DNA of 64,000 bases from sequence record KX397373.1. One strand, given 5' to 3'. Of the stretch, positions 1 to 64,000 are shown piece by piece. Position numbers and translations under genes: made by a program. The notes beneath the pieces were generated by a model. The model was not told the DNA's origin. It saw only the letters and a list, made by a program, of their open reading frames with translations, and made no database searches. Numbering within the stretch: position 1 is the first letter of the stretch; every line of letters starts with the position of its first letter.

Positions 1-510
1 ATGACCACAATCGCTTACGACGGGAAAACCCTCGCGGGTGATTCCCAAACGACACAAGGCGACATCCGCCTGTCGATGCACGCTGTGAAAATCTTCACCC
101 CCCAACCAGGTGAGTCCTGGGTGGTGAACGGGGAGAAAGCGGTTTCGTTTGGTGTGGCTGGATGTCTTCAAGGCAACAACGCACTGCGTGAAGCGCTGAA
201 CAGTTGCATGAAGGGCTACCAGGGTCTGACCGGAAGCACACGATTCCCAAAAGGGATTGTGATTAGTTATCTGGTTGTGACCGAGCATGGTAACGTCTAC
301 GCCGGTGGTCAATACGAGAACGACGAGATGCCTTGGCTGACCAAAGTCGCTGCACCCATTGCGGTGGGTAGCGGGGCAGAGTTCGCCATTGGTGCGATGG
401 CCGCAGGCGCATCCGCTGGTGACGCAGTTAGTATTGCGGCACGGTTCGATGTAAACACTGGTGGCGAGATTCGGGAGATTAGCCATGAAGCTCTTTCACG
501 TCACGCGTGA
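1..510 (+). CDS. HslV/proteasome-beta-like Ntn peptidase
   Basis: N-terminal (M)TTIAY with a Thr nucleophile, AGDSQTT, a Lys in AVKIF and GSGAEFA match the HslV T1/D17/K33/GSG pattern. Confidence 0.75.
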   Translation: MTTIAYDGKTLAGDSQTTQGDIRLSMHAVKIFTPQPGESWVVNGEKAVSFGVAGCLQGNNALREALNSCMKGYQGLTGSTRFPKGIVISYLVVTEHGNVYAGGQYENDEMPWLTKVAAPIAVGSGAEFAIGAMAAGASAGDAVSIAARFDVNTGGEIREISHEALSRHA

Positions 511-862
511 CTCGTATGTTTTATCTGGCGTGGTGGCAACCGCGATTATCTGCGCGGAATCCCACGAAGCAGCAGTCAGACATTGGCCTAAGGTCGACCG
601 GCAGATGCAGCTCGAGGTTGTTGAGTTAGCACCCGCACCAGAAAACCAGTTACCGGGTGTCGTGTTGACAACCCAGTTCTGGGGACAGGGTAAACCGGGT
701 TCATTGGCCTCGCGTCATCCGGAAGCAAAGATTTTCATCATCGAGTTTGAACGTACGGCAACGACCGCGCTTAAAGTCACGGACTGGAAAGACCACAGAG
801 GTCCCCATCCGGATTTTGAGGGTGGCGATATTGACCCGCAAACGTTAAGCCCGGCGTTTTAG
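485..862 (+). CDS. hypothetical protein, distant paralog of the next two small ORFs
   Basis: ATG at 485; MKLFHVTR...AIICAESHEAA resembles MNLYLL.R...IVV.A.TE.AAR. Confidence 0.6.
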   Translation: MKLFHVTRDSYVLSGVVATAIICAESHEAAVRHWPKVDRQMQLEVVELAPAPENQLPGVVLTTQFWGQGKPGSLASRHPEAKIFIIEFERTATTALKVTDWKDHRGPHPDFEGGDIDPQTLSPAF

Positions 863-868
863 TATTCT

Positions 869-944
869 AGGGGTATAGTTCAATTGGTAGAGCACCGGTC
901 TCCAAAACCGGGTGTTGGGGGTTCGAGTCCCTCTGCCCCTGCCA
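869..944 (+). tRNA. trnW: tRNA-Trp(CCA)
   Basis: 76-nt cloverleaf; acceptor AGGGGTA/TGCCCCT, anticodon arm CCGGT-CTCCAAA-ACCGG, TTCGAG T-loop, encoded CCA. Confidence 0.95.
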
Positions 945-1002
945 AAAACGAGTTCATGATACCTTAAGTGCCAATCCGGCTGGATATGCTTAGGAGACTA
1001 CC

Positions 1003-1227
1003 ATGAATTTATATTTGCTAAAAAGAACTGATAAGTATGGCCATGAGGAGTTTATTTCCATTGTCGTTTCCGCAGAAACGGAACAGGCGGCAAGAGAAAC
1101 TAAACCATCAACGGGCTATTGGTGCGATGGTGGGCACGGCGAAGAGAAAGTTACCTTGAGCTGCACCCATATCGGTATCACGGAGTTACCTCCAGGGGTA
1201 ATCCATGAATCTTATCAGAACCCCTAG
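1003..1227 (+). CDS. small hypothetical protein (tandem paralog 1)
   Basis: AGGAGA RBS; clear similarity to 1326..1568. Confidence 0.75.
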   Translation: MNLYLLKRTDKYGHEEFISIVVSAETEQAARETKPSTGYWCDGGHGEEKVTLSCTHIGITELPPGVIHESYQNP

Positions 1228-1325
1228 TGCAGTTAAAAGACTAGGTAACTAAATTTAGCCAGCAAGTTCAGTTCTGTCCAAAAGCCATATTTGCCCACCA
1301 CGGGAGTCGCTTATTGGAGAACACC

Positions 1326-1568
1326 ATGAATTTGTATTTGCTAGAACGAACCGATTCAGTCGGTTACGATGAGTTTGATTCCATAGTCGTTGCGACTCCT
1401 ACGGAGGATGCAGCGCGCGCAACTTTCGGAAAGGGTTGGGGATGGACTTGCTTCTGTGATGAGGACGATGCGTGTGACTGCGGAGACGGGGTAACCCTGA
1501 GCGTTAAACACATCGGCACTACTCATCTCGAGGAAGGTCTTATCCACTCTTCGTTCTGTGCAGGCTGA
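1326..1568 (+). CDS. small hypothetical protein (tandem paralog 2, Cys-rich insert)
   Basis: GGAGA RBS and ATG at 1326; shares MNLYLL.RTD..G..EF.SIVV and VTLS..HIG.T with the previous ORF. Confidence 0.75.
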   Translation: MNLYLLERTDSVGYDEFDSIVVATPTEDAARATFGKGWGWTCFCDEDDACDCGDGVTLSVKHIGTTHLEEGLIHSSFCAG

Positions 1569-1597
1569 ATACGGTGGGCTTCGGCCCACCACACTTT

Positions 1598-1673
1598 GGG
1601 GCAATGGCTCGAGCGGTTAGGCGACGAATTGCAAATTCGGATCAGGTCGGTTCAAGTCCGGCTTGCCCCTCCA
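1598..1673 (+). tRNA. trnC: tRNA-Cys(GCA)
   Basis: Acceptor GGGGCAA/TTGCCCC, U73, anticodon loop TTGCAAA, encoded CCA. Confidence 0.9.
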
Positions 1674-1708
1674 ATTTTTTTCTGAATTCCTGTAGGAACT
1701 CAAATCGG

Positions 1709-1876
1709 ATGAAAGCCAAACTTCGTAATTTTGCGTTGCTGGTTTTCCTGGTGTTGGCCGTATTGTTCTACCTGGCTAAGAATTTTGTGATGCTCGCCGT
1801 TGACGTCGCAATAATTCTGATGGTCTTGTGGGTGCTACGGTCACTCGCTAAACGGGCTTTCCGTCGGAAGGCTTAG
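1709..1876 (+). CDS. small (55 aa) two-helix membrane protein
   Basis: ATG at 1709; two hydrophobic stretches flanked by basic residues. Confidence 0.55.
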   Translation: MKAKLRNFALLVFLVLAVLFYLAKNFVMLAVDVAIILMVLWVLRSLAKRAFRRKA

Positions 1877-1939
1877 CGAACAGCGGAAACTCCGCTCTGT
1901 TGTATCAAACCCTGATATTCACCAGTAGGATAATAAAAC

Positions 1940-2770
1940 ATGAAAAAGCTTTTGGTAGGTTTGTTGGCAGTCCTGGCATTCTCCGCTCACGCTGCTGATG
2001 TTACCATTACGACGGGCCAGCAAGGTCTGACGTACAACGCCACGTACGGCGTGAATCTTGCCAGTGCTCTGAATGAGTTCGGCAACAAGTCCACTGTGGT
2101 ACCGTCGAAAGGTTCCCTGGACAACCTGGACAAAGTTGCTGCCGGTTCTGCGCAGATTGGTTTTACCCAGGCAGACGCTTTCCAGTTCTGGCGCTCACAG
2201 CATCCGAACGAAGCACAGAACGTAGACATCGTTGGCCAGCTGGGTGACGAGTGTGTCTTCGTGGCTGTCAAGAAAGAAGGTAAGGTTGGCGGTGAAGCCG
2301 ATCTGAAAGAAGGCATTAAGATTGCGGTCGGTGAACCCGACTCTGGTTCTTACGCCAGTTGGCAATACCTGCAAGGTTTGGTGAAGCAATACGCAAAAGC
2401 TGAAACCTACGCGAAAGGCGGTATCCGTTCTCTGTCCAAAGTGGCCACGGGTGAATACGACGCGTTCATGTGGGTAAGCGCACCGGGCAAGAATAACAAA
2501 TTCCTCGAAGCAGTTAACCAGGATAGCTCTGGTCTGAAACTCATCGACATGAACAACTGGAACGTCAACGATAAACTGCCTAACGGGCAAGCAGTCTACG
2601 AGAAGAAGTCTGCTAAAGTTGATAACTCTGCGTGGTTCGGTGGTGATGTGAAAGTGCCGTGCACCAAAACGTTGGTGGTTGCTAATACCGACGCCGGTGA
2701 CGAACTGCTGGAAGCCGTTTCTACTATCCTCCTCAAGAATGCTCCACGCATCATGGGGACGGGTAAGTAA
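1940..2770 (+). CDS. TAXI-family TRAP solute-binding protein with signal peptide
   Basis: Signal peptide MKKLLVGLLAVLAFSAHA; TITTG..G.TY, SKGSLDNL and IGFTQAD motifs; strong codon bias. Confidence 0.85.
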   Translation: MKKLLVGLLAVLAFSAHAADVTITTGQQGLTYNATYGVNLASALNEFGNKSTVVPSKGSLDNLDKVAAGSAQIGFTQADAFQFWRSQHPNEAQNVDIVGQLGDECVFVAVKKEGKVGGEADLKEGIKIAVGEPDSGSYASWQYLQGLVKQYAKAETYAKGGIRSLSKVATGEYDAFMWVSAPGKNNKFLEAVNQDSSGLKLIDMNNWNVNDKLPNGQAVYEKKSAKVDNSAWFGGDVKVPCTKTLVVANTDAGDELLEAVSTILLKNAPRIMGTGK

Positions 2771-3357
2771 GTGCTGACGTGTAAAGGGCACTGGCTGGGC
2801 TGATAACCCCGCCGGGACGGTTTCATCTGAGGGGTTGGGTGAAGTGAAGAAACGTGGCACACCAATAAGTCCACGTTAACCGGATTGCATAAAGCACTAC
2901 CTGCGGGTAGGCAATCCTGCCGTCTAACATTATTCGGTGATTAAACATGGAAGAGTTGTTCAGAGCGTTTCTGTACCGAATGGGTACCTGGTTGAAAGAC
3001 CTCAAGCTCTGGAAGCTCGATTGCTATTGGTTATCAGGATGTGGGACTGAACGCCATAAACCTGTTTTAGGACGAGAGTCCTCAACCCAGGCGAAGTCCG
3101 TTACGGACGAAGGTCAAGCACCGGCCCATTAAGCCGACTCGCTGACATAGGCAACCTTCACCCCACAATCTGAATGTAACTGATGGGATTGAGTTCCCAG
3201 TGTGAAAGAGTAGCAGTGTGCTACTGAGTTCCTCCCTGGGACTGCTGAGCAGCGAGGGAATAGGGCCAAGAAGAAAGTAAGTAGGGTTGGTGCTTGGAGG
3301 CGCTAAGACCGGGGGATACCCTGGCTCAGAAGAAGAAGTCCATCAACCTCACTTAAT
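2771..3357 (+). ncRNA. candidate large structured ncRNA (~590 nt)
   Basis: No credible ORF. Hairpins include 2851-57/2871-77, 2882-88/2911-17, 3069-73/3078-82 with a GAGA loop and 3209-15/3219-25; two crossing 8-bp long-range helices. Strand inferred from the adjacent tRNAs. Confidence 0.6.
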
Positions 3358-3433
3358 GCGAGTATAGCTCAGCTGGTAGAGCTTCTGGTTCCCAACCAGA
3401 CGGTCGTGAGTTCGAATCTCATTGCTCGCTCCA
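3358..3433 (+). tRNA. trnG: tRNA-Gly(CCC)
   Basis: Anticodon arm TCTGG-TTCCCAA-CCAGA, U73, CCA. Confidence 0.92.
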
Positions 3434-3542
3434 ACAAAATCAATGACTTATAGCGATTTCCCCATTTCGCTACAAGACAACCTAAGTATATGTAAAACAA
3501 CCAAGACGTGTGCGAATTCGAAGTTGAGTTCTCAGACGTATT

Positions 3543-3628
3543 GGCGCGGTACTCAAGTGGTCAACGAGAGCAGACTGTAAATCTGTTGCCTTCGGGCTTC
3601 GTAGGTTCAAATCCTTCCCTCGCCACCA
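3543..3628 (+). tRNA. trnY: tRNA-Tyr(GTA)
   Basis: Long variable arm, loop CTGTAAA, CCA; single mismatches in the acceptor and T stems. Confidence 0.88.
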
Positions 3629-3634
3629 ATATTT

Positions 3635-3709
3635 GTTCCTGTCGTCTAGTGGTAAGGACACCTGGTTTTCAACCAGGCAACCGGAGTTCAATTCTCCGCA
3701 GGAACGCCA
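3635..3709 (+). tRNA. trnE: tRNA-Glu(TTC)
   Basis: Anticodon arm CCTGG-TTTTCAA-CCAGG, G73, CCA. Confidence 0.92.
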
Positions 3710-3714
3710 AACAA

Positions 3715-3861
3715 TGACACTGACCCTCGCCGCCATTGAGCAGCTTAGAGGTCTGGCAGCCAATAAAGGCATCCGTAAGTAACCGTAGCCTTCGGGCGTA
3801 GATGGTGAAAGCCGCCAAGTGCAGCCTTAGAACTCCGTGGGATTCGGAGGAGTGTCACCCA
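3715..3861 (+). ncRNA. 147-nt tRNA-like RNA with acceptor stem, T-like arm and CCA
   Basis: TGACACT (3715-21) pairs with AGTGTCA (3851-57) followed by C-CCA; stem CTCCG/CGGAG with a 7-nt loop just upstream; no D or anticodon arm. Confidence 0.55.
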
Positions 3862-3865
3862 TTTT

Positions 3866-3943
3866 AGGATTGTAGCTCAGTTGGTCTAGAGTGCCGCCCT
3901 GTCACGGCGGAGGTCGCGGGTTCGAGCCCCGTCAGTCCTGCCA
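3866..3943 (+). tRNA. trnD: tRNA-Asp(GTC)
   Basis: Anticodon arm CCGCC-CTGTCAC-GGCGG, G73, CCA. Confidence 0.95.
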
Positions 3944-3952
3944 TTTTTAAAT

Positions 3953-4028
3953 TGCGTCTTAGCTCAGTTGGTAGAGCGCACCCCTGATAAGGGTGAGGTC
4001 ACTGGTTCAAGTCCAGTAGATGCAACCA
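3953..4028 (+). tRNA. trnI: tRNA-Ile(GAT)
   Basis: Anticodon arm CACCC-CTGATAA-GGGTG, CCA. Confidence 0.95.
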
Positions 4029-4034
4029 GTATTC

Positions 4035-4110
4035 GGTTCTGTAGCTTAGCTGGTAGAGCACGCCACTCATAATGGCGCGGTCGTTGGTTCGAATCCAGCC
4101 AGAACCACCA
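4035..4110 (+). tRNA. tRNA with CAT anticodon (elongator Met or Ile2)
   Basis: Anticodon arm CGCCA-CTCATAA-TGGCG, CCA; Met versus lysidine-Ile cannot be resolved by eye. Confidence 0.9.
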
Positions 4111-4117
4111 TTTCAAC

Positions 4118-4195
4118 GGTGTATGTAGTTCAGCTGGTTAGAATACTGGCTTGTGACGTCAGTGGTCGAGAGTTCGAGTCTCTCCATACACCCCA
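4118..4195 (+). tRNA. trnH: tRNA-His(GTG)
   Basis: Encoded G-1:C73 pair, loop TTGTGAC, CCA. Confidence 0.93.
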
Positions 4196-4200
4196 ATTCT

Positions 4201-4290
4201 GGAGAATTGTCCGAGAGGCTTAAAGAGCTCCCCTGCTAAGGGAGTGGTGGCGGAAGCTGCCCGTGTGTTCGAATCACACATTCTCCGCCA
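4201..4290 (+). tRNA. trnS: tRNA-Ser(GCT)
   Basis: 90 nt with long variable arm; anticodon arm CTCCC-CTGCTAA-GGGAG; G73, CCA. Confidence 0.93.
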
Positions 4291-4296
4291 AACAAT

Positions 4297-4416
4297 AGTC
4301 GCCTAGCTCAAGATTAGAGCACACCTTACGACCAATACTGACCAACACGCACCGCGGTGCAATAATGGCGGTGGCGTGATGTGCGGTTACCGGTTCAAGT
4401 CCGGTGGTGACTTCCC
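4297..4416 (+). ncRNA. tRNA-like RNA with a 52-nt segment in place of the anticodon loop
   Basis: Intact acceptor AGTCGCC/GGTGACT, D stem GCTC/GAGC and T arm ACCGG-TTCAAGT-CCGGT; ends TCCC, not CCA. Confidence 0.65.
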
Positions 4417-4422
4417 TATAAT

Positions 4423-4487
4423 GGCTACTCCCGGTCGGTCTGGGGTCGTCTGTAAAGACGAGGATGGTTCAAATCCGTCAGTGGCAA
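4423..4487 (+). ncRNA. minimal or degenerate tRNA-like element (GTA in a 6-nt loop)
   Basis: GCTACT/AGTGGC stem, TCGTC-TGTAAA-GACGA arm, 1-nt variable region, GATGG-TTCAAAT-CCGTC T arm; no CCA. Confidence 0.45.
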
Positions 4488-4488
4488 G

Positions 4489-4561
4489 AGCGATGCTGTT
4501 AAGATGGTTAACACCCGACTCATAATCGGATATTCGCAGGTTCGATTCCTGTCATCGTTCG
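4489..4561 (+). tRNA. atypical tRNA(CAT) without encoded CCA
   Basis: AGCGATG/CATCGTT acceptor, GTTA/TAAC D stem, loop CTCATAA, canonical T arm; C at position 8 and 3' end CGCCC. Confidence 0.6.
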
Positions 4562-4570
4562 CCCTATTTT

Positions 4571-4647
4571 GGTTCCATAGCTCAGTTGGTTAGAGCGGCT
4601 GCCTGTTAAGCAGTAGGTCCCTGGTTCGAGTCCAGGTGGTACCGCCA
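4571..4647 (+). tRNA. trnN: tRNA-Asn(GTT)
   Basis: Loop CTGTTAA, G73, CCA; one U:U mismatch in the acceptor stem. Confidence 0.92.
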
Positions 4648-4652
4648 CATTT

Positions 4653-4940
4653 GTGTTGCCCTAGTCCCGAAGACGTTCCGGAAAAACCTATTCATGGTCG
4701 GGGGTAACACGAACACATTCGCTGTCTTGCATCCTTTACGTTAGTCTCCAGACGCGTTTCGGGGTGCGGGACGGTGAACCCCTTTCTGGTTGCATTTCCA
4801 TTTTCATGAACCCTGCCTGGTGTGTTGGTGTTTATGTAACCAGAATCAATTAGCCCATGCCGATGTGCTATTGTCTTCCGAACGCGACCCGCGTTCTGCC
4901 CAGGAAGACGCCTGCTGTAGTTTCAATGCCAGTACCAGGG
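4653..4940 (+). ncRNA. candidate structured ncRNA (~290 nt) at the end of the tRNA array
   Basis: 9-bp helix 4653-61/4702-10, 12-bp helix 4784-95/4834-45, nested helices 4873-79/4903-09; ORFs here lack an RBS. Confidence 0.45.
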
Positions 4941-4942
4941 AA

Positions 4943-4985
4943 GCACCTACTCTTCGGAGTAGGTGCAATCTCTTTTTATTTTTTT
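4943..4985 (+). terminator. intrinsic terminator closing the RNA island
   Basis: GCACCTACTC-TTCG-GAGTAGGTGC followed by a T-rich tract. Confidence 0.85.
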
Positions 4986-5082
4986 GCATTCAAAAATATC
5001 ACAGATATATTTTACCTATTGGAGATGAGAAAACCTTATCTCCAAGCGACCCATTCGACTATAGCCTTAAAGGAGTTATACC

Positions 5083-6060
5083 ATGCCACGTAATTATCGC
5101 CCTACTGCTGCTTCTGCCATCGATGGTTTAGTGGCTGCGCATTACAGTCGTGAAGAAGCAACCATGATTCGCCCGTTCCTGCCTTTGCACTTCGATAACT
5201 TCGTTGCATTACCGAGTGCGAACTATGAATTCTGGAGTGCGTACCGTGCGGTACAAGATGCCCTGACGTACGACCGTCACAAGTTCCGTTTCTATTTCTG
5301 GCGTGATGAAGAAAAGAGCCACATCCCAAACAGCCCGTACGTCAAGATGTACTACGAATCCCCCACGTTCAAAGCAGAGTTCAGCACCATTGAATTCATC
5401 CGTCACTTTGGCCGTGCTCTGTTTACTGACCATGGCTCAGATGGCCTGGGACGTAAGCTCAATTACGTTAACGGTGGATTACGGATTAAGACCCGTATCC
5501 TGAGAGAGTTGTTTGATGAGATTGGTAAAGAGACTGATAACCCAGCACCGTGGTTCAACGGGTATCGTCGTCCAACCATCTCGGTACTGATTCCACCCCA
5601 GCCAACTGTGTTCACTCCACGCGAAGTATTAATCGCCTGGCGTGCCGGTGAGCGCGTTCATCGTACGTTACACGGTGGTCGCTTTGACCGTAAGCAACAC
5701 TGGATTAACCCAATGCAAGATGGTTGGGATATTGCCCGCTACTTAGACTTGCAGGCATACCGTGAGTCAAAAGGTTTCATCTCTTCACAAGAGTTCCACC
5801 GTCTGCGTTCGGATGTCATCACGGTATTAACGGCCACGGATATTTTCCCGGCCTACACCATGTACCACCGTTCACTGATTCTTAACAACCATATCTTCGG
5901 CGAGTCTATCGACCCTACTGGGTATCAACGATTAGATTTGCCAGCAGTTGACAACGTTCATCCCATCGGGTACCTCACCCCGAAGAACAATTACAGCGTA
6001 ACCATGCCGAGCGATGTGTTCAGCATGTTTACACCGGATGAATGGCACGCCGTATTGTAG
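5083..6060 (+). CDS. hypothetical protein (325 aa)
   Basis: AAGGAG RBS, long ORF, terminator downstream. Confidence 0.85.
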   Translation: MPRNYRPTAASAIDGLVAAHYSREEATMIRPFLPLHFDNFVALPSANYEFWSAYRAVQDALTYDRHKFRFYFWRDEEKSHIPNSPYVKMYYESPTFKAEFSTIEFIRHFGRALFTDHGSDGLGRKLNYVNGGLRIKTRILRELFDEIGKETDNPAPWFNGYRRPTISVLIPPQPTVFTPREVLIAWRAGERVHRTLHGGRFDRKQHWINPMQDGWDIARYLDLQAYRESKGFISSQEFHRLRSDVITVLTATDIFPAYTMYHRSLILNNHIFGESIDPTGYQRLDLPAVDNVHPIGYLTPKNNYSVTMPSDVFSMFTPDEWHAVL

Positions 6061-6076
6061 GTGAAGTCGATGCTTA

Positions 6077-6103
6077 GGGGTCCTTAGTGGCCCCATTTTT
6101 TTT
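6077..6103 (+). terminator. intrinsic terminator
   Basis: GGGGTCC-TTAGT-GGCCCC followed by a T run. Confidence 0.7.
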
Positions 6104-6144
6104 GATTTTTACGGTTCCACTATTAGTTATAGGAGGTAGTCGCC

Positions 6145-6552
6145 GTGAAACATACAACTCATCAATATCTGGAATTCTATTCCGCGTTAGAACAAGGCAG
6201 TATCCCGACTTCCATTAATCCAGGAAGTGAATGGGAGCAACATCTCTTCTGCGATTTAATCCCGTTACTGACAATGCACCCGCATTACCAGAAATGGTTT
6301 GAGTCGTTAGAGAAAGTCCACGCTGTTGGATTCCGCCGTGGGGTTGATTCCCCGGTGGTCGATACAGGCATCAACATTACCCGCACTGAGTGCACCTCAC
6401 CCACCGAGAAGTTCATTAACTCATTCATGAAAGAAATGGCCAATGCTTTAATCAGTAGAAGCCATCCCTATGAGGAACTGTTCGCGGTGTTGCTGGATGG
6501 GATTTATACATTCCAACTCAAACATTATAAAACCCTTTCCACACTACATTAA
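6145..6552 (+). CDS. hypothetical protein
   Basis: AGGAGG RBS with GTG start. Confidence 0.7.
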   Translation: MKHTTHQYLEFYSALEQGSIPTSINPGSEWEQHLFCDLIPLLTMHPHYQKWFESLEKVHAVGFRRGVDSPVVDTGINITRTECTSPTEKFINSFMKEMANALISRSHPYEELFAVLLDGIYTFQLKHYKTLSTLH

Positions 6553-6620
6553 CCTTTTTTACGGCACCTACCATTTCTTTTGGGAGTCTGTGCTGTAATA
6601 GATTCCAAAGGAGACGTAAC

Positions 6621-7010
6621 ATGAAGACGAAACTGCGTCCGATGGACGTGATTATGGCTCATCCGGATACCCTCAAGAACATTAAGCCACGCAGTGAACT
6701 TGATAGTGCCCTTATCGAGATGACACTGTGGGGTTTCACATTTCACCCGGATGAACACCACAACACGAAGCATTTGGATGTGGCTGCTGATGCAGAGATT
6801 GACTGGTCGGTTAAAGAGGGTTTCGAAGATGTAGAAGCCTACGTGACCAGTTCCACGCAACCAGCCCGTTTCCCGGTTGCTGGTGAAGCTGAGAACATTA
6901 TCTCTTTGCGCCGCTTGCTTAACGCGCAACCCGAAGTTGTCCGCGAGGGAGATGCGTGGGCGGCTGGCACAGCGTGCCATTTGAAGAACATGCTTACCCA
7001 GGCCGGTTAA
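6621..7010 (+). CDS. hypothetical protein
   Basis: AAGGAG RBS with ATG start. Confidence 0.8.
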   Translation: MKTKLRPMDVIMAHPDTLKNIKPRSELDSALIEMTLWGFTFHPDEHHNTKHLDVAADAEIDWSVKEGFEDVEAYVTSSTQPARFPVAGEAENIISLRRLLNAQPEVVREGDAWAAGTACHLKNMLTQAG

Positions 7011-7020
7011 AATAGAAGTA

Positions 7021-7057
7021 CCCCTACTCAATCGAGTAGGGGCTGTTTCTTTTTTTT
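7021..7057. terminator. terminator between convergent genes
   Basis: CCCCTACTC-AATC-GAGTAGGGG with a T tract 3' and an A-rich 5' flank. Confidence 0.75.
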
Positions 7058-7060
7058 TCT

Positions 7061-7873
7061 TTACGCTTTGAAACGTCCGGCGTTAAGATAGTTGTAACGG
7101 TTACCGATGTCATCGTTGTGGATGAGCGCACGTTGCATCCGCGGTAAGTTGTCGTTGAACATCTCACCGGAATCTTCATACTTCTCAATGAAGTTACGGA
7201 AGGCACCGAACTCCATCCCGTTTTCCAGTTTCCCGGCATCCATGTCAAACATCATCTTGTTGTAGATGTACTGTCGGGTAGCGTACAACCCTAAGTCAGC
7301 GACAACCGGATAGAACGGTGGTTTGATTTCGTTCAGGTCATCAGACAACATGAACTTCGCCATAATCTTCGTGGCGTAGACAAACATGCCTGGGTCTTTG
7401 ATACGAATCACGTTCGGGCCTAATACCTTACATTCCGGCGAACCGATACGGGGCATGGCGGACTGACTGTCAACGACCTGCTGGGTGGAAGACATTACCC
7501 CGGTCGATGCACCATCAAGGTATGAACCCGCGGGCGGTAGCGTGTACGCTTGTCCCGCGACCGGCGTAACCGCCAGGTGTGCATCAATAAGCGGACGACC
7601 ACCCGTTTTGATATCGTCGATGTAATAGACACGACTGTAGTAGTCTTGCGTGTCGTTTTCATACGCCACCCCCTGTAAGTCAATCTCGGTATACTGACCC
7701 ATCCGTGAGACTTCGGGAATCAAATACTCCTTAAAGACTTTTTCGCTGATCTCGTTATCCAGGGAAGAGGCGATCCCGAGTAGGCGAAGGTTTTCTGGTG
7801 CAAATGCAGCCCGTAGAATGGGCTCTGGGATCTCGCGGCGGATACGCCGGAGACAATAATCGATAACACTCAT
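7061..7873 (-). CDS. conserved hypothetical protein, probable virion component
   Basis: Start at 7873 (MSVIDY) with AGGAG RBS; TATG 33 nt upstream, resembling a phiKZ late promoter; virion role is inference. Confidence 0.75.
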   Translation of the reverse strand: MSVIDYCLRRIRREIPEPILRAAFAPENLRLLGIASSLDNEISEKVFKEYLIPEVSRMGQYTEIDLQGVAYENDTQDYYSRVYYIDDIKTGGRPLIDAHLAVTPVAGQAYTLPPAGSYLDGASTGVMSSTQQVVDSQSAMPRIGSPECKVLGPNVIRIKDPGMFVYATKIMAKFMLSDDLNEIKPPFYPVVADLGLYATRQYIYNKMMFDMDAGKLENGMEFGAFRNFIEKYEDSGEMFNDNLPRMQRALIHNDDIGNRYNYLNAGRFKA

Positions 7874-7995
7874 TCTAGAGCTCCTGTAAAGCACGTACGT
7901 CGGTTCATAGCATCGGGTAATATGATTGGCTAACGCCAATAAAAAATACGCGTAGCGCCCTTTCTGTGCGCACCATACTCGAAGATATTTTGCAT

Positions 7996-8012
7996 AGATA
8001 TTATCTTCGTGA
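7996..8012 (+). promoter_or_regulatory. phage promoter-like motif AGATATTATC-N3-GTGA
   Basis: Recurs upstream of several operon starts. Confidence 0.6.
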
Positions 8013-8034
8013 AGTTCCCCTTAAGGAGTATTAA

Positions 8035-8358
8035 ATGACGCGCGTGTATTTCAATTTTCGATTAGACGTGAGTCACGTATTAACGCTGAGTCCCCAGAGG
8101 GCGTTGCTCTGTATGCAAGAGCTCATCTATCCGGGGCTACATGACTTACCGTCTGAGCACTTAAGTATTGCCGAAAGATATTTCGGTTCGGAAGCGTGGT
8201 ACATGATATCGGCACTCGGTCGTTACCATCGCAATCCTTTCCTTTACAATAACGGAGTTGTGCAAACGTGGTCAGAATTCACCTCGAGCCAAATGCGGTT
8301 CACAATTGCTTCTGGGGCGCAGTGGAGTCATCCTCATATGCTACCACTTTGCGGATGA
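8035..8358 (+). CDS. hypothetical protein
   Basis: AAGGAG RBS; first gene of a coupled operon. Confidence 0.75.
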   Translation: MTRVYFNFRLDVSHVLTLSPQRALLCMQELIYPGLHDLPSEHLSIAERYFGSEAWYMISALGRYHRNPFLYNNGVVQTWSEFTSSQMRFTIASGAQWSHPHMLPLCG

Positions 8359-8921
8359 CACCTCAGGAGAAACAGACCGTTACGGTGCAGTTGCTACACA
8401 CGGCATTGGAAGACATCTTTTATTCCATTCCGTCTGAACCCAACTGTCGCCTGTCCGACCACTTAGAACCGTTCGTCGATTGTTTTGAATTGACAATGGC
8501 ATTGGTGGCCGATCAAATCATTGCACCGCCTAAGCGTATTCAGCGTAATACGTTGATAGTGTCTAACGGAGGGTTGGGAGCATCTCCAGTTGGGCGGCGG
8601 TCACAAGAAGTGGCGGTATTAAAACCGGCCAGCTATCTTCTGGGCATTGCTTTTGAACCTTGCTACGACGTGTTCCTTAACGAAGTAGAAGGTGTTGTGC
8701 GTGCGGCTTTCGAAGCGGCGAAGCAACCGTATAACCGTTATGCAACGGTCGAGGTTGAACCGCATCTCACCCCGCGTGGTCAGGTAGCTACACTGGAGTT
8801 GAAAATTGGAGAGGACATCCGCTTTATCCACTACCGCAAGTCCTTCCCAAACAAAAGATATCGTCCACATGACGCTCATCGATCACATCGCGAGCAAGGC
8901 GTATCTGAGGATTTTGAATGA
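8355..8921 (+). CDS. hypothetical protein
   Basis: ATGA overlap with the upstream stop. Confidence 0.75.
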   Translation: MTPQEKQTVTVQLLHTALEDIFYSIPSEPNCRLSDHLEPFVDCFELTMALVADQIIAPPKRIQRNTLIVSNGGLGASPVGRRSQEVAVLKPASYLLGIAFEPCYDVFLNEVEGVVRAAFEAAKQPYNRYATVEVEPHLTPRGQVATLELKIGEDIRFIHYRKSFPNKRYRPHDAHRSHREQGVSEDFE

Positions 8922-9237
8922 CGATAGGTTGGCCAGTCGTTCAGGTTACGACATCCAACAAATCAAACACATCATCCTGGACTTGATTGAGTATTTTGTC
9001 GGCAATGTAACGGAACATGGAGCGTGGGACAGTCGTGTCGTGACGGCTATCGCAAACTGCTACCGGAAATCCAGCGCAGCGGAAGTGACGATGTTTGCTA
9101 CACAGGTGCGTCTGGCCATGAGCGAGGAAATGGGCATTCCTCTCAAAGGTTGGCGTTATCATTATCGGATAGTGGGTAGGTTTATCCGCTTTATCCCTCG
9201 CAAGATAACAGACGTTTATGATGACTATCTACCTTGA
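8869..9237 (+). CDS. hypothetical protein
   Basis: ATG at 8869 (MTLIDH) within the operon. Confidence 0.65.
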   Translation: MTLIDHIASKAYLRILNDDRLASRSGYDIQQIKHIILDLIEYFVGNVTEHGAWDSRVVTAIANCYRKSSAAEVTMFATQVRLAMSEEMGIPLKGWRYHYRIVGRFIRFIPRKITDVYDDYLP

Positions 9238-9616
9238 CTTCCCGCACACATATGCGGAGATGTTAGCGATTGTCAGAAAGTTTGCTTATAAGAGCTATCT
9301 GGATGTGGCGGATACTGTTGATTACTATCTCGAGCAACTTATCCGGTTGGAAGTGCTACGGCGTAAGCATAACGTAGCCTACCCGATACTCCGTGATATC
9401 TTCGGCGAGATTGTGAGAAAGCACCCGTTGATGGATAGCGATGAGCACTACTTCAACTGTCGCGCCATTGAGATTTATTTACAGAACTCCACCCGTCTAT
9501 GGGACTTGGTGGAAGAGGAGCTGACGATGCTCCCCAGTACCGACTTTCTGCTCTGGCATGTGGAATTCGGTATCTGGAAAATGTATACAGCAGGAGTTAT
9601 CCATGTTGGAGAGTGA
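9218..9616 (+). CDS. hypothetical protein
   Basis: Overlapping operon ORF. Confidence 0.7.
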   Translation: MMTIYLDFPHTYAEMLAIVRKFAYKSYLDVADTVDYYLEQLIRLEVLRRKHNVAYPILRDIFGEIVRKHPLMDSDEHYFNCRAIEIYLQNSTRLWDLVEEELTMLPSTDFLLWHVEFGIWKMYTAGVIHVGE

Positions 9617-10112
9617 GTATTTCTTTATCCCGGACTATCAGCTTATCTGTGGTCCGCTCTCGGAGTTTGACCCTAACTGCATTCTCCGTGAGGTAAACGA
9701 TGACCTGAATAGCATCATCAATTTGGCGATGTCGTTTGTAGAGAAGGGCACCATCGGCGAACAAGTCGGGTTCAGTATGCCGAAGACCTTTGAGTTCGTA
9801 GCCCGTGAGATGAATGCACGCGGTTATGTTATTGAAGGTGACAGCATCATTGAATACGGCGTGGCAATACAGGAAGTAGGTAAGGCGTTCATGACGGCTG
9901 TGTCGAACAATCCCTATTGGTTCACACGGTACGGTACTTGGGTAGGTGCCCGGTACGGCGCAAAGAGTCAAACGGGCGGGGTGGAATTCCTGTTACGTTA
10001 CTCAATGCAGAAGTTCCCTCAGTACGAGCAACCAGGGATGGCTGAGAAAGTGACACCAACATTACTGGCGGTAATCGAAATGCTGTTTGGTAATTTGGGA
10101 GGGAAGTTATGA
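9603..10112 (+). CDS. hypothetical protein
   Basis: AGGAG RBS before ATG at 9603 (MLESEY). Confidence 0.75.
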   Translation: MLESEYFFIPDYQLICGPLSEFDPNCILREVNDDLNSIINLAMSFVEKGTIGEQVGFSMPKTFEFVAREMNARGYVIEGDSIIEYGVAIQEVGKAFMTAVSNNPYWFTRYGTWVGARYGAKSQTGGVEFLLRYSMQKFPQYEQPGMAEKVTPTLLAVIEMLFGNLGGKL

Positions 10113-10693
10113 GAATCATGTTTGATGTACCGAATGAAGTTAATCGGTACGGGGCCATGAAGTTCTTTGAGACCGTGCGGGATAATGTCCTGCACGCCAT
10201 CGAAGCCGGGAACCTGGAGATTGCCGAAAGTAACATTCGGCAGTTTTATCAGGACTATGCCTGGGCATACATCATTGCCACCAAGAACCGCAACCCTGCC
10301 ATGCTGGATAAGTATCTGATGCAGGTGACCTGTGACCCGATTGGGGACTGGACACCGATGACGGATGCATCTGGTGCGGAAATTCAGTTAGGGGCTTTAG
10401 CAAGCGATAAGCCGTTGCCAGACCACATGCTCATCATTGACGACCAGTTCGCCAGCGGTGAAGATGAGACGTACACGTTTTTGTGTGCCGAAGACAGCAA
10501 CACGCTATCACACTTTGCCGCACTTGAGGCAGCAAAGGAGCGCCTGACGCACGAGCTGACTACCCGAACCGGGTTAGCCGCTCTGATTGAATCGATGTTG
10601 CCGGGAGACTTCTCGTCGTACGTCGGGGAATCATTTGACGGTATGGTGGTAATTTGTCATGAAACTTTACTTGGACGTGGCGGAAATATTTGA
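10109..10693 (+). CDS. hypothetical protein
   Basis: ATGA overlap with GGAGG RBS. Confidence 0.8.
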   Translation: MRIMFDVPNEVNRYGAMKFFETVRDNVLHAIEAGNLEIAESNIRQFYQDYAWAYIIATKNRNPAMLDKYLMQVTCDPIGDWTPMTDASGAEIQLGALASDKPLPDHMLIIDDQFASGEDETYTFLCAEDSNTLSHFAALEAAKERLTHELTTRTGLAALIESMLPGDFSSYVGESFDGMVVICHETLLGRGGNI

Positions 10694-11090
10694 CTTCGAA
10701 GAACTGATGGCACGGGCGCACCTCGCGAATGAAAACGAGGTGGAGCCCGCTATCGCTTATTTATTTCTGACGAAGTACGCGGAAGAAACCGTGCGGTCTA
10801 TCGCAAAGCGGGCAGGGGAAGGCGAGAACTTTCTGACATTCATCTCACCGGAACCACACCTTATTGTGACTCAGTTAGCCCAGATGTGGGGTCGCGAAAA
10901 GGTTGTCCCACTATTGATGTCGCACATGTCGTGGAAGATCAACGAAGATGTTCAATTCACCCGTATCCTTAATACTGTGGAGCGGTTGTGGAAAGAAGTT
11001 GGTCTTCCGCGAGACGAAGCGGCCAAACGCACGAAGGTTTCTCTCCTTATGAAAGAGATCGGTAGTGCAACCATTTGCGTAGAGTGTTAA
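10659..11090 (+). CDS. hypothetical protein
   Basis: Overlapping operon ORF. Confidence 0.75.
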   Translation: MKLYLDVAEIFDFEELMARAHLANENEVEPAIAYLFLTKYAEETVRSIAKRAGEGENFLTFISPEPHLIVTQLAQMWGREKVVPLLMSHMSWKINEDVQFTRILNTVERLWKEVGLPRDEAAKRTKVSLLMKEIGSATICVEC

Positions 11091-11099
11091 GGGGCGAAG

Positions 11100-11693
11100 A
11101 TGTTATATAGGGTGAGAGCTAACCACCTTATTTGCGTCGACTTAGGTGTGCTGGGTTATGTGAACGATGGGGAGTGGTTCTTGCAGATGGTGATTAACTA
11201 CATCCGCACCATTCCCCGTTTACACATCGAGCTGGGGGAAAGTCCGAACGAGCAAAGTATCGTGACTGCGGTTGAATGGGCGTTGTTGTCGTACACCCGT
11301 GAGCTGCGTTTCCCCGGTACCCGTTCAGAGTTCCATCAGCTGAACCAATACCTAAAGACGTTGAATGATGAATACCGTCGCTGGAAGTTCGACGAGTGTA
11401 TGGAGTCGCAAGTGGGGTCAGTTGCTTTTGATGACTTGCGTCCGCTCCTGACTATCGTGGAACAGTGCCGTATTCTGGGTGAATCGTCGTGGGACATCCT
11501 GCGGACATATGCCAATGACTTGATGCTTGAGGTTATCCTTTCGGCAATCAAGGAACATTTCGCTGCACCGATGGACATGTTTATGACCGTCCACAAAGAG
11601 AAAGTCAAGGGCTTTGACCTGTACGTCCATTTTCCTACGGATGCCACGTCAGCGCTTGATTTGAAACTGTTGGTAGATATTCCGGAGGAGTGA
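11100..11693 (+). CDS. hypothetical protein
   Basis: AAGGGG RBS with ATG start. Confidence 0.75.
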   Translation: MLYRVRANHLICVDLGVLGYVNDGEWFLQMVINYIRTIPRLHIELGESPNEQSIVTAVEWALLSYTRELRFPGTRSEFHQLNQYLKTLNDEYRRWKFDECMESQVGSVAFDDLRPLLTIVEQCRILGESSWDILRTYANDLMLEVILSAIKEHFAAPMDMFMTVHKEKVKGFDLYVHFPTDATSALDLKLLVDIPEE

Positions 11694-12103
11694 TGTTCAA
11701 CGTTAAGTCGATTGAGCCAGGGAGTGTGGTAAACATTGTTTACGATACCCCTTTAAAAGGTAACGAAACCCGCGTGCTGGTCTTGGCCTCCAACGTGGGA
11801 TTCGAAATGGCCAAGTCGTATCTGGATGTGCGCGCTGAGCAGAAGAACATTTATTCTTCTCTGGTCGCGCAACCTGACGACGACCCAACCAAATACACCT
11901 ACCTGCTGTTCAAAGGTGCTGATGGTAAACCGAATGTAGCGGCGGATGCGTGGATTCGCAACGTGGCAATCATCGATACCATCTCAGTACAGTTCAAAGT
12001 GACCCTGGATAACAAACAGGAAATCGATGACCTGAAACTGGCACTGGCAGCGCGCGGCTTCAATGATGTGCAGTTTGAAATCATTGAAAACGTAGCAGGT
12101 TAA
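11690..12103 (+). CDS. hypothetical protein
   Basis: GGAGG RBS, coupled start, terminator downstream. Confidence 0.8.
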   Translation: MMFNVKSIEPGSVVNIVYDTPLKGNETRVLVLASNVGFEMAKSYLDVRAEQKNIYSSLVAQPDDDPTKYTYLLFKGADGKPNVAADAWIRNVAIIDTISVQFKVTLDNKQEIDDLKLALAARGFNDVQFEIIENVAG

Positions 12104-12109
12104 GATAGA

Positions 12110-12146
12110 CCCACTCTTCGGAGTGGGCTTTCTTTTTTTCTTTTTT
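12110..12146 (+). terminator. intrinsic terminator
   Basis: CCCACTC-TTCG-GAGTGGG followed by a T tract. Confidence 0.85.
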
Positions 12147-12194
12147 CACGTATCTGACCTGTCTTATAGCTGAGAATACACCAAGGGGCCAGAC

Positions 12195-14480
12195 GTGGAA
12201 TACCAATCACCATTTCGTCTTACTGAAGACGAATACCACCGTGACATCGACATTATCGATGCGTACTACGAACAGTTGGCCTTATACATCCACACCGTGA
12301 CCGCCGGTAAATACTCGCTGGAGTTTTGCCGTGAGCAAGTCGAAGACATGTTCAAACCAGGCGGGGAGTTAGTACAAGACTTCCCGGTCTGTAAGATGTG
12401 GGTGCGTAACCAAAAGACCGGTGACCGTGAAGAGAAGTACACCACGGTTGACCGTCTGTTCCGTACAGTAATTGATAAACAGATTATCTCGGCCCCGTCA
12501 TTAACCTTTTACGTGCCCGAGCATGTCAAGCGTTCGAAGCTTGCGGAGTTTACCGCAGAGAACGTGCGTAAGCGTGCTGTGGTGAAAAAAGAAATGTACG
12601 TGGCCGCCGCTGCGGGTAACGAAGTCTTAAAGATCAACAAAAAGAACGAACAAAACGCCGTTAAGACTTTGAACAACGGAATGTCAGGAGCCTTCTCCTC
12701 GCCGTATACCGTTATCTTTAACCAGTCGTCGCACTCCGTGTTGACGTCAACGTGCCGTACGGCGACCTCGTTTGGTAACGCCGGTAACGAACGTCTGTTG
12801 GGTGGTCGTCGTCACTACGACACACCATCTCGCGTACTCGACCATTTCCTGTCTATCGGTACCCTTACCGACTGGCAGGGATTCAAAGCGTGCATGGACA
12901 AATACAACCTGCACTATCCGTCGGTCGACGAAGTTATGGAAGTGGTGGAGCACTCTTCGAAAGATTACTTCATCAACCCAGAAGGTCTGGCGTTTATTCG
13001 TCAGTACGCCACTAACACGACCGCACTTACGCGTGCAGCATTTGTGTACATGGGCGACTTCTATCACCTGGCGAAGTACAACGATCAATTCATGCGTGGA
13101 TTTATTGGTGCACTGATTGCCGAAGAGATGGAAGAAGAAATCACCGATTGGGATGCCGCTGAGAAATCGATTGACGGGGACATGGAGATTATTATCTCTC
13201 AGTTCCGTACCGACATCGTACCGCTCGGTAAGTCTTTCTCGGATGTGAAGCTGAAAGATGAAGACACCAACAAAGCTGAGCCGTGGGAGAAGCAGGACAA
13301 ATACAAAGAGCTGATTCGCTCTGCGGTGTACCTGCAAAAGACCATTGGCCACTATGCGTGTTTGATTCGCAATGTGCTGACCACCAAGAACCTGCCAATC
13401 AACATTGCCAGGATGCCTGACGTGGTGCGTAGCGTCGGCGTAGTATCGGACACCGACTCCACGATGATGACTGCGCAGTGGTGGGCACAGTGGTACACCG
13501 GACAACACTACGGACGTGAGGCAACCCGCGTTTCTGATGCGATGATTTACCTGGCAACCCAACACTTGCGCCATTTGATGGCGAGTATGTCAGTAAACAT
13601 CGGTGTAGCAAAAGAGCGTCTGTTCCTGTACGCAATGAAGAACGAGTACAAGTTCGACTCCTTTGCCCTGACCACCAAAGCCAAGCATTACTTCTCCATT
13701 ATTACCGGACAGGAAGGCCAGCTGAAGAAAGACCCAGAGCTAGAAGTGAAGGGGGTTTCTCTGCGTACGTCGAACATTCCACCGGTTATCATGAAAGAGT
13801 TCAAGCGTACCATCAAACAACTCTGTGAGATTGTTGCACGCGGCGACAAAATCGAAATCATTCCTCTGCTGGAGAAGGTCGCAGGGATCGAGCACACCGT
13901 GGCGAATTCTATCCGCAGCGGTAATGCCGGTTACTTGAAAACCACCAACATCAAGGAACGTACCGCGTATAACGAGAACGACGAGAAGAACTACCACTAC
14001 CACCGTTTCTACAACGAAGTGTTCGGGCCGAAGTTCGGTCATATCGGTGAACCTCCGTACGACGGTGTGAAGTTGCCGGTTAGCTTGCAGACTAAAACCG
14101 CGGTTAAAGAGTGGTTAGAGTCCATTAAAGATCCGATGATTAAAGCCTCCGCAACTCAGTGGTTTGAATCAACCAACTTCCGTACTTACCGTACGCTGAT
14201 TCTGCCAGAACACCTGGTAGAGAACTACGGGATTCCACAGGAGCTGATTGACATCGCGGATATTCGTCGTACTGCATTTGCCACGGTTGAACCGTACTAC
14301 CACATCCTGGAATGTCTGGGTGTGTTCATGATGGACAAGAACCGCACTCGACTGCTGTCGGATTACTACGGCGAATCGCTGGATGCGGAACTGGCCGAAG
14401 CCTTAGCCGAGGTCACGTATGTTCGTAACGATGAGCGTGAAGACGAGGATGAAGATGAAGAAGAAGGCGGTGAGGAATAA
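12195..14480 (+). CDS. family-B DNA polymerase, polymerase half (phiKZ gp50-like)
   Basis: Motif B KTLNNGMSG, motif C SDTDS, K..Y and KG motifs; acidic C-terminal tail. Confidence 0.9.
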   Translation: MEYQSPFRLTEDEYHRDIDIIDAYYEQLALYIHTVTAGKYSLEFCREQVEDMFKPGGELVQDFPVCKMWVRNQKTGDREEKYTTVDRLFRTVIDKQIISAPSLTFYVPEHVKRSKLAEFTAENVRKRAVVKKEMYVAAAAGNEVLKINKKNEQNAVKTLNNGMSGAFSSPYTVIFNQSSHSVLTSTCRTATSFGNAGNERLLGGRRHYDTPSRVLDHFLSIGTLTDWQGFKACMDKYNLHYPSVDEVMEVVEHSSKDYFINPEGLAFIRQYATNTTALTRAAFVYMGDFYHLAKYNDQFMRGFIGALIAEEMEEEITDWDAAEKSIDGDMEIIISQFRTDIVPLGKSFSDVKLKDEDTNKAEPWEKQDKYKELIRSAVYLQKTIGHYACLIRNVLTTKNLPINIARMPDVVRSVGVVSDTDSTMMTAQWWAQWYTGQHYGREATRVSDAMIYLATQHLRHLMASMSVNIGVAKERLFLYAMKNEYKFDSFALTTKAKHYFSIITGQEGQLKKDPELEVKGVSLRTSNIPPVIMKEFKRTIKQLCEIVARGDKIEIIPLLEKVAGIEHTVANSIRSGNAGYLKTTNIKERTAYNENDEKNYHYHRFYNEVFGPKFGHIGEPPYDGVKLPVSLQTKTAVKEWLESIKDPMIKASATQWFESTNFRTYRTLILPEHLVENYGIPQELIDIADIRRTAFATVEPYYHILECLGVFMMDKNRTRLLSDYYGESLDAELAEALAEVTYVRNDEREDEDEDEEEGGEE

Positions 14481-14608
14481 TTTCTCGCACTTGTACCTAA
14501 GCAGTATGCCGCACCTGACCCGCAGAGTTGTTCTGTCGCCGCCAGGTGGGTTGCATCCGTCAATGGATACCGCGGGCTCACCGCGGTTCTACCACCGGGA
14601 GGAGAAAG

Positions 14609-14800
14609 ATGGCTTATCGTAATCCCTCCATCGCCAGCGCAGCCATCAGCGAAATCCGCAAAGAGCTGGAAGAACGCGGCTGCACCGATATCGTTCTGCA
14701 TCGCGGTGGTGAGTTTGTACACATCACCGCCAAGCACCCGAAAAAGAATCGGGAGATAAATGTTTACGCCCAGCCGTACCTGGCACAGGAGAATAAATGA
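14609..14800 (+). CDS. small hypothetical protein
   Basis: GGAGGAG RBS before ATG at 14609. Confidence 0.7.
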   Translation: MAYRNPSIASAAISEIRKELEERGCTDIVLHRGGEFVHITAKHPKKNREINVYAQPYLAQENK

Positions 14801-15258
14801 AAGAGGAAGAGAGTCGGTTCACGCCGATCCCGGATTACCGGGTACCGCTGGGCCTGGTTATTGAACAGCGTGACGGTAAGGGTACCGCAGTTACAGTCAC
14901 TTACCACCCGAACTCGCGTATCGGTCGTCAGCTGTTAAAAGAAATGGAGTACCGCTATGTGGCGGTACTTGACCGTGATGAAACCGATGTCCCGGAATAC
15001 CGCGACTGCTACTTCATGAAAGAGCAGGCGATTGTTGAGATGTTGAATGCGCTGCCGTGGCTGCGTAATCAGTATCAGGTCATTGATGGTTGGGTAGGGC
15101 CAGAGGTGCACGGGCCGAATGCCATTGTCGATATGGACTTTATGGTTATCGACAAGCTCGAGCGTACGCATCTGCATCGTTATACCGATGAGAACGTTTC
15201 GAAGATTTGTAACGATCTCGGGGTGCAGTTCTATCAGGGCAAAAAAAGAAAGGGATAA
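14797..15258 (+). CDS. hypothetical protein
   Basis: ATGA overlap with AGGAG RBS. Confidence 0.75.
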   Translation: MKEEESRFTPIPDYRVPLGLVIEQRDGKGTAVTVTYHPNSRIGRQLLKEMEYRYVAVLDRDETDVPEYRDCYFMKEQAIVEMLNALPWLRNQYQVIDGWVGPEVHGPNAIVDMDFMVIDKLERTHLHRYTDENVSKICNDLGVQFYQGKKRKG

Positions 15259-15283
15259 CCCTACACCGAAGTGTAGAGTTATT
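15255..15283. terminator. hairpin between convergent genes
   Basis: ATAAC-C-CTACAC-CGAA-GTGTAG-A-GTTAT; A run upstream suits minus-strand termination. Confidence 0.55.
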
Positions 15284-15334
15284 TACCTATTATATGGGAG
15301 ATTCGAAAGAATCTTTGGCAGGAGAGAGTAAGTC

Positions 15335-16396
15335 TCAATTTTCGAGAGCTGCGTACAACGGTTTTATCAGGTTCAGTTGCAGATACGTTTGCACTGACTT
15401 GGTTTGACGTTGTAACACTTTCGAATCCTCAAAGCGGGCGATGTCGATGTTCAAGTTCGATTTGAATTTGTCCATCGAAGGGTTGTCGTATTGCAGTGCA
15501 TACAACGCCCAGTACCAGTTAATGATGTTCTGGTGCCAACTGGCTTGTGTCGTCGAACCGGAATACCGGTGCTGCACACGGTCTACTGCTGTAGAGGGGT
15601 CGAGAGGGTTCTCGAAGAATTGGGGGACGTGGGCTAATACCGTACCGGGGTGCGGTGTGCCTGCGAGAAGACTTTTGTGTATGTTCCGTGCGTGCCTAAC
15701 CGTGAGGTCGTGCAATGGCGGAACGTTAACAACGCGCATCGGCAGGTCATCTTCCATCTCTTTATTAAACGCTACTGCCCGATGGACATTCAGAAATGCG
15801 ATGTCCATGTAGCTTGGCAACATGCGAGTAATCACATGACGCTGAGCATAAACCACGCTGGTCATCTGTTCCGTTGACTTCCGGTAATGCTGTTCCGCAA
15901 GAACGTATTGCCAGAGTAAGGCGACCAGGTTAATTTCAATGATTGCTACGCCCCGAGGTCGGTTATCGCCGAATTGCCAATTCAAATTGGTATACTCGTG
16001 GTAGAGATAGACTGCGGGGGTGTAATCGCGAAATGGCAGATCCGGATCAACCGGACGAGCGACGAGAGAGATTATCTCATCTTGTCCCTCTATAAAGGCA
16101 CCGTTATACACTTGCCCAAAGTTGCCGGGCGAAATGAGACGTAGTGCGTTCCCTATATCGGACAGCTTGCGACGGCAGGCCCATTCGATATCAAGGTATT
16201 CAGGTTCAGCTGCATAGCCGATACTGGATAGGATTTTCAAGATGAGGTGACCGGATTCCACACGCGTCTGCACCGATTCGAGGAAGTTACGAATGCGCTG
16301 TTGATTATTTTTTACGGCAGCAACCAATTGTATAGCGGAAGGGTCCGCGACGTGACCCTTTATGGCCACTTGGTTTAACTCGGCTTGACTGAACAT
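15335..16396 (-). CDS. conserved protein divergent from chimallin, probable virion component
   Basis: ATG at 16396 (MFSQAE) with AAGGAG RBS; TATG about 21 nt upstream; syntenic position. Confidence 0.75.
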   Translation of the reverse strand: MFSQAELNQVAIKGHVADPSAIQLVAAVKNNQQRIRNFLESVQTRVESGHLILKILSSIGYAAEPEYLDIEWACRRKLSDIGNALRLISPGNFGQVYNGAFIEGQDEIISLVARPVDPDLPFRDYTPAVYLYHEYTNLNWQFGDNRPRGVAIIEINLVALLWQYVLAEQHYRKSTEQMTSVVYAQRHVITRMLPSYMDIAFLNVHRAVAFNKEMEDDLPMRVVNVPPLHDLTVRHARNIHKSLLAGTPHPGTVLAHVPQFFENPLDPSTAVDRVQHRYSGSTTQASWHQNIINWYWALYALQYDNPSMDKFKSNLNIDIARFEDSKVLQRQTKSVQTYLQLNLIKPLYAALEN

Positions 16397-16451
16397 GACG
16401 GGCTCCTTTGGTTCCACATAGGAATTGGTCACAGTCAAAAAAATTACAGAT

Positions 16452-16468
16452 TGATATTATCATAGTGA
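16452..16468 (+). promoter_or_regulatory. promoter-like motif upstream of chimallin (distal copy)
   Basis: TGATATTATC-ATA-GTGA. Confidence 0.55.
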
Positions 16469-16542
16469 GAGTTCTGGTCTTCTGTCTGGTATATGTTATT
16501 GCAATAAGCGACGGCTTACCTGTATTCCATATATTCTCAGGC

Positions 16543-16559
16543 AGATATTATTACTGTGA
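16543..16559 (+). promoter_or_regulatory. promoter-like motif upstream of chimallin (proximal copy)
   Basis: AGATATTATT-ACT-GTGA. Confidence 0.55.
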
Positions 16560-16602
16560 ACTTCACTACGATTGATATAAAACCACTTAAGGAATATTTA
16601 CC

Positions 16603-18459
16603 ATGGTAAAAGTAGTAGACACCAACGCAAACAACGCTTCTCAGAATGCTAACCTGAACACTGAAACTCAGGCACCTCTGGGCGGTAATGCATCTCAGCC
16701 TTCTGCTGCGGCAGCGGCTGCAAGCTCTCTTGGTAACGTGGGTCTGTTCGACCGTGCGTTCGGCTGGCAGAGCACCAACTCTTACGCTTCCGCTTACGTT
16801 GCTCAACTCGAGGAACTGGCGAAAGAAAACTCCTACCTGCGTGGCTTCAAATGGGGCATCGTTGACGGCGTCGGCGCGGACATGGGTTCTGCGGCTTACA
16901 TCGCTGGCGATTACAACGGTCATTGGCTGTACGGTATTCTGTTCTTCGAACGCGGTCAGTCTCTGCGTCTGAAAGAAACTACCGGTGGTGCTGAGTCTTA
17001 CTACACCATCACTGAACTGCTGGATACTGAGTTCCTGAAAACTGTATCCAAAACTATCCAGGCTACGCATCAGCTGCCTAACGCACACTTCATGGCGGTG
17101 AACTCCGTACCTGACCTCGGCAAGCAGCTGAGCAAAGAGTGGGCACAGCAGTTGACTGGTCAGCTGGCGCTGGGTATCTTCGGTCGTATCCAGGGCTTCC
17201 TGGGCCAGATGCAGCTGAGCAAATCCGATCGCTTCACCGCGCAGGTCTTCCAGCTGGATGATGGTTCTGTACTGGACGGCAACGGCCACGCACAACGTGC
17301 TGACTTCGGTGTGACCCTGGAACACGTTCCGGCAACCAGCGATAACAGCACCCCGACTCTGATGGACAACAGTCAGGCGCAGATGTATCCGCGTGTTCAC
17401 GGTGTTGGCTATGTCAACATGCGTTTCACCGGCCAGAAACCTGCGGTTAACGGCGTGCCAGATCTCAAGCAGCTTCAGGCGGAAATCGTCGTGTCGCTGA
17501 TGGACTCTCAGGCCGAAGGTTCTCGCGTTCCGATGGAACGTCAGATTCTGGAACTGGCAGCGTTCGCAGAAATCGCCTCTATTGGCGGCTGGCGCGACCT
17601 GTTCATGAAAGGTCTGAACGGTACCGATCGTAAATGGTCTCGTGTGGTTGAATACCTGAACTGGGGTACCGACCAGCGTCCGGACATCTCCAAAATCGAC
17701 AAGAGCCGCGAAGCGATTGAAGGTTGCCTGGATATGTTTGCACCGCGTGAAGCAGCGCTGGTTGTCAGCCATCGTGCCGGTAACGGTATCGGCGGTCTGT
17801 CTACCATCCTGTCTGAAATTGCCGGTAATTCCGATATCGCACTGAAACAGCTCCTCACCATTCTGAACGGCATGACCCCGCGTGCCAAGAAGTCTAACGA
17901 CGAGCTGATCGGTACCACCGGTACTAAGAACTTCACTCAGCGCTTTGCCGCCGCACTTGGCAAAGATACCATCACCTGTGCTGACGTCGTGAAAGCTGCC
18001 GTACCTACCGTATCCGGTGTGTACACTGGTAACACCCAGAAACGTAGCTTCCAGGACATGGACCTGGTGTCTGTGCTGACTAAGTTCGGCGACAACCAAA
18101 CTGATGTGTACACTTACCTGCACGCTCAGTCCTACTCCCACCGTGAACTGAACGCCCGTGCTCAGCGTATCTACATGCTGAAACTGGCTGCGGTTCTGTT
18201 CGGTGCTAAAGATGCGCGCATCACCGGCGAATCTCTGGACATGGCTGTGAACCCGGTATTCGCGAAATGCGTACTGGACTTCGTGCGTGAGAACTGCAAC
18301 TGGCAGCTGACTGGCGTATCTGCGCACAACAGCATCGCTAACTCCCTGTTCTTCAACAACGGCGGTGAGAACTTCACCCTGTCTGGAACTGGTAGCAGCG
18401 CGCAGGGTTCTGACTTCTCTCTGGGTGTATCAATCGGTAGCCTTGACCTGGGCCTGTAA
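16603..18459 (+). CDS. chmA: chimallin, the phage nuclear shell protein (phiKZ gp54-like)
   Basis: 618 aa with disordered N- and C-terminal arms and extreme codon bias; lies directly upstream of nvRNAP beta-prime-N, the conserved Chimalliviridae synteny. Confidence 0.85.
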   Translation: MVKVVDTNANNASQNANLNTETQAPLGGNASQPSAAAAAASSLGNVGLFDRAFGWQSTNSYASAYVAQLEELAKENSYLRGFKWGIVDGVGADMGSAAYIAGDYNGHWLYGILFFERGQSLRLKETTGGAESYYTITELLDTEFLKTVSKTIQATHQLPNAHFMAVNSVPDLGKQLSKEWAQQLTGQLALGIFGRIQGFLGQMQLSKSDRFTAQVFQLDDGSVLDGNGHAQRADFGVTLEHVPATSDNSTPTLMDNSQAQMYPRVHGVGYVNMRFTGQKPAVNGVPDLKQLQAEIVVSLMDSQAEGSRVPMERQILELAAFAEIASIGGWRDLFMKGLNGTDRKWSRVVEYLNWGTDQRPDISKIDKSREAIEGCLDMFAPREAALVVSHRAGNGIGGLSTILSEIAGNSDIALKQLLTILNGMTPRAKKSNDELIGTTGTKNFTQRFAAALGKDTITCADVVKAAVPTVSGVYTGNTQKRSFQDMDLVSVLTKFGDNQTDVYTYLHAQSYSHRELNARAQRIYMLKLAAVLFGAKDARITGESLDMAVNPVFAKCVLDFVRENCNWQLTGVSAHNSIANSLFFNNGGENFTLSGTGSSAQGSDFSLGVSIGSLDLGL

Positions 18460-18491
18460 GTCCCGGTTAAGTTGGTTGTAGTAAGTTAGGT

Positions 18492-18532
18492 AGGGACAGG
18501 GGCTAACGCCTCTGTCCCTTCTCTCTTTTTTT
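18492..18532 (+). terminator. intrinsic terminator
   Basis: AGGGACAGGGG-CTAACG-CCTCTGTCCCT followed by a T tract. Confidence 0.85.
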
Positions 18533-18546
18533 GTTGAGGTTGCAGA

Positions 18547-20148
18547 GTGGAAAAGGCACCGAAGTATTACGGCGTATCAGGCCGATTGATTAACCATGAC
18601 GGGTATTTGCGTGACCTCTATATCGAGGCAGCTGCAAAAGGCATTAAACCGCCAACCGTTATCAACGACGTTGCCAAGAACGGAGATGCAATTGAAACAG
18701 CCGAGCTTATCGATCAGATAATTCAGAACCGAATCGTCGACGAAGAACTGAACTCGGCACCCATCTGTAGTCTGACCTGCGAGAAACCGATTGCACACCG
18801 ACCGAATCTGGGTCGTAAGTGTCCAACCTGTGGTTACGTGGTAACAGAGCACCGTATCGAATCTGAAGTCTGGGTTCGGGCACCGGATGAGATGGGTAAT
18901 TTTATCAACCCGCGTTTCTGGGGTTTGTTTAATGCCTTCTTTGGCAGCAAGTTCAAGAAGTTCGACCGCAACAAAGTGACCGTTGAGCGTGGTTCGGATT
19001 TGATGATGTGGATTATCGATCCCTATTATCGTCCGGATGAAGCCGATGGTAAACGTGCGCACGTAGTGAAACGTATCTTAGAGGAACACCGCTTTGAACG
19101 TGGACTGCGGAACTTCATCGACCACCACAAAACAATCTTCGCCATCCTGACCAGCAGCGATGCCTGGCGGGAAATCTATCCACCCACGCGTCACAATGCA
19201 GCAGCCTCTGAGCTGTTACGTTCTCAATGGCAGCACTTCTTTGAGACACAGGCGCACGCGTTCTTCCCAACGCACCTTCCGCTGTTATCACCAAAGCTGA
19301 TTGTGACGGAAGAAGGACGTCGCGGTGTGATGATAGATCCGGTCTTTACCGGGGCAATTGATGCGGTGAAAAATATCGCATTGTTGTATACTCGCAGTAA
19401 ACCGATTGAGTCACGCTTCCTAATCAGTCGCGCAATCAAGGCCAATCGGCAGTTGGCGTACTTCTATATCGATTACCGTCGTGAAACGATGGAAGGTAAG
19501 CCTGGACACTATCGCGCGAAAATAGGGTCAACCTATATTCCGTTTGGTGGCCGAGCAACCATTTCACCGATCTCGGAACCGCACGATGCCTGGAAGCTAA
19601 AAGCTCCGTGGCGTTGGGCAGTGGGTCTGATGTCTGTGGATATCGAGAACAAGTTGCTACGCCGGGGGTACAGTCCTCGCCAGTGCGAACGCATCGTCGC
19701 GAAAGCGTGTATGCAGTATATGCCACTGGTGCACGAAATCTTCAAAGAGCTGATAGCGGAAACGCCTGGCGGTTTGGGGATTATGGTAGAGCCACTGCGT
19801 AACCCAACGTTGGTACAGTTGTCCGTACAGACGTTGTACATCGATGAGATTGTCACCGATGTGAACCAGTGTTCTCTGCGCATCTCTGACCGTGTGATTA
19901 AGATGGCGAACGGTGACTTCGATGGCGACCAATTCCAGGTACGTCGTCCAGTTGACCAGCGTGAGATGGAGCTGGCCTTGGCATACCGTCCGGATAACGG
20001 CTTTATGTCCAGCACCGATGTAGACCGTGTCGAACATGGCATGATTTTACATAACGAGCTTATCAGTATGCAGAACCAGTTCCTCATTGAGGCAGATGAG
20101 GATGCAGAGATGGGACTGTCGATAGAAGAGATACTTGCACAGGAGTAA
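18547..20148 (+). CDS. non-virion RNA polymerase beta-prime N-terminal subunit (phiKZ gp55-like)
   Basis: Zn finger C..C/CPTC and catalytic NGDFDGD. Confidence 0.92.
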   Translation: MEKAPKYYGVSGRLINHDGYLRDLYIEAAAKGIKPPTVINDVAKNGDAIETAELIDQIIQNRIVDEELNSAPICSLTCEKPIAHRPNLGRKCPTCGYVVTEHRIESEVWVRAPDEMGNFINPRFWGLFNAFFGSKFKKFDRNKVTVERGSDLMMWIIDPYYRPDEADGKRAHVVKRILEEHRFERGLRNFIDHHKTIFAILTSSDAWREIYPPTRHNAAASELLRSQWQHFFETQAHAFFPTHLPLLSPKLIVTEEGRRGVMIDPVFTGAIDAVKNIALLYTRSKPIESRFLISRAIKANRQLAYFYIDYRRETMEGKPGHYRAKIGSTYIPFGGRATISPISEPHDAWKLKAPWRWAVGLMSVDIENKLLRRGYSPRQCERIVAKACMQYMPLVHEIFKELIAETPGGLGIMVEPLRNPTLVQLSVQTLYIDEIVTDVNQCSLRISDRVIKMANGDFDGDQFQVRRPVDQREMELALAYRPDNGFMSSTDVDRVEHGMILHNELISMQNQFLIEADEDAEMGLSIEEILAQE

Positions 20149-20151
20149 TGA

Positions 20152-20742
20152 ATGGCAGGCATGTGGTTGCAAGGTAGTACCGTCTGGGGCAGACAGTCGG
20201 AAGGTTCCGGAATGTTTGATACATTCAAAGAGAATTTCTCTCTTGATGGAATCGCGGCGGATATGCTCGACAGCGTGAAGAAACACACCACGGAGTTAAT
20301 CTCCCTGGAGCGCTGGCGCGAGACGTTTACTGCTGCCCGTAAGTTGCGTTATAACGACGTGACAGACGTGGTACGTCAGCTTGATGAGCTGGGCGACTTC
20401 CAGTTCGCTAATGAAGCGTTGCAGCCTTTCCTCGTCGCTATGCCTGAGTATCGTAAGCTGTATAACGAGAAGATGGCCACTGGTTATGAGAACGGGTATT
20501 CACAAATCGATGCGTTCCGCGGTAATGCATACATGCACACCGACGACAACTATCGTGAAGTGACCTCCGGTATGAGTACGGGATACGATGACGAGAAGAT
20601 TTGGATTTGGGCGTCCAATGAAAATCGTGCAAACCGTCTGTCCAGTATTCAGAAGGTGGAAATGCAAATCAACTGGACACGTATGCGTGACTTCGACTGG
20701 GAAGATGGTGATCCCTGTTCGGAACTCGGCGCTACGTGCTAA
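20152..20742 (+). CDS. conserved hypothetical protein
   Basis: ORF coupled to the RNAP gene, followed by a terminator. Confidence 0.75.
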   Translation: MAGMWLQGSTVWGRQSEGSGMFDTFKENFSLDGIAADMLDSVKKHTTELISLERWRETFTAARKLRYNDVTDVVRQLDELGDFQFANEALQPFLVAMPEYRKLYNEKMATGYENGYSQIDAFRGNAYMHTDDNYREVTSGMSTGYDDEKIWIWASNENRANRLSSIQKVEMQINWTRMRDFDWEDGDPCSELGATC

Positions 20743-20773
20743 GAAAGAAGGGGCTTCGGCCTCTTCTTTTTTT
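20743..20773 (+). terminator. intrinsic terminator
   Basis: AAGAAGGGGC-TTCG-GCCTCTTCTT followed by a T run. Confidence 0.8.
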
Positions 20774-20789
20774 CTAAGAGGAAAAGAAG

Positions 20790-21176
20790 ATGCCGATAGC
20801 AGTAGGAACTCTGTCAACCCGTGGGTGGGCGAGAACCGCGAAAGAGCAGATTCGTGAACTGATGAATCATTACACTGAGGCAGGCTTTAGTCAGTCGCAG
20901 ATTTATCAGGGTAACGTAAAATCGCTGGCGAAAGCCATGCAGGTCTTCTCGCAAGATCCCGATGGGTTGGCGAACCGTGTCAAATCCGATCTCGAAAGCT
21001 TGTACGGGAATGTGTTCCCCGAAGGCGTTGAGGTCACCACGTCCTGGGAGTATGCTCAGGATTCCGATGTTCGTTACCGCATCAACATTTCACTGCGGGT
21101 AATGAAGAACGGTGAGTGGATTGATACGGAGCGTTATGTGGAAACAGAATCAAGCACGGTTGAGGATGAGTCATGA
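20790..21176 (+). CDS. conserved hypothetical protein (possible gp25-like baseplate wedge fold)
   Basis: 128 aa helix-helix-strand pattern; fold guess is weak. Confidence 0.6.
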   Translation: MPIAVGTLSTRGWARTAKEQIRELMNHYTEAGFSQSQIYQGNVKSLAKAMQVFSQDPDGLANRVKSDLESLYGNVFPEGVEVTTSWEYAQDSDVRYRINISLRVMKNGEWIDTERYVETESSTVEDES

Positions 21177-21865
21177 GTCAGCAAATTTTTAATGGCGTCC
21201 CGGTAGACGAACTCCACGGTAAGATGAAGTTTGAGTTCGATAAACTGTGTGACTTCGAAAAAGAATTGCTCGGTGGGCAATACGTGTGCAGTACCTTTAC
21301 CGAAGCGATGTTTCGCCGACAGGGTCTGCCGCTGCTGAGCGGGATGTTGGACAACACGTTTAACGAAGTGGCTTGGGAGAACTACGTCGGGAATGCCTTT
21401 GTGCCGCTCCAGATTGTATCCGATCTCGACCACTCGCAGCTACTGTTTACCATTCCCCCGCTGATGAACACTGGTCGCTCATTGCAGCATATCGAGGGGC
21501 AGGTGAGCCTGACCGAAGAGACAGAGAATATCCGTTTACAAGCGGATATCATCTCCGAAGTTGGTGAGCAGCAAATGCACCAGATGATTGACTCGACGCT
21601 TTCGGGTATTGAGCAACTGTCTTATCTGGAAAATGCGGTTGCCGCGAAATACAAAATCGACTTACTTAACTGGATATTCCGTCGCTACCAGCTTAATGGG
21701 CAATTGGAATACCCGGATGGTTTGTTAGATGTTGTGGCATTTGCCGAAGGGAAGGGGGTTGCAGCGCCGAGTACCAAGGCTGCTGTTGCCGCACAACCTA
21801 CGGCACAACCCGAAGTCAAACAAGTTAAGTCGGGCGGTATCGGCGATGGTGATGACGATTACTAA
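21173..21865 (+). CDS. conserved hypothetical protein
   Basis: ATGA-coupled ORF of 230 aa. Confidence 0.8.
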   Translation: MSQQIFNGVPVDELHGKMKFEFDKLCDFEKELLGGQYVCSTFTEAMFRRQGLPLLSGMLDNTFNEVAWENYVGNAFVPLQIVSDLDHSQLLFTIPPLMNTGRSLQHIEGQVSLTEETENIRLQADIISEVGEQQMHQMIDSTLSGIEQLSYLENAVAAKYKIDLLNWIFRRYQLNGQLEYPDGLLDVVAFAEGKGVAAPSTKAAVAAQPTAQPEVKQVKSGGIGDGDDDY

Positions 21866-22997
21866 TCCACCTCACAAACCTGTGGGTGTGAAAAGAATCT
21901 TCAGTACCGGGGATGTGCACCTGCTGCATAAGCGGGTGCCAACCTGGCACATTGTCATGGTGTTTAAAGAAGCACTGTTGGCATGTGGAAATACGATTGA
22001 TGCCCTTTATATAGCCGGGGACTTATTTGATGATTCCCGGCAGTTGCGCCAAGAGGATTCTCACGAAGCCGTGGGCTTTCTGACCTGGTTGCTCAACTGG
22101 GCAAAAGAGACAAATACGGCTATCCGTATTGTTGAAGGTACACCGTCCCACGATCACAATCAATCGAAGATCGTCGAGTCACTCAATGCAACCATTGGTG
22201 CCGATTGTCTGTATCTCGAGAAGATTGGTGTCTTTTACGATGGTGCACTGGAGGCACATGTCGGTTGGGTGCAGGATGAGTACAAGGCCATTGGCGCACC
22301 TGAAATTAATGCCAAATCCACCGAGGCGGAAATGGCAGAGTTGATGGCAACGCGCGGTTTGGAGAAAGTTGATTTCTTCTTCATGCACGGCTGTTTCCAG
22401 TTCCAACTCCCGATAGAGTCCCCCCGTTCGTTTAACGAGGAGTTTTGGGAATCGAGAGTCAATCATTTGATTATCATTCACCACGACCACAGAAACAAAC
22501 GTAAGGGTAAGATTCGTGTCACCGGCAGCCCTGAGAGGCTGGCACAAGGTGAAGAGGAAGACAAGGGTTTCGCCATTGTCGATTTCACCCCAGAGATTGC
22601 ACGAGATTATTTCTTGGTCAATCCCCGCGCATGTCCGCAGCGCAAAGTACGGGCACAGGAAGACTATGAAGCGCAATACGCCGAATGTCTCTCTGCTTTA
22701 TCGTATATCGATTCCCATCCGTCCGCTAGTATCGGTCGGTTCGAAGTCGAGTATTACCCAGGTTCTCCACTGGCCGAGCATGTGAATCAGTGGAAAAAAG
22801 AATATTCGTTCCACGTATCTGGGGAGCGAGTACGAACCTCCGAAGAGGAGGAGTTGTTGGTACAAGGCTTCTCTATCGATGCACCTGTCGATGAGATTAT
22901 TACGCAAGACAACGTCGAGCGTATCATGTTGGAAGAGTTGGCACCGTTTAAATACGATGCTGCTATTGTCACCAGCATTATCAGGAGCGTTGCATGA
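21852..22997 (+). CDS. SbcD/Mre11-like metallophosphoesterase nuclease
   Basis: GDVH, AGDLFD, GTPSHD, MHG and HHDH metallophosphoesterase motifs. Confidence 0.85.
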   Translation: MTITNPPHKPVGVKRIFSTGDVHLLHKRVPTWHIVMVFKEALLACGNTIDALYIAGDLFDDSRQLRQEDSHEAVGFLTWLLNWAKETNTAIRIVEGTPSHDHNQSKIVESLNATIGADCLYLEKIGVFYDGALEAHVGWVQDEYKAIGAPEINAKSTEAEMAELMATRGLEKVDFFFMHGCFQFQLPIESPRSFNEEFWESRVNHLIIIHHDHRNKRKGKIRVTGSPERLAQGEEEDKGFAIVDFTPEIARDYFLVNPRACPQRKVRAQEDYEAQYAECLSALSYIDSHPSASIGRFEVEYYPGSPLAEHVNQWKKEYSFHVSGERVRTSEEEELLVQGFSIDAPVDEIITQDNVERIMLEELAPFKYDAAIVTSIIRSVA

Positions 22998-23830
22998 CCC
23001 CTATTAGCGTTGACCGCAAATTTGGGTTTTATCAGATGTCCATCGCCAGTTCGCTGGCGTTTGAAGGGCTACTCCACACCGGCGAACATGCCGACTGGAA
23101 AGGCGAACTGCCAATCCATGACTATCAGGAAATTTTCCTGAATCTCCGGACCTTGTTCCGTAACGCTTTCTACGCGTTTGAAGAGAATCGTGAACGTTTA
23201 ACAGCTGACGTCTTACTGACATCGATTGAAGAAGATATTACAAATATCATGGCTACCGCTCAGGCGGTAGCCCCTTCGGTGTTATGTGTGCCGTATCTGT
23301 GCACGTATAAAAGTGCAAACAAAACGTTCCCGGAAGCTTCATTTCGTTCGATTGCCAGCGGGGAAAACAAGATGACGCCGACCATGCTCCACTATAATGC
23401 ACTGGAGCATGACACGCTGAAATTGTTCGATGAGAAGTGGCCCGAAGCGTACCGTAAGTTCGATGTGTTCCCAGACGGTAAGCACGACACCCTGATGTTA
23501 ACCCATCTGCCAGCAGACTTGTTGGCACGTACTGATTTTCCGAAGTTAGGCTTGTTAGAGTCCCACACGGGGAAGGTGAAGACCCAACTCGAATGGTACA
23601 CCAAGCTGAACAATAAACCTGAACAGATCCCGTTCAACAAAGCGTTCTTAACAATCTTTGGTGATGCGTATATGTTCGCCCCGTTAGACCGTAAAGTCCG
23701 TACCGTGTTACTGAAGACAGCGGAGAAATACCACTGGCGTCAGGACACAACCATGGATCGTATCTACAGTTGCTTGCGCCTGGTGAACGAACCCCATGTG
23801 ATGGAATTCTTACGTCGCTGCTCCCGCTAA
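22994..23830 (+). CDS. conserved hypothetical protein
   Basis: ATGA-coupled ORF of 278 aa in the core block. Confidence 0.8.
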   Translation: MTPISVDRKFGFYQMSIASSLAFEGLLHTGEHADWKGELPIHDYQEIFLNLRTLFRNAFYAFEENRERLTADVLLTSIEEDITNIMATAQAVAPSVLCVPYLCTYKSANKTFPEASFRSIASGENKMTPTMLHYNALEHDTLKLFDEKWPEAYRKFDVFPDGKHDTLMLTHLPADLLARTDFPKLGLLESHTGKVKTQLEWYTKLNNKPEQIPFNKAFLTIFGDAYMFAPLDRKVRTVLLKTAEKYHWRQDTTMDRIYSCLRLVNEPHVMEFLRRCSR

Positions 23831-23894
23831 AAATTTACGCATTAGGGTTATCCTGTGGGAACCCAAACATGCTTTACCGAAGGAATTAATTTAA

Positions 23895-24569
23895 ATGGTC
23901 AATCAAAATATTTTCAAAGAGAAATGGCTTTATCCGCAGACTGAACCGGATCAGCAAAACCGTACCCGTAAGTTGGGTATTGAGCCGAATGATTTTAACG
24001 GTGATGTCGAAGGCATGAAGTTCAACTATTCCTTCGCTAAAGGTGAAGGTCTGTACTTCTCTGCCCCCTTGACCGTTTGCCGTGACATCGTTGACACGCT
24101 GATCGCCACTCTGTCTAAACCAGAAAAATCGGTGATTAAGTTTACCAACGAAAACGGCAACAAACCGCCGGTCAGTATTCACGTTGGTCGTGATGAAAAC
24201 CTGGTACCGTTCATGGCAATCTCTGGTGAAATCCAGGGCGCAGGCGCGCGCCAGAAGAAGTTCTACTTCTCTTATCCGAAAGGCTTCCGTGTATTCCGTA
24301 ACGGTGAGCAGGTAAGCGATCTCGAATTGGCCGAACGTGCATGTCGTGCGTTTACCAAAAACTTCGACCTGTTCGTGCGTGACCTGGAAGAGAAGTACAA
24401 GCCGCGTGAGTTTAACAACACGGGTGGTGGTAACTTCGGTCGTGGCGGTTATAATGGCGGTGGCGGTAATGGTGGCGGAAACCGTGGTGGTAATAACGGT
24501 GGCGGCTATCAACAGCAGCAACAGTCTCAACCCCCGTCAACTACTGACAGCTACGACGATTTCGTATAA
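23895..24569 (+). CDS. chmC: ChmC-like nucleus-associated RNA-binding protein
   Basis: Two genes upstream of PicA; folded N-domain followed by a Gly/Asn-rich disordered tail (GGNFGRGGYNGGGGN...). Confidence 0.7.
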   Translation: MVNQNIFKEKWLYPQTEPDQQNRTRKLGIEPNDFNGDVEGMKFNYSFAKGEGLYFSAPLTVCRDIVDTLIATLSKPEKSVIKFTNENGNKPPVSIHVGRDENLVPFMAISGEIQGAGARQKKFYFSYPKGFRVFRNGEQVSDLELAERACRAFTKNFDLFVRDLEEKYKPREFNNTGGGNFGRGGYNGGGGNGGGNRGGNNGGGYQQQQQSQPPSTTDSYDDFV

Positions 24570-24653
24570 TTAATAAAGCGCAAAGCCCGAGGGATTTCCC
24601 TCGGGCTACAAAGCTGCTATGTGTACAAGAGTGCAGTGAAAGAGAACTGAGAT

Positions 24654-24670
24654 AGATATTATCTTGGTGC
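24654..24670 (+). promoter_or_regulatory. promoter-like motif
   Basis: AGATATTATC-TTG-GTGC, upstream of the gp68-like gene. Confidence 0.5.
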
Positions 24671-24698
24671 AATCGACTATTCGCGGAGCTTTACCATA

Positions 24699-26345
24699 AT
24701 GAAAATTGAGAAAAATCGTGACCGCCTGGTCATCCGTCTGGATGATAAAGAGGTGGGGTTTAACGGTTTCCGTGGCACTCGTAAGGACTCTAACGTTCCT
24801 GATGTCTACGATGCCAAAGGAGCAGTGATTCCCCGTGACCGGATTATGTTCATGGAAATCGAACGTTATTGGATGACGTTGAGTGCTGACGAAAAAGCAG
24901 ACCTGTTCGGGGCGTATGCTGAGCTGGAGCTGTTGGCCAACGAGCCACCGGAAGTGGTACGTAATCATACCCCTCGCCTGGTGGAAAAGATTTCTCGTTA
25001 TCATCGTGCTGATCGCTTTAAGCAACTGTACCCACTCAGTTCTGTCTGGATTCCGGAAAACATGTCAGGGACACACGATGACATGTCGACCAATTATCCG
25101 GAGGCGATGACGTATATCGTCTCGGACTATTACGAGCTGATTATCTTAGCGATGATGATTAAGCCGTTCATTCCGGTGTTCCTGAGCCTCGGGGCTTTCC
25201 CGACCAGTAAAGGCGCAGCGGTGGAGATGAAACGCAAGAACGTCTATAACCTGACGTACTGCATGGAACTCCTCAGTGATACTGACATCATGAAGTTGCC
25301 TGCGATTCCAAAGCTTCGTGGCTTCCTGGATAGCGTGCTGGAGAAAGTCCAACGTGACCAATCCAACAAAGGCATGATGTCAACCAGCTTGTCTGTGCTG
25401 GCCACCGTCAGTGGTTACGGTACGGACATGATGGAAGAGTACGTGATGGCGTTCGCTATCATTCGTTTACTGTCGATGCGCCTGATTGGGGCGGAACTGC
25501 CGAAAGGTACGATGGTAGAGAATAACATGGTGGCGGGGCTGTTCTTTAACGTGAAGCAGGAGATTGAGACGGGGTTTGCTGGTAAGATCTCGAATCAGAA
25601 CGTGCTGTTAAAGCAACATCCTGAGAACGTGGTGTTCAACGGGGAACGCGGCAAGATTAACTCAACGGACTTGATTCAAGCCCGTACCGCAGCACCGATT
25701 AAAGAGTACGTGCGTACTGAGGTCTTCTTTAAAGATTACCGCAAAGCGCTCAAGTGCCTGGACATCGCAGTTCCTCCGGCAGATGTGAAGACGCTGATTG
25801 ATTCTGTTCAGCTGAATCACACCTCGCCGTTCTACGAGATGCACGAGTGGCTGATGGCTGCGGCATTGCATCGGTTTGCCGATAGACGCACCTATAAAGA
25901 CATTGACGCCGAGGCGTTCATGTGCGGTATGGGGTTAGCACAAGCGGTGTACCTGAACTACGGAATGCCTGAAATCGCCCAACTGTTAAGTTGTGAGATG
26001 ATTCAGTCTGACCTCAGTACCGGGTATCCGATTGAACCTATCGACAATGAAATCAAAATAAAGACGGATAGATATTATCCTCAAGCATACCGTGGACAAC
26101 GCAATACCAGCGAGTCCTCAACTTTACGTGATTCTCTCAACCTTCTGTTTCGTGAACACGTTGGGCCGTTCTTCTTCCATCTCAGGGCAACACCGGAAGC
26201 AGCCATGCTGCTCAAGTGTGAAATGGATATTGAAGCATACAGTCCGCACAAACGTATTCAGAACATGCTGGCCGAATTCTTGTTAATTCAGGCACGCAAG
26301 AAAACTGAAGAAGTTGATTGGTTTAATGACAAGGCATCGGCTTGA
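24699..26345 (+). CDS. nvRNAP promoter-specificity subunit (phiKZ gp68-like)
   Basis: 548 aa helical protein between ChmC and PicA; call rests on synteny and size. Confidence 0.7.
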   Translation: MKIEKNRDRLVIRLDDKEVGFNGFRGTRKDSNVPDVYDAKGAVIPRDRIMFMEIERYWMTLSADEKADLFGAYAELELLANEPPEVVRNHTPRLVEKISRYHRADRFKQLYPLSSVWIPENMSGTHDDMSTNYPEAMTYIVSDYYELIILAMMIKPFIPVFLSLGAFPTSKGAAVEMKRKNVYNLTYCMELLSDTDIMKLPAIPKLRGFLDSVLEKVQRDQSNKGMMSTSLSVLATVSGYGTDMMEEYVMAFAIIRLLSMRLIGAELPKGTMVENNMVAGLFFNVKQEIETGFAGKISNQNVLLKQHPENVVFNGERGKINSTDLIQARTAAPIKEYVRTEVFFKDYRKALKCLDIAVPPADVKTLIDSVQLNHTSPFYEMHEWLMAAALHRFADRRTYKDIDAEAFMCGMGLAQAVYLNYGMPEIAQLLSCEMIQSDLSTGYPIEPIDNEIKIKTDRYYPQAYRGQRNTSESSTLRDSLNLLFREHVGPFFFHLRATPEAAMLLKCEMDIEAYSPHKRIQNMLAEFLLIQARKKTEEVDWFNDKASA

Positions 26346-26364
26346 CCTTAAGGAGTATTGAACA

Positions 26365-28128
26365 ATGGCAATGAAATTACTGAAACTCGCAATGTATCCG
26401 GTTCAAGAAGTACCGGAGCAGATTCGTCGTCGTGTTGGCTTTAACGCCAGCACGGGCGCACTGGATGACCTCGCTACTGCGGTAGCCGTAGGGGGCACCA
26501 AAGCAACTGGTTCATTACAGTACCAGCAGGCGTTGTCACAAATCGTCGGCTTTGACGATACGAAGGAAGGCTTTGAGCGCCCGTTCGTAAACGTCAGCGA
26601 TAACGATGACAACCCAATCCAATTCCAGTTCGGGTCTAACGACACGGGTGTGTATAACTTCGTCGCGATTATCGTGGCGCAGCCGTTGGCGGGTACCCGT
26701 TCGCAGGAAACGCAGTATGTGGTTTCTGGTTACACCTCACAGGCAGAGAAATCCCTGTTCGGTAAATTGCCAGATGACATGGTGCTGTACATTAACGACA
26801 TCTACGGTCTGCAATGTACGTACGACGGTGACGGTCTGGGTGGTCGTCGTATCAACCCAGATTCCTATCGCCTGGTCGATAACTACGTCCTGTCGAAGTC
26901 ACTGTCGCATATGGGCTACAGTGAAAACAGTGTGGATATCATCTCGGTGGCGAAATCCGCAGACATGGTGAAACGTATTGAACTGGCGTCGGACGAAGAG
27001 TTCATTCCAGATGCCAATACCATGTTGTCGCCGAATGCACAACATGCTCCACAGCTGCTGACCGGACAGTTAACCCGTCCAGAAGCGTTCGTCTCGGCCA
27101 TCTCTAATGCGTACCTGTCAACCGCAGGTATCGATACGGAGCTGGGCCAGGTCGACAGCTTCTTTGCCGGTAACACCAGTATCGGTATCGATTCAGAACT
27201 GAGCAACCTGGGTGTGGTACGTAACTTCAACAATTACGAACTCATCAAGGCCATGCGTTCTGCGCTGACCAATGCCACCTCCGATGTAACCGGTGGCTGG
27301 AAAGCAACCAACAAAGCCACCTTCCGTCTGGCCGATTTACGTGCGTGTATCTCGAACCCGCTGGATATGGATGTGTGGATTGGTGAATCGATCCGACTGG
27401 CTGAGCAACGTGGCCTGGGCCAAATCGAGCAGACTGATAGCTGGATTGGCTATAAAGACATGTCCACCCAGGGTTCACTCGTGGCGTATGACCTGGCAAT
27501 GATGCTGGGTGCAACCATGACGCGTAACCTGCTCGGCGAAGTGTCGTTCATGTTTGATAACCGTAACTCGGATATCCTGCAAGAACCAAAACTTCAGGTC
27601 TTCCCGCACAACGTGGGTTCTCTGACCGATGGCCCACTGCCAGATGTAATGGCTCGCCGCTTCCTGAACGACCTGCGTGCGGTGATGGTACAAGTTACCA
27701 AGCACAACCGCATCCGCTGTAAAATGGTGGTCACCTGCTTAGTCGGCACGGTATCTCGTATTGAGATTACTATCGATGGCGACTTAACCGAATGGTACAC
27801 CTTCGCATCGTTCATGCAGTTCCGTCTGCATAACGGTAACACAACCGATCTCACCTACGCCGGACGCCTGGCGAAGAATACCGCGCACCTGCTCAAGACC
27901 GTTGAAGAAGGTTTCAATGCGTACGAGCGTGACAACGGCATCAGCCGCATGAAGTCTAACCTACCAACCGGCTCTACAGGCGGTCTGGGTAGTGATTTAG
28001 GCGGACTGAATCCGAACGCGGTACTGGGCGACTCTTTAGGAGGCGGCCTGGGCGGTGGATTGGGTTCCGATAATCTCACCGGTGGACTCGGTGGTGGTTT
28101 GGGCGGTGGTAAGCGCGGCGGACTCTAA
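26365..28128 (+). CDS. picA: PicA/Imp1 nuclear-shell protein import factor (phiKZ gp69-like)
   Basis: 587 aa directly after the gp68-like gene; Gly-Leu-rich tail; call rests on synteny. Confidence 0.7.
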   Translation: MAMKLLKLAMYPVQEVPEQIRRRVGFNASTGALDDLATAVAVGGTKATGSLQYQQALSQIVGFDDTKEGFERPFVNVSDNDDNPIQFQFGSNDTGVYNFVAIIVAQPLAGTRSQETQYVVSGYTSQAEKSLFGKLPDDMVLYINDIYGLQCTYDGDGLGGRRINPDSYRLVDNYVLSKSLSHMGYSENSVDIISVAKSADMVKRIELASDEEFIPDANTMLSPNAQHAPQLLTGQLTRPEAFVSAISNAYLSTAGIDTELGQVDSFFAGNTSIGIDSELSNLGVVRNFNNYELIKAMRSALTNATSDVTGGWKATNKATFRLADLRACISNPLDMDVWIGESIRLAEQRGLGQIEQTDSWIGYKDMSTQGSLVAYDLAMMLGATMTRNLLGEVSFMFDNRNSDILQEPKLQVFPHNVGSLTDGPLPDVMARRFLNDLRAVMVQVTKHNRIRCKMVVTCLVGTVSRIEITIDGDLTEWYTFASFMQFRLHNGNTTDLTYAGRLAKNTAHLLKTVEEGFNAYERDNGISRMKSNLPTGSTGGLGSDLGGLNPNAVLGDSLGGGLGGGLGSDNLTGGLGGGLGGGKRGGL

Positions 28129-28146
28129 TTTAAGGATTATGCACCC

Positions 28147-29511
28147 ATGAAGATTATTGACTTTTATACCTCGTTCCTGAAATCACAAGGTTACGGGTTT
28201 GCAGCAGACTTACTGACGACCGATGACGGTCATCCGGCTGAGTTTACGTACAACAAAGTGAAGCGCCGTCTGGCGCTTCCTACCCCGGTCATGATTAAGA
28301 AAGGCATGGAAGACGACGATGGTCGTGAATGTCATGCTTTCCATCCGCTGTGCGAATCTGTACTGTCGGGCGAATCAGGCACCATCCGTTTCCTGAAGAA
28401 CAGCATTAAGACCCAGCTGTTCCTGCGCAACTTCGAACTGATTGATGCGATTCTCGAAACGGCAGCAGCAGGTAAGTCGGTACGTCTGGCGGGATACAAG
28501 AAATTCCTGAGCGATGTGATTTGCGAAGGGATGAAAGATCCGACCTTTGACGAGCGCCTGGTGAAATCCTGGGAAGCGGTGAAGGCGTACGTGTACGGCT
28601 TGTTGGAAAACGACAAGAAGTACAAAGTCACCAACATCTTCATTACCCCGTCAATGGAAATTGATGGCGTGAAGTTCATCCGTGTGGCTAACTATAAGCA
28701 CATGTTTGAAGAAGAGTCCCTGGACGGTACCGCAACGTACTTCGGTGCGAAGGTGCAGCGTAAACAGGATAAAGTTATTATCCACCGTTTACTCACCACC
28801 CTGTTTGGCTGGTATCCAGATGTCGTAGGGTCAAATGACTCTCGTCCGTACTTTGGTTGTCTGGCGCGTGGTTGGGCACAGTACGTGGTCAATTATAACC
28901 AGATTGTCAAAGGTCTGCGTGACCATACCCATCTGAAGCCACTGGAAGATGAGTGGATTGCTCAGCTGGATAACATGGAAGTGTACGACAACGTGATTCA
29001 GACGTTACCGTACAATACTGGCCCACGTTCTGATACACCTGAAAAGGATACCAGTGCGCACGATTTCCGTTTAGATCGCCAACCACCGGGACAACAGATC
29101 CCGATGAAGAAAGCGTCTGATGTGGCACCGGCCGAAGCAATGGATGACGATGACCCGGTTGCCTTCTTCCGTAAACGTGCGGCGGTAAACTCGACGTCGA
29201 ACCCAATGAAGAACCTCTCTCCGGCCTTGCAGCGCATGTACGAAGAGAAAGGTAACATTGACCTGAACAAGCCCGAAGTGGCGCGTGTGTCGTTGGTTGA
29301 TGCTTTTGGTGGTAAGAAAGAAGAGAAAGGTCTGAGTCTGCTGGGTAGTGGTGGTGGACTTGGCGGGGGTGGATTAGGCAGCAGTGGCGGCCTGGGTTCA
29401 CTGGACAGCGCACTCGGAGGCGGCGGCTTAGGCGGCGGTGGTCTGGGTGGAGGCTTAGGTGGTGGGTTGGGCGGAAGCGGTGCTTTCAGCTCAGCGTTCA
29501 GCCGGGCATAA
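28147..29511 (+). CDS. conserved core protein (phiKZ gp70-like) with Gly-Leu tail
   Basis: 454 aa between PicA and nvRNAP beta. Confidence 0.7.
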   Translation: MKIIDFYTSFLKSQGYGFAADLLTTDDGHPAEFTYNKVKRRLALPTPVMIKKGMEDDDGRECHAFHPLCESVLSGESGTIRFLKNSIKTQLFLRNFELIDAILETAAAGKSVRLAGYKKFLSDVICEGMKDPTFDERLVKSWEAVKAYVYGLLENDKKYKVTNIFITPSMEIDGVKFIRVANYKHMFEEESLDGTATYFGAKVQRKQDKVIIHRLLTTLFGWYPDVVGSNDSRPYFGCLARGWAQYVVNYNQIVKGLRDHTHLKPLEDEWIAQLDNMEVYDNVIQTLPYNTGPRSDTPEKDTSAHDFRLDRQPPGQQIPMKKASDVAPAEAMDDDDPVAFFRKRAAVNSTSNPMKNLSPALQRMYEEKGNIDLNKPEVARVSLVDAFGGKKEEKGLSLLGSGGGLGGGGLGSSGGLGSLDSALGGGGLGGGGLGGGLGGGLGGSGAFSSAFSRA

Positions 29512-29548
29512 AAGAAGGAAGAAGGGACTGGGCGTCCCTTCTTTTTTT
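29512..29548. terminator. bidirectional terminator
   Basis: AAGAAGGGAC-TGGGC-GTCCCTTCTT with T and A tracts, between convergent genes. Confidence 0.75.
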
Positions 29549-29873
29549 AGTCTTCGATAACGGTCGAGAGTATGTCATTGACGACGCTGACATCCGGAAC
29601 AAGCAGTTCGGTAATGGCAGGGGTGAAATTCATCGGGTCTTCTAACCCGTTGAGCAACATCATTGGGAAGACGATTGACGCATCGTAATCTTTGAGTCGG
29701 CAATAGGCATAGAAGTTGTGAATCTCTGGCCAGCTGTATCTCGGGTCAACAATCTCGGTTTTGGTCTTGGGGTGTTTACGCAAGAAGTCGGTGTAGTCGT
29801 GTAACACCTTCCAGGTTCTGGAACTGGGCGAAGGTATCACCTCGGTTAGGGTAGCAAAACTATCGAGCATCAC
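29547..29873 (-). CDS. small conserved protein, possibly LysM/TailX-like baseplate component
   Basis: AGGAG RBS; pattern IVFPMMLLNGLEDPMNF.P.I.EL.VP. Confidence 0.55.
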   Translation of the reverse strand: MMLDSFATLTEVIPSPSSRTWKVLHDYTDFLRKHPKTKTEIVDPRYSWPEIHNFYAYCRLKDYDASIVFPMMLLNGLEDPMNFTPAITELLVPDVSVVNDILSTVIED

Positions 29874-29896
29874 GCTTCTCCTAAAATATAATAGAT

Positions 29897-29913
29897 AGAT
29901 ATTATCCTACTGA
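29897..29913 (+). promoter_or_regulatory. promoter-like motif
   Basis: AGATATTATC-CTA-CTGA, upstream of nvRNAP beta. Confidence 0.55.
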
Positions 29914-29938
29914 GGTAACCATAAGGAGCATTTAGCGT

Positions 29939-32179
29939 ATGAAGACACCAGTCGAACTCATGAGTAGTGTGGCTGACCGCGAAGCGGGCATTTCAATGGT
30001 ATCGGGTGCGCGTGCATCCATGGTCGGTGGACATATGAAGTCCGCTGTGCCGGTAGACCATCCGCAGCCGTCCCCACACTTCACGGGGGCAGACGTGAAC
30101 TACCACGACTTCGCCTTCAACGATATTGTTGAAGACAGCGGAACAACGTGTAGTTACATTACGAAAGACGGGCGTCAGCGACGTGCAACGTTTGCACGTT
30201 ACGGTCGGCAAGGCGACTCTAAGGCATTGGAGTATGCCATCTTCTTTAAACGGGCTGAGCAAACAGTACAGAAGAAGACGATGATTGATGTGTTGGAGAT
30301 TAACTTCTACACCAACCACGATAACGTCTTCTCCTCAGAAAAGCGCGAAACGAATAAGTTGCGTTCGCTCTTGAACGGCGAAACCGAGCAGTTAGAAAAA
30401 GACGAAATCCTGACGACGTTCAACGCACTGAAAGACGGTGAGTTTGTCGATGGGGTAAGTCTGTCCACGGTGACGATGTCGCACCCTGACATCATTGAAG
30501 ATGCGTACACCATCTCCAAAACCGCGGCATCGGTCATGCACGCATTCGGGTTGAAGACTATTGACTTCTCCTTGCGTGATGATGAGTTCCTGTTAGATGC
30601 GTATGGCTTTACCGATTTCAATGGGGTGCGCATTCCGCGCTATATGCCGTTGGTGGGTGATGCTGTGCGTGATGATGGTCTGGTGATTGCAGCCCGTCGT
30701 TTTGATAAGCTGTACGCGGCAATTGATACCACACTCGGGGAAACGCAACACATTTCCCCACACATGGATCGTTGTGAATACGTGGATGCCGATCCCGAAC
30801 ATTATCAGGCCAATTTAGATAATGACCTCGAGAAGATGGAACGGACAGGCTCGCGGGTGGTGGATATTCAGGTGTGGCGTGACGAAACCAGTTGCAGCCA
30901 TGGCACCAACAATATCAACTGTACCGAAGAGAACAAACGCGAACTGGATAAGTACGCGATGGCACTGAAAGAGTATTACCGTGGCATCGTGCGCTTCTAC
31001 TTCGCTATGTCTCAGGACAAGAGCATTGTCTGGTCGCCAAAAGCCTGTGTGTTGCTGGATAAAGCCTTCGCTTCGGAAACCTACGAAGTGTATTCTGAGT
31101 TCCGTGATGAAATCAAGCAGGTGATTGACGAAGCTATCCGTCGTGGCGAGTACGGTAAAGACGGCGTGTCGCAGCAGATTATCTCCAAGCTGACCTCTCC
31201 GGTACAGCGCAGTCTGCGTGACCCTATCAATACCTATACCATCAAAATCGTGGTAAGCTATCCGATCCCGGTGACGGTGTCATCGAAAATCACTGACCGT
31301 TCAGGTACCAAAGGTATCGTGGGTCGGGTGCTGGATGATGAAGACATGCCGATTAACGAGTTCGGTGAGCGTGTGCATGTTATCCGTTCCATGAACGCCG
31401 TGGTACGTCGTTCGACCTACGCTGCGTTGTTCCACATGTATTGGTCGGCGGCGTCTGAGCAACTTAAGCTGCGGATGAAGCCTGAACTGGATGCAGGTAA
31501 CATCAATGGGGCCTGGGCAGTCATGATGGACTATCTGATGCGTTATAATCCCGATTGGGTTAACGCATTGAATGCCACGCATGACACAGATGAGCTGAAA
31601 CAGAAACTCTTCGCAGAGATTTATGATTTCACCATCCGTATCTGGATGCCGCATGAGCTGGATGATTTGCCGGTGGACATCTCTGAACGTCTGGGCGAGT
31701 TCAAACCGAAGAAGTCGAAACTTCTGATTACCAATTACGACGGTAAGAAAGAGTGGACGAAGAACGAGTTCTACGTGGGCTTAGTGGAAACGTTGCGTCT
31801 GGATAAAACCGGTCGTGAGTTCTCCAGTATCTCTTCGATGTACCTGAACTTCATGGGGACTATCGATGCCTCTAATCAGGGCCGTGGCTCGTATCCGATT
31901 AACCTGAAAGGCTTGAAGTGGGGCGGGCCATCTGAGCACCGCTTACTCGAAGGCTTTGGTCCAGGCAACTATGACGAAGCGCATAACCGTGCTAATGACC
32001 CGGCGGTTCACCGTGCTATCGTTACTGGGCTGTATAACTCTCCAACTCCAACTAACCCTGGTTACTTGGTGGATCGTAAGAAACTGCCAATGGGGGATTC
32101 GCAAGTGGATAGAATGATTCGTAACATTCACCGCGCCGAAGGGTTTGAGTTAATCCGTCCAGTACGGGAGGAGAAATAA
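29939..32179 (+). CDS. non-virion RNA polymerase beta C-terminal subunit (phiKZ gp71-73-like)
   Basis: EDAY and SSKITDRSGTKGIVGRV...DMP beta motifs; uninterrupted reading frame. Confidence 0.9.
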   Translation: MKTPVELMSSVADREAGISMVSGARASMVGGHMKSAVPVDHPQPSPHFTGADVNYHDFAFNDIVEDSGTTCSYITKDGRQRRATFARYGRQGDSKALEYAIFFKRAEQTVQKKTMIDVLEINFYTNHDNVFSSEKRETNKLRSLLNGETEQLEKDEILTTFNALKDGEFVDGVSLSTVTMSHPDIIEDAYTISKTAASVMHAFGLKTIDFSLRDDEFLLDAYGFTDFNGVRIPRYMPLVGDAVRDDGLVIAARRFDKLYAAIDTTLGETQHISPHMDRCEYVDADPEHYQANLDNDLEKMERTGSRVVDIQVWRDETSCSHGTNNINCTEENKRELDKYAMALKEYYRGIVRFYFAMSQDKSIVWSPKACVLLDKAFASETYEVYSEFRDEIKQVIDEAIRRGEYGKDGVSQQIISKLTSPVQRSLRDPINTYTIKIVVSYPIPVTVSSKITDRSGTKGIVGRVLDDEDMPINEFGERVHVIRSMNAVVRRSTYAALFHMYWSAASEQLKLRMKPELDAGNINGAWAVMMDYLMRYNPDWVNALNATHDTDELKQKLFAEIYDFTIRIWMPHELDDLPVDISERLGEFKPKKSKLLITNYDGKKEWTKNEFYVGLVETLRLDKTGREFSSISSMYLNFMGTIDASNQGRGSYPINLKGLKWGGPSEHRLLEGFGPGNYDEAHNRANDPAVHRAIVTGLYNSPTPTNPGYLVDRKKLPMGDSQVDRMIRNIHRAEGFELIRPVREEK

Positions 32180-34284
32180 TGCAGGGTCGTCACGTTCACG
32201 TTCGACAACTACGGGCACTGAATTCTGATCAAGTGTGGAAGCTTCGCGGGCGGTATTACGTGGAGTTTGATGACGGGAAGAAACTGGAGATGGCCTCTCG
32301 ACACATCAAGTTGAGTTGGCCGTACTGGGGTATCTCGCGGTTCTATCCGCAGGTACCAACTCCGTCGACGTTAGCCTACCGTCAGGATGAAGTGGCCACG
32401 GATGACCGCCACATTGACTTTATGTCTGAGGCGAGTGTGCTGGCGCGTAAGGCGGGTATCGATCTCGCCGATACGCGTTATATCCTGAGCCAACATGTGT
32501 ACGCTGATGCGTTCAACATGACGGTAAAGAACCTGCTTGCATACTGTACCACCATCGACTATGACACGATGATGGAAATCTATAACCACGAGAACTTCGA
32601 GATTATCCGTGGGTGGGCCAAAGCCTATCCAACCGGGTATGACGAGGAAGGCGTGGATATGGTGGAGGAAGCGTATAAGCTTATCGAGAAAATCTTCCAG
32701 GACCCGGCACTGAAATACAATCCGGTGGTGATGTCGGTACTCGACAAAACCATCAAGATGAACCAGGTGCTCCAGGCATTCGTGCGTGGTAAAACGTCCG
32801 AGATTGACTCCCGCGTTTACTCCAATCAGGTGTGGGAAGGTTTCTTCACCGGGATGCATTCGGTCATCAGTCGACTGAAAGAGTCTGGCGCAACCTCGCG
32901 TTCGCATCTGTACAACACAGATAAGATTGCCGAAGCAGAGTACGCCTCGCGTAAATTGCAGCTGGCCGCGAACGTGCTGATGTATTTCAGCTACGAGGAC
33001 TGTGGGACGGAGCATGTTCATCATCACACCTTCCAGGACGTGACGATTGACATCAAAGCCCACAAGGCGATGAAAGGGATGCGTTATCGCTTTGACGGCG
33101 AGACGGGCCCATGGCGTCGCTTTGAAGAAGACGAGTTCGATCAGGTTGTCGGTAAACCTATCGTCTTCCGCAGTGCTATGACCTGTAAGAAGATGGCCGA
33201 TCAGGGCATCTGTGCGATCTGTATGGGTGATTTGATTTACAACCTGTCTGAAGGCACATCACCAGGTCATCTGGCCTCCACCTCCATCTCGGAGAAAGGT
33301 ACCCAGGGGATTCTGTCCACCAAACACCTTGACTTCCTGCGTTATCTGCTCAACCTCGTGTTGACACCGCGCATGAAAGATTATCTGGTTGAGCACAAGC
33401 ACAACTCCGTCAAAGGACTGTGCCTGCGGCCGAAGCCACAGTTTGGCGTGTGGGAAGAGTACGAACTCGTGGTGTCGGATAAGGTGTATTCCGAACTGAG
33501 CCAGATTGCGTACCATGAACACCTGGACGACATTGATGAAACAGCATTACCGGAAATCACCGACCTGACATTCTACCGTCGGGATGCGGATGGTCAGGTA
33601 CTGTCTGAGGATTCAGTGGATGTGCGCATGGGAGTCTGTGGAAACTTCTCCAAAGCCTTCCTGCACTTCTTCTTGAAGCAGCGTGTTGACCTGCGCTTCC
33701 CAACCAAGAAAACGGTACACATCCCGTTGAAAGGCTGGGGCCAGAAACAGCCACTGCTCATCTACACCAATCGTTCGGAATCAATGGCAGAGTTTGTTGC
33801 CGGTCTTGAGACCAAGCTGCGTTCCGTTGCTGCGGATAAGAACGATGAAGTCGTGGAGATTATCAACGCCAACACGACGATGAAGATGAACAAGAAGCAG
33901 GGCCGTGTGAAACCGATTACCCTAGTGGAAATGGGTGGGGCCACGGAGAAACAGTGTACTTATGCACTGTTCGATACGTTCAAGTACATCCAACGCAAGC
34001 TGGGTGGTATCCCGATGACGCATATTGCGATAATGCTTGCTATATCGCGTGTGGAATCCCCAACGAACTCGTTCCCGGCAGTCGGCTTTGATAGTGAAGA
34101 AGCCACCACCGTTTCCGGTAAACGTTTCGTTGACCACAATACGCTCATCGCGATTCGCTCAGCAGGCCCGATGTTGTTGTTCGAAGGTCAGCAGAATAAC
34201 CTCGATAATGTCGGGTTCTATACAGATCACCACATTCCAGCCTCGTTGTACGATGGCGCATTAGGTGCCGTGGTGGTGCATTAA
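32179..34284 (+). CDS. non-virion RNA polymerase beta-prime C-terminal subunit (phiKZ gp74-like)
   Basis: EDCGT, RSAMTC...ICAICMG and trigger-loop-like SEKGTQGILSTKH. Confidence 0.9.
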   Translation: MQGRHVHVRQLRALNSDQVWKLRGRYYVEFDDGKKLEMASRHIKLSWPYWGISRFYPQVPTPSTLAYRQDEVATDDRHIDFMSEASVLARKAGIDLADTRYILSQHVYADAFNMTVKNLLAYCTTIDYDTMMEIYNHENFEIIRGWAKAYPTGYDEEGVDMVEEAYKLIEKIFQDPALKYNPVVMSVLDKTIKMNQVLQAFVRGKTSEIDSRVYSNQVWEGFFTGMHSVISRLKESGATSRSHLYNTDKIAEAEYASRKLQLAANVLMYFSYEDCGTEHVHHHTFQDVTIDIKAHKAMKGMRYRFDGETGPWRRFEEDEFDQVVGKPIVFRSAMTCKKMADQGICAICMGDLIYNLSEGTSPGHLASTSISEKGTQGILSTKHLDFLRYLLNLVLTPRMKDYLVEHKHNSVKGLCLRPKPQFGVWEEYELVVSDKVYSELSQIAYHEHLDDIDETALPEITDLTFYRRDADGQVLSEDSVDVRMGVCGNFSKAFLHFFLKQRVDLRFPTKKTVHIPLKGWGQKQPLLIYTNRSESMAEFVAGLETKLRSVAADKNDEVVEIINANTTMKMNKKQGRVKPITLVEMGGATEKQCTYALFDTFKYIQRKLGGIPMTHIAIMLAISRVESPTNSFPAVGFDSEEATTVSGKRFVDHNTLIAIRSAGPMLLFEGQQNNLDNVGFYTDHHIPASLYDGALGAVVVH

Positions 34285-34286
34285 GT

Positions 34287-34312
34287 AGAGGGGCCATGTG
34301 CCCCTCTTTTTT
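34287..34312 (+). terminator. intrinsic terminator
   Basis: AGAGGGG-CCATGTG-CCCCTCT followed by a T run. Confidence 0.75.
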
Positions 34313-34326
34313 TGTAGAGGGGTAGC

Positions 34327-36033
34327 ATGGTCGAGATTCACATGACTTACACGAGTATGGGGGTCAGGGTAGAAGTCCCCAACCGACAGATGGAGTCGGC
34401 TATACTCGCGTGGGCCGAAGAGAATATGCACGCCCCCAAGATGGGCAAGCAACAAGGACGTATCACTACCGAAAGGGGGGATGCGTTTTATGTACACATT
34501 CCTTCCCTGCGCACATTTATCTTTCACCGTATGTTTGCTGACCGTATTCAGGCGCTGATCCAACGGGCGTCTTTAGAATACGGTGTTCGTTACAACCTGT
34601 ATCAGCATCAGGTTGACCGTAGCGAGCCGTATCGTTGCACGTTTGACAATCCCGGCTTTGCCATGATGGAAACAGACGAGTCTTCTCGTTTCTTCTACCA
34701 GAACGAAGTTGTGGATGCTGCTTGTCAGCCAGATCGCCAACAAACCATCTTTGCCATTCAGACTGGTCGCGGAAAAACCAAAACCTGTATGAAAGTCATG
34801 GTAAAGAAAGGGGTACGCACACTGCTGATTCACCGACCCACGTATGTGTCCAAGTGGCTGTTTGACACCACAGAAGACCCTACAGGGCTGCGTGAAGATA
34901 AGGAAGGGGTATGGGTGGTGACGGGCGTACAGGCCGTCTACGAGGTGCTGGAGATGGGAGAAAACGGGGAACTCGACCGCCGGGGGATTAAGATTATTAT
35001 TATCCCGACTGTGACCCTGCAACGCTTCCTGAAAGAGTACATCAACACCGCGGCAACTAACCCCGTGAACCTTGACCGGTTCTACGACACGTTGGGCGTC
35101 GGTCTGTTGGCCATGGATGAAGTGCATGAGCATTTCCATCTGGTTTATCAGGCAGGGATTATGTTGAATCCCCCACCGAGTGTGGAGATGTCAGCCACAC
35201 TGAAACCGGGTGCCAGCAAAGCGTTTATTGCTGAGCGGTATCTGGAACGTTTCCCGCCGGATTTGCGTATCTCGATCCCGGTCATTCCCGTGGTGCATAT
35301 CCGTGCACTGTATTACGCCATTGAAGATCGTAAGTTTGCGTTCTGGGCCGGGAAGATGACCCCGTACAACCACAAACTGTTCGAAGGGAAACTCATTAAA
35401 GAGAATCTCCACATCAGTTATGCGGAAATGTACTGGGACATGATAGAGAAAACCTACCTGAAAGAGTATCAGGTGGGGCAGAAAATCTTGTGTATCTTTG
35501 CGACAGTGGCGATGTGCGAATTCTTTACAGAGTTTGTGAAGGACAAGCTTGCACAATCAGAGCAGTTCCATGCACTGATGGTGTCGAAGTTTAATGCGGG
35601 CGATTCGTATGACGACTTCATCTTAGCAGACATCTCTATCTCCACACCGGGGAAAGCAGGTACTGCGGTTGATAAGCCGGGGTTGGTACACATGTACATC
35701 TCGACCCCGGTTGAAGACCAACAGCTCAACGAGCAGATGGCCGGTCGTCCACGTAAAATCATGCACAAGGATTGGGGCGAAATCGATCCGAAGGTGTGGT
35801 TGTTCCATTCGCACAACATACCGAAGCATTGCAACTATCTGAACTCGCGCCAGAAGTCACTGACCGATGTCGTGTTGTCCTTTAAGATTGCAACGTCTCC
35901 GTACGTCGTAAGGAAATCCAATGCTCACTCCGCCGCTTCCGCCCGCGCCAATGCCGCCTTATGTCGGGCTGACCTTAGCAAGTTTACTCGAAACCGCTTT
36001 AAAAGCGTATCCCGGCGTAGAAGACGTCGCTAA
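34327..36033 (+). CDS. SF2 helicase (phiKZ gp75-like)
   Basis: Walker A QTGRGKT, DEVH, SAT and QMAGRPR. Confidence 0.9.
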   Translation: MVEIHMTYTSMGVRVEVPNRQMESAILAWAEENMHAPKMGKQQGRITTERGDAFYVHIPSLRTFIFHRMFADRIQALIQRASLEYGVRYNLYQHQVDRSEPYRCTFDNPGFAMMETDESSRFFYQNEVVDAACQPDRQQTIFAIQTGRGKTKTCMKVMVKKGVRTLLIHRPTYVSKWLFDTTEDPTGLREDKEGVWVVTGVQAVYEVLEMGENGELDRRGIKIIIIPTVTLQRFLKEYINTAATNPVNLDRFYDTLGVGLLAMDEVHEHFHLVYQAGIMLNPPPSVEMSATLKPGASKAFIAERYLERFPPDLRISIPVIPVVHIRALYYAIEDRKFAFWAGKMTPYNHKLFEGKLIKENLHISYAEMYWDMIEKTYLKEYQVGQKILCIFATVAMCEFFTEFVKDKLAQSEQFHALMVSKFNAGDSYDDFILADISISTPGKAGTAVDKPGLVHMYISTPVEDQQLNEQMAGRPRKIMHKDWGEIDPKVWLFHSHNIPKHCNYLNSRQKSLTDVVLSFKIATSPYVVRKSNAHSAASARANAALCRADLSKFTRNRFKSVSRRRRRR

Positions 36034-36304
36034 GGCGCTTTGTACTGACCCTGTGTTGTCGCCTGCCTTCCATTACTACATGGTGGATGAGCACTTCGCA
36101 GGGATAATGATTCTCCAACGGGGTCTCACCTACTACGTTACGCGTAACTCCAGCATCCGTACGACAGCGTCGTACGAGCAGTACAGTTATGTGTTGTGGA
36201 ATGAGAACCCCGCGGGGAACGTTGACCAAAACCCGAAGATGGCATACCGGCTGTTCTCGGAAAAATGGCACGATTGGGTCACTGTACCGCACAATGCCAG
36301 TTAA
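35921..36304 (+). CDS. hypothetical protein overlapping the helicase 3' end
   Basis: AAGGA RBS before ATG at 35921; 113-nt overlap. Confidence 0.6.
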   Translation: MLTPPLPPAPMPPYVGLTLASLLETALKAYPGVEDVAKALCTDPVLSPAFHYYMVDEHFAGIMILQRGLTYYVTRNSSIRTTASYEQYSYVLWNENPAGNVDQNPKMAYRLFSEKWHDWVTVPHNAS

Positions 36305-36363
36305 TAACGTGTCGGGTGTATAATGTGTATACACCCAACCCTTTCCCAATAAGGAATATTTCG

Positions 36364-36951
36364 ATGAGTCGTGCCAAAAAGTCCAACGGTTTTAACCCTC
36401 GCCAGAACGCGCGTGACTATATCCGCAACGCGATGCAGGGTATTCTCAGCATCAGTCTGATGTTTGAAGAAGAAACCAAAATCCTGTCACAGAAAATCGA
36501 CCGTGAGCGTGAAGTGTCATCCACGATCGGTTACGAACCGCTGCGTATCTTTACGCTGGAAAAACTGGATGAAGCCCAGGCTGGTTTCATCGGGTTAATG
36601 AAAGAAGGCAAAGAGAAACTCGATGCCCTCAATATTGAAGCTGACGCCACGGCGGTCGAGCTGCAAACCCTGGTGAACGAGAATCGCTGGGACACCATTA
36701 AAGACACCTACCCGGCGATGGAAATGGCCCTGGCTGCACACGCCACTGATGCCCACATCATCGGCCAACAGATTCAAGGTGCGGCCATTGAGATCCTGTC
36801 TCTGTATAATGGCCGTGTCAACTTCGTGAAGCAAGCTCTGAAAAGAGACATCGACTGGGACGTAGCACTGAAGATGCTGGCAGAAGCCGAAGCAGATCAG
36901 GCGAAGCCGGTTGAAGAAGCTGAAACCGTTGAGGAAGCTGCACATGTCTGA
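36364..36951 (+). CDS. hypothetical helical protein
   Basis: AAGGA RBS before ATG at 36364 (MSRAKK). Confidence 0.8.
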   Translation: MSRAKKSNGFNPRQNARDYIRNAMQGILSISLMFEEETKILSQKIDREREVSSTIGYEPLRIFTLEKLDEAQAGFIGLMKEGKEKLDALNIEADATAVELQTLVNENRWDTIKDTYPAMEMALAAHATDAHIIGQQIQGAAIEILSLYNGRVNFVKQALKRDIDWDVALKMLAEAEADQAKPVEEAETVEEAAHV

Positions 36952-39004
36952 ACCGTTAGATCAGCGCCCGTCCAACGTGCGCCGTCCCAATCTTAACCAG
37001 CCTGAGGTGTCGCAAGACACCCAGGAACTGGTGCTGCCACCGGCTGCGCAAATCCAGACCATGGATAGCGAAGACGCGGTGATGTTGATTAAGAAATCCA
37101 ACCCTGGTTTTTCTTTTGCCCGTGCTGAGCAAGTGTACAACGAACACTACCCTGTTCAGCCGCTGCAAGTCGAAGAACCGGTGCTGCAACGCCCGGTGTA
37201 TCAGCAGGAAGAACCCCCTGCCCCACCGGTTGCTCCTGCGGTAGCGCCGGAAACACTAAAGGTGCCGGAGGAAACCGCCCACGTTACCCAGCCCGCTGGC
37301 CCGGACACAACGATCTTCGTTGAGCCAAAACCAGAGCCGAAGGTAACGCATCAGCATGTTCACCAATCTGCGCCTGCGCAGAAAGAAACGACAGTGGACG
37401 ATAAACCATTCACTCCGGCTTCACCTGAAAAACAGGTACAGCACGCTGACCACGAAAAGAACGCTGCGCCGCAGGTGCGTCCGGGCGACAGCGAACGTCA
37501 GGTGAACTTCGGTAAAGGTGTGTATCAACCCGAAACGGCTGAGCTGCCCGAAGACGACCGTGATGCGGTACTGACTGGCCTGCGTCGTTTGGTTGGCCCG
37601 ATGCAAGACCCGAACTTAATCGGGAAAGACTTGCAGCGTTTCTTCTCCAGTGTGAAACGTTCCCCGGAAGACGGCCGTCTGTTGTTTGAAAGTGAAGAAC
37701 AGCAAAACCGCTACGGTCTTATCTACGCGGCGCTGAACATGACCCCGCCGACACTGCACAGTGGCGTGCAGGCGTTTGACCAGGCGTTAGAGCGTGCAGA
37801 TACCCCGTGGGAACAGCGTGTACTGCTGCCGGGTTTTGATAAGCCTGCTGGGTTAATCTCCCCGCGCAACAACATGCACACTGGCCCGATTGCTGCCCTG
37901 CGCCGTCGTCGCAAGACCGGTATTCCTAACTCGGTCTGGTTACCGGCTACCGGTATCTACGTCGGCTTCAAAGCACCGAACGAACGTGAGTTCTGTGATT
38001 TCGATATGCAGCTGACGCTGGAAACGGCCACCATCGGGATGCAGACGTACGGCCTGATGCTGTCGTCCTCGTCCGGTGTCTATATCCGCCACATGGTTGA
38101 GTTCGCCCTGCAATTCGTTACCGAGTGTACGCTCGACTGCGAAGGCAACGACATGAAGACCGTGCTGCTGGATAAGATTGACCTGGCTGACTACTGGCTG
38201 GTTATTCTGGGCCCAATCCAGGCGAAGTTCCCGGCCGGGTTACCGTGGACACTGATTTGTGGTCGTGACGGTTGCGAACACGAAGAAAGTGTGAAGCTGA
38301 ACATCGCCCGTTGTATCCGTATGGGTACCGGTCTGTACACCGACCTGCAACGTAACCTGTGGGCGCATCAGCGTGGTACCGATGACTTCCTGATCAGTCA
38401 GGCAGAACAAGCGGAGTTCGTGAACAACCACCTGAAAGACCCGGCTGCTGTCTTTGAAAAAGATGGCGTGACCGTGACCTTCGGTCGTTGTTCTATCGGC
38501 GAGTTCTTCGACCACACCGAAAGCTGGATGGCGGACATCAATGCCTCAACCACCACAGCATTGTCGGCCAACGGTACGGAGCGTGAGAAAGAGAACCATA
38601 TGCGCCTCACCGCAGAGACCCGTCGTCTGACCCGTTATGCCCACATGGTGGAATCTATCTCCGTGGTGGAAGAACAGGAAGTTGACGGTGAGCTCGTGCA
38701 GACCACGCAGACGGAACGTGACTACAAGAAGATTGTCGTGATGCTCGAAGAGTTATCACCTGACCGTCTGTATGTCAGTCAGTTCGAAGAAGCGATGGCG
38801 CTGTATAATGAGCGCTCACGTCTGGCCGTCTTCGGCTACATGGGACAGAAATGTTCTGTGTGCGGTGGCGACCATGACGGTGAGAAAGAAGGTCTGTACC
38901 GTGGTATCGTTACCATTTCTCCGGACAGGGTTTTTTTCGAGCTCTCTCGAGTGGTGTCCGAGATTCAGAAGTTTCTGCTCAGACAATACGGCGTTACTGG
39001 CTAG
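36944..39004 (+). CDS. probable tail/baseplate assembly chaperone (T4 gp26/gp51-like C-terminal part)
   Basis: Pro/Gln/Glu-rich N-terminus, two Cys clusters (CGRDGC and CSVC), ends ..DRVFF over a slippery site. Confidence 0.65.
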   Translation: MSEPLDQRPSNVRRPNLNQPEVSQDTQELVLPPAAQIQTMDSEDAVMLIKKSNPGFSFARAEQVYNEHYPVQPLQVEEPVLQRPVYQQEEPPAPPVAPAVAPETLKVPEETAHVTQPAGPDTTIFVEPKPEPKVTHQHVHQSAPAQKETTVDDKPFTPASPEKQVQHADHEKNAAPQVRPGDSERQVNFGKGVYQPETAELPEDDRDAVLTGLRRLVGPMQDPNLIGKDLQRFFSSVKRSPEDGRLLFESEEQQNRYGLIYAALNMTPPTLHSGVQAFDQALERADTPWEQRVLLPGFDKPAGLISPRNNMHTGPIAALRRRRKTGIPNSVWLPATGIYVGFKAPNEREFCDFDMQLTLETATIGMQTYGLMLSSSSGVYIRHMVEFALQFVTECTLDCEGNDMKTVLLDKIDLADYWLVILGPIQAKFPAGLPWTLICGRDGCEHEESVKLNIARCIRMGTGLYTDLQRNLWAHQRGTDDFLISQAEQAEFVNNHLKDPAAVFEKDGVTVTFGRCSIGEFFDHTESWMADINASTTTALSANGTEREKENHMRLTAETRRLTRYAHMVESISVVEEQEVDGELVQTTQTERDYKKIVVMLEELSPDRLYVSQFEEAMALYNERSRLAVFGYMGQKCSVCGGDHDGEKEGLYRGIVTISPDRVFFELSRVVSEIQKFLLRQYGVTG
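38932..38963 (+). promoter_or_regulatory. candidate -1 ribosomal frameshift signal
   Basis: In-frame T_TTT_TTC (38932-38), overlapped by G_GTT_TTT; 5-bp stem 38945-49/38959-63 after a 6-nt spacer. Confidence 0.7.
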
Positions 39005-39426
39005 ACCACGACGAAGTACCATCCGACCAGATAATCACGACCCTCAAGTTGGATACCACCTCACTGTTCAAGCAGCGTAGTACCCGACCGATTACGTATC
39101 AGGAAGCCCACAACGAGTTGATGGAAGCTTACGATGCAACACTCGGCCTGGATACAGGTGAGAACCATATCGGGTTGTCAGAGTTTGAGAACCCGGTAAC
39201 CGGTAGTCTGTACGAAATCTGGTATGCCACGTACCTGCGTGAGCAAATTGGTGAACACTTTCGTCTTTCGTTCGATGAGTTCTTAGACCGTCCTCGCTGG
39301 CAAATTATGATCATGCTGGAGGCGGTCAGGCGTCGCATGGCTATCCTCAACAAGGATATTCAGGCACAGCTTGAAGAGAACAAAGAGATGCGCGAATTGG
39401 AGAAAGAAAACAAGGGTCGTTCTTAA
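38938..39426 (+). CDS. -1 frame extension of the chaperone (track ORF 39049..39426)
   Basis: Frame is open from 38884; the track start is a TTG without an RBS. Confidence 0.65.
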   Translation, partial: RALSSGVRDSEVSAQTIRRYWLDHDEVPSDQIITTLKLDTTSLFKQRSTRPITYQEAHNELMEAYDATLGLDTGENHIGLSEFENPVTGSLYEIWYATYLREQIGEHFRLSFDEFLDRPRWQIMIMLEAVRRRMAILNKDIQAQLEENKEMRELEKENKGRS

Positions 39427-39458
39427 GGGGCTTCGGCCCCTTTTCCTTTTCTTTTTTT
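39427..39458 (+). terminator. intrinsic terminator
   Basis: GGGGC-TTCG-GCCCC followed by a T-rich tract. Confidence 0.85.
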
Positions 39459-39495
39459 GCCTTGGTATGAATCCCCAAAGTGCTGGAAACCTCCC

Positions 39496-40359
39496 ATGAT
39501 TGACATTTATACCGACTACGCGGCCGTACTGACGGTCAATCGCCATGAAGACCGTGCAGCGCCGATGCTAGACTTAGTGACCCTCGGTATCGATTACGGT
39601 TATGATGTGGCTTTAAGCGACGTGTATTTTGAACCGTCTTCTGACCCGGCGGATGAGACCATCCGGTTAGAAGGTATTATCGTGAAGTGTGCAGTCGCGC
39701 TCGGCAACCGCCTGGGCGTCGCCCTTAATCCACAAATCGTGTATCATAAACCCAAAGAGACCGTGCGTATCTTACACGGACTGCTGGAAAAGTTTGAAGA
39801 CTTCGACGACAGCGATAGCCTGTACGGCATCGTGATGTCTGGCGAAACCCCTGAGCACATTCTTGAGAACATGTGCCGTGTTGTGTACGGTGACAACAAC
39901 CTGCACTTCGAAGACCTCGTTATTTCAGTCGGCCCACGGGTGATGACCGTGATGCGTAACTACCTGGCGGCAGCAGCGCTGGAAGAACAGAAGGGTGACA
40001 ACGATTACCTGCGTATCGGCCGTATCGCGGCGTATCTGCGTACCTTCCCCCAAAACCCGTCAGCGTTTGTGTTCCTGAACCTGCCGCAAGAACCGGACAT
40101 GCTTGTGGTACAACAAGCGTTGTCGTTTGCGGACGACGAGTACAGCGACGATGAGTTACTGTTAATGTACGCGGTCGGGTTATCCGTGATTCCGTTCGAT
40201 GACTTCGACGGGGCCTACGGTGCGCTGGCCGGGAACCTAGAAAAGATTAACACCGACAACTACCCTCCTCTGCCGATTCTGGAACAGGGGTTGGTTGCCC
40301 TGAAAACCATCTACGGGCAAGACCGTGCGCAAGAGGAAGAGAATTATGAACAGGATTGA
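39496..40359 (+). CDS. conserved hypothetical protein
   Basis: Acidic ORF of about 287 aa immediately before the vRNAP subunit. Confidence 0.8.
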   Translation: MIDIYTDYAAVLTVNRHEDRAAPMLDLVTLGIDYGYDVALSDVYFEPSSDPADETIRLEGIIVKCAVALGNRLGVALNPQIVYHKPKETVRILHGLLEKFEDFDDSDSLYGIVMSGETPEHILENMCRVVYGDNNLHFEDLVISVGPRVMTVMRNYLAAAALEEQKGDNDYLRIGRIAAYLRTFPQNPSAFVFLNLPQEPDMLVVQQALSFADDEYSDDELLLMYAVGLSVIPFDDFDGAYGALAGNLEKINTDNYPPLPILEQGLVALKTIYGQDRAQEEENYEQD

Positions 40360-41653
40360 ATACCTGGTCGCAGCCTGTCACGCAGAAGCGTGGCGTCGAC
40401 TGGTATGGCGTATTGCGGTGTTTAACGTGGCCATCTTTAATGAGGATGGGGAACCGCCTGAACCGTACGACCTGACTTACATTGATGGCCTGCCGCATTT
40501 CTGGGATGTGCCGGTCGAAGATGAAGATGCGAAGTGGGAGCCGATTGAAGGGTGTAAAAAGGATGACGAACTGTTCATCCCGGAAGAACTCTTTGAGTTG
40601 CGTCCTGATATGTATCCCGGCTTAGAAGGCCCGGTGCAAACCTCCGTAGGGCGTTACGTCTTTAACTGGATTGTTATCTTCTACGCGTTCGGTACTCGCC
40701 TGCCGTACCAGGCGATTTCCAAGAACCCGCTGGAATACCAGAAAGAGATGTACCGCCGTTGTCTGGAACACGAAGACGATGAGCCAGAGAATGACGGGGC
40801 CATTCGTCCAAGCATGATAGGGCGCTTTGTAGGCGGTCTACACGAGCTTGCACCGATGACCCGTGGCATTGCCGCCACCGGCACGTTGCGTTCGCTGACG
40901 ACCCACCCAGACGCGTATAAGGTACGTGATGCATTACTGCTTAAGCACAAAGACGAGCTGGATAACCCGGCCGTCATCGTGATGATTGAAAAGGCATTGG
41001 ATGAACTGGATAAGGAATGGTTGAGCGGTGACCAGTCTATCGAGTTCTACAATTCGCCGAAATCCCGAATGCGTCGTCGTAAACTGATGTTGATGTACGG
41101 TATTCAAACCGCATTTAAAGAGGGGAGTGACTTTACCCTGGTGCCAACCAGCCTGATGGAAGTTGATGAAGGCGGGATGAAGAACCTGGTAGAGAAATTC
41201 AACGACACCCGTGAAGGGTCGTTCTCGCGTGGTGCGGAAACCGCGAAGGGGGGTGAGCAGGTACGTATCATTCAGATGATCTTCCAGAACCACCGTATCG
41301 TGGCCGGGGATTGTGGTACCAAGCTGACCCATCCGGTGGTCATTAACCTCGGCAACGTCACCCGTTATATCGGGATGAACGCCGTGGTAAACGGCAAACT
41401 GGCGCAGCTGACTGAGGCGTATTTGAAAGAACAGCTGGGCAAAGTTGTCCGTCTGCGACGCCCCATCTTATGTCAACTGGGTCACGTAGACTGCTGTGCT
41501 GCGTGCTCCTCGGCCCACAAAGCCGAAGAACCGCGTGCAATCGCCGCGGACATCTCCTCTGCGTTCTCCAACGTTATGACCAATGCGATGGGCGCAATGC
41601 ACGGCCGTGAAACCGTCGTGCAGGAATTCGTACCGTTAATCCACATTACTTAA
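40346..41653 (+). CDS. virion RNA polymerase beta-prime middle subunit (phiKZ gp80-like)
   Basis: GSFSRGAETAKGG, GDCGT and RRPILC...CCAAC beta-prime motifs. Confidence 0.85.
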   Translation: MNRIEYLVAACHAEAWRRLVWRIAVFNVAIFNEDGEPPEPYDLTYIDGLPHFWDVPVEDEDAKWEPIEGCKKDDELFIPEELFELRPDMYPGLEGPVQTSVGRYVFNWIVIFYAFGTRLPYQAISKNPLEYQKEMYRRCLEHEDDEPENDGAIRPSMIGRFVGGLHELAPMTRGIAATGTLRSLTTHPDAYKVRDALLLKHKDELDNPAVIVMIEKALDELDKEWLSGDQSIEFYNSPKSRMRRRKLMLMYGIQTAFKEGSDFTLVPTSLMEVDEGGMKNLVEKFNDTREGSFSRGAETAKGGEQVRIIQMIFQNHRIVAGDCGTKLTHPVVINLGNVTRYIGMNAVVNGKLAQLTEAYLKEQLGKVVRLRRPILCQLGHVDCCAACSSAHKAEEPRAIAADISSAFSNVMTNAMGAMHGRETVVQEFVPLIHIT

Positions 41654-41664
41654 GGATTATTACC

Positions 41665-42168
41665 ATGGCTACAACTGATATTAATACCCAGGACGCACGT
41701 CCTACTGCTACCCAGCGTTTGGCAGCCTCGTACGGCCAGGATGACCAACACCAGGTTAAACTGATCACCACGCAGCTGGATGAAGCCGGTGCGGCAGTTG
41801 GCCCGAACAAGGCCAAAGGCACGCAGACCGAGAAAGATGCGTATAACAAGCTGCACAGCTCGTTCCGTGCGTTGATGGACTTACGCGGTCAGGCATTCCT
41901 CGACGCGTTCTACGCGTTCGTTGAAGCAGCCCAGAAACACAAAAAAGGCATCTTCTACCAACCGCTGGTCACCCGCTATGCGGACGTGAACTTCCCGGAC
42001 AGCTCTGAGCGCGAAGTGTTTGTCGTGTTCATCAACATGCTGGTACGTTTTGCCGGGGCTTCCGACAAACGTCGTTGGCTGGAGCTGAACAAAGTCAGTC
42101 GTGTGACTGACCGCGTAACCGACCAGGAACTGGCTTCGCTGCTAGCCCACGCGTTTGGTGCGGCTTAA
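41665..42168 (+). CDS. conserved hypothetical protein
   Basis: AAGGA RBS; strong codon bias. Confidence 0.8.
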   Translation: MATTDINTQDARPTATQRLAASYGQDDQHQVKLITTQLDEAGAAVGPNKAKGTQTEKDAYNKLHSSFRALMDLRGQAFLDAFYAFVEAAQKHKKGIFYQPLVTRYADVNFPDSSEREVFVVFINMLVRFAGASDKRRWLELNKVSRVTDRVTDQELASLLAHAFGAA

Positions 42169-42175
42169 ATAAAAG

Positions 42176-42214
42176 TACCCACTCCTTTGCGGGAGTGGGT
42201 ATACTTCTTTTTTT
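42176..42214. terminator. bidirectional terminator
   Basis: TACCCACTCC-TTTGCG-GGAGTGGGTA with A and T flanks, between convergent genes. Confidence 0.85.
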
Positions 42215-42215
42215 G

Positions 42216-44006
42216 TCAAAATCCGTTGATGTACTCAATCGGGTCAGTGACGGTTTCGCCTTGACGAACCAGGAAGGTGGTCAACACTTTATCTTTGTCT
42301 GGCAGACAGAAGAAGTCGTTGGCAATCTCCATCGCATTCACTCGCCCTGCGGTTAAGTTCACCCCAGTACGGCGACGAATCTCTTCGCTGACTCCGGTAA
42401 TGCTTAACAGTTCAATCAGGGTAGTCTCACGCGATTGGTTCATCATGTTCGTGGCTGACGGGTACGCCTGGGTTAAGTCGGCATCCGCGGTTTGTCCACG
42501 GAAGGCAGAGTGGAACTGCGGTATCTCTTTCAAGATGTTCGTCAGACCATTCTCGGAGTTCATGCACGCGGTTAACGTCACAATCCATCCATCCGTCCCG
42601 ATAACCTCCTCATCGTAATCGTTGCGCATCGCCTGACCGGTACACCCAATAACCAGACTCGGGTTCTGTTCATACAGGTAGTACGTAAAGGCCACACAGA
42701 TACGTTTGGGTAGCGATGGGAAGATGTCGTACATCGAATAACCGGCCAGAATTGAGATTGCTGAGGCCAAGTCATTGGTCTTCTTGTCCAGCAGCAATAT
42801 CATCAGGTTATCGAAGATGTTATAGACGCAATACTCCAGCGCAAAGTCTTTCTGCGCTTTCAAGTGCCATTCGAGTTTCTCCTCATACGGCAAACCAGGG
42901 ATGTCGAGTTTGTTTAATCCTAACTCGCTGTCCAGGATGGCGTTTAACTTGTACGACGGGCGCTGACCTTCGTGTACACGCAAGGAACGGAACAGACACA
43001 TGGCATCGACAAAGAAGAAGGACGCCATGCAATACAGAACGTGCCACTGTTGAGACGGGGCCTTGGTCAACGACTTCGACTCGGTCTTCTTCGATGCCTG
43101 GTCTTTCTTAAACCACACCTTACGGTACTTCTGCGGTACGCTCGGATGAGAGAAAACGTCTTCCGGGGCGATATTATCACGCTCTAACGCTTCCAGCATA
43201 CGTGAAATATCGAACTCGTGGTTCCAGGCGACCATCAAGTCCGGTAAGCGTGGATGGATTTCTTCAAACATCCTGACCACGGCGTGACCAGAGGTGGCAC
43301 ACTCGTGGGCCGTGATGGTGAAGCCTTCCAATACGTTCTTGATTTTGATTTCGTCTTCGCCAGTCTTTTTGTTCTTGCCACGGAACTCAATCTTCGACAG
43401 CATCTCCTGTGCACGTTTCAGTAACCGCTCACCGAAGTTCACTTTACCACAACGGGCAATGTAGTCCTGGGTGGCAAAGAAGTGAATCTCGTCATCCAGC
43501 ACGAAGCTCATTAACCACGGGTCACGCGAACCGTCCTCTTCACGCGTTTCCACGTCGTAGATACACAGGCGGTTAGGGGTGACGCTGTTGGGCCACTTCT
43601 TTAAATACTTCTGCTTAATCCAGCTGGTGACCGGTAAGTCCGCCCAATACACATACGGACTGGAACACACCTGGCGCAGACGTTTCTTCGGGTCAGGGAA
43701 ACGCACACCTAGCCCGGCTTGAATGGTGATGGACATGCCCACATCAGTGGTCATAAACTCCTGCGTCTTACTGCGTTCTTCGTACTCTTTTTTCTCTTGA
43801 TGATTACGGTGCGGAGGCTGGGTAATATAGATAGGACGTTTGAGATTCTCACGTCCAAACACCCGTGGAATCAGCCTGCCGTCTTTAGTATGGATGACCT
43901 CTTTCACGAGGACAAAGTCGTTTTGCTTTTCATCGTCTGTCGCATAAGCGACATGCTTGCACTCTTTAGCGATTACGTCCTCGGGTGCAAAATAGTTATT
44001 GATCAT
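42216..44006 (-). CDS. family-B DNA polymerase, exonuclease plus motif A half (phiKZ gp82-like)
   Basis: ExoI YDVET, ExoII WNHEFD, ExoIII YNIFD and motif A DADLTQAYPS; likely start MINNYF at 44006. Confidence 0.85.
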   Translation of the reverse strand: MINNYFAPEDVIAKECKHVAYATDDEKQNDFVLVKEVIHTKDGRLIPRVFGRENLKRPIYITQPPHRNHQEKKEYEERSKTQEFMTTDVGMSITIQAGLGVRFPDPKKRLRQVCSSPYVYWADLPVTSWIKQKYLKKWPNSVTPNRLCIYDVETREEDGSRDPWLMSFVLDDEIHFFATQDYIARCGKVNFGERLLKRAQEMLSKIEFRGKNKKTGEDEIKIKNVLEGFTITAHECATSGHAVVRMFEEIHPRLPDLMVAWNHEFDISRMLEALERDNIAPEDVFSHPSVPQKYRKVWFKKDQASKKTESKSLTKAPSQQWHVLYCMASFFFVDAMCLFRSLRVHEGQRPSYKLNAILDSELGLNKLDIPGLPYEEKLEWHLKAQKDFALEYCVYNIFDNLMILLLDKKTNDLASAISILAGYSMYDIFPSLPKRICVAFTYYLYEQNPSLVIGCTGQAMRNDYDEEVIGTDGWIVTLTACMNSENGLTNILKEIPQFHSAFRGQTADADLTQAYPSATNMMNQSRETTLIELLSITGVSEEIRRRTGVNLTAGRVNAMEIANDFFCLPDKDKVLTTFLVRQGETVTDPIEYINGF

Positions 44007-44078
44007 GGGTTCACTCTCAAATCTGGTGGCTGCTATATTGATTTGCGGGTAGCGTAATTTTCTATTAAGGAACGTCAA

Positions 44079-45434
44079 ATGGGACACTGGCAAAGACACA
44101 TTAAAACAGTGGCCGAAGCGCAAGCGGTGGCCAGGGAATCTATCCGATTCCAGGATAAAAAGAAACTCGCCGAGTTGGCGGATATAGTTGGTAAATTCCG
44201 TGCGGCGGGGGACTTCTCTCCGGCGGGATACGATAGTTCTGGTGTGGCTGCCTGGGTTCTGAAAACCGTTGGTCTGACAATCCTGTTCCGTAACGGTGCC
44301 GAGCTGGGCGTCGTTGACGTGGTCTTCGCCGGTGTGGAACCACCGAAGCTGGATGCGAACAGCCCGATTGTCAGCAGCCTGCACCGTGTGTTCTATCAGG
44401 GCAACAAAGACCTCGACGTCTACAGCAAGTTCATTAAAGAGAACGAGCTGAACGGGGAGTTCGATGATGCGAACGCCAAGGTGTCGGGCGACCTCAGTAA
44501 AGTGCCGTCCCCACTTTACCTGACCCCGAAAATGCTGACGTCCTTAGAGTTGTCGGATTTAGAAGTGGCCTCCGTGATTCTCCACGAAGTGGGGCACGTC
44601 TACTACTACTTCCGTACGCTGATGCGCACCCTGATTACCAACCTGGTTGCCGATGCTGCGGCCAACCGCATGATGGAAACCGAAGATGCTGCGGTGCGTC
44701 TGAAGGTGGTGAAGGATGTCGAGCGTATTCTTGATACCAAAGTGAACGAACCGGAAACCATTTGCAAAGAGTTCAAAAAAGAGAACATCTATATGCACCT
44801 GGTGACCCAGACGTTGCTTGACCGTCCTTACGTGACCGGTGGGCAAGGGTTTGCGAACCGTACCTGGGAACGTGCAGCTGATGACTTCGCCGCTCGCTTT
44901 GGCGCAGCGCCGTATCTGGCTTCGGCACTGTACAAGATGGAAAGCGATCGCTTCTATCTGTTCCGCAACCGTTCGTACATGAACTACGGTGTGCACCTCA
45001 CCATCGAGATGCTCGAAGTGGCTTACCTGATTGTGTCCTTTGCGACGCCGTTTGGAATGCTGTTCGGTTCAATCTCGCTGCTGTTCGGTCTGGTGATTAA
45101 CGACCCAGAAAACACCATCTACGATCCGCCGCAGGAACGCTTTGAAACTATGCGCCGGAATTTGGTGGAAGAACTGAACACGCTGAAGGACAAGAACACC
45201 AAAGCGGCCAACGACCAACGTAAACGTATCCTGGATGGGATTGCGGCGGTAGACAACATCCTCAAAACAGTGAAGGATAAAGATAACATCTATTCCTTCC
45301 TGATGAAGACGTTGACCCCAGCCGGGCGTCGTGAGCGCAAAGCGGTGGATTACCAGCGCTCGCTTGAGCGTTACCTGTCCAACGACCTGCGTGTGGCATC
45401 AGCCAAACTGAACCAACTTGCTGCGGTAAAGTAG
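44079..45434 (+). CDS. virion head protein with zincin motif
   Basis: HEVGH, ERAADDFA and a hydrophobic segment near the C-terminus; lies in the head-gene block. Confidence 0.7.
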   Translation: MGHWQRHIKTVAEAQAVARESIRFQDKKKLAELADIVGKFRAAGDFSPAGYDSSGVAAWVLKTVGLTILFRNGAELGVVDVVFAGVEPPKLDANSPIVSSLHRVFYQGNKDLDVYSKFIKENELNGEFDDANAKVSGDLSKVPSPLYLTPKMLTSLELSDLEVASVILHEVGHVYYYFRTLMRTLITNLVADAAANRMMETEDAAVRLKVVKDVERILDTKVNEPETICKEFKKENIYMHLVTQTLLDRPYVTGGQGFANRTWERAADDFAARFGAAPYLASALYKMESDRFYLFRNRSYMNYGVHLTIEMLEVAYLIVSFATPFGMLFGSISLLFGLVINDPENTIYDPPQERFETMRRNLVEELNTLKDKNTKAANDQRKRILDGIAAVDNILKTVKDKDNIYSFLMKTLTPAGRRERKAVDYQRSLERYLSNDLRVASAKLNQLAAVK

Positions 45435-45910
45435 CAGGGGAGTCGGTCGGGCAACAACCGGAGTACCTCTGGATTACCTTACCGTATCGATGGCAGGTGC
45501 TCTCAGCTGCACAGATTGACCACGACCTGAACGGGATGCGCTACGGCGTAGACCCGGTACCGTTGGTAGGCTATTCGAATAAGGTAGAAGCGATTAAAGC
45601 CGCTATCTCGTATGCCTCTATTCACAACGCAGGCACGGCACCAGGGGACGTGGATAAAACCATTGCCCCGATTATTGTGCAACAGCGTGGCAATACGTTA
45701 CTGCTGAGAAGTACCGGACTGGCCAACAACCTGACAGAAGGCGACAAGACACACATCTACCGTGTCCGCACTGCCGAATGCTCAGAAGCCTGGCAACAGT
45801 CGTTCGATGGCTCCCCCGAATACTACACGTACGGCGCGACCACTTACGAAGAAGTCGAGTTTGACTCGATTCTTAATTTTATCAAAGGGGCAGGGCTAAC
45901 CGTCTCTTAA
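45428..45910 (+). CDS. ORF in the -1 frame of the zincin head gene (track ORF 45497..45910)
   Basis: Frame is open from 45368 across the upstream stop; no clear RBS before the GTG or ATG. Confidence 0.5.
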   Translation, partial: KVAGESVGQQPEYLWITLPYRWQVLSAAQIDHDLNGMRYGVDPVPLVGYSNKVEAIKAAISYASIHNAGTAPGDVDKTIAPIIVQQRGNTLLLRSTGLANNLTEGDKTHIYRVRTAECSEAWQQSFDGSPEYYTYGATTYEEVEFDSILNFIKGAGLTVS

Positions 45911-45924
45911 CCTAGGGTGATATC

Positions 45925-46368
45925 ATGACTCACAAAGTCTCTTTGAACTCGTTAGTTCTCGATTTTAAACGCACCAACGAAGGCAAGGGCGTACAAGCCC
46001 AGCGTGCCCTGACAGGGCTGGTTGCCTTTGCACTGGCCTACGCTGCTGACCTGCCGAACAATGGCCAGATGGGTGCCTCCGAAGTGGTGGGCCTGAAACT
46101 GCGTCCGATCATGCGCAACATCGTGTCTGATGTGAACGAGCTGTACTGCGTTGACCTCGGCACGATTGAAGACCTGACTGTGGGATTGTATTGCAACCGC
46201 TACAACCAGGTCTGGGGTGGGCGCTTTGCTCTCGACTCTTTCTCGGTGAAAGAAATTTTCCACGATGCCGTGGGTGAAGATGTGTGGGACACTGTCGGTC
46301 TGTGGATTGGACGTTTCGCAGAAGCAGTGAACTTCTACATCGCTGAAACGCGAGGTCAGATTTCATGA
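45925..46368 (+). CDS. probable virion protein
   Basis: AGGGTG RBS; head-gene block. Confidence 0.75.
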   Translation: MTHKVSLNSLVLDFKRTNEGKGVQAQRALTGLVAFALAYAADLPNNGQMGASEVVGLKLRPIMRNIVSDVNELYCVDLGTIEDLTVGLYCNRYNQVWGGRFALDSFSVKEIFHDAVGEDVWDTVGLWIGRFAEAVNFYIAETRGQIS

Positions 46369-48065
46369 CAATGGAAATGACGGGCAACAACACCCCACCC
46401 CAATGGCAACTCGGGGAAATTGGGGATGTGGTGCGCTCCCGCCTTGAGGAGCGCGTCTCGACGGTCAGCCAGCTTAACCTGTACATGCAGCGTAACGAAG
46501 CTGACCTGATTTACGGTTCGCGTCTGTTGATGCAAATCGAAGCCATTCTGCACGAGGTACGACGTTCCGGCTTGTCTCGTGACCTGGCAGTCGCAGTCGA
46601 GTCTACCCGTCCGGGTACTATCTCCCCGACTACCCGTTCTATTCTGACGTCGAACTTCACGAAGACCGGCCAGAAAGAAACCGTGGTGGCGCTGGAGTCC
46701 TGGGCAAACGCCGGGAAGATTGGCCTGATTATCCTGGCTCTGTCCTCAGTGATTAAAATCCTGGGCTGGATCATGGAGAAAGGTTCCGGTTTCGCCGGTG
46801 ATGGTGGGCGCGATGAAGGTGCGTATAAAGAAGGCGTTGACAGCAAAGTCGAAAGCTTTAAAGTCGACGGTACCACGGTACTTGACCAGCTGAATATCAC
46901 CGCCATCAAAGACGCGTACATGGAAGCAGCAAAAGGTCTGAAAGGGCGTGCCCTGGAAAACCTGAACCTGGCCGTGACCCTCGCCGATGAAGTCTTCTCG
47001 AACATGAAAGCCGAAGAGTATCTGAATGCGCTCTCTAACGCACAGAAACGCTCTCCATTCACTAACCTGTTCAAAGGCTACAGCGAACGTCGTCAAAGCC
47101 AGCAGAGTGTGATTCACGACCTTCTGGACACCCTCCTGCAACTGAACGTGACTTCCGGCGTCTATCCGCATCAGACCGCGGAGAAAGCGTACCAGGGCTT
47201 ACCGCCATCGGTGCGTAAAGCCGGGGTGAAAATCCCGAACGAGATGAACTACAAACAAGCCTCCAACGTGGTGGGTGAACTGACCGGTTACTTTGGTAAC
47301 TTGCAGAAAACCTTCCACGAACTGGCTGCTCCGGCGTTGCTGGACAGTTACCAGAAAGGTGGCAAGTCGCAGGGCATCGAAGGGATTGGCACGCTGTTCG
47401 GTCAGGCGCTGCAATCGCTGAACACCACGCTGTCCGGTTCTATCTCGGATGGTGCTGGCAGAGGCTTTAGCTCCTCGTCCTTTGCGGTCGTGGCTATCAA
47501 GCCGGAACAAGAGCGTGATTTGGTCGGCTACAACATCTACGACAACCTCGGCAGTCAGCGTAAGCTGGCGGTCGCCACCGGTACAGCCTTCCTTGGGGCG
47601 GCCTGTCTGGAAGAGTTGCGTCAGAATGTTAAGCTCTCTGTGGGCGATGAGCGTGAGCTGTTAGCAGTGGTCGTGAGCCTCGGCAAAACCGGGTTTACCA
47701 CCAACACCTACGACACCAACCTCAACAAATACAGCACCCTCAACAAAGCCGTTGAGCAAACGCTGAAAGAGTTAGAGGCGTGGCAGAAGCAGATGAAGAA
47801 CAGTGACGGCGGGTTTGTGAAATACATCTCCGACGTCATCGCCACTGAGCTGAAACGTAATCCTACCGGACTGCGTACCAGCGGACGTGAACTGTCCATG
47901 ACGTATATGGATGGGGACGGTGATTTCTTCGAAGCGCTGAAAGCCAACATCACGCTGGTGAAACGTCTCTGTGAAGGGGTCGGGTCGTTGCAGGTGGTGC
48001 TCTCGCGTGCCAAGCTGAACCCACTGGTGAAAGGCAATCGACAGACTGCTGAATCTGACGATTAA
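46365..48065 (+). CDS. virion head/ejection protein with A-x-E processing motif
   Basis: VVALES followed by a hydrophobic helix; synteny with the SPN3US head block. Confidence 0.7.
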   Translation: MTMEMTGNNTPPQWQLGEIGDVVRSRLEERVSTVSQLNLYMQRNEADLIYGSRLLMQIEAILHEVRRSGLSRDLAVAVESTRPGTISPTTRSILTSNFTKTGQKETVVALESWANAGKIGLIILALSSVIKILGWIMEKGSGFAGDGGRDEGAYKEGVDSKVESFKVDGTTVLDQLNITAIKDAYMEAAKGLKGRALENLNLAVTLADEVFSNMKAEEYLNALSNAQKRSPFTNLFKGYSERRQSQQSVIHDLLDTLLQLNVTSGVYPHQTAEKAYQGLPPSVRKAGVKIPNEMNYKQASNVVGELTGYFGNLQKTFHELAAPALLDSYQKGGKSQGIEGIGTLFGQALQSLNTTLSGSISDGAGRGFSSSSFAVVAIKPEQERDLVGYNIYDNLGSQRKLAVATGTAFLGAACLEELRQNVKLSVGDERELLAVVVSLGKTGFTTNTYDTNLNKYSTLNKAVEQTLKELEAWQKQMKNSDGGFVKYISDVIATELKRNPTGLRTSGRELSMTYMDGDGDFFEALKANITLVKRLCEGVGSLQVVLSRAKLNPLVKGNRQTAESDD

Positions 48066-48074
48066 AATAAAGGC

Positions 48075-48110
48075 TACCCACTCCCGCAAAGGAGTGGGTA
48101 GTTCTTTTTT
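48075..48110. terminator. bidirectional terminator, exact inverted copy of 42176..42201
   Basis: TACCCACTCC-CGCAAA-GGAGTGGGTA followed by a T tract. Confidence 0.85.
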
Positions 48111-51066
48111 ATTCTTTCGTGGTATCGTGACGGTTGTACGAGATAACGATGTCGTCTTTTAACCCGATGTCCCCGTTGGCTTCCACATCGAGTTTCTTCC
48201 CGATGGTTGCCCGTGAGGCTTCGGAGACCACAGTGAACAGACGCATATCTTTGTCTGGCCCCATGTTATCCAACTCTACCCCAATCACTGACCCTTCCAG
48301 TGCGGTCTTCAACAGGTTCCCGATTTCCGTGGCGGACACGGTCAAGTTCGCGGCCAGGTAATCGTTGATGACTTGTGAGGTCTTCTTCCGAATCTGGGCT
48401 AACAAATCAGTATTGTTGCGGTTCGCAGCAGTCAGGTAGTATTTCACCGTGAACTGATTCTCGGCCGGGATAGGTGTCACCACCCCGTCTTCCGTACGGC
48501 AATCAATGTAACCCATCGTGGTGATAGGCACGAAGAAGCCGTCGGTCTGTTCGAGCAGAATCGGTTTCAGCTTCGGTAACGTCCCGGTCACGTAGTTAAC
48601 AATGTCGTCTACTACCGAGGCCAGATACTGCTGGGCGGTTTGGGTAGTAGCGAATTTGTAACGGGCATCAAACACCGCCATCTCACTGCGGAATTTAATG
48701 CTACGCGGTTTGGCAATCACCGGTTGGCCATAGTCATCCATCACGAGGGTGTTCTTCTCGTGCTCGATTTCCTGTTTCCCGGTTACCGGGTCTATCACCG
48801 GGTCACCTTTCCGGTGCTCGTAGACAATCTGCAACGGCGGTGTAGCGGCGGGGTCGTACTTGTATTCCGGTACCCCCTCAGCATCACGTTTAATCACATC
48901 CACTTTCCAGGTGGCTAACACATCCTCCTGGTAATACTCGTAGTTGATGGTGTCCGTTACCGCACGGGCTTTACGCCAGTAGTAGGTCAGGGCTTTCCCC
49001 AGTTCGATTTTGAAAATCTCATGGGTGACACCAATCGCATCACGAGACGGCAGGGTGATTAAGGTGTCCATTTCCGCACGTTCGTAGTTCCCCGGATAGT
49101 AACCCGTGGTACCGTAGAACACGTTGAAGTCAGTTAGCAGGGCCACCGGCGTATCGACCGGATTCTCACTGGTCATGCGGGTGTTGGTCAGCACCAGTTC
49201 GTCGTTACGGTCAACGTCGAGGTTACTTTCCAGCAAGAACTCCCAGACACGTTCATTCCCTTGCTTACCCACCAGTTCCCCGTTGATGTACGCCAACGTG
49301 CCGTCTGAGTTACGTGGGGTAAAGGAGATTTGCGCAAACACCTGTGAGTCGTCCAGGGCTTGGTACGGGGGTTCGGATTTGGTGACTGTCCGCAACACGT
49401 ACCCGGCTTCGGTCCTCTCAATGGTGTAGTCCGCGGTAACCACTGACAGTTCCGTGGTGACGTTGGTGGTAATGAAGCGCTTCGAACTAAGCTGGGGTTT
49501 GTCCAGCTGATAGATACGTACATCGATGGCTTTGTTGTTGATGTCCACCACGTAGAAGAACGGGGTGAACAGATACCGCGAGGTGTTCCCGGCGTTCACC
49601 AGGTCCTCCTTACGCATCGTTTTCGCCAACTCAGTCATCTGCGCATCAATCGACAGACTGGTATCGGTAAAGCGGTACAGCGTATCCGGGCCAATCGTCA
49701 GGCGGTTGCCGTTCACCTTCACCGTGGACAGCGCCACCAATTCATCCCAGGAGAAATACAGCGGGGCGGTAATCGTCCCAATCGGGGTACTGACCTTAGA
49801 GATGGTGGAGTCCATCATCGGTGCCGTCAGGAAGTAGGTACGGCCAGTGACGTAGTCGTTCGGTTTAGACAGAGTCAGGCCGTAATCCGACACGGTGGCT
49901 TCCAGTTGTTTCTCGGTTACCGGTAACCGACGGGCACCCACCGCGTTGTTCACCACACGCTCACGCAGTTCGTCAAACGACAATTGTCCCCGACCCCCTT
50001 TCGCCATCTTCCCGGCGGCCGCCGCCAGCATTTTAATGGAGAAGGACTTAATCGGGTTGACGTAGTTGGCGTCATACTCGCTGTTGAAATCGCGCAGAGC
50101 AAAGGTGTACTCATCAGCCGGATAAGCCGAGATATCCAGACTGATGGGGCCGAGCGTGGTGTAGACATCCATACGCACTTCACCACTCACCAGATTCTTC
50201 GCCATGTAAATGGACGGAATGGTGCACCGGAGACTGGATGAGCCCACCTGAATCAATGCTGTGGGAGTGTTCGGGTCATACACGTCACGGTTGTGTGTGT
50301 GACTGATTTCCACCCAGGTGGTGGTGTTCAGTAACTTGACCCACACCCGCACGTAGAAGAACTTGTTGGTGTAGGCACGGGTCATCACGAAGGTGTTCTG
50401 CCCTTCGACCGTGTCCGATTCCGACTTCACCGAATACTGCATCGTTGGGATGTGAATCGCCAGCAGCTGTGAGGTGGTGGTGTTGGTGCTGGTCAACTCC
50501 CATTCCAGGGCATTGGTGGATACCGGAGAAATCGGGGACTGGTTCTCGGTAATCCACAACACCTGAAACGCCGGGGACTCGTTGGTGCCGTACGGCAACA
50601 CACGAATCTCGATGGGGTACTGAATCGCAAACGGGTAGCCCGAGACGTTAAACACGGTGTCGCGGGGAATCACCACTTTACGAATCCCGGCGACATTCAA
50701 CGGATAGGCTTTCGACAGAATCGAGTCCACATCCAACAGCAGAATCAGTTCGGTACTGCCGGGTTGTGCAAACACGTCCACGTAGTCAACGTCCGACATG
50801 TGGCGGAACAAATCGTCGTAGGTTTGGGCCATGCTCGCAAACGTCTTCGGTACCGTTTCCCGCGAACCCATGATAGTCGTGTGGCCAATCATTGTGCCCA
50901 TCTCAGCCAGGTAGGCCACCGGGTCAGTCGGGTCACGCAGCAGAATCTGCCCTTCGGCGTCTTCGACATCCTGGAGATGGTTTAACTGAATCGACTGCAT
51001 CGCGGCGGGGTGGTGTGCCAGCAGCAGCAGATTGTCAGCCATCGTTTTATACGTATTTGAACTCAT
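48109..51066 (-). CDS. baseplate wedge protein (baseplate J/gp6-like)
   Basis: 985 aa, beta-rich, with the J-like motif GGRGQLSFDELRERV. Confidence 0.65.
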   Translation of the reverse strand: MSSNTYKTMADNLLLLAHHPAAMQSIQLNHLQDVEDAEGQILLRDPTDPVAYLAEMGTMIGHTTIMGSRETVPKTFASMAQTYDDLFRHMSDVDYVDVFAQPGSTELILLLDVDSILSKAYPLNVAGIRKVVIPRDTVFNVSGYPFAIQYPIEIRVLPYGTNESPAFQVLWITENQSPISPVSTNALEWELTSTNTTTSQLLAIHIPTMQYSVKSESDTVEGQNTFVMTRAYTNKFFYVRVWVKLLNTTTWVEISHTHNRDVYDPNTPTALIQVGSSSLRCTIPSIYMAKNLVSGEVRMDVYTTLGPISLDISAYPADEYTFALRDFNSEYDANYVNPIKSFSIKMLAAAAGKMAKGGRGQLSFDELRERVVNNAVGARRLPVTEKQLEATVSDYGLTLSKPNDYVTGRTYFLTAPMMDSTISKVSTPIGTITAPLYFSWDELVALSTVKVNGNRLTIGPDTLYRFTDTSLSIDAQMTELAKTMRKEDLVNAGNTSRYLFTPFFYVVDINNKAIDVRIYQLDKPQLSSKRFITTNVTTELSVVTADYTIERTEAGYVLRTVTKSEPPYQALDDSQVFAQISFTPRNSDGTLAYINGELVGKQGNERVWEFLLESNLDVDRNDELVLTNTRMTSENPVDTPVALLTDFNVFYGTTGYYPGNYERAEMDTLITLPSRDAIGVTHEIFKIELGKALTYYWRKARAVTDTINYEYYQEDVLATWKVDVIKRDAEGVPEYKYDPAATPPLQIVYEHRKGDPVIDPVTGKQEIEHEKNTLVMDDYGQPVIAKPRSIKFRSEMAVFDARYKFATTQTAQQYLASVVDDIVNYVTGTLPKLKPILLEQTDGFFVPITTMGYIDCRTEDGVVTPIPAENQFTVKYYLTAANRNNTDLLAQIRKKTSQVINDYLAANLTVSATEIGNLLKTALEGSVIGVELDNMGPDKDMRLFTVVSEASRATIGKKLDVEANGDIGLKDDIVISYNRHDTTKE

Positions 51067-52364
51067 TAGGTGGCACTCGACGTTACGAGGGCATTGCCTG
51101 CATTATCCAACAGACCTGCCTTCTTGAGAATGTGCTGGTAATCGTTTTGATAAACGTACCAGGTGAGTTTACGCCGCAAGGTGTCGATGTGGGGATAGCC
51201 GTAATAGTTGAATAACGGCAACAGCTGCGGTGCAATGGGTACCAGTTGGTCAGAACCAATCGGCTGGAAGTTACCGCTGGCCACACTGCCCGGCACCGGG
51301 AGCATATCCGGGTTAAACATCCCCACCACGGCATTGAACATCTCCATGTACAGCGGGTCATCGAAACGGGCACCGATAAACTGCCAGTTCAGGTTGATGG
51401 TGGTGTCATCCTGCATCTGCGGTTTGGAGTTATCGACGTTGGCCATTTGTCCGGCGTTGTCGTTCATCGGCCAACCCACACAGGCTGTCCAGAAACGGGT
51501 GATGTTTCCCAACGCATCGTAACGCAGACCGTATGCGCGTGACTGGTAATCGATACGGCGTTGAATCGAGTTACGCATTTTCGGCTTGAACTTGCCCATC
51601 TTAATCCCGGACATGTACTCCAGCCAAATCCCCATCATGCGCATCACCGGGTTCCCGTACGGGTTGTTCAGCGTCATGGACATGCTGTACTGGTTGTTGA
51701 CCTCGTGGGTCGAATCAACCATCCCCCACTGCTCACGCATAATCCCTTCGTTCGACATCCAGTTATCCACACTCTGATCCGGCATCCCGGAGAGGCTCAG
51801 TAACTGTGTGCTGAGCAATGGTATGAATGCCTGAAGATTGTCGAACATGATTTCCGAGAGGAACGGTGTACCCAGACGGTTCACCCGACGCCCCTTCACC
51901 ATCGGTGGGTCGGAGAAACCTAACTCAAAGTCAGGGTCTAACGCCGCCAAAATGGAATAGTCAAGTGAGGACCGAGGCTGTGACGCCATGTTAGACATTT
52001 TGCGTGAGTTCGCAATGTTGTCAAAGCACAGGTTGAAGTCCGGTCGGGTAATAAAGGTTAACCCACCGTATTCCCGGTTAATCGGCGTAGGGTTAGACGC
52101 CATCATATGGTTAAACCCCATATAGGGGTTGGTCATACGCTGCGCAGCTAGACCCAAACCTACTGTAAGACGGATGCGATCATTCCACCCGGACAGTTCA
52201 CTGTTCTTGTCGTACGCGGTGGTCGGGTTATTGCTGTTTAACCGCCCGTTGAAATACCCCGCGACAGACGGGACTGCATCCTGGTTATTGGGGTTCAGTT
52301 CGGTGTCGGTCAAATCGGTATTCGGGTCATACCCCGGATTGTTCTTATCAGTCTCGTTACTCAT
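51066..52364 (-). CDS. baseplate tube-like (tube initiator) protein
   Basis: Tail-tube-like pattern (long helix MMGIWLEYM, DY..R, C.GWP, terminal strand NLNWQF); coupled to the wedge gene. Confidence 0.55.
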   Translation of the reverse strand: MSNETDKNNPGYDPNTDLTDTELNPNNQDAVPSVAGYFNGRLNSNNPTTAYDKNSELSGWNDRIRLTVGLGLAAQRMTNPYMGFNHMMASNPTPINREYGGLTFITRPDFNLCFDNIANSRKMSNMASQPRSSLDYSILAALDPDFELGFSDPPMVKGRRVNRLGTPFLSEIMFDNLQAFIPLLSTQLLSLSGMPDQSVDNWMSNEGIMREQWGMVDSTHEVNNQYSMSMTLNNPYGNPVMRMMGIWLEYMSGIKMGKFKPKMRNSIQRRIDYQSRAYGLRYDALGNITRFWTACVGWPMNDNAGQMANVDNSKPQMQDDTTINLNWQFIGARFDDPLYMEMFNAVVGMFNPDMLPVPGSVASGNFQPIGSDQLVPIAPQLLPLFNYYGYPHIDTLRRKLTWYVYQNDYQHILKKAGLLDNAGNALVTSSAT

Positions 52365-52390
52365 CTTTAACTCCGGAGTTTAGCTAAAAA

Positions 52391-53644
52391 ATGTCAGATA
52401 AAACACTTGAGACCTCAGTGGTCAATATTCTCTCGAGATTCCCTGACTTGCTGCGCCAGCGCGCAGAGTCAACGGAAGAATTCAACGCGGTGCTTAACAA
52501 TGAGCACATCACGCTGGTTGAGCAAAGCCTACTGGGTCTGGATTATCTTCCGGGTATTCTCGAAAAACTCCAAATCTTGCTGGCTGCTAACCAGTTGACC
52601 GCAATCTCTTTGCTGGTCGGTGTTCCTGAGGTAGATATCCTCGGCACCCTGGACAAAGTTAGCACCCAACGTAATGTCCTGGACAACGCCGCACGCAGCG
52701 GCGCACGCCTGGCGAAGTTTGCCGTGGGCGAGTCATCCCGCTTTGGCTTGCCGTCATACGATAAAACCGCCATCGCCGTGGGTGAATCTCGCCGTCCGGG
52801 TGGTCGTGGTCGAGGCAGTGATTTCATGATGGGCGCAAACGCCAAGTATGACGATTACTCCTCTATTGGTGGCGATAACGTGACCAATAACGACAACAGC
52901 CGTAACGACAACCGTACCACGAACCACACGGTCAATAACATTGACGGTTCAGGTAAGGCCGGGAAAGTCGCCGCGACACTGCCGAGCAACACCCTGAAAC
53001 AACTGCATGAGCAGGAAGGGTTGTCTAACGGTAAGCTGTTCTCGGTGACCTTCGAGCGTGACGGTAATAAGGTTGAGCTGCCAATGCAGTTACGCCTGGC
53101 GGTGAAATCCCTGCCAACCGAACAAATCGAAACTATCATTGCATTCAGCGACCAGACCAAAACGTTCTGGGAACGTGTGCTGCGTGCCAAGGTGGGTTCT
53201 CTGAGCTACGCGAAAGACATCGCGCTGTGTAACGACCTTATCGACGAGTACCGTAAGAACCGCTACCGTGATAAGTCCGGCTACTACCGCAAGATGATGG
53301 AGAAGAAGAACGGCAATTGGCTGTCTGGTCTGCTGAGTCTGTCTCCGTCTATCAACAACGCCTCGTCTATCATGGTGGTGTCGCAGGACACTATCGACGG
53401 GCTGTCTGCCCAGCTCGGTGGTGACTTCGACGACTTCAACGTCCGTCAGCGTGTGTTCCAGGATACCCTGACAGTTTACTACGTTGTGGTAGACACCGTC
53501 TGGAACCGTGTCACCATCTATACTCGTGGCCAGGCTTCTCCGCGTGAAATGGACAAGTCTGACTTTAGTAAAGCGAAGGCCGGTAGCGGCGATGTGAATA
53601 AAATCATCGAAGCTTATCGTTCAGGCGCGCAACCGGTTCTTTAA
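52391..53644 (+). CDS. virion head protein
   Basis: Repeated AVGES motifs; synteny with the phiKZ inner-body block. Confidence 0.7.
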   Translation: MSDKTLETSVVNILSRFPDLLRQRAESTEEFNAVLNNEHITLVEQSLLGLDYLPGILEKLQILLAANQLTAISLLVGVPEVDILGTLDKVSTQRNVLDNAARSGARLAKFAVGESSRFGLPSYDKTAIAVGESRRPGGRGRGSDFMMGANAKYDDYSSIGGDNVTNNDNSRNDNRTTNHTVNNIDGSGKAGKVAATLPSNTLKQLHEQEGLSNGKLFSVTFERDGNKVELPMQLRLAVKSLPTEQIETIIAFSDQTKTFWERVLRAKVGSLSYAKDIALCNDLIDEYRKNRYRDKSGYYRKMMEKKNGNWLSGLLSLSPSINNASSIMVVSQDTIDGLSAQLGGDFDDFNVRQRVFQDTLTVYYVVVDTVWNRVTIYTRGQASPREMDKSDFSKAKAGSGDVNKIIEAYRSGAQPVL

Positions 53645-53654
53645 GGGGTAAGAA

Positions 53655-54593
53655 ATGCCGATTCCAAATGCGTTGGCGATGCTACTGCCAACTTTCGAAT
53701 CTACGAATTTGAAAAACCAACTGTCATCCAACTGCGATGCCATTGGTGATGCGTTACTGCCACAGTTCGTGAACTTGCAAGAACTCGTGGGCACAGTCCA
53801 GGGCAAACAGTTTAAGTCTAAGCCGGTTGCCGAGTTATCCGAGAACTTCGTGAAGTATCTCCATCAGTCCGGTCTGGACGTGAAGGGGCTGCGTAACGCC
53901 AGTATGCTCGAGTACGTGATTGCGTCCATGGAAAACGTTCTGCAACTGCGCCCGTTCCTGGAACAGTGCATTACCCGTGACATCGGCAAAACGCTGGTGA
54001 CATCCTCGCTGACGTTCAACAAACAAACCGTGTTGCAGATACTCGACCTGATCGACTTCTTCACCGGTTACAGCAGCATCCTGGTCAACTACATCACCGC
54101 CGAAGAAATTGCGTCTATCGAAGGGTCGAACATTGCAGTGAAGGGAATCGGTCCGAAAGACCTTCAGTACCTGCAAACGCGTTCTATCTCTTACGGTATT
54201 GCGGTGCGTGTGCTGGCGACGCCGATTGCTAAGTTGAAAGCGGACTACGCGGAAATCCCCGAAGCCGTCTTCGATGAAGACACGTACAACGATTTAGTCA
54301 AACAGTTCGGTTCGAGCTCGACTGATCCGTTGGGTATGTCTTCTGTCCCGTTCCCGTTATCGCTCATCTACCGTGCACGCCTGAACTGGGCCGAGTGGCA
54401 GATGGATCGTTACGACGAATGTGTCGAAGCTGCTAAGGCGACGGAACTGCGTATCCTGCTGTACAAAAAGCAACAGGCCGACGGTAAGGGTGATGCGCAC
54501 ATTGAGAAACTCATCGAAGCGCACGAAAAGCGTTTGATGGAACTCAAGTACAAACGTGAGCGTCTGGAGAAAAAATACGGGTTGGCTGCGTAA
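53655..54593 (+). CDS. virion head protein
   Basis: AAGGGG RBS; head block synteny. Confidence 0.75.
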   Translation: MPIPNALAMLLPTFESTNLKNQLSSNCDAIGDALLPQFVNLQELVGTVQGKQFKSKPVAELSENFVKYLHQSGLDVKGLRNASMLEYVIASMENVLQLRPFLEQCITRDIGKTLVTSSLTFNKQTVLQILDLIDFFTGYSSILVNYITAEEIASIEGSNIAVKGIGPKDLQYLQTRSISYGIAVRVLATPIAKLKADYAEIPEAVFDEDTYNDLVKQFGSSSTDPLGMSSVPFPLSLIYRARLNWAEWQMDRYDECVEAAKATELRILLYKKQQADGKGDAHIEKLIEAHEKRLMELKYKRERLEKKYGLAA

Positions 54594-54614
54594 GCCCGTT
54601 AGCAGGAGTGTCTC

Positions 54615-55175
54615 ATGTCTGTAGAAACCAATCCGGATTTTAATCTGGCCGAGAAGAAAATCAAAAACTTCATGGCCATCATGACCCAAAACCCCGTGGA
54701 AACACACGACGATAAGTTGATTCACGAAACGCTGCAAGCGTGTGCGGTGGTCTTGCCTTACTTTCGTATGCTGGGTGCCCAGTCCGTCCAGGATGTATTA
54801 TATGACGAATATCCGCAAGTCGGTTTTACGTTTAATACGTTCTACAACGAGTCTGTCGCATTCTTGCTGGATGGCAAGCGCCGTTCAACGTCCCTTGGCC
54901 AGTGGTCGGTGTTGATGACAACGTACATGAACGACGTACACAACACCAAGTCTGTAGAACATACCGGTGGACTGGGTAGCCGCTTGATTGCAGCTGCTTA
55001 CGGTCGTGCGGGTAAAGTTCGTGATATGGGTAAAGCACATCAAACGTGGACAGCGGATGCGCGCCTATTATCTTATGCAGACCACGAACTGCTGGCACGG
55101 TGGATGACACGTCCTAACGGGTTGTCTGATATGATCTCGTCGTTAGCAGTGTTTTTAAAAATCGCACGTCCCTAA
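54615..55175 (+). CDS. probable virion head protein
   Basis: AGGAG RBS; head block synteny. Confidence 0.75.
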   Translation: MSVETNPDFNLAEKKIKNFMAIMTQNPVETHDDKLIHETLQACAVVLPYFRMLGAQSVQDVLYDEYPQVGFTFNTFYNESVAFLLDGKRRSTSLGQWSVLMTTYMNDVHNTKSVEHTGGLGSRLIAAAYGRAGKVRDMGKAHQTWTADARLLSYADHELLARWMTRPNGLSDMISSLAVFLKIARP

Positions 55176-55230
55176 GGGGGCCCCTATCCAGGGGCGTGTA
55201 ATTGGGTTATAACCAAAGGAACCAAACGAA

Positions 55231-56511
55231 ATGGCAAATTTTGCACAACGTAAGATGGCCCGCGAGTCCGTTGAGACCGAAGGCGATGTAATCGACGGTA
55301 TCAGCAACGTTGAACCGGCTGAAGAAAACATCGACGTCCAGCTGGCCGAAGTTGCCTCTATGGACGGTCAGCTCGAGCAGCTGGAAGGTGACGGCGAAAC
55401 TCTGTCTACTGACACCCAGCGTACCGAAGCAGCGATCGACTCTGCTGACGAAGCGATCGAAAACGGCGAAGAACAACCGGAAGAAGCCATTGCCCACACC
55501 GAAGTGGCGCAAGAGTCTATCCGTCGTCGCTGGGGCATTGACCGCACCAAACTGGCGCGTGAATCATTCCGCCGTGGTCGTGGCATGACCAAAGCCGCTC
55601 AGGAAGGCTGGAAAGATACCCTGAAGGATCTGTACAAGCGCTTCATCGAATTCTGTAAAGAAGTGATTGGCAAGATCAAAGATCTGAAACTGAAATACAT
55701 CAACGTTGGTAAGTCGGCGCAGAAACGTGCGAAGGCGTACCAGGAAGCGATCCGTAAGCTGGGCAAAGTTAAGAGCGGCAAAGATAACATCTCTGGCGGC
55801 TTCATTAGCAAACTGTCTATCGAAGGTAAATTCGACGTTGCTGGTTCTATCGCTATCGCGAAAGACGTGACCGGCGGTAAAGTGAAAGGCGCGATCACTG
55901 CTCTGTCTAAACAGGCTGATGAAACTGCGGTTGCTGTTGCCAAAGGCACCGGCGATGCGTTCTCTGCGCTGAAAGGCAACGAAGCTGTGACTCTGTTCGG
56001 TACTGCTGCGACCAAACTGCGCAACCTGCCGCAGTTCGAAGATGCTGAATCTCAGCGTCTGCTGGCCCTGCCGGGCAACGCGTACATCCAGTCTGGTAAT
56101 AAGAAACTGGCTGGCGGTCATGATTTCACCGCGATCGCGTTCATGTCAACTGGCGACAACAGCGAAGAGAAAGAAGTGTCTGTACCTAACGCTTCTGCTC
56201 TGTCTTCTGCTGCGTCTGCGCTGGACTCTATCGGCAAGAGCTTTGAAGCTGTGCTGAAAGATTTCCGTGTGTATGACACCGAAATCGAGAAGCTGCAACA
56301 GGCAGCTGAGAAAGCGGCTTCTGCGCTGGATAAATCCAACGACGAAACCGAGTGGGAAGGTCTGCGTTCTGCACGCTCTGCGGCTGACCAGTCTGTTAAG
56401 AACTACCAGACTCTGAACCGTGCCGTGAACTACGTTGGTAACACTGTTATCAGCGGCCTGAACGGTTACATCGGTGCTGGTATCGGCGCGTACGAAAAGT
56501 CTAAAGCTTAA
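55231..56511 (+). CDS. abundant head ejection/inner-body protein (phiKZ gp93 / SPN3US gp53 family)
   Basis: Acidic propeptide with ARES, AQES and AQEG sites, then an amphipathic helix; extreme codon bias. Confidence 0.8.
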   Translation: MANFAQRKMARESVETEGDVIDGISNVEPAEENIDVQLAEVASMDGQLEQLEGDGETLSTDTQRTEAAIDSADEAIENGEEQPEEAIAHTEVAQESIRRRWGIDRTKLARESFRRGRGMTKAAQEGWKDTLKDLYKRFIEFCKEVIGKIKDLKLKYINVGKSAQKRAKAYQEAIRKLGKVKSGKDNISGGFISKLSIEGKFDVAGSIAIAKDVTGGKVKGAITALSKQADETAVAVAKGTGDAFSALKGNEAVTLFGTAATKLRNLPQFEDAESQRLLALPGNAYIQSGNKKLAGGHDFTAIAFMSTGDNSEEKEVSVPNASALSSAASALDSIGKSFEAVLKDFRVYDTEIEKLQQAAEKAASALDKSNDETEWEGLRSARSAADQSVKNYQTLNRAVNYVGNTVISGLNGYIGAGIGAYEKSKA

Positions 56512-56582
56512 TCGTATAGCTGTAGCTCGGTTTCCAAATCATTAACGGCGGTACAAGTGTGCCGCCCAGAGGATCAAAGAAG

Positions 56583-57836
56583 ATGGCAAATTTTGCGCAA
56601 AAACAAGCTGCCCGTGAATCGATCGAAGGTGCAGGCACCATCGTTCCGGACGGTATCGAACTGCCAGCGGAGTCCGTAGAAGGTACTCTGGCTGACATCG
56701 AGCACGACACCAAACCTATCGACCAGATGGATGCGGAAGCAGACGTCCTGTCCGAAGATGGTGACGAAACTGATGCACAGCTGGATGCAGTTGATTCTGC
56801 CCAGGCTGCTGCTGATGGCGAAGGTGACGACGCTGACATGGAAGCGGAAGAAGATATGCCTGACGATGCAGCCGATGCGCTGGATGTTGCTCAGGAATCT
56901 ATCCGTAAGCGTTGGGGCTTCGAACACCGCACCAGCGTTGCTCGCGAAAGCTACGGTTCTCGTAACCGCCGTAAGGTCGCTCGTGAATCCCTGTGGGATG
57001 ACATCAAAGCGTTCCTGAAGCGTATCTGGGAATGGCTGAAAGAGCAGGGCCGTAAAGTGAAAGACCGCTGGCTGAAATTCAGCAACCAGGGTAAATCTAT
57101 CCAGGCGCGCGCGAAAAAGTACGACGGTGCGATCCGTAACCTCGGCAAGCAGAAGAAAGACACCATTTCTGGTGGCTTCATCAAGCAGCTGACCAAAGGC
57201 GGCAAGTTCGTTGGTAACGACGTACCTGCGCTGAAAGCGGTATCCGATGAAATCGGTTCTATCTACGCTGCGCAGGAAACCACCGTGTCTAAACTGACCA
57301 CCCTGGTCGGTAACGTTGAAGGCGGTAAGCTGAAGTCTACCTTCGCCGAAGCCGTTAACGGTAGCGTACTGAAGAAGAACGGCAACGTTGACCTGCTGGG
57401 CAACCAGGTAGGTAAAGCAGAAATCACTGGCGAAGGCGACGAAGTTAATGCGTCCTTCACTGTGGTCGAAGCGGAAGGCAGCGTGGAAAGCTCGGTTTCT
57501 ACTCCGAACGCATCTACCCTGTCCTCTCTGGTAGCCTTCTTCAACCAGCTCGGTAAGAAAGTGGAAGAAAACGTGAAAGCGTACCACCGCAACAACCAGG
57601 CTGTTGAGAAATACGAACGTGCTATCGAAGGTCTGCTGAAGCGTATTGACAACGTGAAAATCGATGACAATCCTGAGCTGACCAGCAATGTCCGTGTTGC
57701 CCGCCGTGCTATCACTGTCGGTAACCAGATCATCTCCTACACTGAGCGCTGCATCGCGACTGGTCAGAAAAACCTGATCAGCGGCGTAAACGGCTACATC
57801 AGTGCTGGTATTGCTGCGCACGAAAAGTCTAAGTAA
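56583..57836 (+). CDS. paralogous head ejection protein (SPN3US gp54-like)
   Basis: MANFAQ..ARES start, AQESIR.RWG and C-terminal G.NGYI.AGI.A.EKSK shared with the upstream paralog. Confidence 0.8.
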   Translation: MANFAQKQAARESIEGAGTIVPDGIELPAESVEGTLADIEHDTKPIDQMDAEADVLSEDGDETDAQLDAVDSAQAAADGEGDDADMEAEEDMPDDAADALDVAQESIRKRWGFEHRTSVARESYGSRNRRKVARESLWDDIKAFLKRIWEWLKEQGRKVKDRWLKFSNQGKSIQARAKKYDGAIRNLGKQKKDTISGGFIKQLTKGGKFVGNDVPALKAVSDEIGSIYAAQETTVSKLTTLVGNVEGGKLKSTFAEAVNGSVLKKNGNVDLLGNQVGKAEITGEGDEVNASFTVVEAEGSVESSVSTPNASTLSSLVAFFNQLGKKVEENVKAYHRNNQAVEKYERAIEGLLKRIDNVKIDDNPELTSNVRVARRAITVGNQIISYTERCIATGQKNLISGVNGYISAGIAAHEKSK

Positions 57837-57849
57837 TTAGGCTGGCGAC

Positions 57850-57887
57850 ATCCCCCACTTCGGTGGGGGATTTCCCTTTCTTTTTTT
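57850..57887 (+). terminator. intrinsic terminator
   Basis: TCCCCCAC-TTCG-GTGGGGGA followed by a T tract. Confidence 0.85.
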
Positions 57888-57913
57888 GTCCCGGATTATA
57901 AATTGTTTCAGAT

Positions 57914-57930
57914 ATATATTACCTAGGTGA
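57914..57930 (+). promoter_or_regulatory. promoter-like motif containing TATATTAC
   Basis: ATATATTACC-TAG-GTGA; the core matches the phiKZ early promoter element. Confidence 0.65.
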
Positions 57931-57978
57931 GATTCTATATTGAATCTTTTCCCCCAACCCATTTAAGGAATATTTATC

Positions 57979-58635
57979 ATGAACAATATCTTAACTTTTG
58001 CTGGCGTTACCCCAACTGTTGTTGAGAACGGTCGTCTGTCATTCGCGAAAGGCGAAGACCGTATGTCTATTACTAAACTCGAACTCCACGCGATTAACCT
58101 GTGGCTGGCGAGCATGGATGCCCATAACCTGCCAACCCTGTTGAAGGTCGGTAGCACCATCTTCACCGTGGCGAACACCACCACCATTCCGAGCCAGGAA
58201 TACGTTGCCCTGTTGAAAGCAACGAAGGCCGGTCAGTTCGGTACCGATACTTTACTGCAATGCGGTACACGCTTTATCCACGACGAGGTGGAGATGATTG
58301 GTAATGCCGACAACCCACTGTATCTGCGCCAGGTTGAAGGGGCATGTGAAGCGGTGTTCGGTTATTCGGTTACCGTACCGAACGGGACTGAGAAAGACCT
58401 CGTGGAAAGCGTCGTGAAAGATGCCATCAAATCCACAGCCACGAAACTTGGCAGCGGGTCTATCCCAACCATCACCCGTCAGCTGAGCACCCTGGCGGAA
58501 GAAGTGCATCTGCAAACCCTGCTGCAAAGCTACGAACGTATGACCGTTACCGTCCACGCATCATCCATGCTCGATGACCTGTTAGAAGTCGTCGATAGTC
58601 TGATGTTGCCGGTCACCCTGAAAGAAGCCGCATAA
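57979..58635 (+). CDS. hypothetical protein
   Basis: AAGGA RBS with ATG start. Confidence 0.8.
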   Translation: MNNILTFAGVTPTVVENGRLSFAKGEDRMSITKLELHAINLWLASMDAHNLPTLLKVGSTIFTVANTTTIPSQEYVALLKATKAGQFGTDTLLQCGTRFIHDEVEMIGNADNPLYLRQVEGACEAVFGYSVTVPNGTEKDLVESVVKDAIKSTATKLGSGSIPTITRQLSTLAEEVHLQTLLQSYERMTVTVHASSMLDDLLEVVDSLMLPVTLKEAA

Positions 58636-58647
58636 GCGGCTTTTTTA
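58625..58647 (+). terminator. intrinsic terminator overlapping the stop codon
   Basis: AAGCCGC-ATAA-GCGGCTT followed by Ts. Confidence 0.7.
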
Positions 58648-58698
58648 CACTTCAACGTAACATTATGTTTTCGACCATTACCAGTAAGGAGTATTAAC

Positions 58699-59259
58699 AT
58701 GCGTACCATTAACCTGCAAGACGTAAAAGACATCGACGCTACTTCAACCCCACTGATGAACGAGCTGTCCATTCTCACGATGTCCAACGGCGAAGAAATC
58801 GTCATTCCTCGCCCAGTGATGCTTGGCCTGGCACTGTTTGTGCATGTCGCCTACGGGGCCGCATCCAAGAAATCTATTCTGAATTACGACGGCTACCAGT
58901 TCGTGATTCCTGACCGTCTGGATTACCAACCGTTTATCGACCTCCAGATGTTCTACAAATACCTGATCTCCGCAGGTCTGTCACACATGTCGAAAGTGTA
59001 CATCCGTGACTATTCCCGCATTGAGCACTTCTACCGTCGCAAACAAGAGCGTGTGCCGGTTGAAGTTGATGGCTATCAGACTCGCCTTATCATGAAGCCA
59101 CACTCCTTCGAGTTACTGGAGTGTGAGCTGGACATCGAACAGCATCAGTTACGCAATGACTTGATGCGTGGTTATAACCTGCCCATGGGCGAAGTCAAAG
59201 GGTTGCGTGAACGACCTGGCGATGCAAACTGGTGGGCGAATTCCCGTGCTGCGAAATAA
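58699..59259 (+). CDS. hypothetical protein
   Basis: AAGGAG RBS. Confidence 0.8.
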   Translation: MRTINLQDVKDIDATSTPLMNELSILTMSNGEEIVIPRPVMLGLALFVHVAYGAASKKSILNYDGYQFVIPDRLDYQPFIDLQMFYKYLISAGLSHMSKVYIRDYSRIEHFYRRKQERVPVEVDGYQTRLIMKPHSFELLECELDIEQHQLRNDLMRGYNLPMGEVKGLRERPGDANWWANSRAAK

Positions 59260-59268
59260 GGAGGTCGA

Positions 59269-59619
59269 ATGGAATTCCAATATACAGCAAAAACCACACC
59301 ATCGGCTGTTACCTTTCGTTTCGAAGAACGCGGGGTAAAGCATGAGTACGCAGTGTTAGCAGAGGATGTGCAGGACGCACTCCTCAAGATGACTGACCCG
59401 AATTGGCTAGGTGAGCTAACGCTGCGTTTAAAGACCCCTGTGGCTTGCACAGGGACGTTCTCAGGTGCAACCATGCAGCACATCGTTTTAGAGGTACAGG
59501 GCCGCTCAGCGCGTTTCACGTACTTTACAGACAGCATGGTCACCCGAACGTTTTCCCGTAATCAATTGGTACGCTGTATGCGTGGACTGATTAAAGAACT
59601 GAATAAGGAAGCGAGATGA
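59269..59619 (+). CDS. hypothetical protein
   Basis: AAGGAGG RBS. Confidence 0.75.
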   Translation: MEFQYTAKTTPSAVTFRFEERGVKHEYAVLAEDVQDALLKMTDPNWLGELTLRLKTPVACTGTFSGATMQHIVLEVQGRSARFTYFTDSMVTRTFSRNQLVRCMRGLIKELNKEAR

Positions 59620-60218
59620 AAATCTCTTTGATTGCAGCAGTAGACCGTAACAACGTGATTGGGCGTTCAGCTTCATTTGCTTTGCCGTGGCGTCTACCGG
59701 CGGATTTGAAGAACTTCAAAGAAGTGACGATGGGGAAGACGTGTATCGTGGGGCGCAAGACCTGGGAGTCGTTTGACTCCACGCCACTGCCGGGGCGTAA
59801 GTTCATCATCATTACCCGTCACCCGGATGACCTACAGGTCAAACTGCGTCGTCCGGAACAACCACTGGACTCAGCAATAGGGGCGACCAGTATCGGTGCT
59901 GCCCTGGCGTTGTGCGAAGAAGAGGGGTTGAATGAGGTGTTCATTATCGGGGGTGCTGAGATTTATCATCAGTGCTTGCCGATGGCGCACGCAGTTTACC
60001 TTTCACGGATTGATCTCGTGGTAGAAGACGGGGACGTGTTCTTCCCGGATATCAACCGCGACGATTTCCGTCTGGATGTCAGTCTCACGCATCTGCCGGA
60101 CGGTGAATCCCATACCCATCGCTGGACGTATCAAATCTGGAACCGCATTGAAGAACCTAAACCGGTTCGTCGTTACCCTGGCCACGTTGTCAAAAATCTT
60201 TCTCTGGAATTACGCTAA
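59616..60218 (+). CDS. folA: dihydrofolate reductase
   Basis: ISLIAAV.RNNVIG, LPWRLPADL..F, MG....VGRKTWES, LPGR and IIGGAEIY. Confidence 0.93.
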   Translation: MKISLIAAVDRNNVIGRSASFALPWRLPADLKNFKEVTMGKTCIVGRKTWESFDSTPLPGRKFIIITRHPDDLQVKLRRPEQPLDSAIGATSIGAALALCEEEGLNEVFIIGGAEIYHQCLPMAHAVYLSRIDLVVEDGDVFFPDINRDDFRLDVSLTHLPDGESHTHRWTYQIWNRIEEPKPVRRYPGHVVKNLSLELR

Positions 60219-60556
60219 TGAACCCGAACAACTCCTATCCCGTTAAACGTATCACCCTGACTGAAGAAGGTGCAGCAACTGCCCGTACACTGACCAGCTG
60301 CCCCATGAAACTGACAGACGCGCTTATCGGCCAGGATGGTATCTTCCTGATTTTCGGTGAGCGTGACCGTGTCTTCCACCGCGTTGACCAACCTGAAGAG
60401 TTTCTGCAACTCGCCGCGACGTTGGGCGACCAGGAACAGACCTCTGATGTGGCTATCAACGTAACCCCGAGTGATTTGTTCATTGTACGTGACAAACACA
60501 GCGCTTGTGGTTTACGTGCAGTGCGCTGGAAACGCGAGTGGTTAGCTCGCGCCTAA
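60218..60556 (+). CDS. hypothetical protein
   Basis: TAATG coupling to DHFR. Confidence 0.75.
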   Translation: MNPNNSYPVKRITLTEEGAATARTLTSCPMKLTDALIGQDGIFLIFGERDRVFHRVDQPEEFLQLAATLGDQEQTSDVAINVTPSDLFIVRDKHSACGLRAVRWKREWLARA

Positions 60557-60593
60557 TTAACCAATTCGACCATTACCCTTAAGGAATACCACA

Positions 60594-61658
60594 ATGAGAG
60601 CACCGCAAGCAGACGCAACCTGGATGAAGTTTGGCGACGATATTGAGCAAGCTATCGGCGCAATGCCAAAACCTAAGACCCCGGAAGAATTAAGAATTGA
60701 GCAGTTTGCTCAATTCAAAATCGAAACCCATCGTAAACAGTTAGGCGCGTACGGTCTGGTTAATTCGTTTAACCGCCTCCTTCGCCTGACCGTTTCAGTT
60801 GAAGCCCGCCGCAAGATGACGATGCCTGATCTTGACGAAGTGCTCCGTAAACACCCGCGTCTTTTTAAAGAGACAACGACGGTAACGGAGTTCTTTGAAA
60901 TGGGCTTACCTAAGTTAAGACTTAAACCGGAAGAGGTTATGATATTCAACCAGGCGTCGGGTTGTTGGATATCTTACCTTGACGTTATCGAGCGTACGGA
61001 TGTCTCTCAGTTAACGCTGGGTGAGCTGAAAGTAATGAAGCGCGATGTTGGCTATACGGTTGATCTCAAAGCAATCATCGCTGCGCTCGAGAATGAAATC
61101 TTTGAAGTTGAAAAGCTACGGGTTAAGATTACGGTGAAGGGTAACTTCGGCAAACGTTCCTACAAAGCCATGTGGCCAACGCCGGTGTCGGCCACTACGC
61201 TGGCGGTGAACTGGATACAGAAGCGACTGGCATCTATGCAGGTGTATCCGGAGGAGGTGCAGTTTACACTTCCGGATGGACGCAAAGCTGACGGTATCCA
61301 TTTGGTGTCAACCAAATCTAAACTACGCATCACTGACCTCCGTTTCAAAGACGAGGACTTATTACCCGTGGGTACCCGACCAACAACAGTCGGCGCACTG
61401 GAGAACAAAATTCTCCAGCAAGAAGGGGTGATGGTTGTTCTGCGTCTTCCTGCAAACAACACACTACCGTACTTCTTCATCAAACGGTCTGCTGACAATC
61501 TTCCCGTTCAGGAATACGTCCGTAGAGTGTTGAGTCGATATGAACTCAACCCGGAAGATGTGGTGTTCATTCACGGTGATACAATGCGTCCGTTTAATCC
61601 GGATGAGTTTTACACCATGGGACAGTTACGCGAAACCTATAAGGGTAAAGCGAAATAA
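60594..61658 (+). CDS. hypothetical protein (354 aa)
   Basis: AAGGA RBS; terminator downstream. Confidence 0.8.
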   Translation: MRAPQADATWMKFGDDIEQAIGAMPKPKTPEELRIEQFAQFKIETHRKQLGAYGLVNSFNRLLRLTVSVEARRKMTMPDLDEVLRKHPRLFKETTTVTEFFEMGLPKLRLKPEEVMIFNQASGCWISYLDVIERTDVSQLTLGELKVMKRDVGYTVDLKAIIAALENEIFEVEKLRVKITVKGNFGKRSYKAMWPTPVSATTLAVNWIQKRLASMQVYPEEVQFTLPDGRKADGIHLVSTKSKLRITDLRFKDEDLLPVGTRPTTVGALENKILQQEGVMVVLRLPANNTLPYFFIKRSADNLPVQEYVRRVLSRYELNPEDVVFIHGDTMRPFNPDEFYTMGQLRETYKGKAK

Positions 61659-61661
61659 CAT

Positions 61662-61694
61662 CAGGGGGCTTCGGCTCCCTGTTTTTTTTTTTGC
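61662..61694 (+). terminator. intrinsic terminator
   Basis: AGGGGC-TTCG-GCTCCCT followed by a long T run. Confidence 0.85.
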
Positions 61695-61733
61695 ATTTTC
61701 AGCCAGTGATATGACTACAACGAGGGAAAGCCC

Positions 61734-63245
61734 ATGCAACAGTATTTTGAACTCCCATCGTTGGACGCAACTATTCGCAAACCGATTGTTGACGGTGTCG
61801 TGCAACGTGTCCTGAACGAATCCGGTATTGAACAAGCCTCCGTCATCTTTGAAGACGAGATTAACAATACTGCGTACCAGCCTGGCTCAACCCTTGGGGA
61901 TGAAGTTCCGGTTGATTACGCTTCGCCTGAACGCGTGTACGTAGAAGTCGAAGAAGAACGTGATGAGTACGCTCGCATTAACCGTCAAGTCGGAATGCAA
62001 GCTGAACCGTACTTCTTTGAGAACGCCAAAGACCAGGTACGCGCATGGCCCGTCCGCACGATGTACAACATTACAATTACGCTGCGCCGTACCAGCGCGT
62101 CGCGTGATGAATTGCTGCGCTGGACAAACCGTCTGGACTCTTTAATCGATATGGGTCGCTTCTCGGTGATGACCGAAGCCGAGGCGTTCTATTATATTCC
62201 GCGTCCTGCCCTGCACTTACTGAACGCGTGTTATGTGGCTGCCGGTACCCGTGTGCCCGAGTTTGCTGATTTCAAAGCGTACCTGAAAGCCCACTTCACC
62301 CCTGATGTCTTTGTGGCAGGGAACGTGGCCGGGGGACAGGAAGCGTTATCGGTACGTTATTCACCGACCCGTCTGGAAACCGTGTACGATGTGCAGGTGC
62401 CCGCCTGGGACAAAGACGAGAACCGTTGGGAAGCGACATTCGTTGTGCGCTTCTCGTATCAGCGCCCGGAAGAGATTGTGGTGTCGTATCCGTACATCAT
62501 CAATCAAACCCCGTTAGCAGAAGAATACTGGCCAGAGATAGACCCGCCGTGGGTGTCGAACGAGGAAGACGTGCAGCGCCATGCGCAGCAGAAGAACCTC
62601 GACGGTACCTGGTGGATTAATGAATCCCGCCAGTTGATTCGTCTGCCGTATCTGCTCTCACCGACCGAGCAGTTTGAACGCACGCACTCCCCGCTAAAGA
62701 ACAAGCTGCTGCACATCTTTGGCACGGACGTGGTGTTCGATGAGGACAACATGACCAGCCCGAAAGTGCTGAGCGTCGATGACTTGCCGTACGTCTGGAA
62801 CAAAGACCTGCTGCCGTACATCGAACACTGTCGGGCCATTGACCCGACCGGGCAACGGGGGGTGTTCCGTACCGAGTTGTTTGAGGAGGGACAGATCATT
62901 GAACCGCGTTTCTATAACTGGGACAACGGTACCTTTGCCCTGAAAGGTCGTGATGTGTTGGTCAACAAAGGCTACTACCTGACCGAGTCGGTGATTTACG
63001 ACTGGCGGAACCTTGACCTTTGGCCACTCCAGTTATACCCGAAAGCCGCGAAGGTGTTAATTGAATGGTTATTCCCCGAGTGGGACGTACCAGCCTGGTG
63101 GTGGGATTTGCCGAAGTTCCCACCGAGTGTGGAGGACGACATCAAGAACCTCACCAAAACGCCAGACAAACGGATTCTGTTAACCATCTTTAACACCACT
63201 ATCTTTACCATGCGAGGTACTGAGAATGTTGAAAGCGTCGCGTGA
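61734..63245 (+). CDS. conserved probable virion structural protein
   Basis: 503 aa; GAGG RBS; TATG 21 nt upstream; virion role from synteny. Confidence 0.7.
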   Translation: MQQYFELPSLDATIRKPIVDGVVQRVLNESGIEQASVIFEDEINNTAYQPGSTLGDEVPVDYASPERVYVEVEEERDEYARINRQVGMQAEPYFFENAKDQVRAWPVRTMYNITITLRRTSASRDELLRWTNRLDSLIDMGRFSVMTEAEAFYYIPRPALHLLNACYVAAGTRVPEFADFKAYLKAHFTPDVFVAGNVAGGQEALSVRYSPTRLETVYDVQVPAWDKDENRWEATFVVRFSYQRPEEIVVSYPYIINQTPLAEEYWPEIDPPWVSNEEDVQRHAQQKNLDGTWWINESRQLIRLPYLLSPTEQFERTHSPLKNKLLHIFGTDVVFDEDNMTSPKVLSVDDLPYVWNKDLLPYIEHCRAIDPTGQRGVFRTELFEEGQIIEPRFYNWDNGTFALKGRDVLVNKGYYLTESVIYDWRNLDLWPLQLYPKAAKVLIEWLFPEWDVPAWWWDLPKFPPSVEDDIKNLTKTPDKRILLTIFNTTIFTMRGTENVESVA

Positions 63246-64000
63246 CCAAACCACGTTCGTTCCCGTGGAACCGGAAACCCCTATCCTGAATAAACCACAG
63301 GACGGGGTAAAGGAAACCACGAACATCGTGACCCAGCCACTGCGCACTACGGTGACGGACTTTGACCGTATCCCGAAACAGTACCTGATGAAGTACGTGG
63401 AAGGGTCAGCCTGGCCAGTGGATTTCTTCAACTTCCTGAAAGGGAAGAATGATGCGAAGAAATTCTTTGACACGCAGGTCATTACGCCTGACCAGCAGTT
63501 AGAGAAAATCATCGGGATGGAATTGCGGGTAACGTCTGCCCTCGACCGTTCGCAAGACGGGCAGAACAAAACCTTCTCCCTGACCGGCTCGGCTACGGTG
63601 GCCAATACCATTGCGCCGAACGAAGGTTGCTTCTTCGTGGCTCCGATTGGCGATGACCGCTATGCGTTGTTTAACATCACTTCGGTTACCCGGATGTCGA
63701 ACAACAAAGTGGCGACGTACAATATCGAGTACGGGATGCTGTTTGAAGTGTCTCCGGCAATTGCGGAAACCCTGCGCCAGTGTACCGTGCGGGAATGGTA
63801 CTACGTGGCTGAGCGGGCGTGGACAGGTGGTGATACGTTACTGTCCCCGAACGAGTACCGCAGCTTCCTGAAACTGGGCGATGCTGTACTCGACATTGAA
63901 ACCACCTACGTGAAGCGTTTCTGGAACTCGGAAACACAGACACTGTTGTTCCCCCGCGACTGGCGTGTGTACGGGTTGAAGGGAGCGTCGTACTACGACG
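63226..64000 (+). CDS. probable virion protein, truncated by the window end
   Basis: ATG at 63226 (MLKASRDQTTFVPVEPETP...) with GAGG upstream; open to the end of the window, so absent from the ORF track. Confidence 0.75.
   Translation, partial: MLKASRDQTTFVPVEPETPILNKPQDGVKETTNIVTQPLRTTVTDFDRIPKQYLMKYVEGSAWPVDFFNFLKGKNDAKKFFDTQVITPDQQLEKIIGMELRVTSALDRSQDGQNKTFSLTGSATVANTIAPNEGCFFVAPIGDDRYALFNITSVTRMSNNKVATYNIEYGMLFEVSPAIAETLRQCTVREWYYVAERAWTGGDTLLSPNEYRSFLKLGDAVLDIETTYVKRFWNSETQTLLFPRDWRVYGLKGASYYD

Follow-up and report, generated by a model that had tools for sequence, protein, structure and literature searches.

We found that two neighboring annotated genes of Erwinia phage vB_EamM_Stratton, STRATTON_54 and STRATTON_55, are probably a single gene that is decoded in two ways by a -1 ribosomal slip at a T7C run. 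The DNA analyzed was a 64-kb stretch of record KX397373.1, referred to below as the window. The features of the locus, all on the + strand, are:

36944..39004, +, STRATTON_54, the 0-frame ORF and proposed short form (686 aa), a homologue of core gene cg18 by sequence comparison
36944..37510, +, Pro/Gln/Glu-rich N-terminal region of variable length (~189 residues)
37511..39001, +, conserved body (497 residues), from alignment and an AlphaFold2 model
38884..39426, +, open stretch in the -1 frame, including the annotated STRATTON_55 (39049-39426)
38931..38938, +, T7C run with the in-phase U_UUU_UUC at 38932-38938, proposed as recoding signal of an intact gene
38939..39004, +, putative dual-coding overlap of the 0 and -1 frames, where nucleotide diversity is lowest in the region
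38945..38963, +, weak predicted 5-bp hairpin, 6 nt past the heptamer (~-4 kcal/mol)
39425..39458, +, terminator-like GC hairpin with a T-rich tail, directly after the stop of the -1 ORF

STRATTON_54 runs from an ATG at 36944 to a stop codon at 39002-39004 (686 codons); the start given in GenBank is a TTG at 36911. The 0-frame reading at the site is AGG GTT TTT TTC, which puts U_UUU_UUC in phase, and 21 sense codons lie between the heptamer and the stop. An earlier note on this DNA had described this heptamer, its phase and its distance from the stop, and we verified its coordinates and counts, along with the open -1 frame from 38884 to 39426 and the arithmetic of the two product lengths (686 and 827 aa). 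After a shift, the -1 frame would be read from 38938 to 39423 (162 codons) and end at a stop codon at 39424-39426. Runs of at least seven T's occur 14 times in the window, and the T7C run is the only one that falls within a long ORF. No terminator-like hairpin was found between STRATTON_54 and STRATTON_55.

The run is conserved well beyond Stratton. We compared 25 related genomes, from the SPN3US-like phages to phiKZ, a set that also spans RAY, a 201phi2-1-like contig, and Ralstonia, Burkholderia and Bacillus jumbo phages. Scans for related loci with single proteins yielded 6 loci. A run of T6-T8 lies at one shared Phe-Phe column in 24 of the 25 genomes; the exception, pVa-21, has T5. The heptamer takes the form U_UUU_UUC/U/A in 22 of the 25 genomes and G_UUU_UUU in 2, and pVa-21 has U_UUU alone. 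An in-phase U_UUU was present in every gene (25/25), including the T5 case and two uncultivated contigs that carry only T6 and keep the -1 arrangement. The first Phe codon is TTT in 25/25 genes, yet most of these genes use TTC more often for Phe (for example, 2 TTT versus 17 TTC in the SURPRISE13 gene).

Among 11 SPN3US-like phages from five genera, whose big proteins share 41-100% identity, the T7C run was invariant, in phase and exactly 72 nt ahead of the 0-frame stop (11/11). The codon that precedes it alternates between GTT and CTT. The distant homologues were phiKZ gp077, RAY gp267, the 201phi2-1-like contig, SA002, SNUABM_48, PhiEaH1, RsoM3USA, SURPRISE13, Bacillus phage AgentSmith, Halocynthia phage JM-2012 and three uncultivated contigs. 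Their T6-T8 runs fall in one alignment column, with F476 of our alignment A3 invariant, and their -1 ORFs are 151-171 codons long. Wherever the register could be read (24 genomes), it was -1. In the record of Xanthomonas phage RTH11, the gene body is in a third phase relative to the run, which could reflect a homopolymer sequencing error or heterogeneity in run length. Alignment of homologues, a check that the earlier note had proposed, showed that conservation of the heptamer and its phase, of the -1 register and of the missing start extends well beyond close relatives. This comparison of sequences makes chance or error very unlikely as the source of the signal.

We found that the -1 frame is conserved as coding sequence on both sides of the upstream stop. 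In the 11 SPN3US-like phages it opens only 18-141 nt ahead of the run and then stays open for 151-163 codons, and its translation is conserved beginning with the first codon past the run. In several distant homologues it opens 2-14 nt ahead of the run. Between the 0-frame stop and the start annotated for STRATTON_55 lie 44 nt, in which diversity at -1 codon positions 1, 2 and 3 was 0.34, 0.23 and 0.62, compared with 0.30, 0.17 and 0.59 in the body of the ORF. Within the overlap, diversity at 0-frame third positions dropped from 0.55 to 0.31. The overlap shows protein-level constraint on both frames, and the signal is conserved at synonymous sites.

Extensions from different phages are mutually homologous: phrog_7580, 12109 and 13274 gave cross-hits. 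A search of 1.8 billion representative proteins with an extension profile found 78 relatives, nearly all of them stand-alone ORFs of 66-186 aa. None of the 78 was a fused protein of ~700-800 aa, indicating that the split is the rule. The same profile matched three giant bacterial surface proteins; these are Ig-like/NHL repeat proteins and were treated as spurious.

Based on these comparisons we suggest the following decoding. Most ribosomes would read the 0 frame to the stop ending at 39004 and produce a 686-aa short form that ends in a short helix. The AlphaFold2 model of the conserved body was confident, and in it the 0-frame tail past Phe-Phe is a helix. On a minority of ribosomes, tRNA-Phe on the TTT and TTC of the T7C run would slip back by one base and re-pair on the U's. 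These ribosomes would continue in the -1 frame to 39426, so that the last 21 residues would be exchanged for a predicted, mostly helical extension of 162 residues, giving a long form of 827 aa. Three points are inferred: the slip happens on the ribosome, the phage makes and needs both products, and the short form is the more abundant of the two. The extension probably adds an interaction or oligomerization module to a subset of the molecules. Its own predicted model (pLDDT 58) was too poor for a fold search.

A stimulatory hairpin or pseudoknot, or an SD-like element, is common at -1 frameshift sites and is not obligatory. The earlier note had pointed to a stem 6 nt downstream of the heptamer. 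A 5-bp hairpin is indeed present there, but it is weak, shows no covariation, is disrupted in 2 of the 11 relatives and is not conserved in distant clades. It makes no convincing stimulator. The 72 nt downstream of the run in Stratton folded no better than shuffled sequences (z = +0.42), as did the downstream regions of the 15 genomes analyzed (z from -1.9 to +1.1), and no stable or covarying structure was found downstream of the run in these genomes. A helix predicted by alifold pairs segments before and after the run. We did not count it as a stimulator because it shows no covariation and would be unwound by a ribosome on the site. No consistent SD-like element was found upstream, and an Rfam search gave no match. 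Since the site lacks a classical stimulatory structure, the ratio of isoforms could follow the state of host ribosomes or of the tRNA-Phe pool. These phages are known to manipulate host ribosome state or the tRNA-Phe pool.

The classical bacterial -1 frameshifts are those of IS3-family OrfA/OrfAB and of E. coli dnaX (tau/gamma). The proposed slip resembles both in being a tandem slippage on an X_XXY_YYZ heptamer in bacterial translation, and it resembles OrfAB in that the shifted product gains an entire extra domain. The IS3 and dnaX sites are aided by a hairpin or pseudoknot past the heptamer and in many cases by an SD-like element ahead of it, whereas neither is evident in Stratton. The dnaX shift, unlike the one proposed here, yields the shorter of its two products.

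The conserved element, a homopolymer that reaches 8 T's in length, might instead act during transcription. A phage or host RNA polymerase that stutters on the T run would produce a minority of mRNAs of altered run length with the two frames in register, and normal translation of these would yield the long form. We consider this unlikely, although several observations are consistent with it. These phages use their own RNA polymerases, and a homopolymer run is what such slippage requires. The searches turned up no stimulatory RNA structure, and in the RTH11 record the register at the run differs. Runs of at least seven T's are otherwise excluded from the coding sequence of the window, which would be expected of a hazard to transcription or to translation. 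Known sites of transcriptional slippage (Thermus dnaX, some IS elements, viral P-gene editing) likewise have a homopolymer run where two frames join. However, the cg18 runs go down to 5-6 in some lineages, with the -1 arrangement kept at T6 (the two uncultivated contigs) and T5 (pVa-21), and runs of T5-T6 are short for efficient stuttering by bacterial RNA polymerases. In addition, the cg18 runs are always in the phase for tRNA re-pairing: the universal feature is the in-phase U_UUU, which is a ribosomal requirement. This last argument is not decisive because the phase is inseparable from the conserved Phe-Phe. We favor a slip of the ribosome.

It is very improbable that the two ORFs are separate genes, with translation of the small ORF beginning at a non-canonical or weakly conserved start codon, or by ribosomes that re-initiate past the upstream stop. 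Every database annotation does treat the small ORF as a gene of its own, and SPN3US has an ATG at the position of the Stratton TTG. However, no start codon for the extension is conserved. As the earlier note had claimed, the downstream ORF in Stratton has no proper start: the first ATG, GTG or TTG is the TTG at 39049, which has no SD-like motif. Across the genomes, the first such codon lies anywhere from +42 to +210 of the heptamer. Annotated starts vary by genome, and some lie past invariant residues; in ChrisDB, Caitlin and SNUABM_11, the first possible start comes only after an invariant protein block. In phiKZ and AgentSmith, ~255 nt past the run (about 85 open codons) contain no start codon. 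The coding-type conservation of the -1 frame described above begins ahead of all candidate starts and continues across the upstream stop, and the -1 register kept in 24/24 readable genomes also argues against independent genes.

Judged by sequence comparison, STRATTON_54 is a homologue of the Chimalliviridae core gene cg18 (phiKZ gp077 / RAY gp267 / Goslar gp081). tblastn gave matches to PHIKZ077 and RAY gp267, and phrog_4585 and phrog_8054 are common to the Stratton protein and cg18 members, in agreement with alignment A3. An identity with PicA/Imp1 (phiKZ gp69) was discarded because the phiKZ homologue is PHIKZ077. The N-terminal Pro/Gln/Glu-rich region is absent from distant homologues, whose matches start near residue 200-300. 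STRATTON_54 has genes for RNA polymerase subunits, a helicase and hypothetical proteins as neighbors, and matching synteny was found around the gene in SPN3US, phiKZ and RAY. cg18 is listed in the core-gene table in the supplement of Prichard et al. 2023 and is one of roughly 68 genes common to all nucleus-forming phages. Asesino, which like Stratton belongs to the genus Erskinevirus, forms a nucleus (PMC11724907). In Churi, a close relative of phiKZ, the copy of phiKZ gp077 is among the early-expressed proteins detected by proteomics (PMC11849849).

On balance we lean toward the view that this recoding is fixed throughout the nucleus-forming jumbo phages and their nearest relatives. The early-expressed cg18 protein would then exist as two isoforms, a short one with its own C-terminal helix and a long one with a module of 150-170 residues in its place, made without a classical stimulator. 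We found no description of a frameshift in phiKZ, SPN3US, Chimalliviridae or jumbo phages in the searchable literature, outside which most subscription journals lie, and the recoding signal of phiKZ-like cg18 genes appears never to have been annotated before. If the proposal is correct, no separate protein would correspond to the small downstream gene that is annotated in about 150 genomes. In phiKZ-like annotations, two "hypothetical proteins" would become one recoded gene, with the extension joining the core set, and existing proteomic, localization and Tn-seq data on both ORFs would need to be re-read. It would also place a conserved phage frameshift beyond the tail-chaperone and transposase paradigms, one that apparently has no strong RNA stimulator. 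For the study of cg18 it would offer a concrete handle: two forms, a defined switch point and a predicted structure.

A conserved frameshift is reportedly found in the tail assembly chaperone genes of tailed phages, as in lambda G/GT, and the earlier note had proposed that the Stratton ORFs are such a pair. The recoding half of that proposal is strongly supported. A chaperone function has no support from size, position, sequence, fold or timing, and we regard it as having only a slight chance of being correct. The likeness to lambda G/GT lies in the -1 shift near the 3' end of the upstream ORF, at a heptamer a few codons short of its stop, with the N-terminal part common to both products, and in an arrangement kept across very divergent phages even where no sequence similarity remains. 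In contrast, the upstream ORF has 530-700 codons here and about 100-150 there, making STRATTON_54 five times the size of a G-type chaperone. The slippery motif here is a U run, and the cg18 homologue of Churi is listed as expressed early. G/GT lies between the tube and tape measure genes; cg18 lies among helicase and RNA polymerase genes, and the earlier note was right that the locus is not next to tube or tape-measure genes. Its argument from Cys clusters, a terminal FF and a helical extension with a W did not hold, since these are no defining pattern of tail chaperones. The body does have four Cys that are invariant or nearly so, arranged as two pairs.

Sequence and fold searches gave no link to chaperone families in Pfam, PDB or PHROGs. 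Nothing named was found for either piece in sequence searches of Pfam, NCBIfam and PDB, six distant homologues likewise had no Pfam match, and the PHROGs matches of both pieces included no functionally annotated family. A PDB fold search with the confident body model matched no solved structure (best E 0.16). A BFVD fold search returned a single "tail assembly chaperone" entry (E 0.73) and "baseplate hub (assembly)" entries at ranks 20-22 and 26 (E 3e-3 to 0.13; target TM 0.29-0.52, query TM 0.17-0.33). The latter, counted in favor of a chaperone at a target TM of 0.45-0.52, make T4-like baseplate hub proteins the sole named family that the modeled body weakly resembles in fold. Some annotators name homologues "putative baseplate hub assembly protein". 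The paper on the Goslar virion structure does not name gp081 in its text, which is neutral with respect to an assembly role. The earlier note had also compared the pair with T4 gp26/gp51 (PF12322), and of this only the weak echo in fold remains. The T4 proteins are 208 and 249 aa, compared with 686 aa in Stratton. There was no PF12322 HMM or profile match, and hhalign was not significant against either protein (probabilities 0.4% for gp26 and 9.8% for gp51); T4 gp26 and gp51 themselves match PF12322 at 1e-52 to 1e-64. T4 gene 26 likewise has two products, but the second comes from an internal in-frame start, and the two T4 genes are not a frameshift pair.

Homopolymers are error-prone and two database entries are fused (the SEGD1 CDS and metagenomic protein P0073), but a sequencing or assembly error, or a decaying gene, has almost no chance of explaining the split. 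It recurs in at least 24 genomes, produced by many laboratories on many platforms, and the register stays the same while run lengths vary from 5 to 8. It also occurs in viable phage isolates and in a family-wide core gene. The run is unchanged in both fused entries. The SEGD1 fusion is due to 2 small indels that garble a conserved motif upstream, and in P0073 the sequence upstream of the run can no longer be aligned to the gene body; it is therefore more likely that these two entries are the erroneous ones.

We found that the two ORFs STRATTON_54 and STRATTON_55 of Erwinia phage vB_EamM_Stratton (KX397373.1) have the arrangement expected of a gene pair joined by a -1 frameshift. Positions 36900-39500 match the phage record with 100% identity and unchanged coordinates. 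Both are annotated as "hypothetical protein", and they are flanked by a helicase gene on one side and annotated RNA polymerase subunit genes on the other. An earlier note, made from the sequence alone, had proposed that some ribosomes slip by -1 at a U_UUU_UUC heptamer, so that a long form with a C-terminal extension is made alongside the 0-frame short form. The relevant features, all on the given strand, are:

36944-39004, 0-frame ORF of 686 codons starting at ATG (STRATTON_54, short form)
38931-38938, T7C run, with the heptamer U_UUU_UUC at 38932-38938
38884-39426, open -1 frame containing STRATTON_55 (extension)
39049, TTG, earliest start candidate in the -1 frame

Both reading frames were as the earlier note had described them. 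The codons GTT TTT TTC place the heptamer in the phase for tandem -1 slippage, 21 codons upstream of the 0-frame stop. The small ORF indeed lacks a proper start, as the TTG at 39049 has no SD-like motif. GenBank starts STRATTON_54 at a TTG (36911) that overlaps gp53; the ATG at 36944 (686 aa) is favored by the phiEaH2 orthologue and most relatives. The first ~190 residues (36944-37510) are Pro/Gln/Glu-rich. SPN3US-like phages differ in the length of this region, and phiKZ, RAY and other distant homologues lack it. It is probably a disordered, clade-specific N-terminal extension.

The site is conserved among close relatives. We compared 11 SPN3US-like phages (genera Erskinevirus, Seoulvirus, Machinavirus, Wellingtonvirus and Derbicusvirus), in which identity of the large protein is 41-100%. 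The T7C run was in phase and exactly 72 nt upstream of the 0-frame stop in all of them (11/11); the codon ahead of it was variable (GTT or CTT). The -1 frame opened 18-141 nt upstream of the heptamer and was 151-163 codons long, and its translation was conserved starting at the first codon after the run. None of the start codons of the small ORF was conserved across the 11 phages. GenBank starts differ between genomes, and in three genomes the earliest candidate lies 3' of an invariant protein block. Variation across the 44 nt that separate the upstream stop from the annotated start follows the coding pattern of the -1 frame: codon positions 1, 2 and 3 had diversities of 0.34, 0.23 and 0.62 there, compared to 0.30, 0.17 and 0.59 for the small ORF body. 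Where the two frames overlap (65 nt analyzed), 0-frame third-position diversity was 0.31 instead of 0.55, the kind of drop that dual coding should cause. The 0-frame stop was retained in 11/11 phages, while the overlapping -1-frame codon varied.

The arrangement extends to distant jumbo phages. Homologues of the large protein found with tblastn include PHIKZ077 of phiKZ, gp267 of RAY, and genes of Ralstonia, Burkholderia, Xanthomonas, Vibrio and Bacillus jumbo phages. phiKZ gp077, Goslar gp081 and RAY gp267 are Chimalliviridae core gene cg18, a "hypothetical protein" (Prichard et al. 2023, supplement); a phage nucleus has been demonstrated experimentally in Asesino, of the same genus as Stratton (PMC11724907). 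The second Phe of the site was invariant in an 11-sequence alignment. A run of T6-T8 lay over the same Phe-Phe in 24/25 genomes, 8-44 codons upstream of the 0-frame stop; the exception, pVa-21, has T5. The first Phe codon was TTT in all 25 genes, including where TTC predominates. Past the run, the -1 frame stayed open for 151-171 more codons (13 distant genomes). In several genomes it opens just 2-14 nt upstream of the run, and this confines the shift to that place. The earliest -1-frame start codon in phiKZ and AgentSmith is ~255 nt downstream.

The extensions are mutually homologous. Among 1.8 billion representative proteins, a profile of the extension detected 78 relatives. Almost all of them were stand-alone ORFs (66-186 aa), and no fused protein of 700-800 aa was among them. 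Three giant bacterial surface proteins with Ig-like and NHL repeats (P0083, P0094 and P0097; 2400-3800 aa) also matched in several stretches (E 1e-6 to 1e-8); these matches are probably artefactual, caused by repeats or composition.

Three records do not follow this two-frame layout. In SEGD1, two small indels (net +1) fuse the CDS; they lie at most 100 alignment columns upstream of the run, which they leave unaltered, and they disturb a conserved motif. In RTH11 the frame disagrees once, at the run, and the gene body is in the third phase. In the fused metagenomic protein P0073, residues 1-193 match the gene body and the final 80 match the extension from its residue 1, with ~33 unmatched residues between. 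All three departures appear to reflect errors in the sequence rather than natural fusions.

None of 24 GenBank records inspected annotates the two ORFs as joined by slippage. We found no description of this frameshift in phiKZ-like phages in the literature searched, the coverage of which was incomplete.

The sequence comparisons fit a programmed -1 ribosomal frameshift on tRNA-Phe codons, and we regard the T run as a recoding signal within an intact gene and not as a break. In-phase U_UUU was the single feature common to 25/25 genomes, T5 and T6 cases included. The stem reported downstream of the heptamer exists as a 5-bp hairpin (~-4 kcal/mol), but the 72 nt 3' of the heptamer folded no better than shuffled sequence. 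The local stem showed no covariation and was disrupted in two genomes. RNAalifold gave just a helix without covariation, enclosing the site; downstream folds in 15 genomes (z-scores -1.9 to +1.1) gave no supported stimulatory structure, and Rfam gave no match.

Alternatively, transcriptional slippage on the T run may produce the shift. The + strand of the window has 14 runs of at least seven Ts (~2 expected, a roughly seven-fold excess), and the STRATTON_54 run is the only one within a long ORF. The other 13 (e.g., at 20767, 29542, 34307, 39452, 42208, 57881 and 61682) are probably the phage's intrinsic terminators, since they lie outside long ORFs and often 3' of a C-rich motif or GC hairpin; several resemble terminator tails. 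A terminator-like hairpin lies 3' of the -1 ORF and none lies between the two ORFs.

The reading of the frameshift products as a G/GT-type tail assembly chaperone pair fails on position (helicase and RNA polymerase neighbors), size, family and probably timing. Churi gp256, a homologue of phiKZ gp077, is listed as an early-expressed protein by proteomics (PMC11849849). Goslar gp081 goes unmentioned in the text of the paper on the structure of the Goslar virion, which speaks neither for nor against an assembly role. Neither the large protein nor the extension matched Pfam, NCBIfam or PDB sequences. T4 gp26 and gp51 are paralogues, as both are PF12322 members, and profile comparison of the gene product with them was not significant. 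The T4 genes (10803-12229) are adjacent and divergently transcribed, and gene 26 has an annotated internal product, 26'.

AlphaFold2 modeled residues 190-686 confidently (pLDDT 86, pTM 0.86). The 0-frame tail past Phe-Phe is predicted to be helical; the long form would not contain this helix. The extension model was poor and helical, with a long C-terminal helix. A fold search of the PDB gave no match, and strong matches in BFVD were jumbo-phage homologues. BFVD entries labeled baseplate hub or hub assembly protein matched weakly (E 3e-3 to 0.13), making a hub-assembly role a weak lead.

Nearby, the 3' end of the helicase gene STRATTON_51 overlaps STRATTON_52 by 122 nt (35912-36033). STRATTON_52 is in the +1 frame and has its own ATG close to where that frame opens. 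SPN3US and Asesino retain the overlap and conserve both translations, and the arrangement resembles a genuine gene overlap more than a recoding event.
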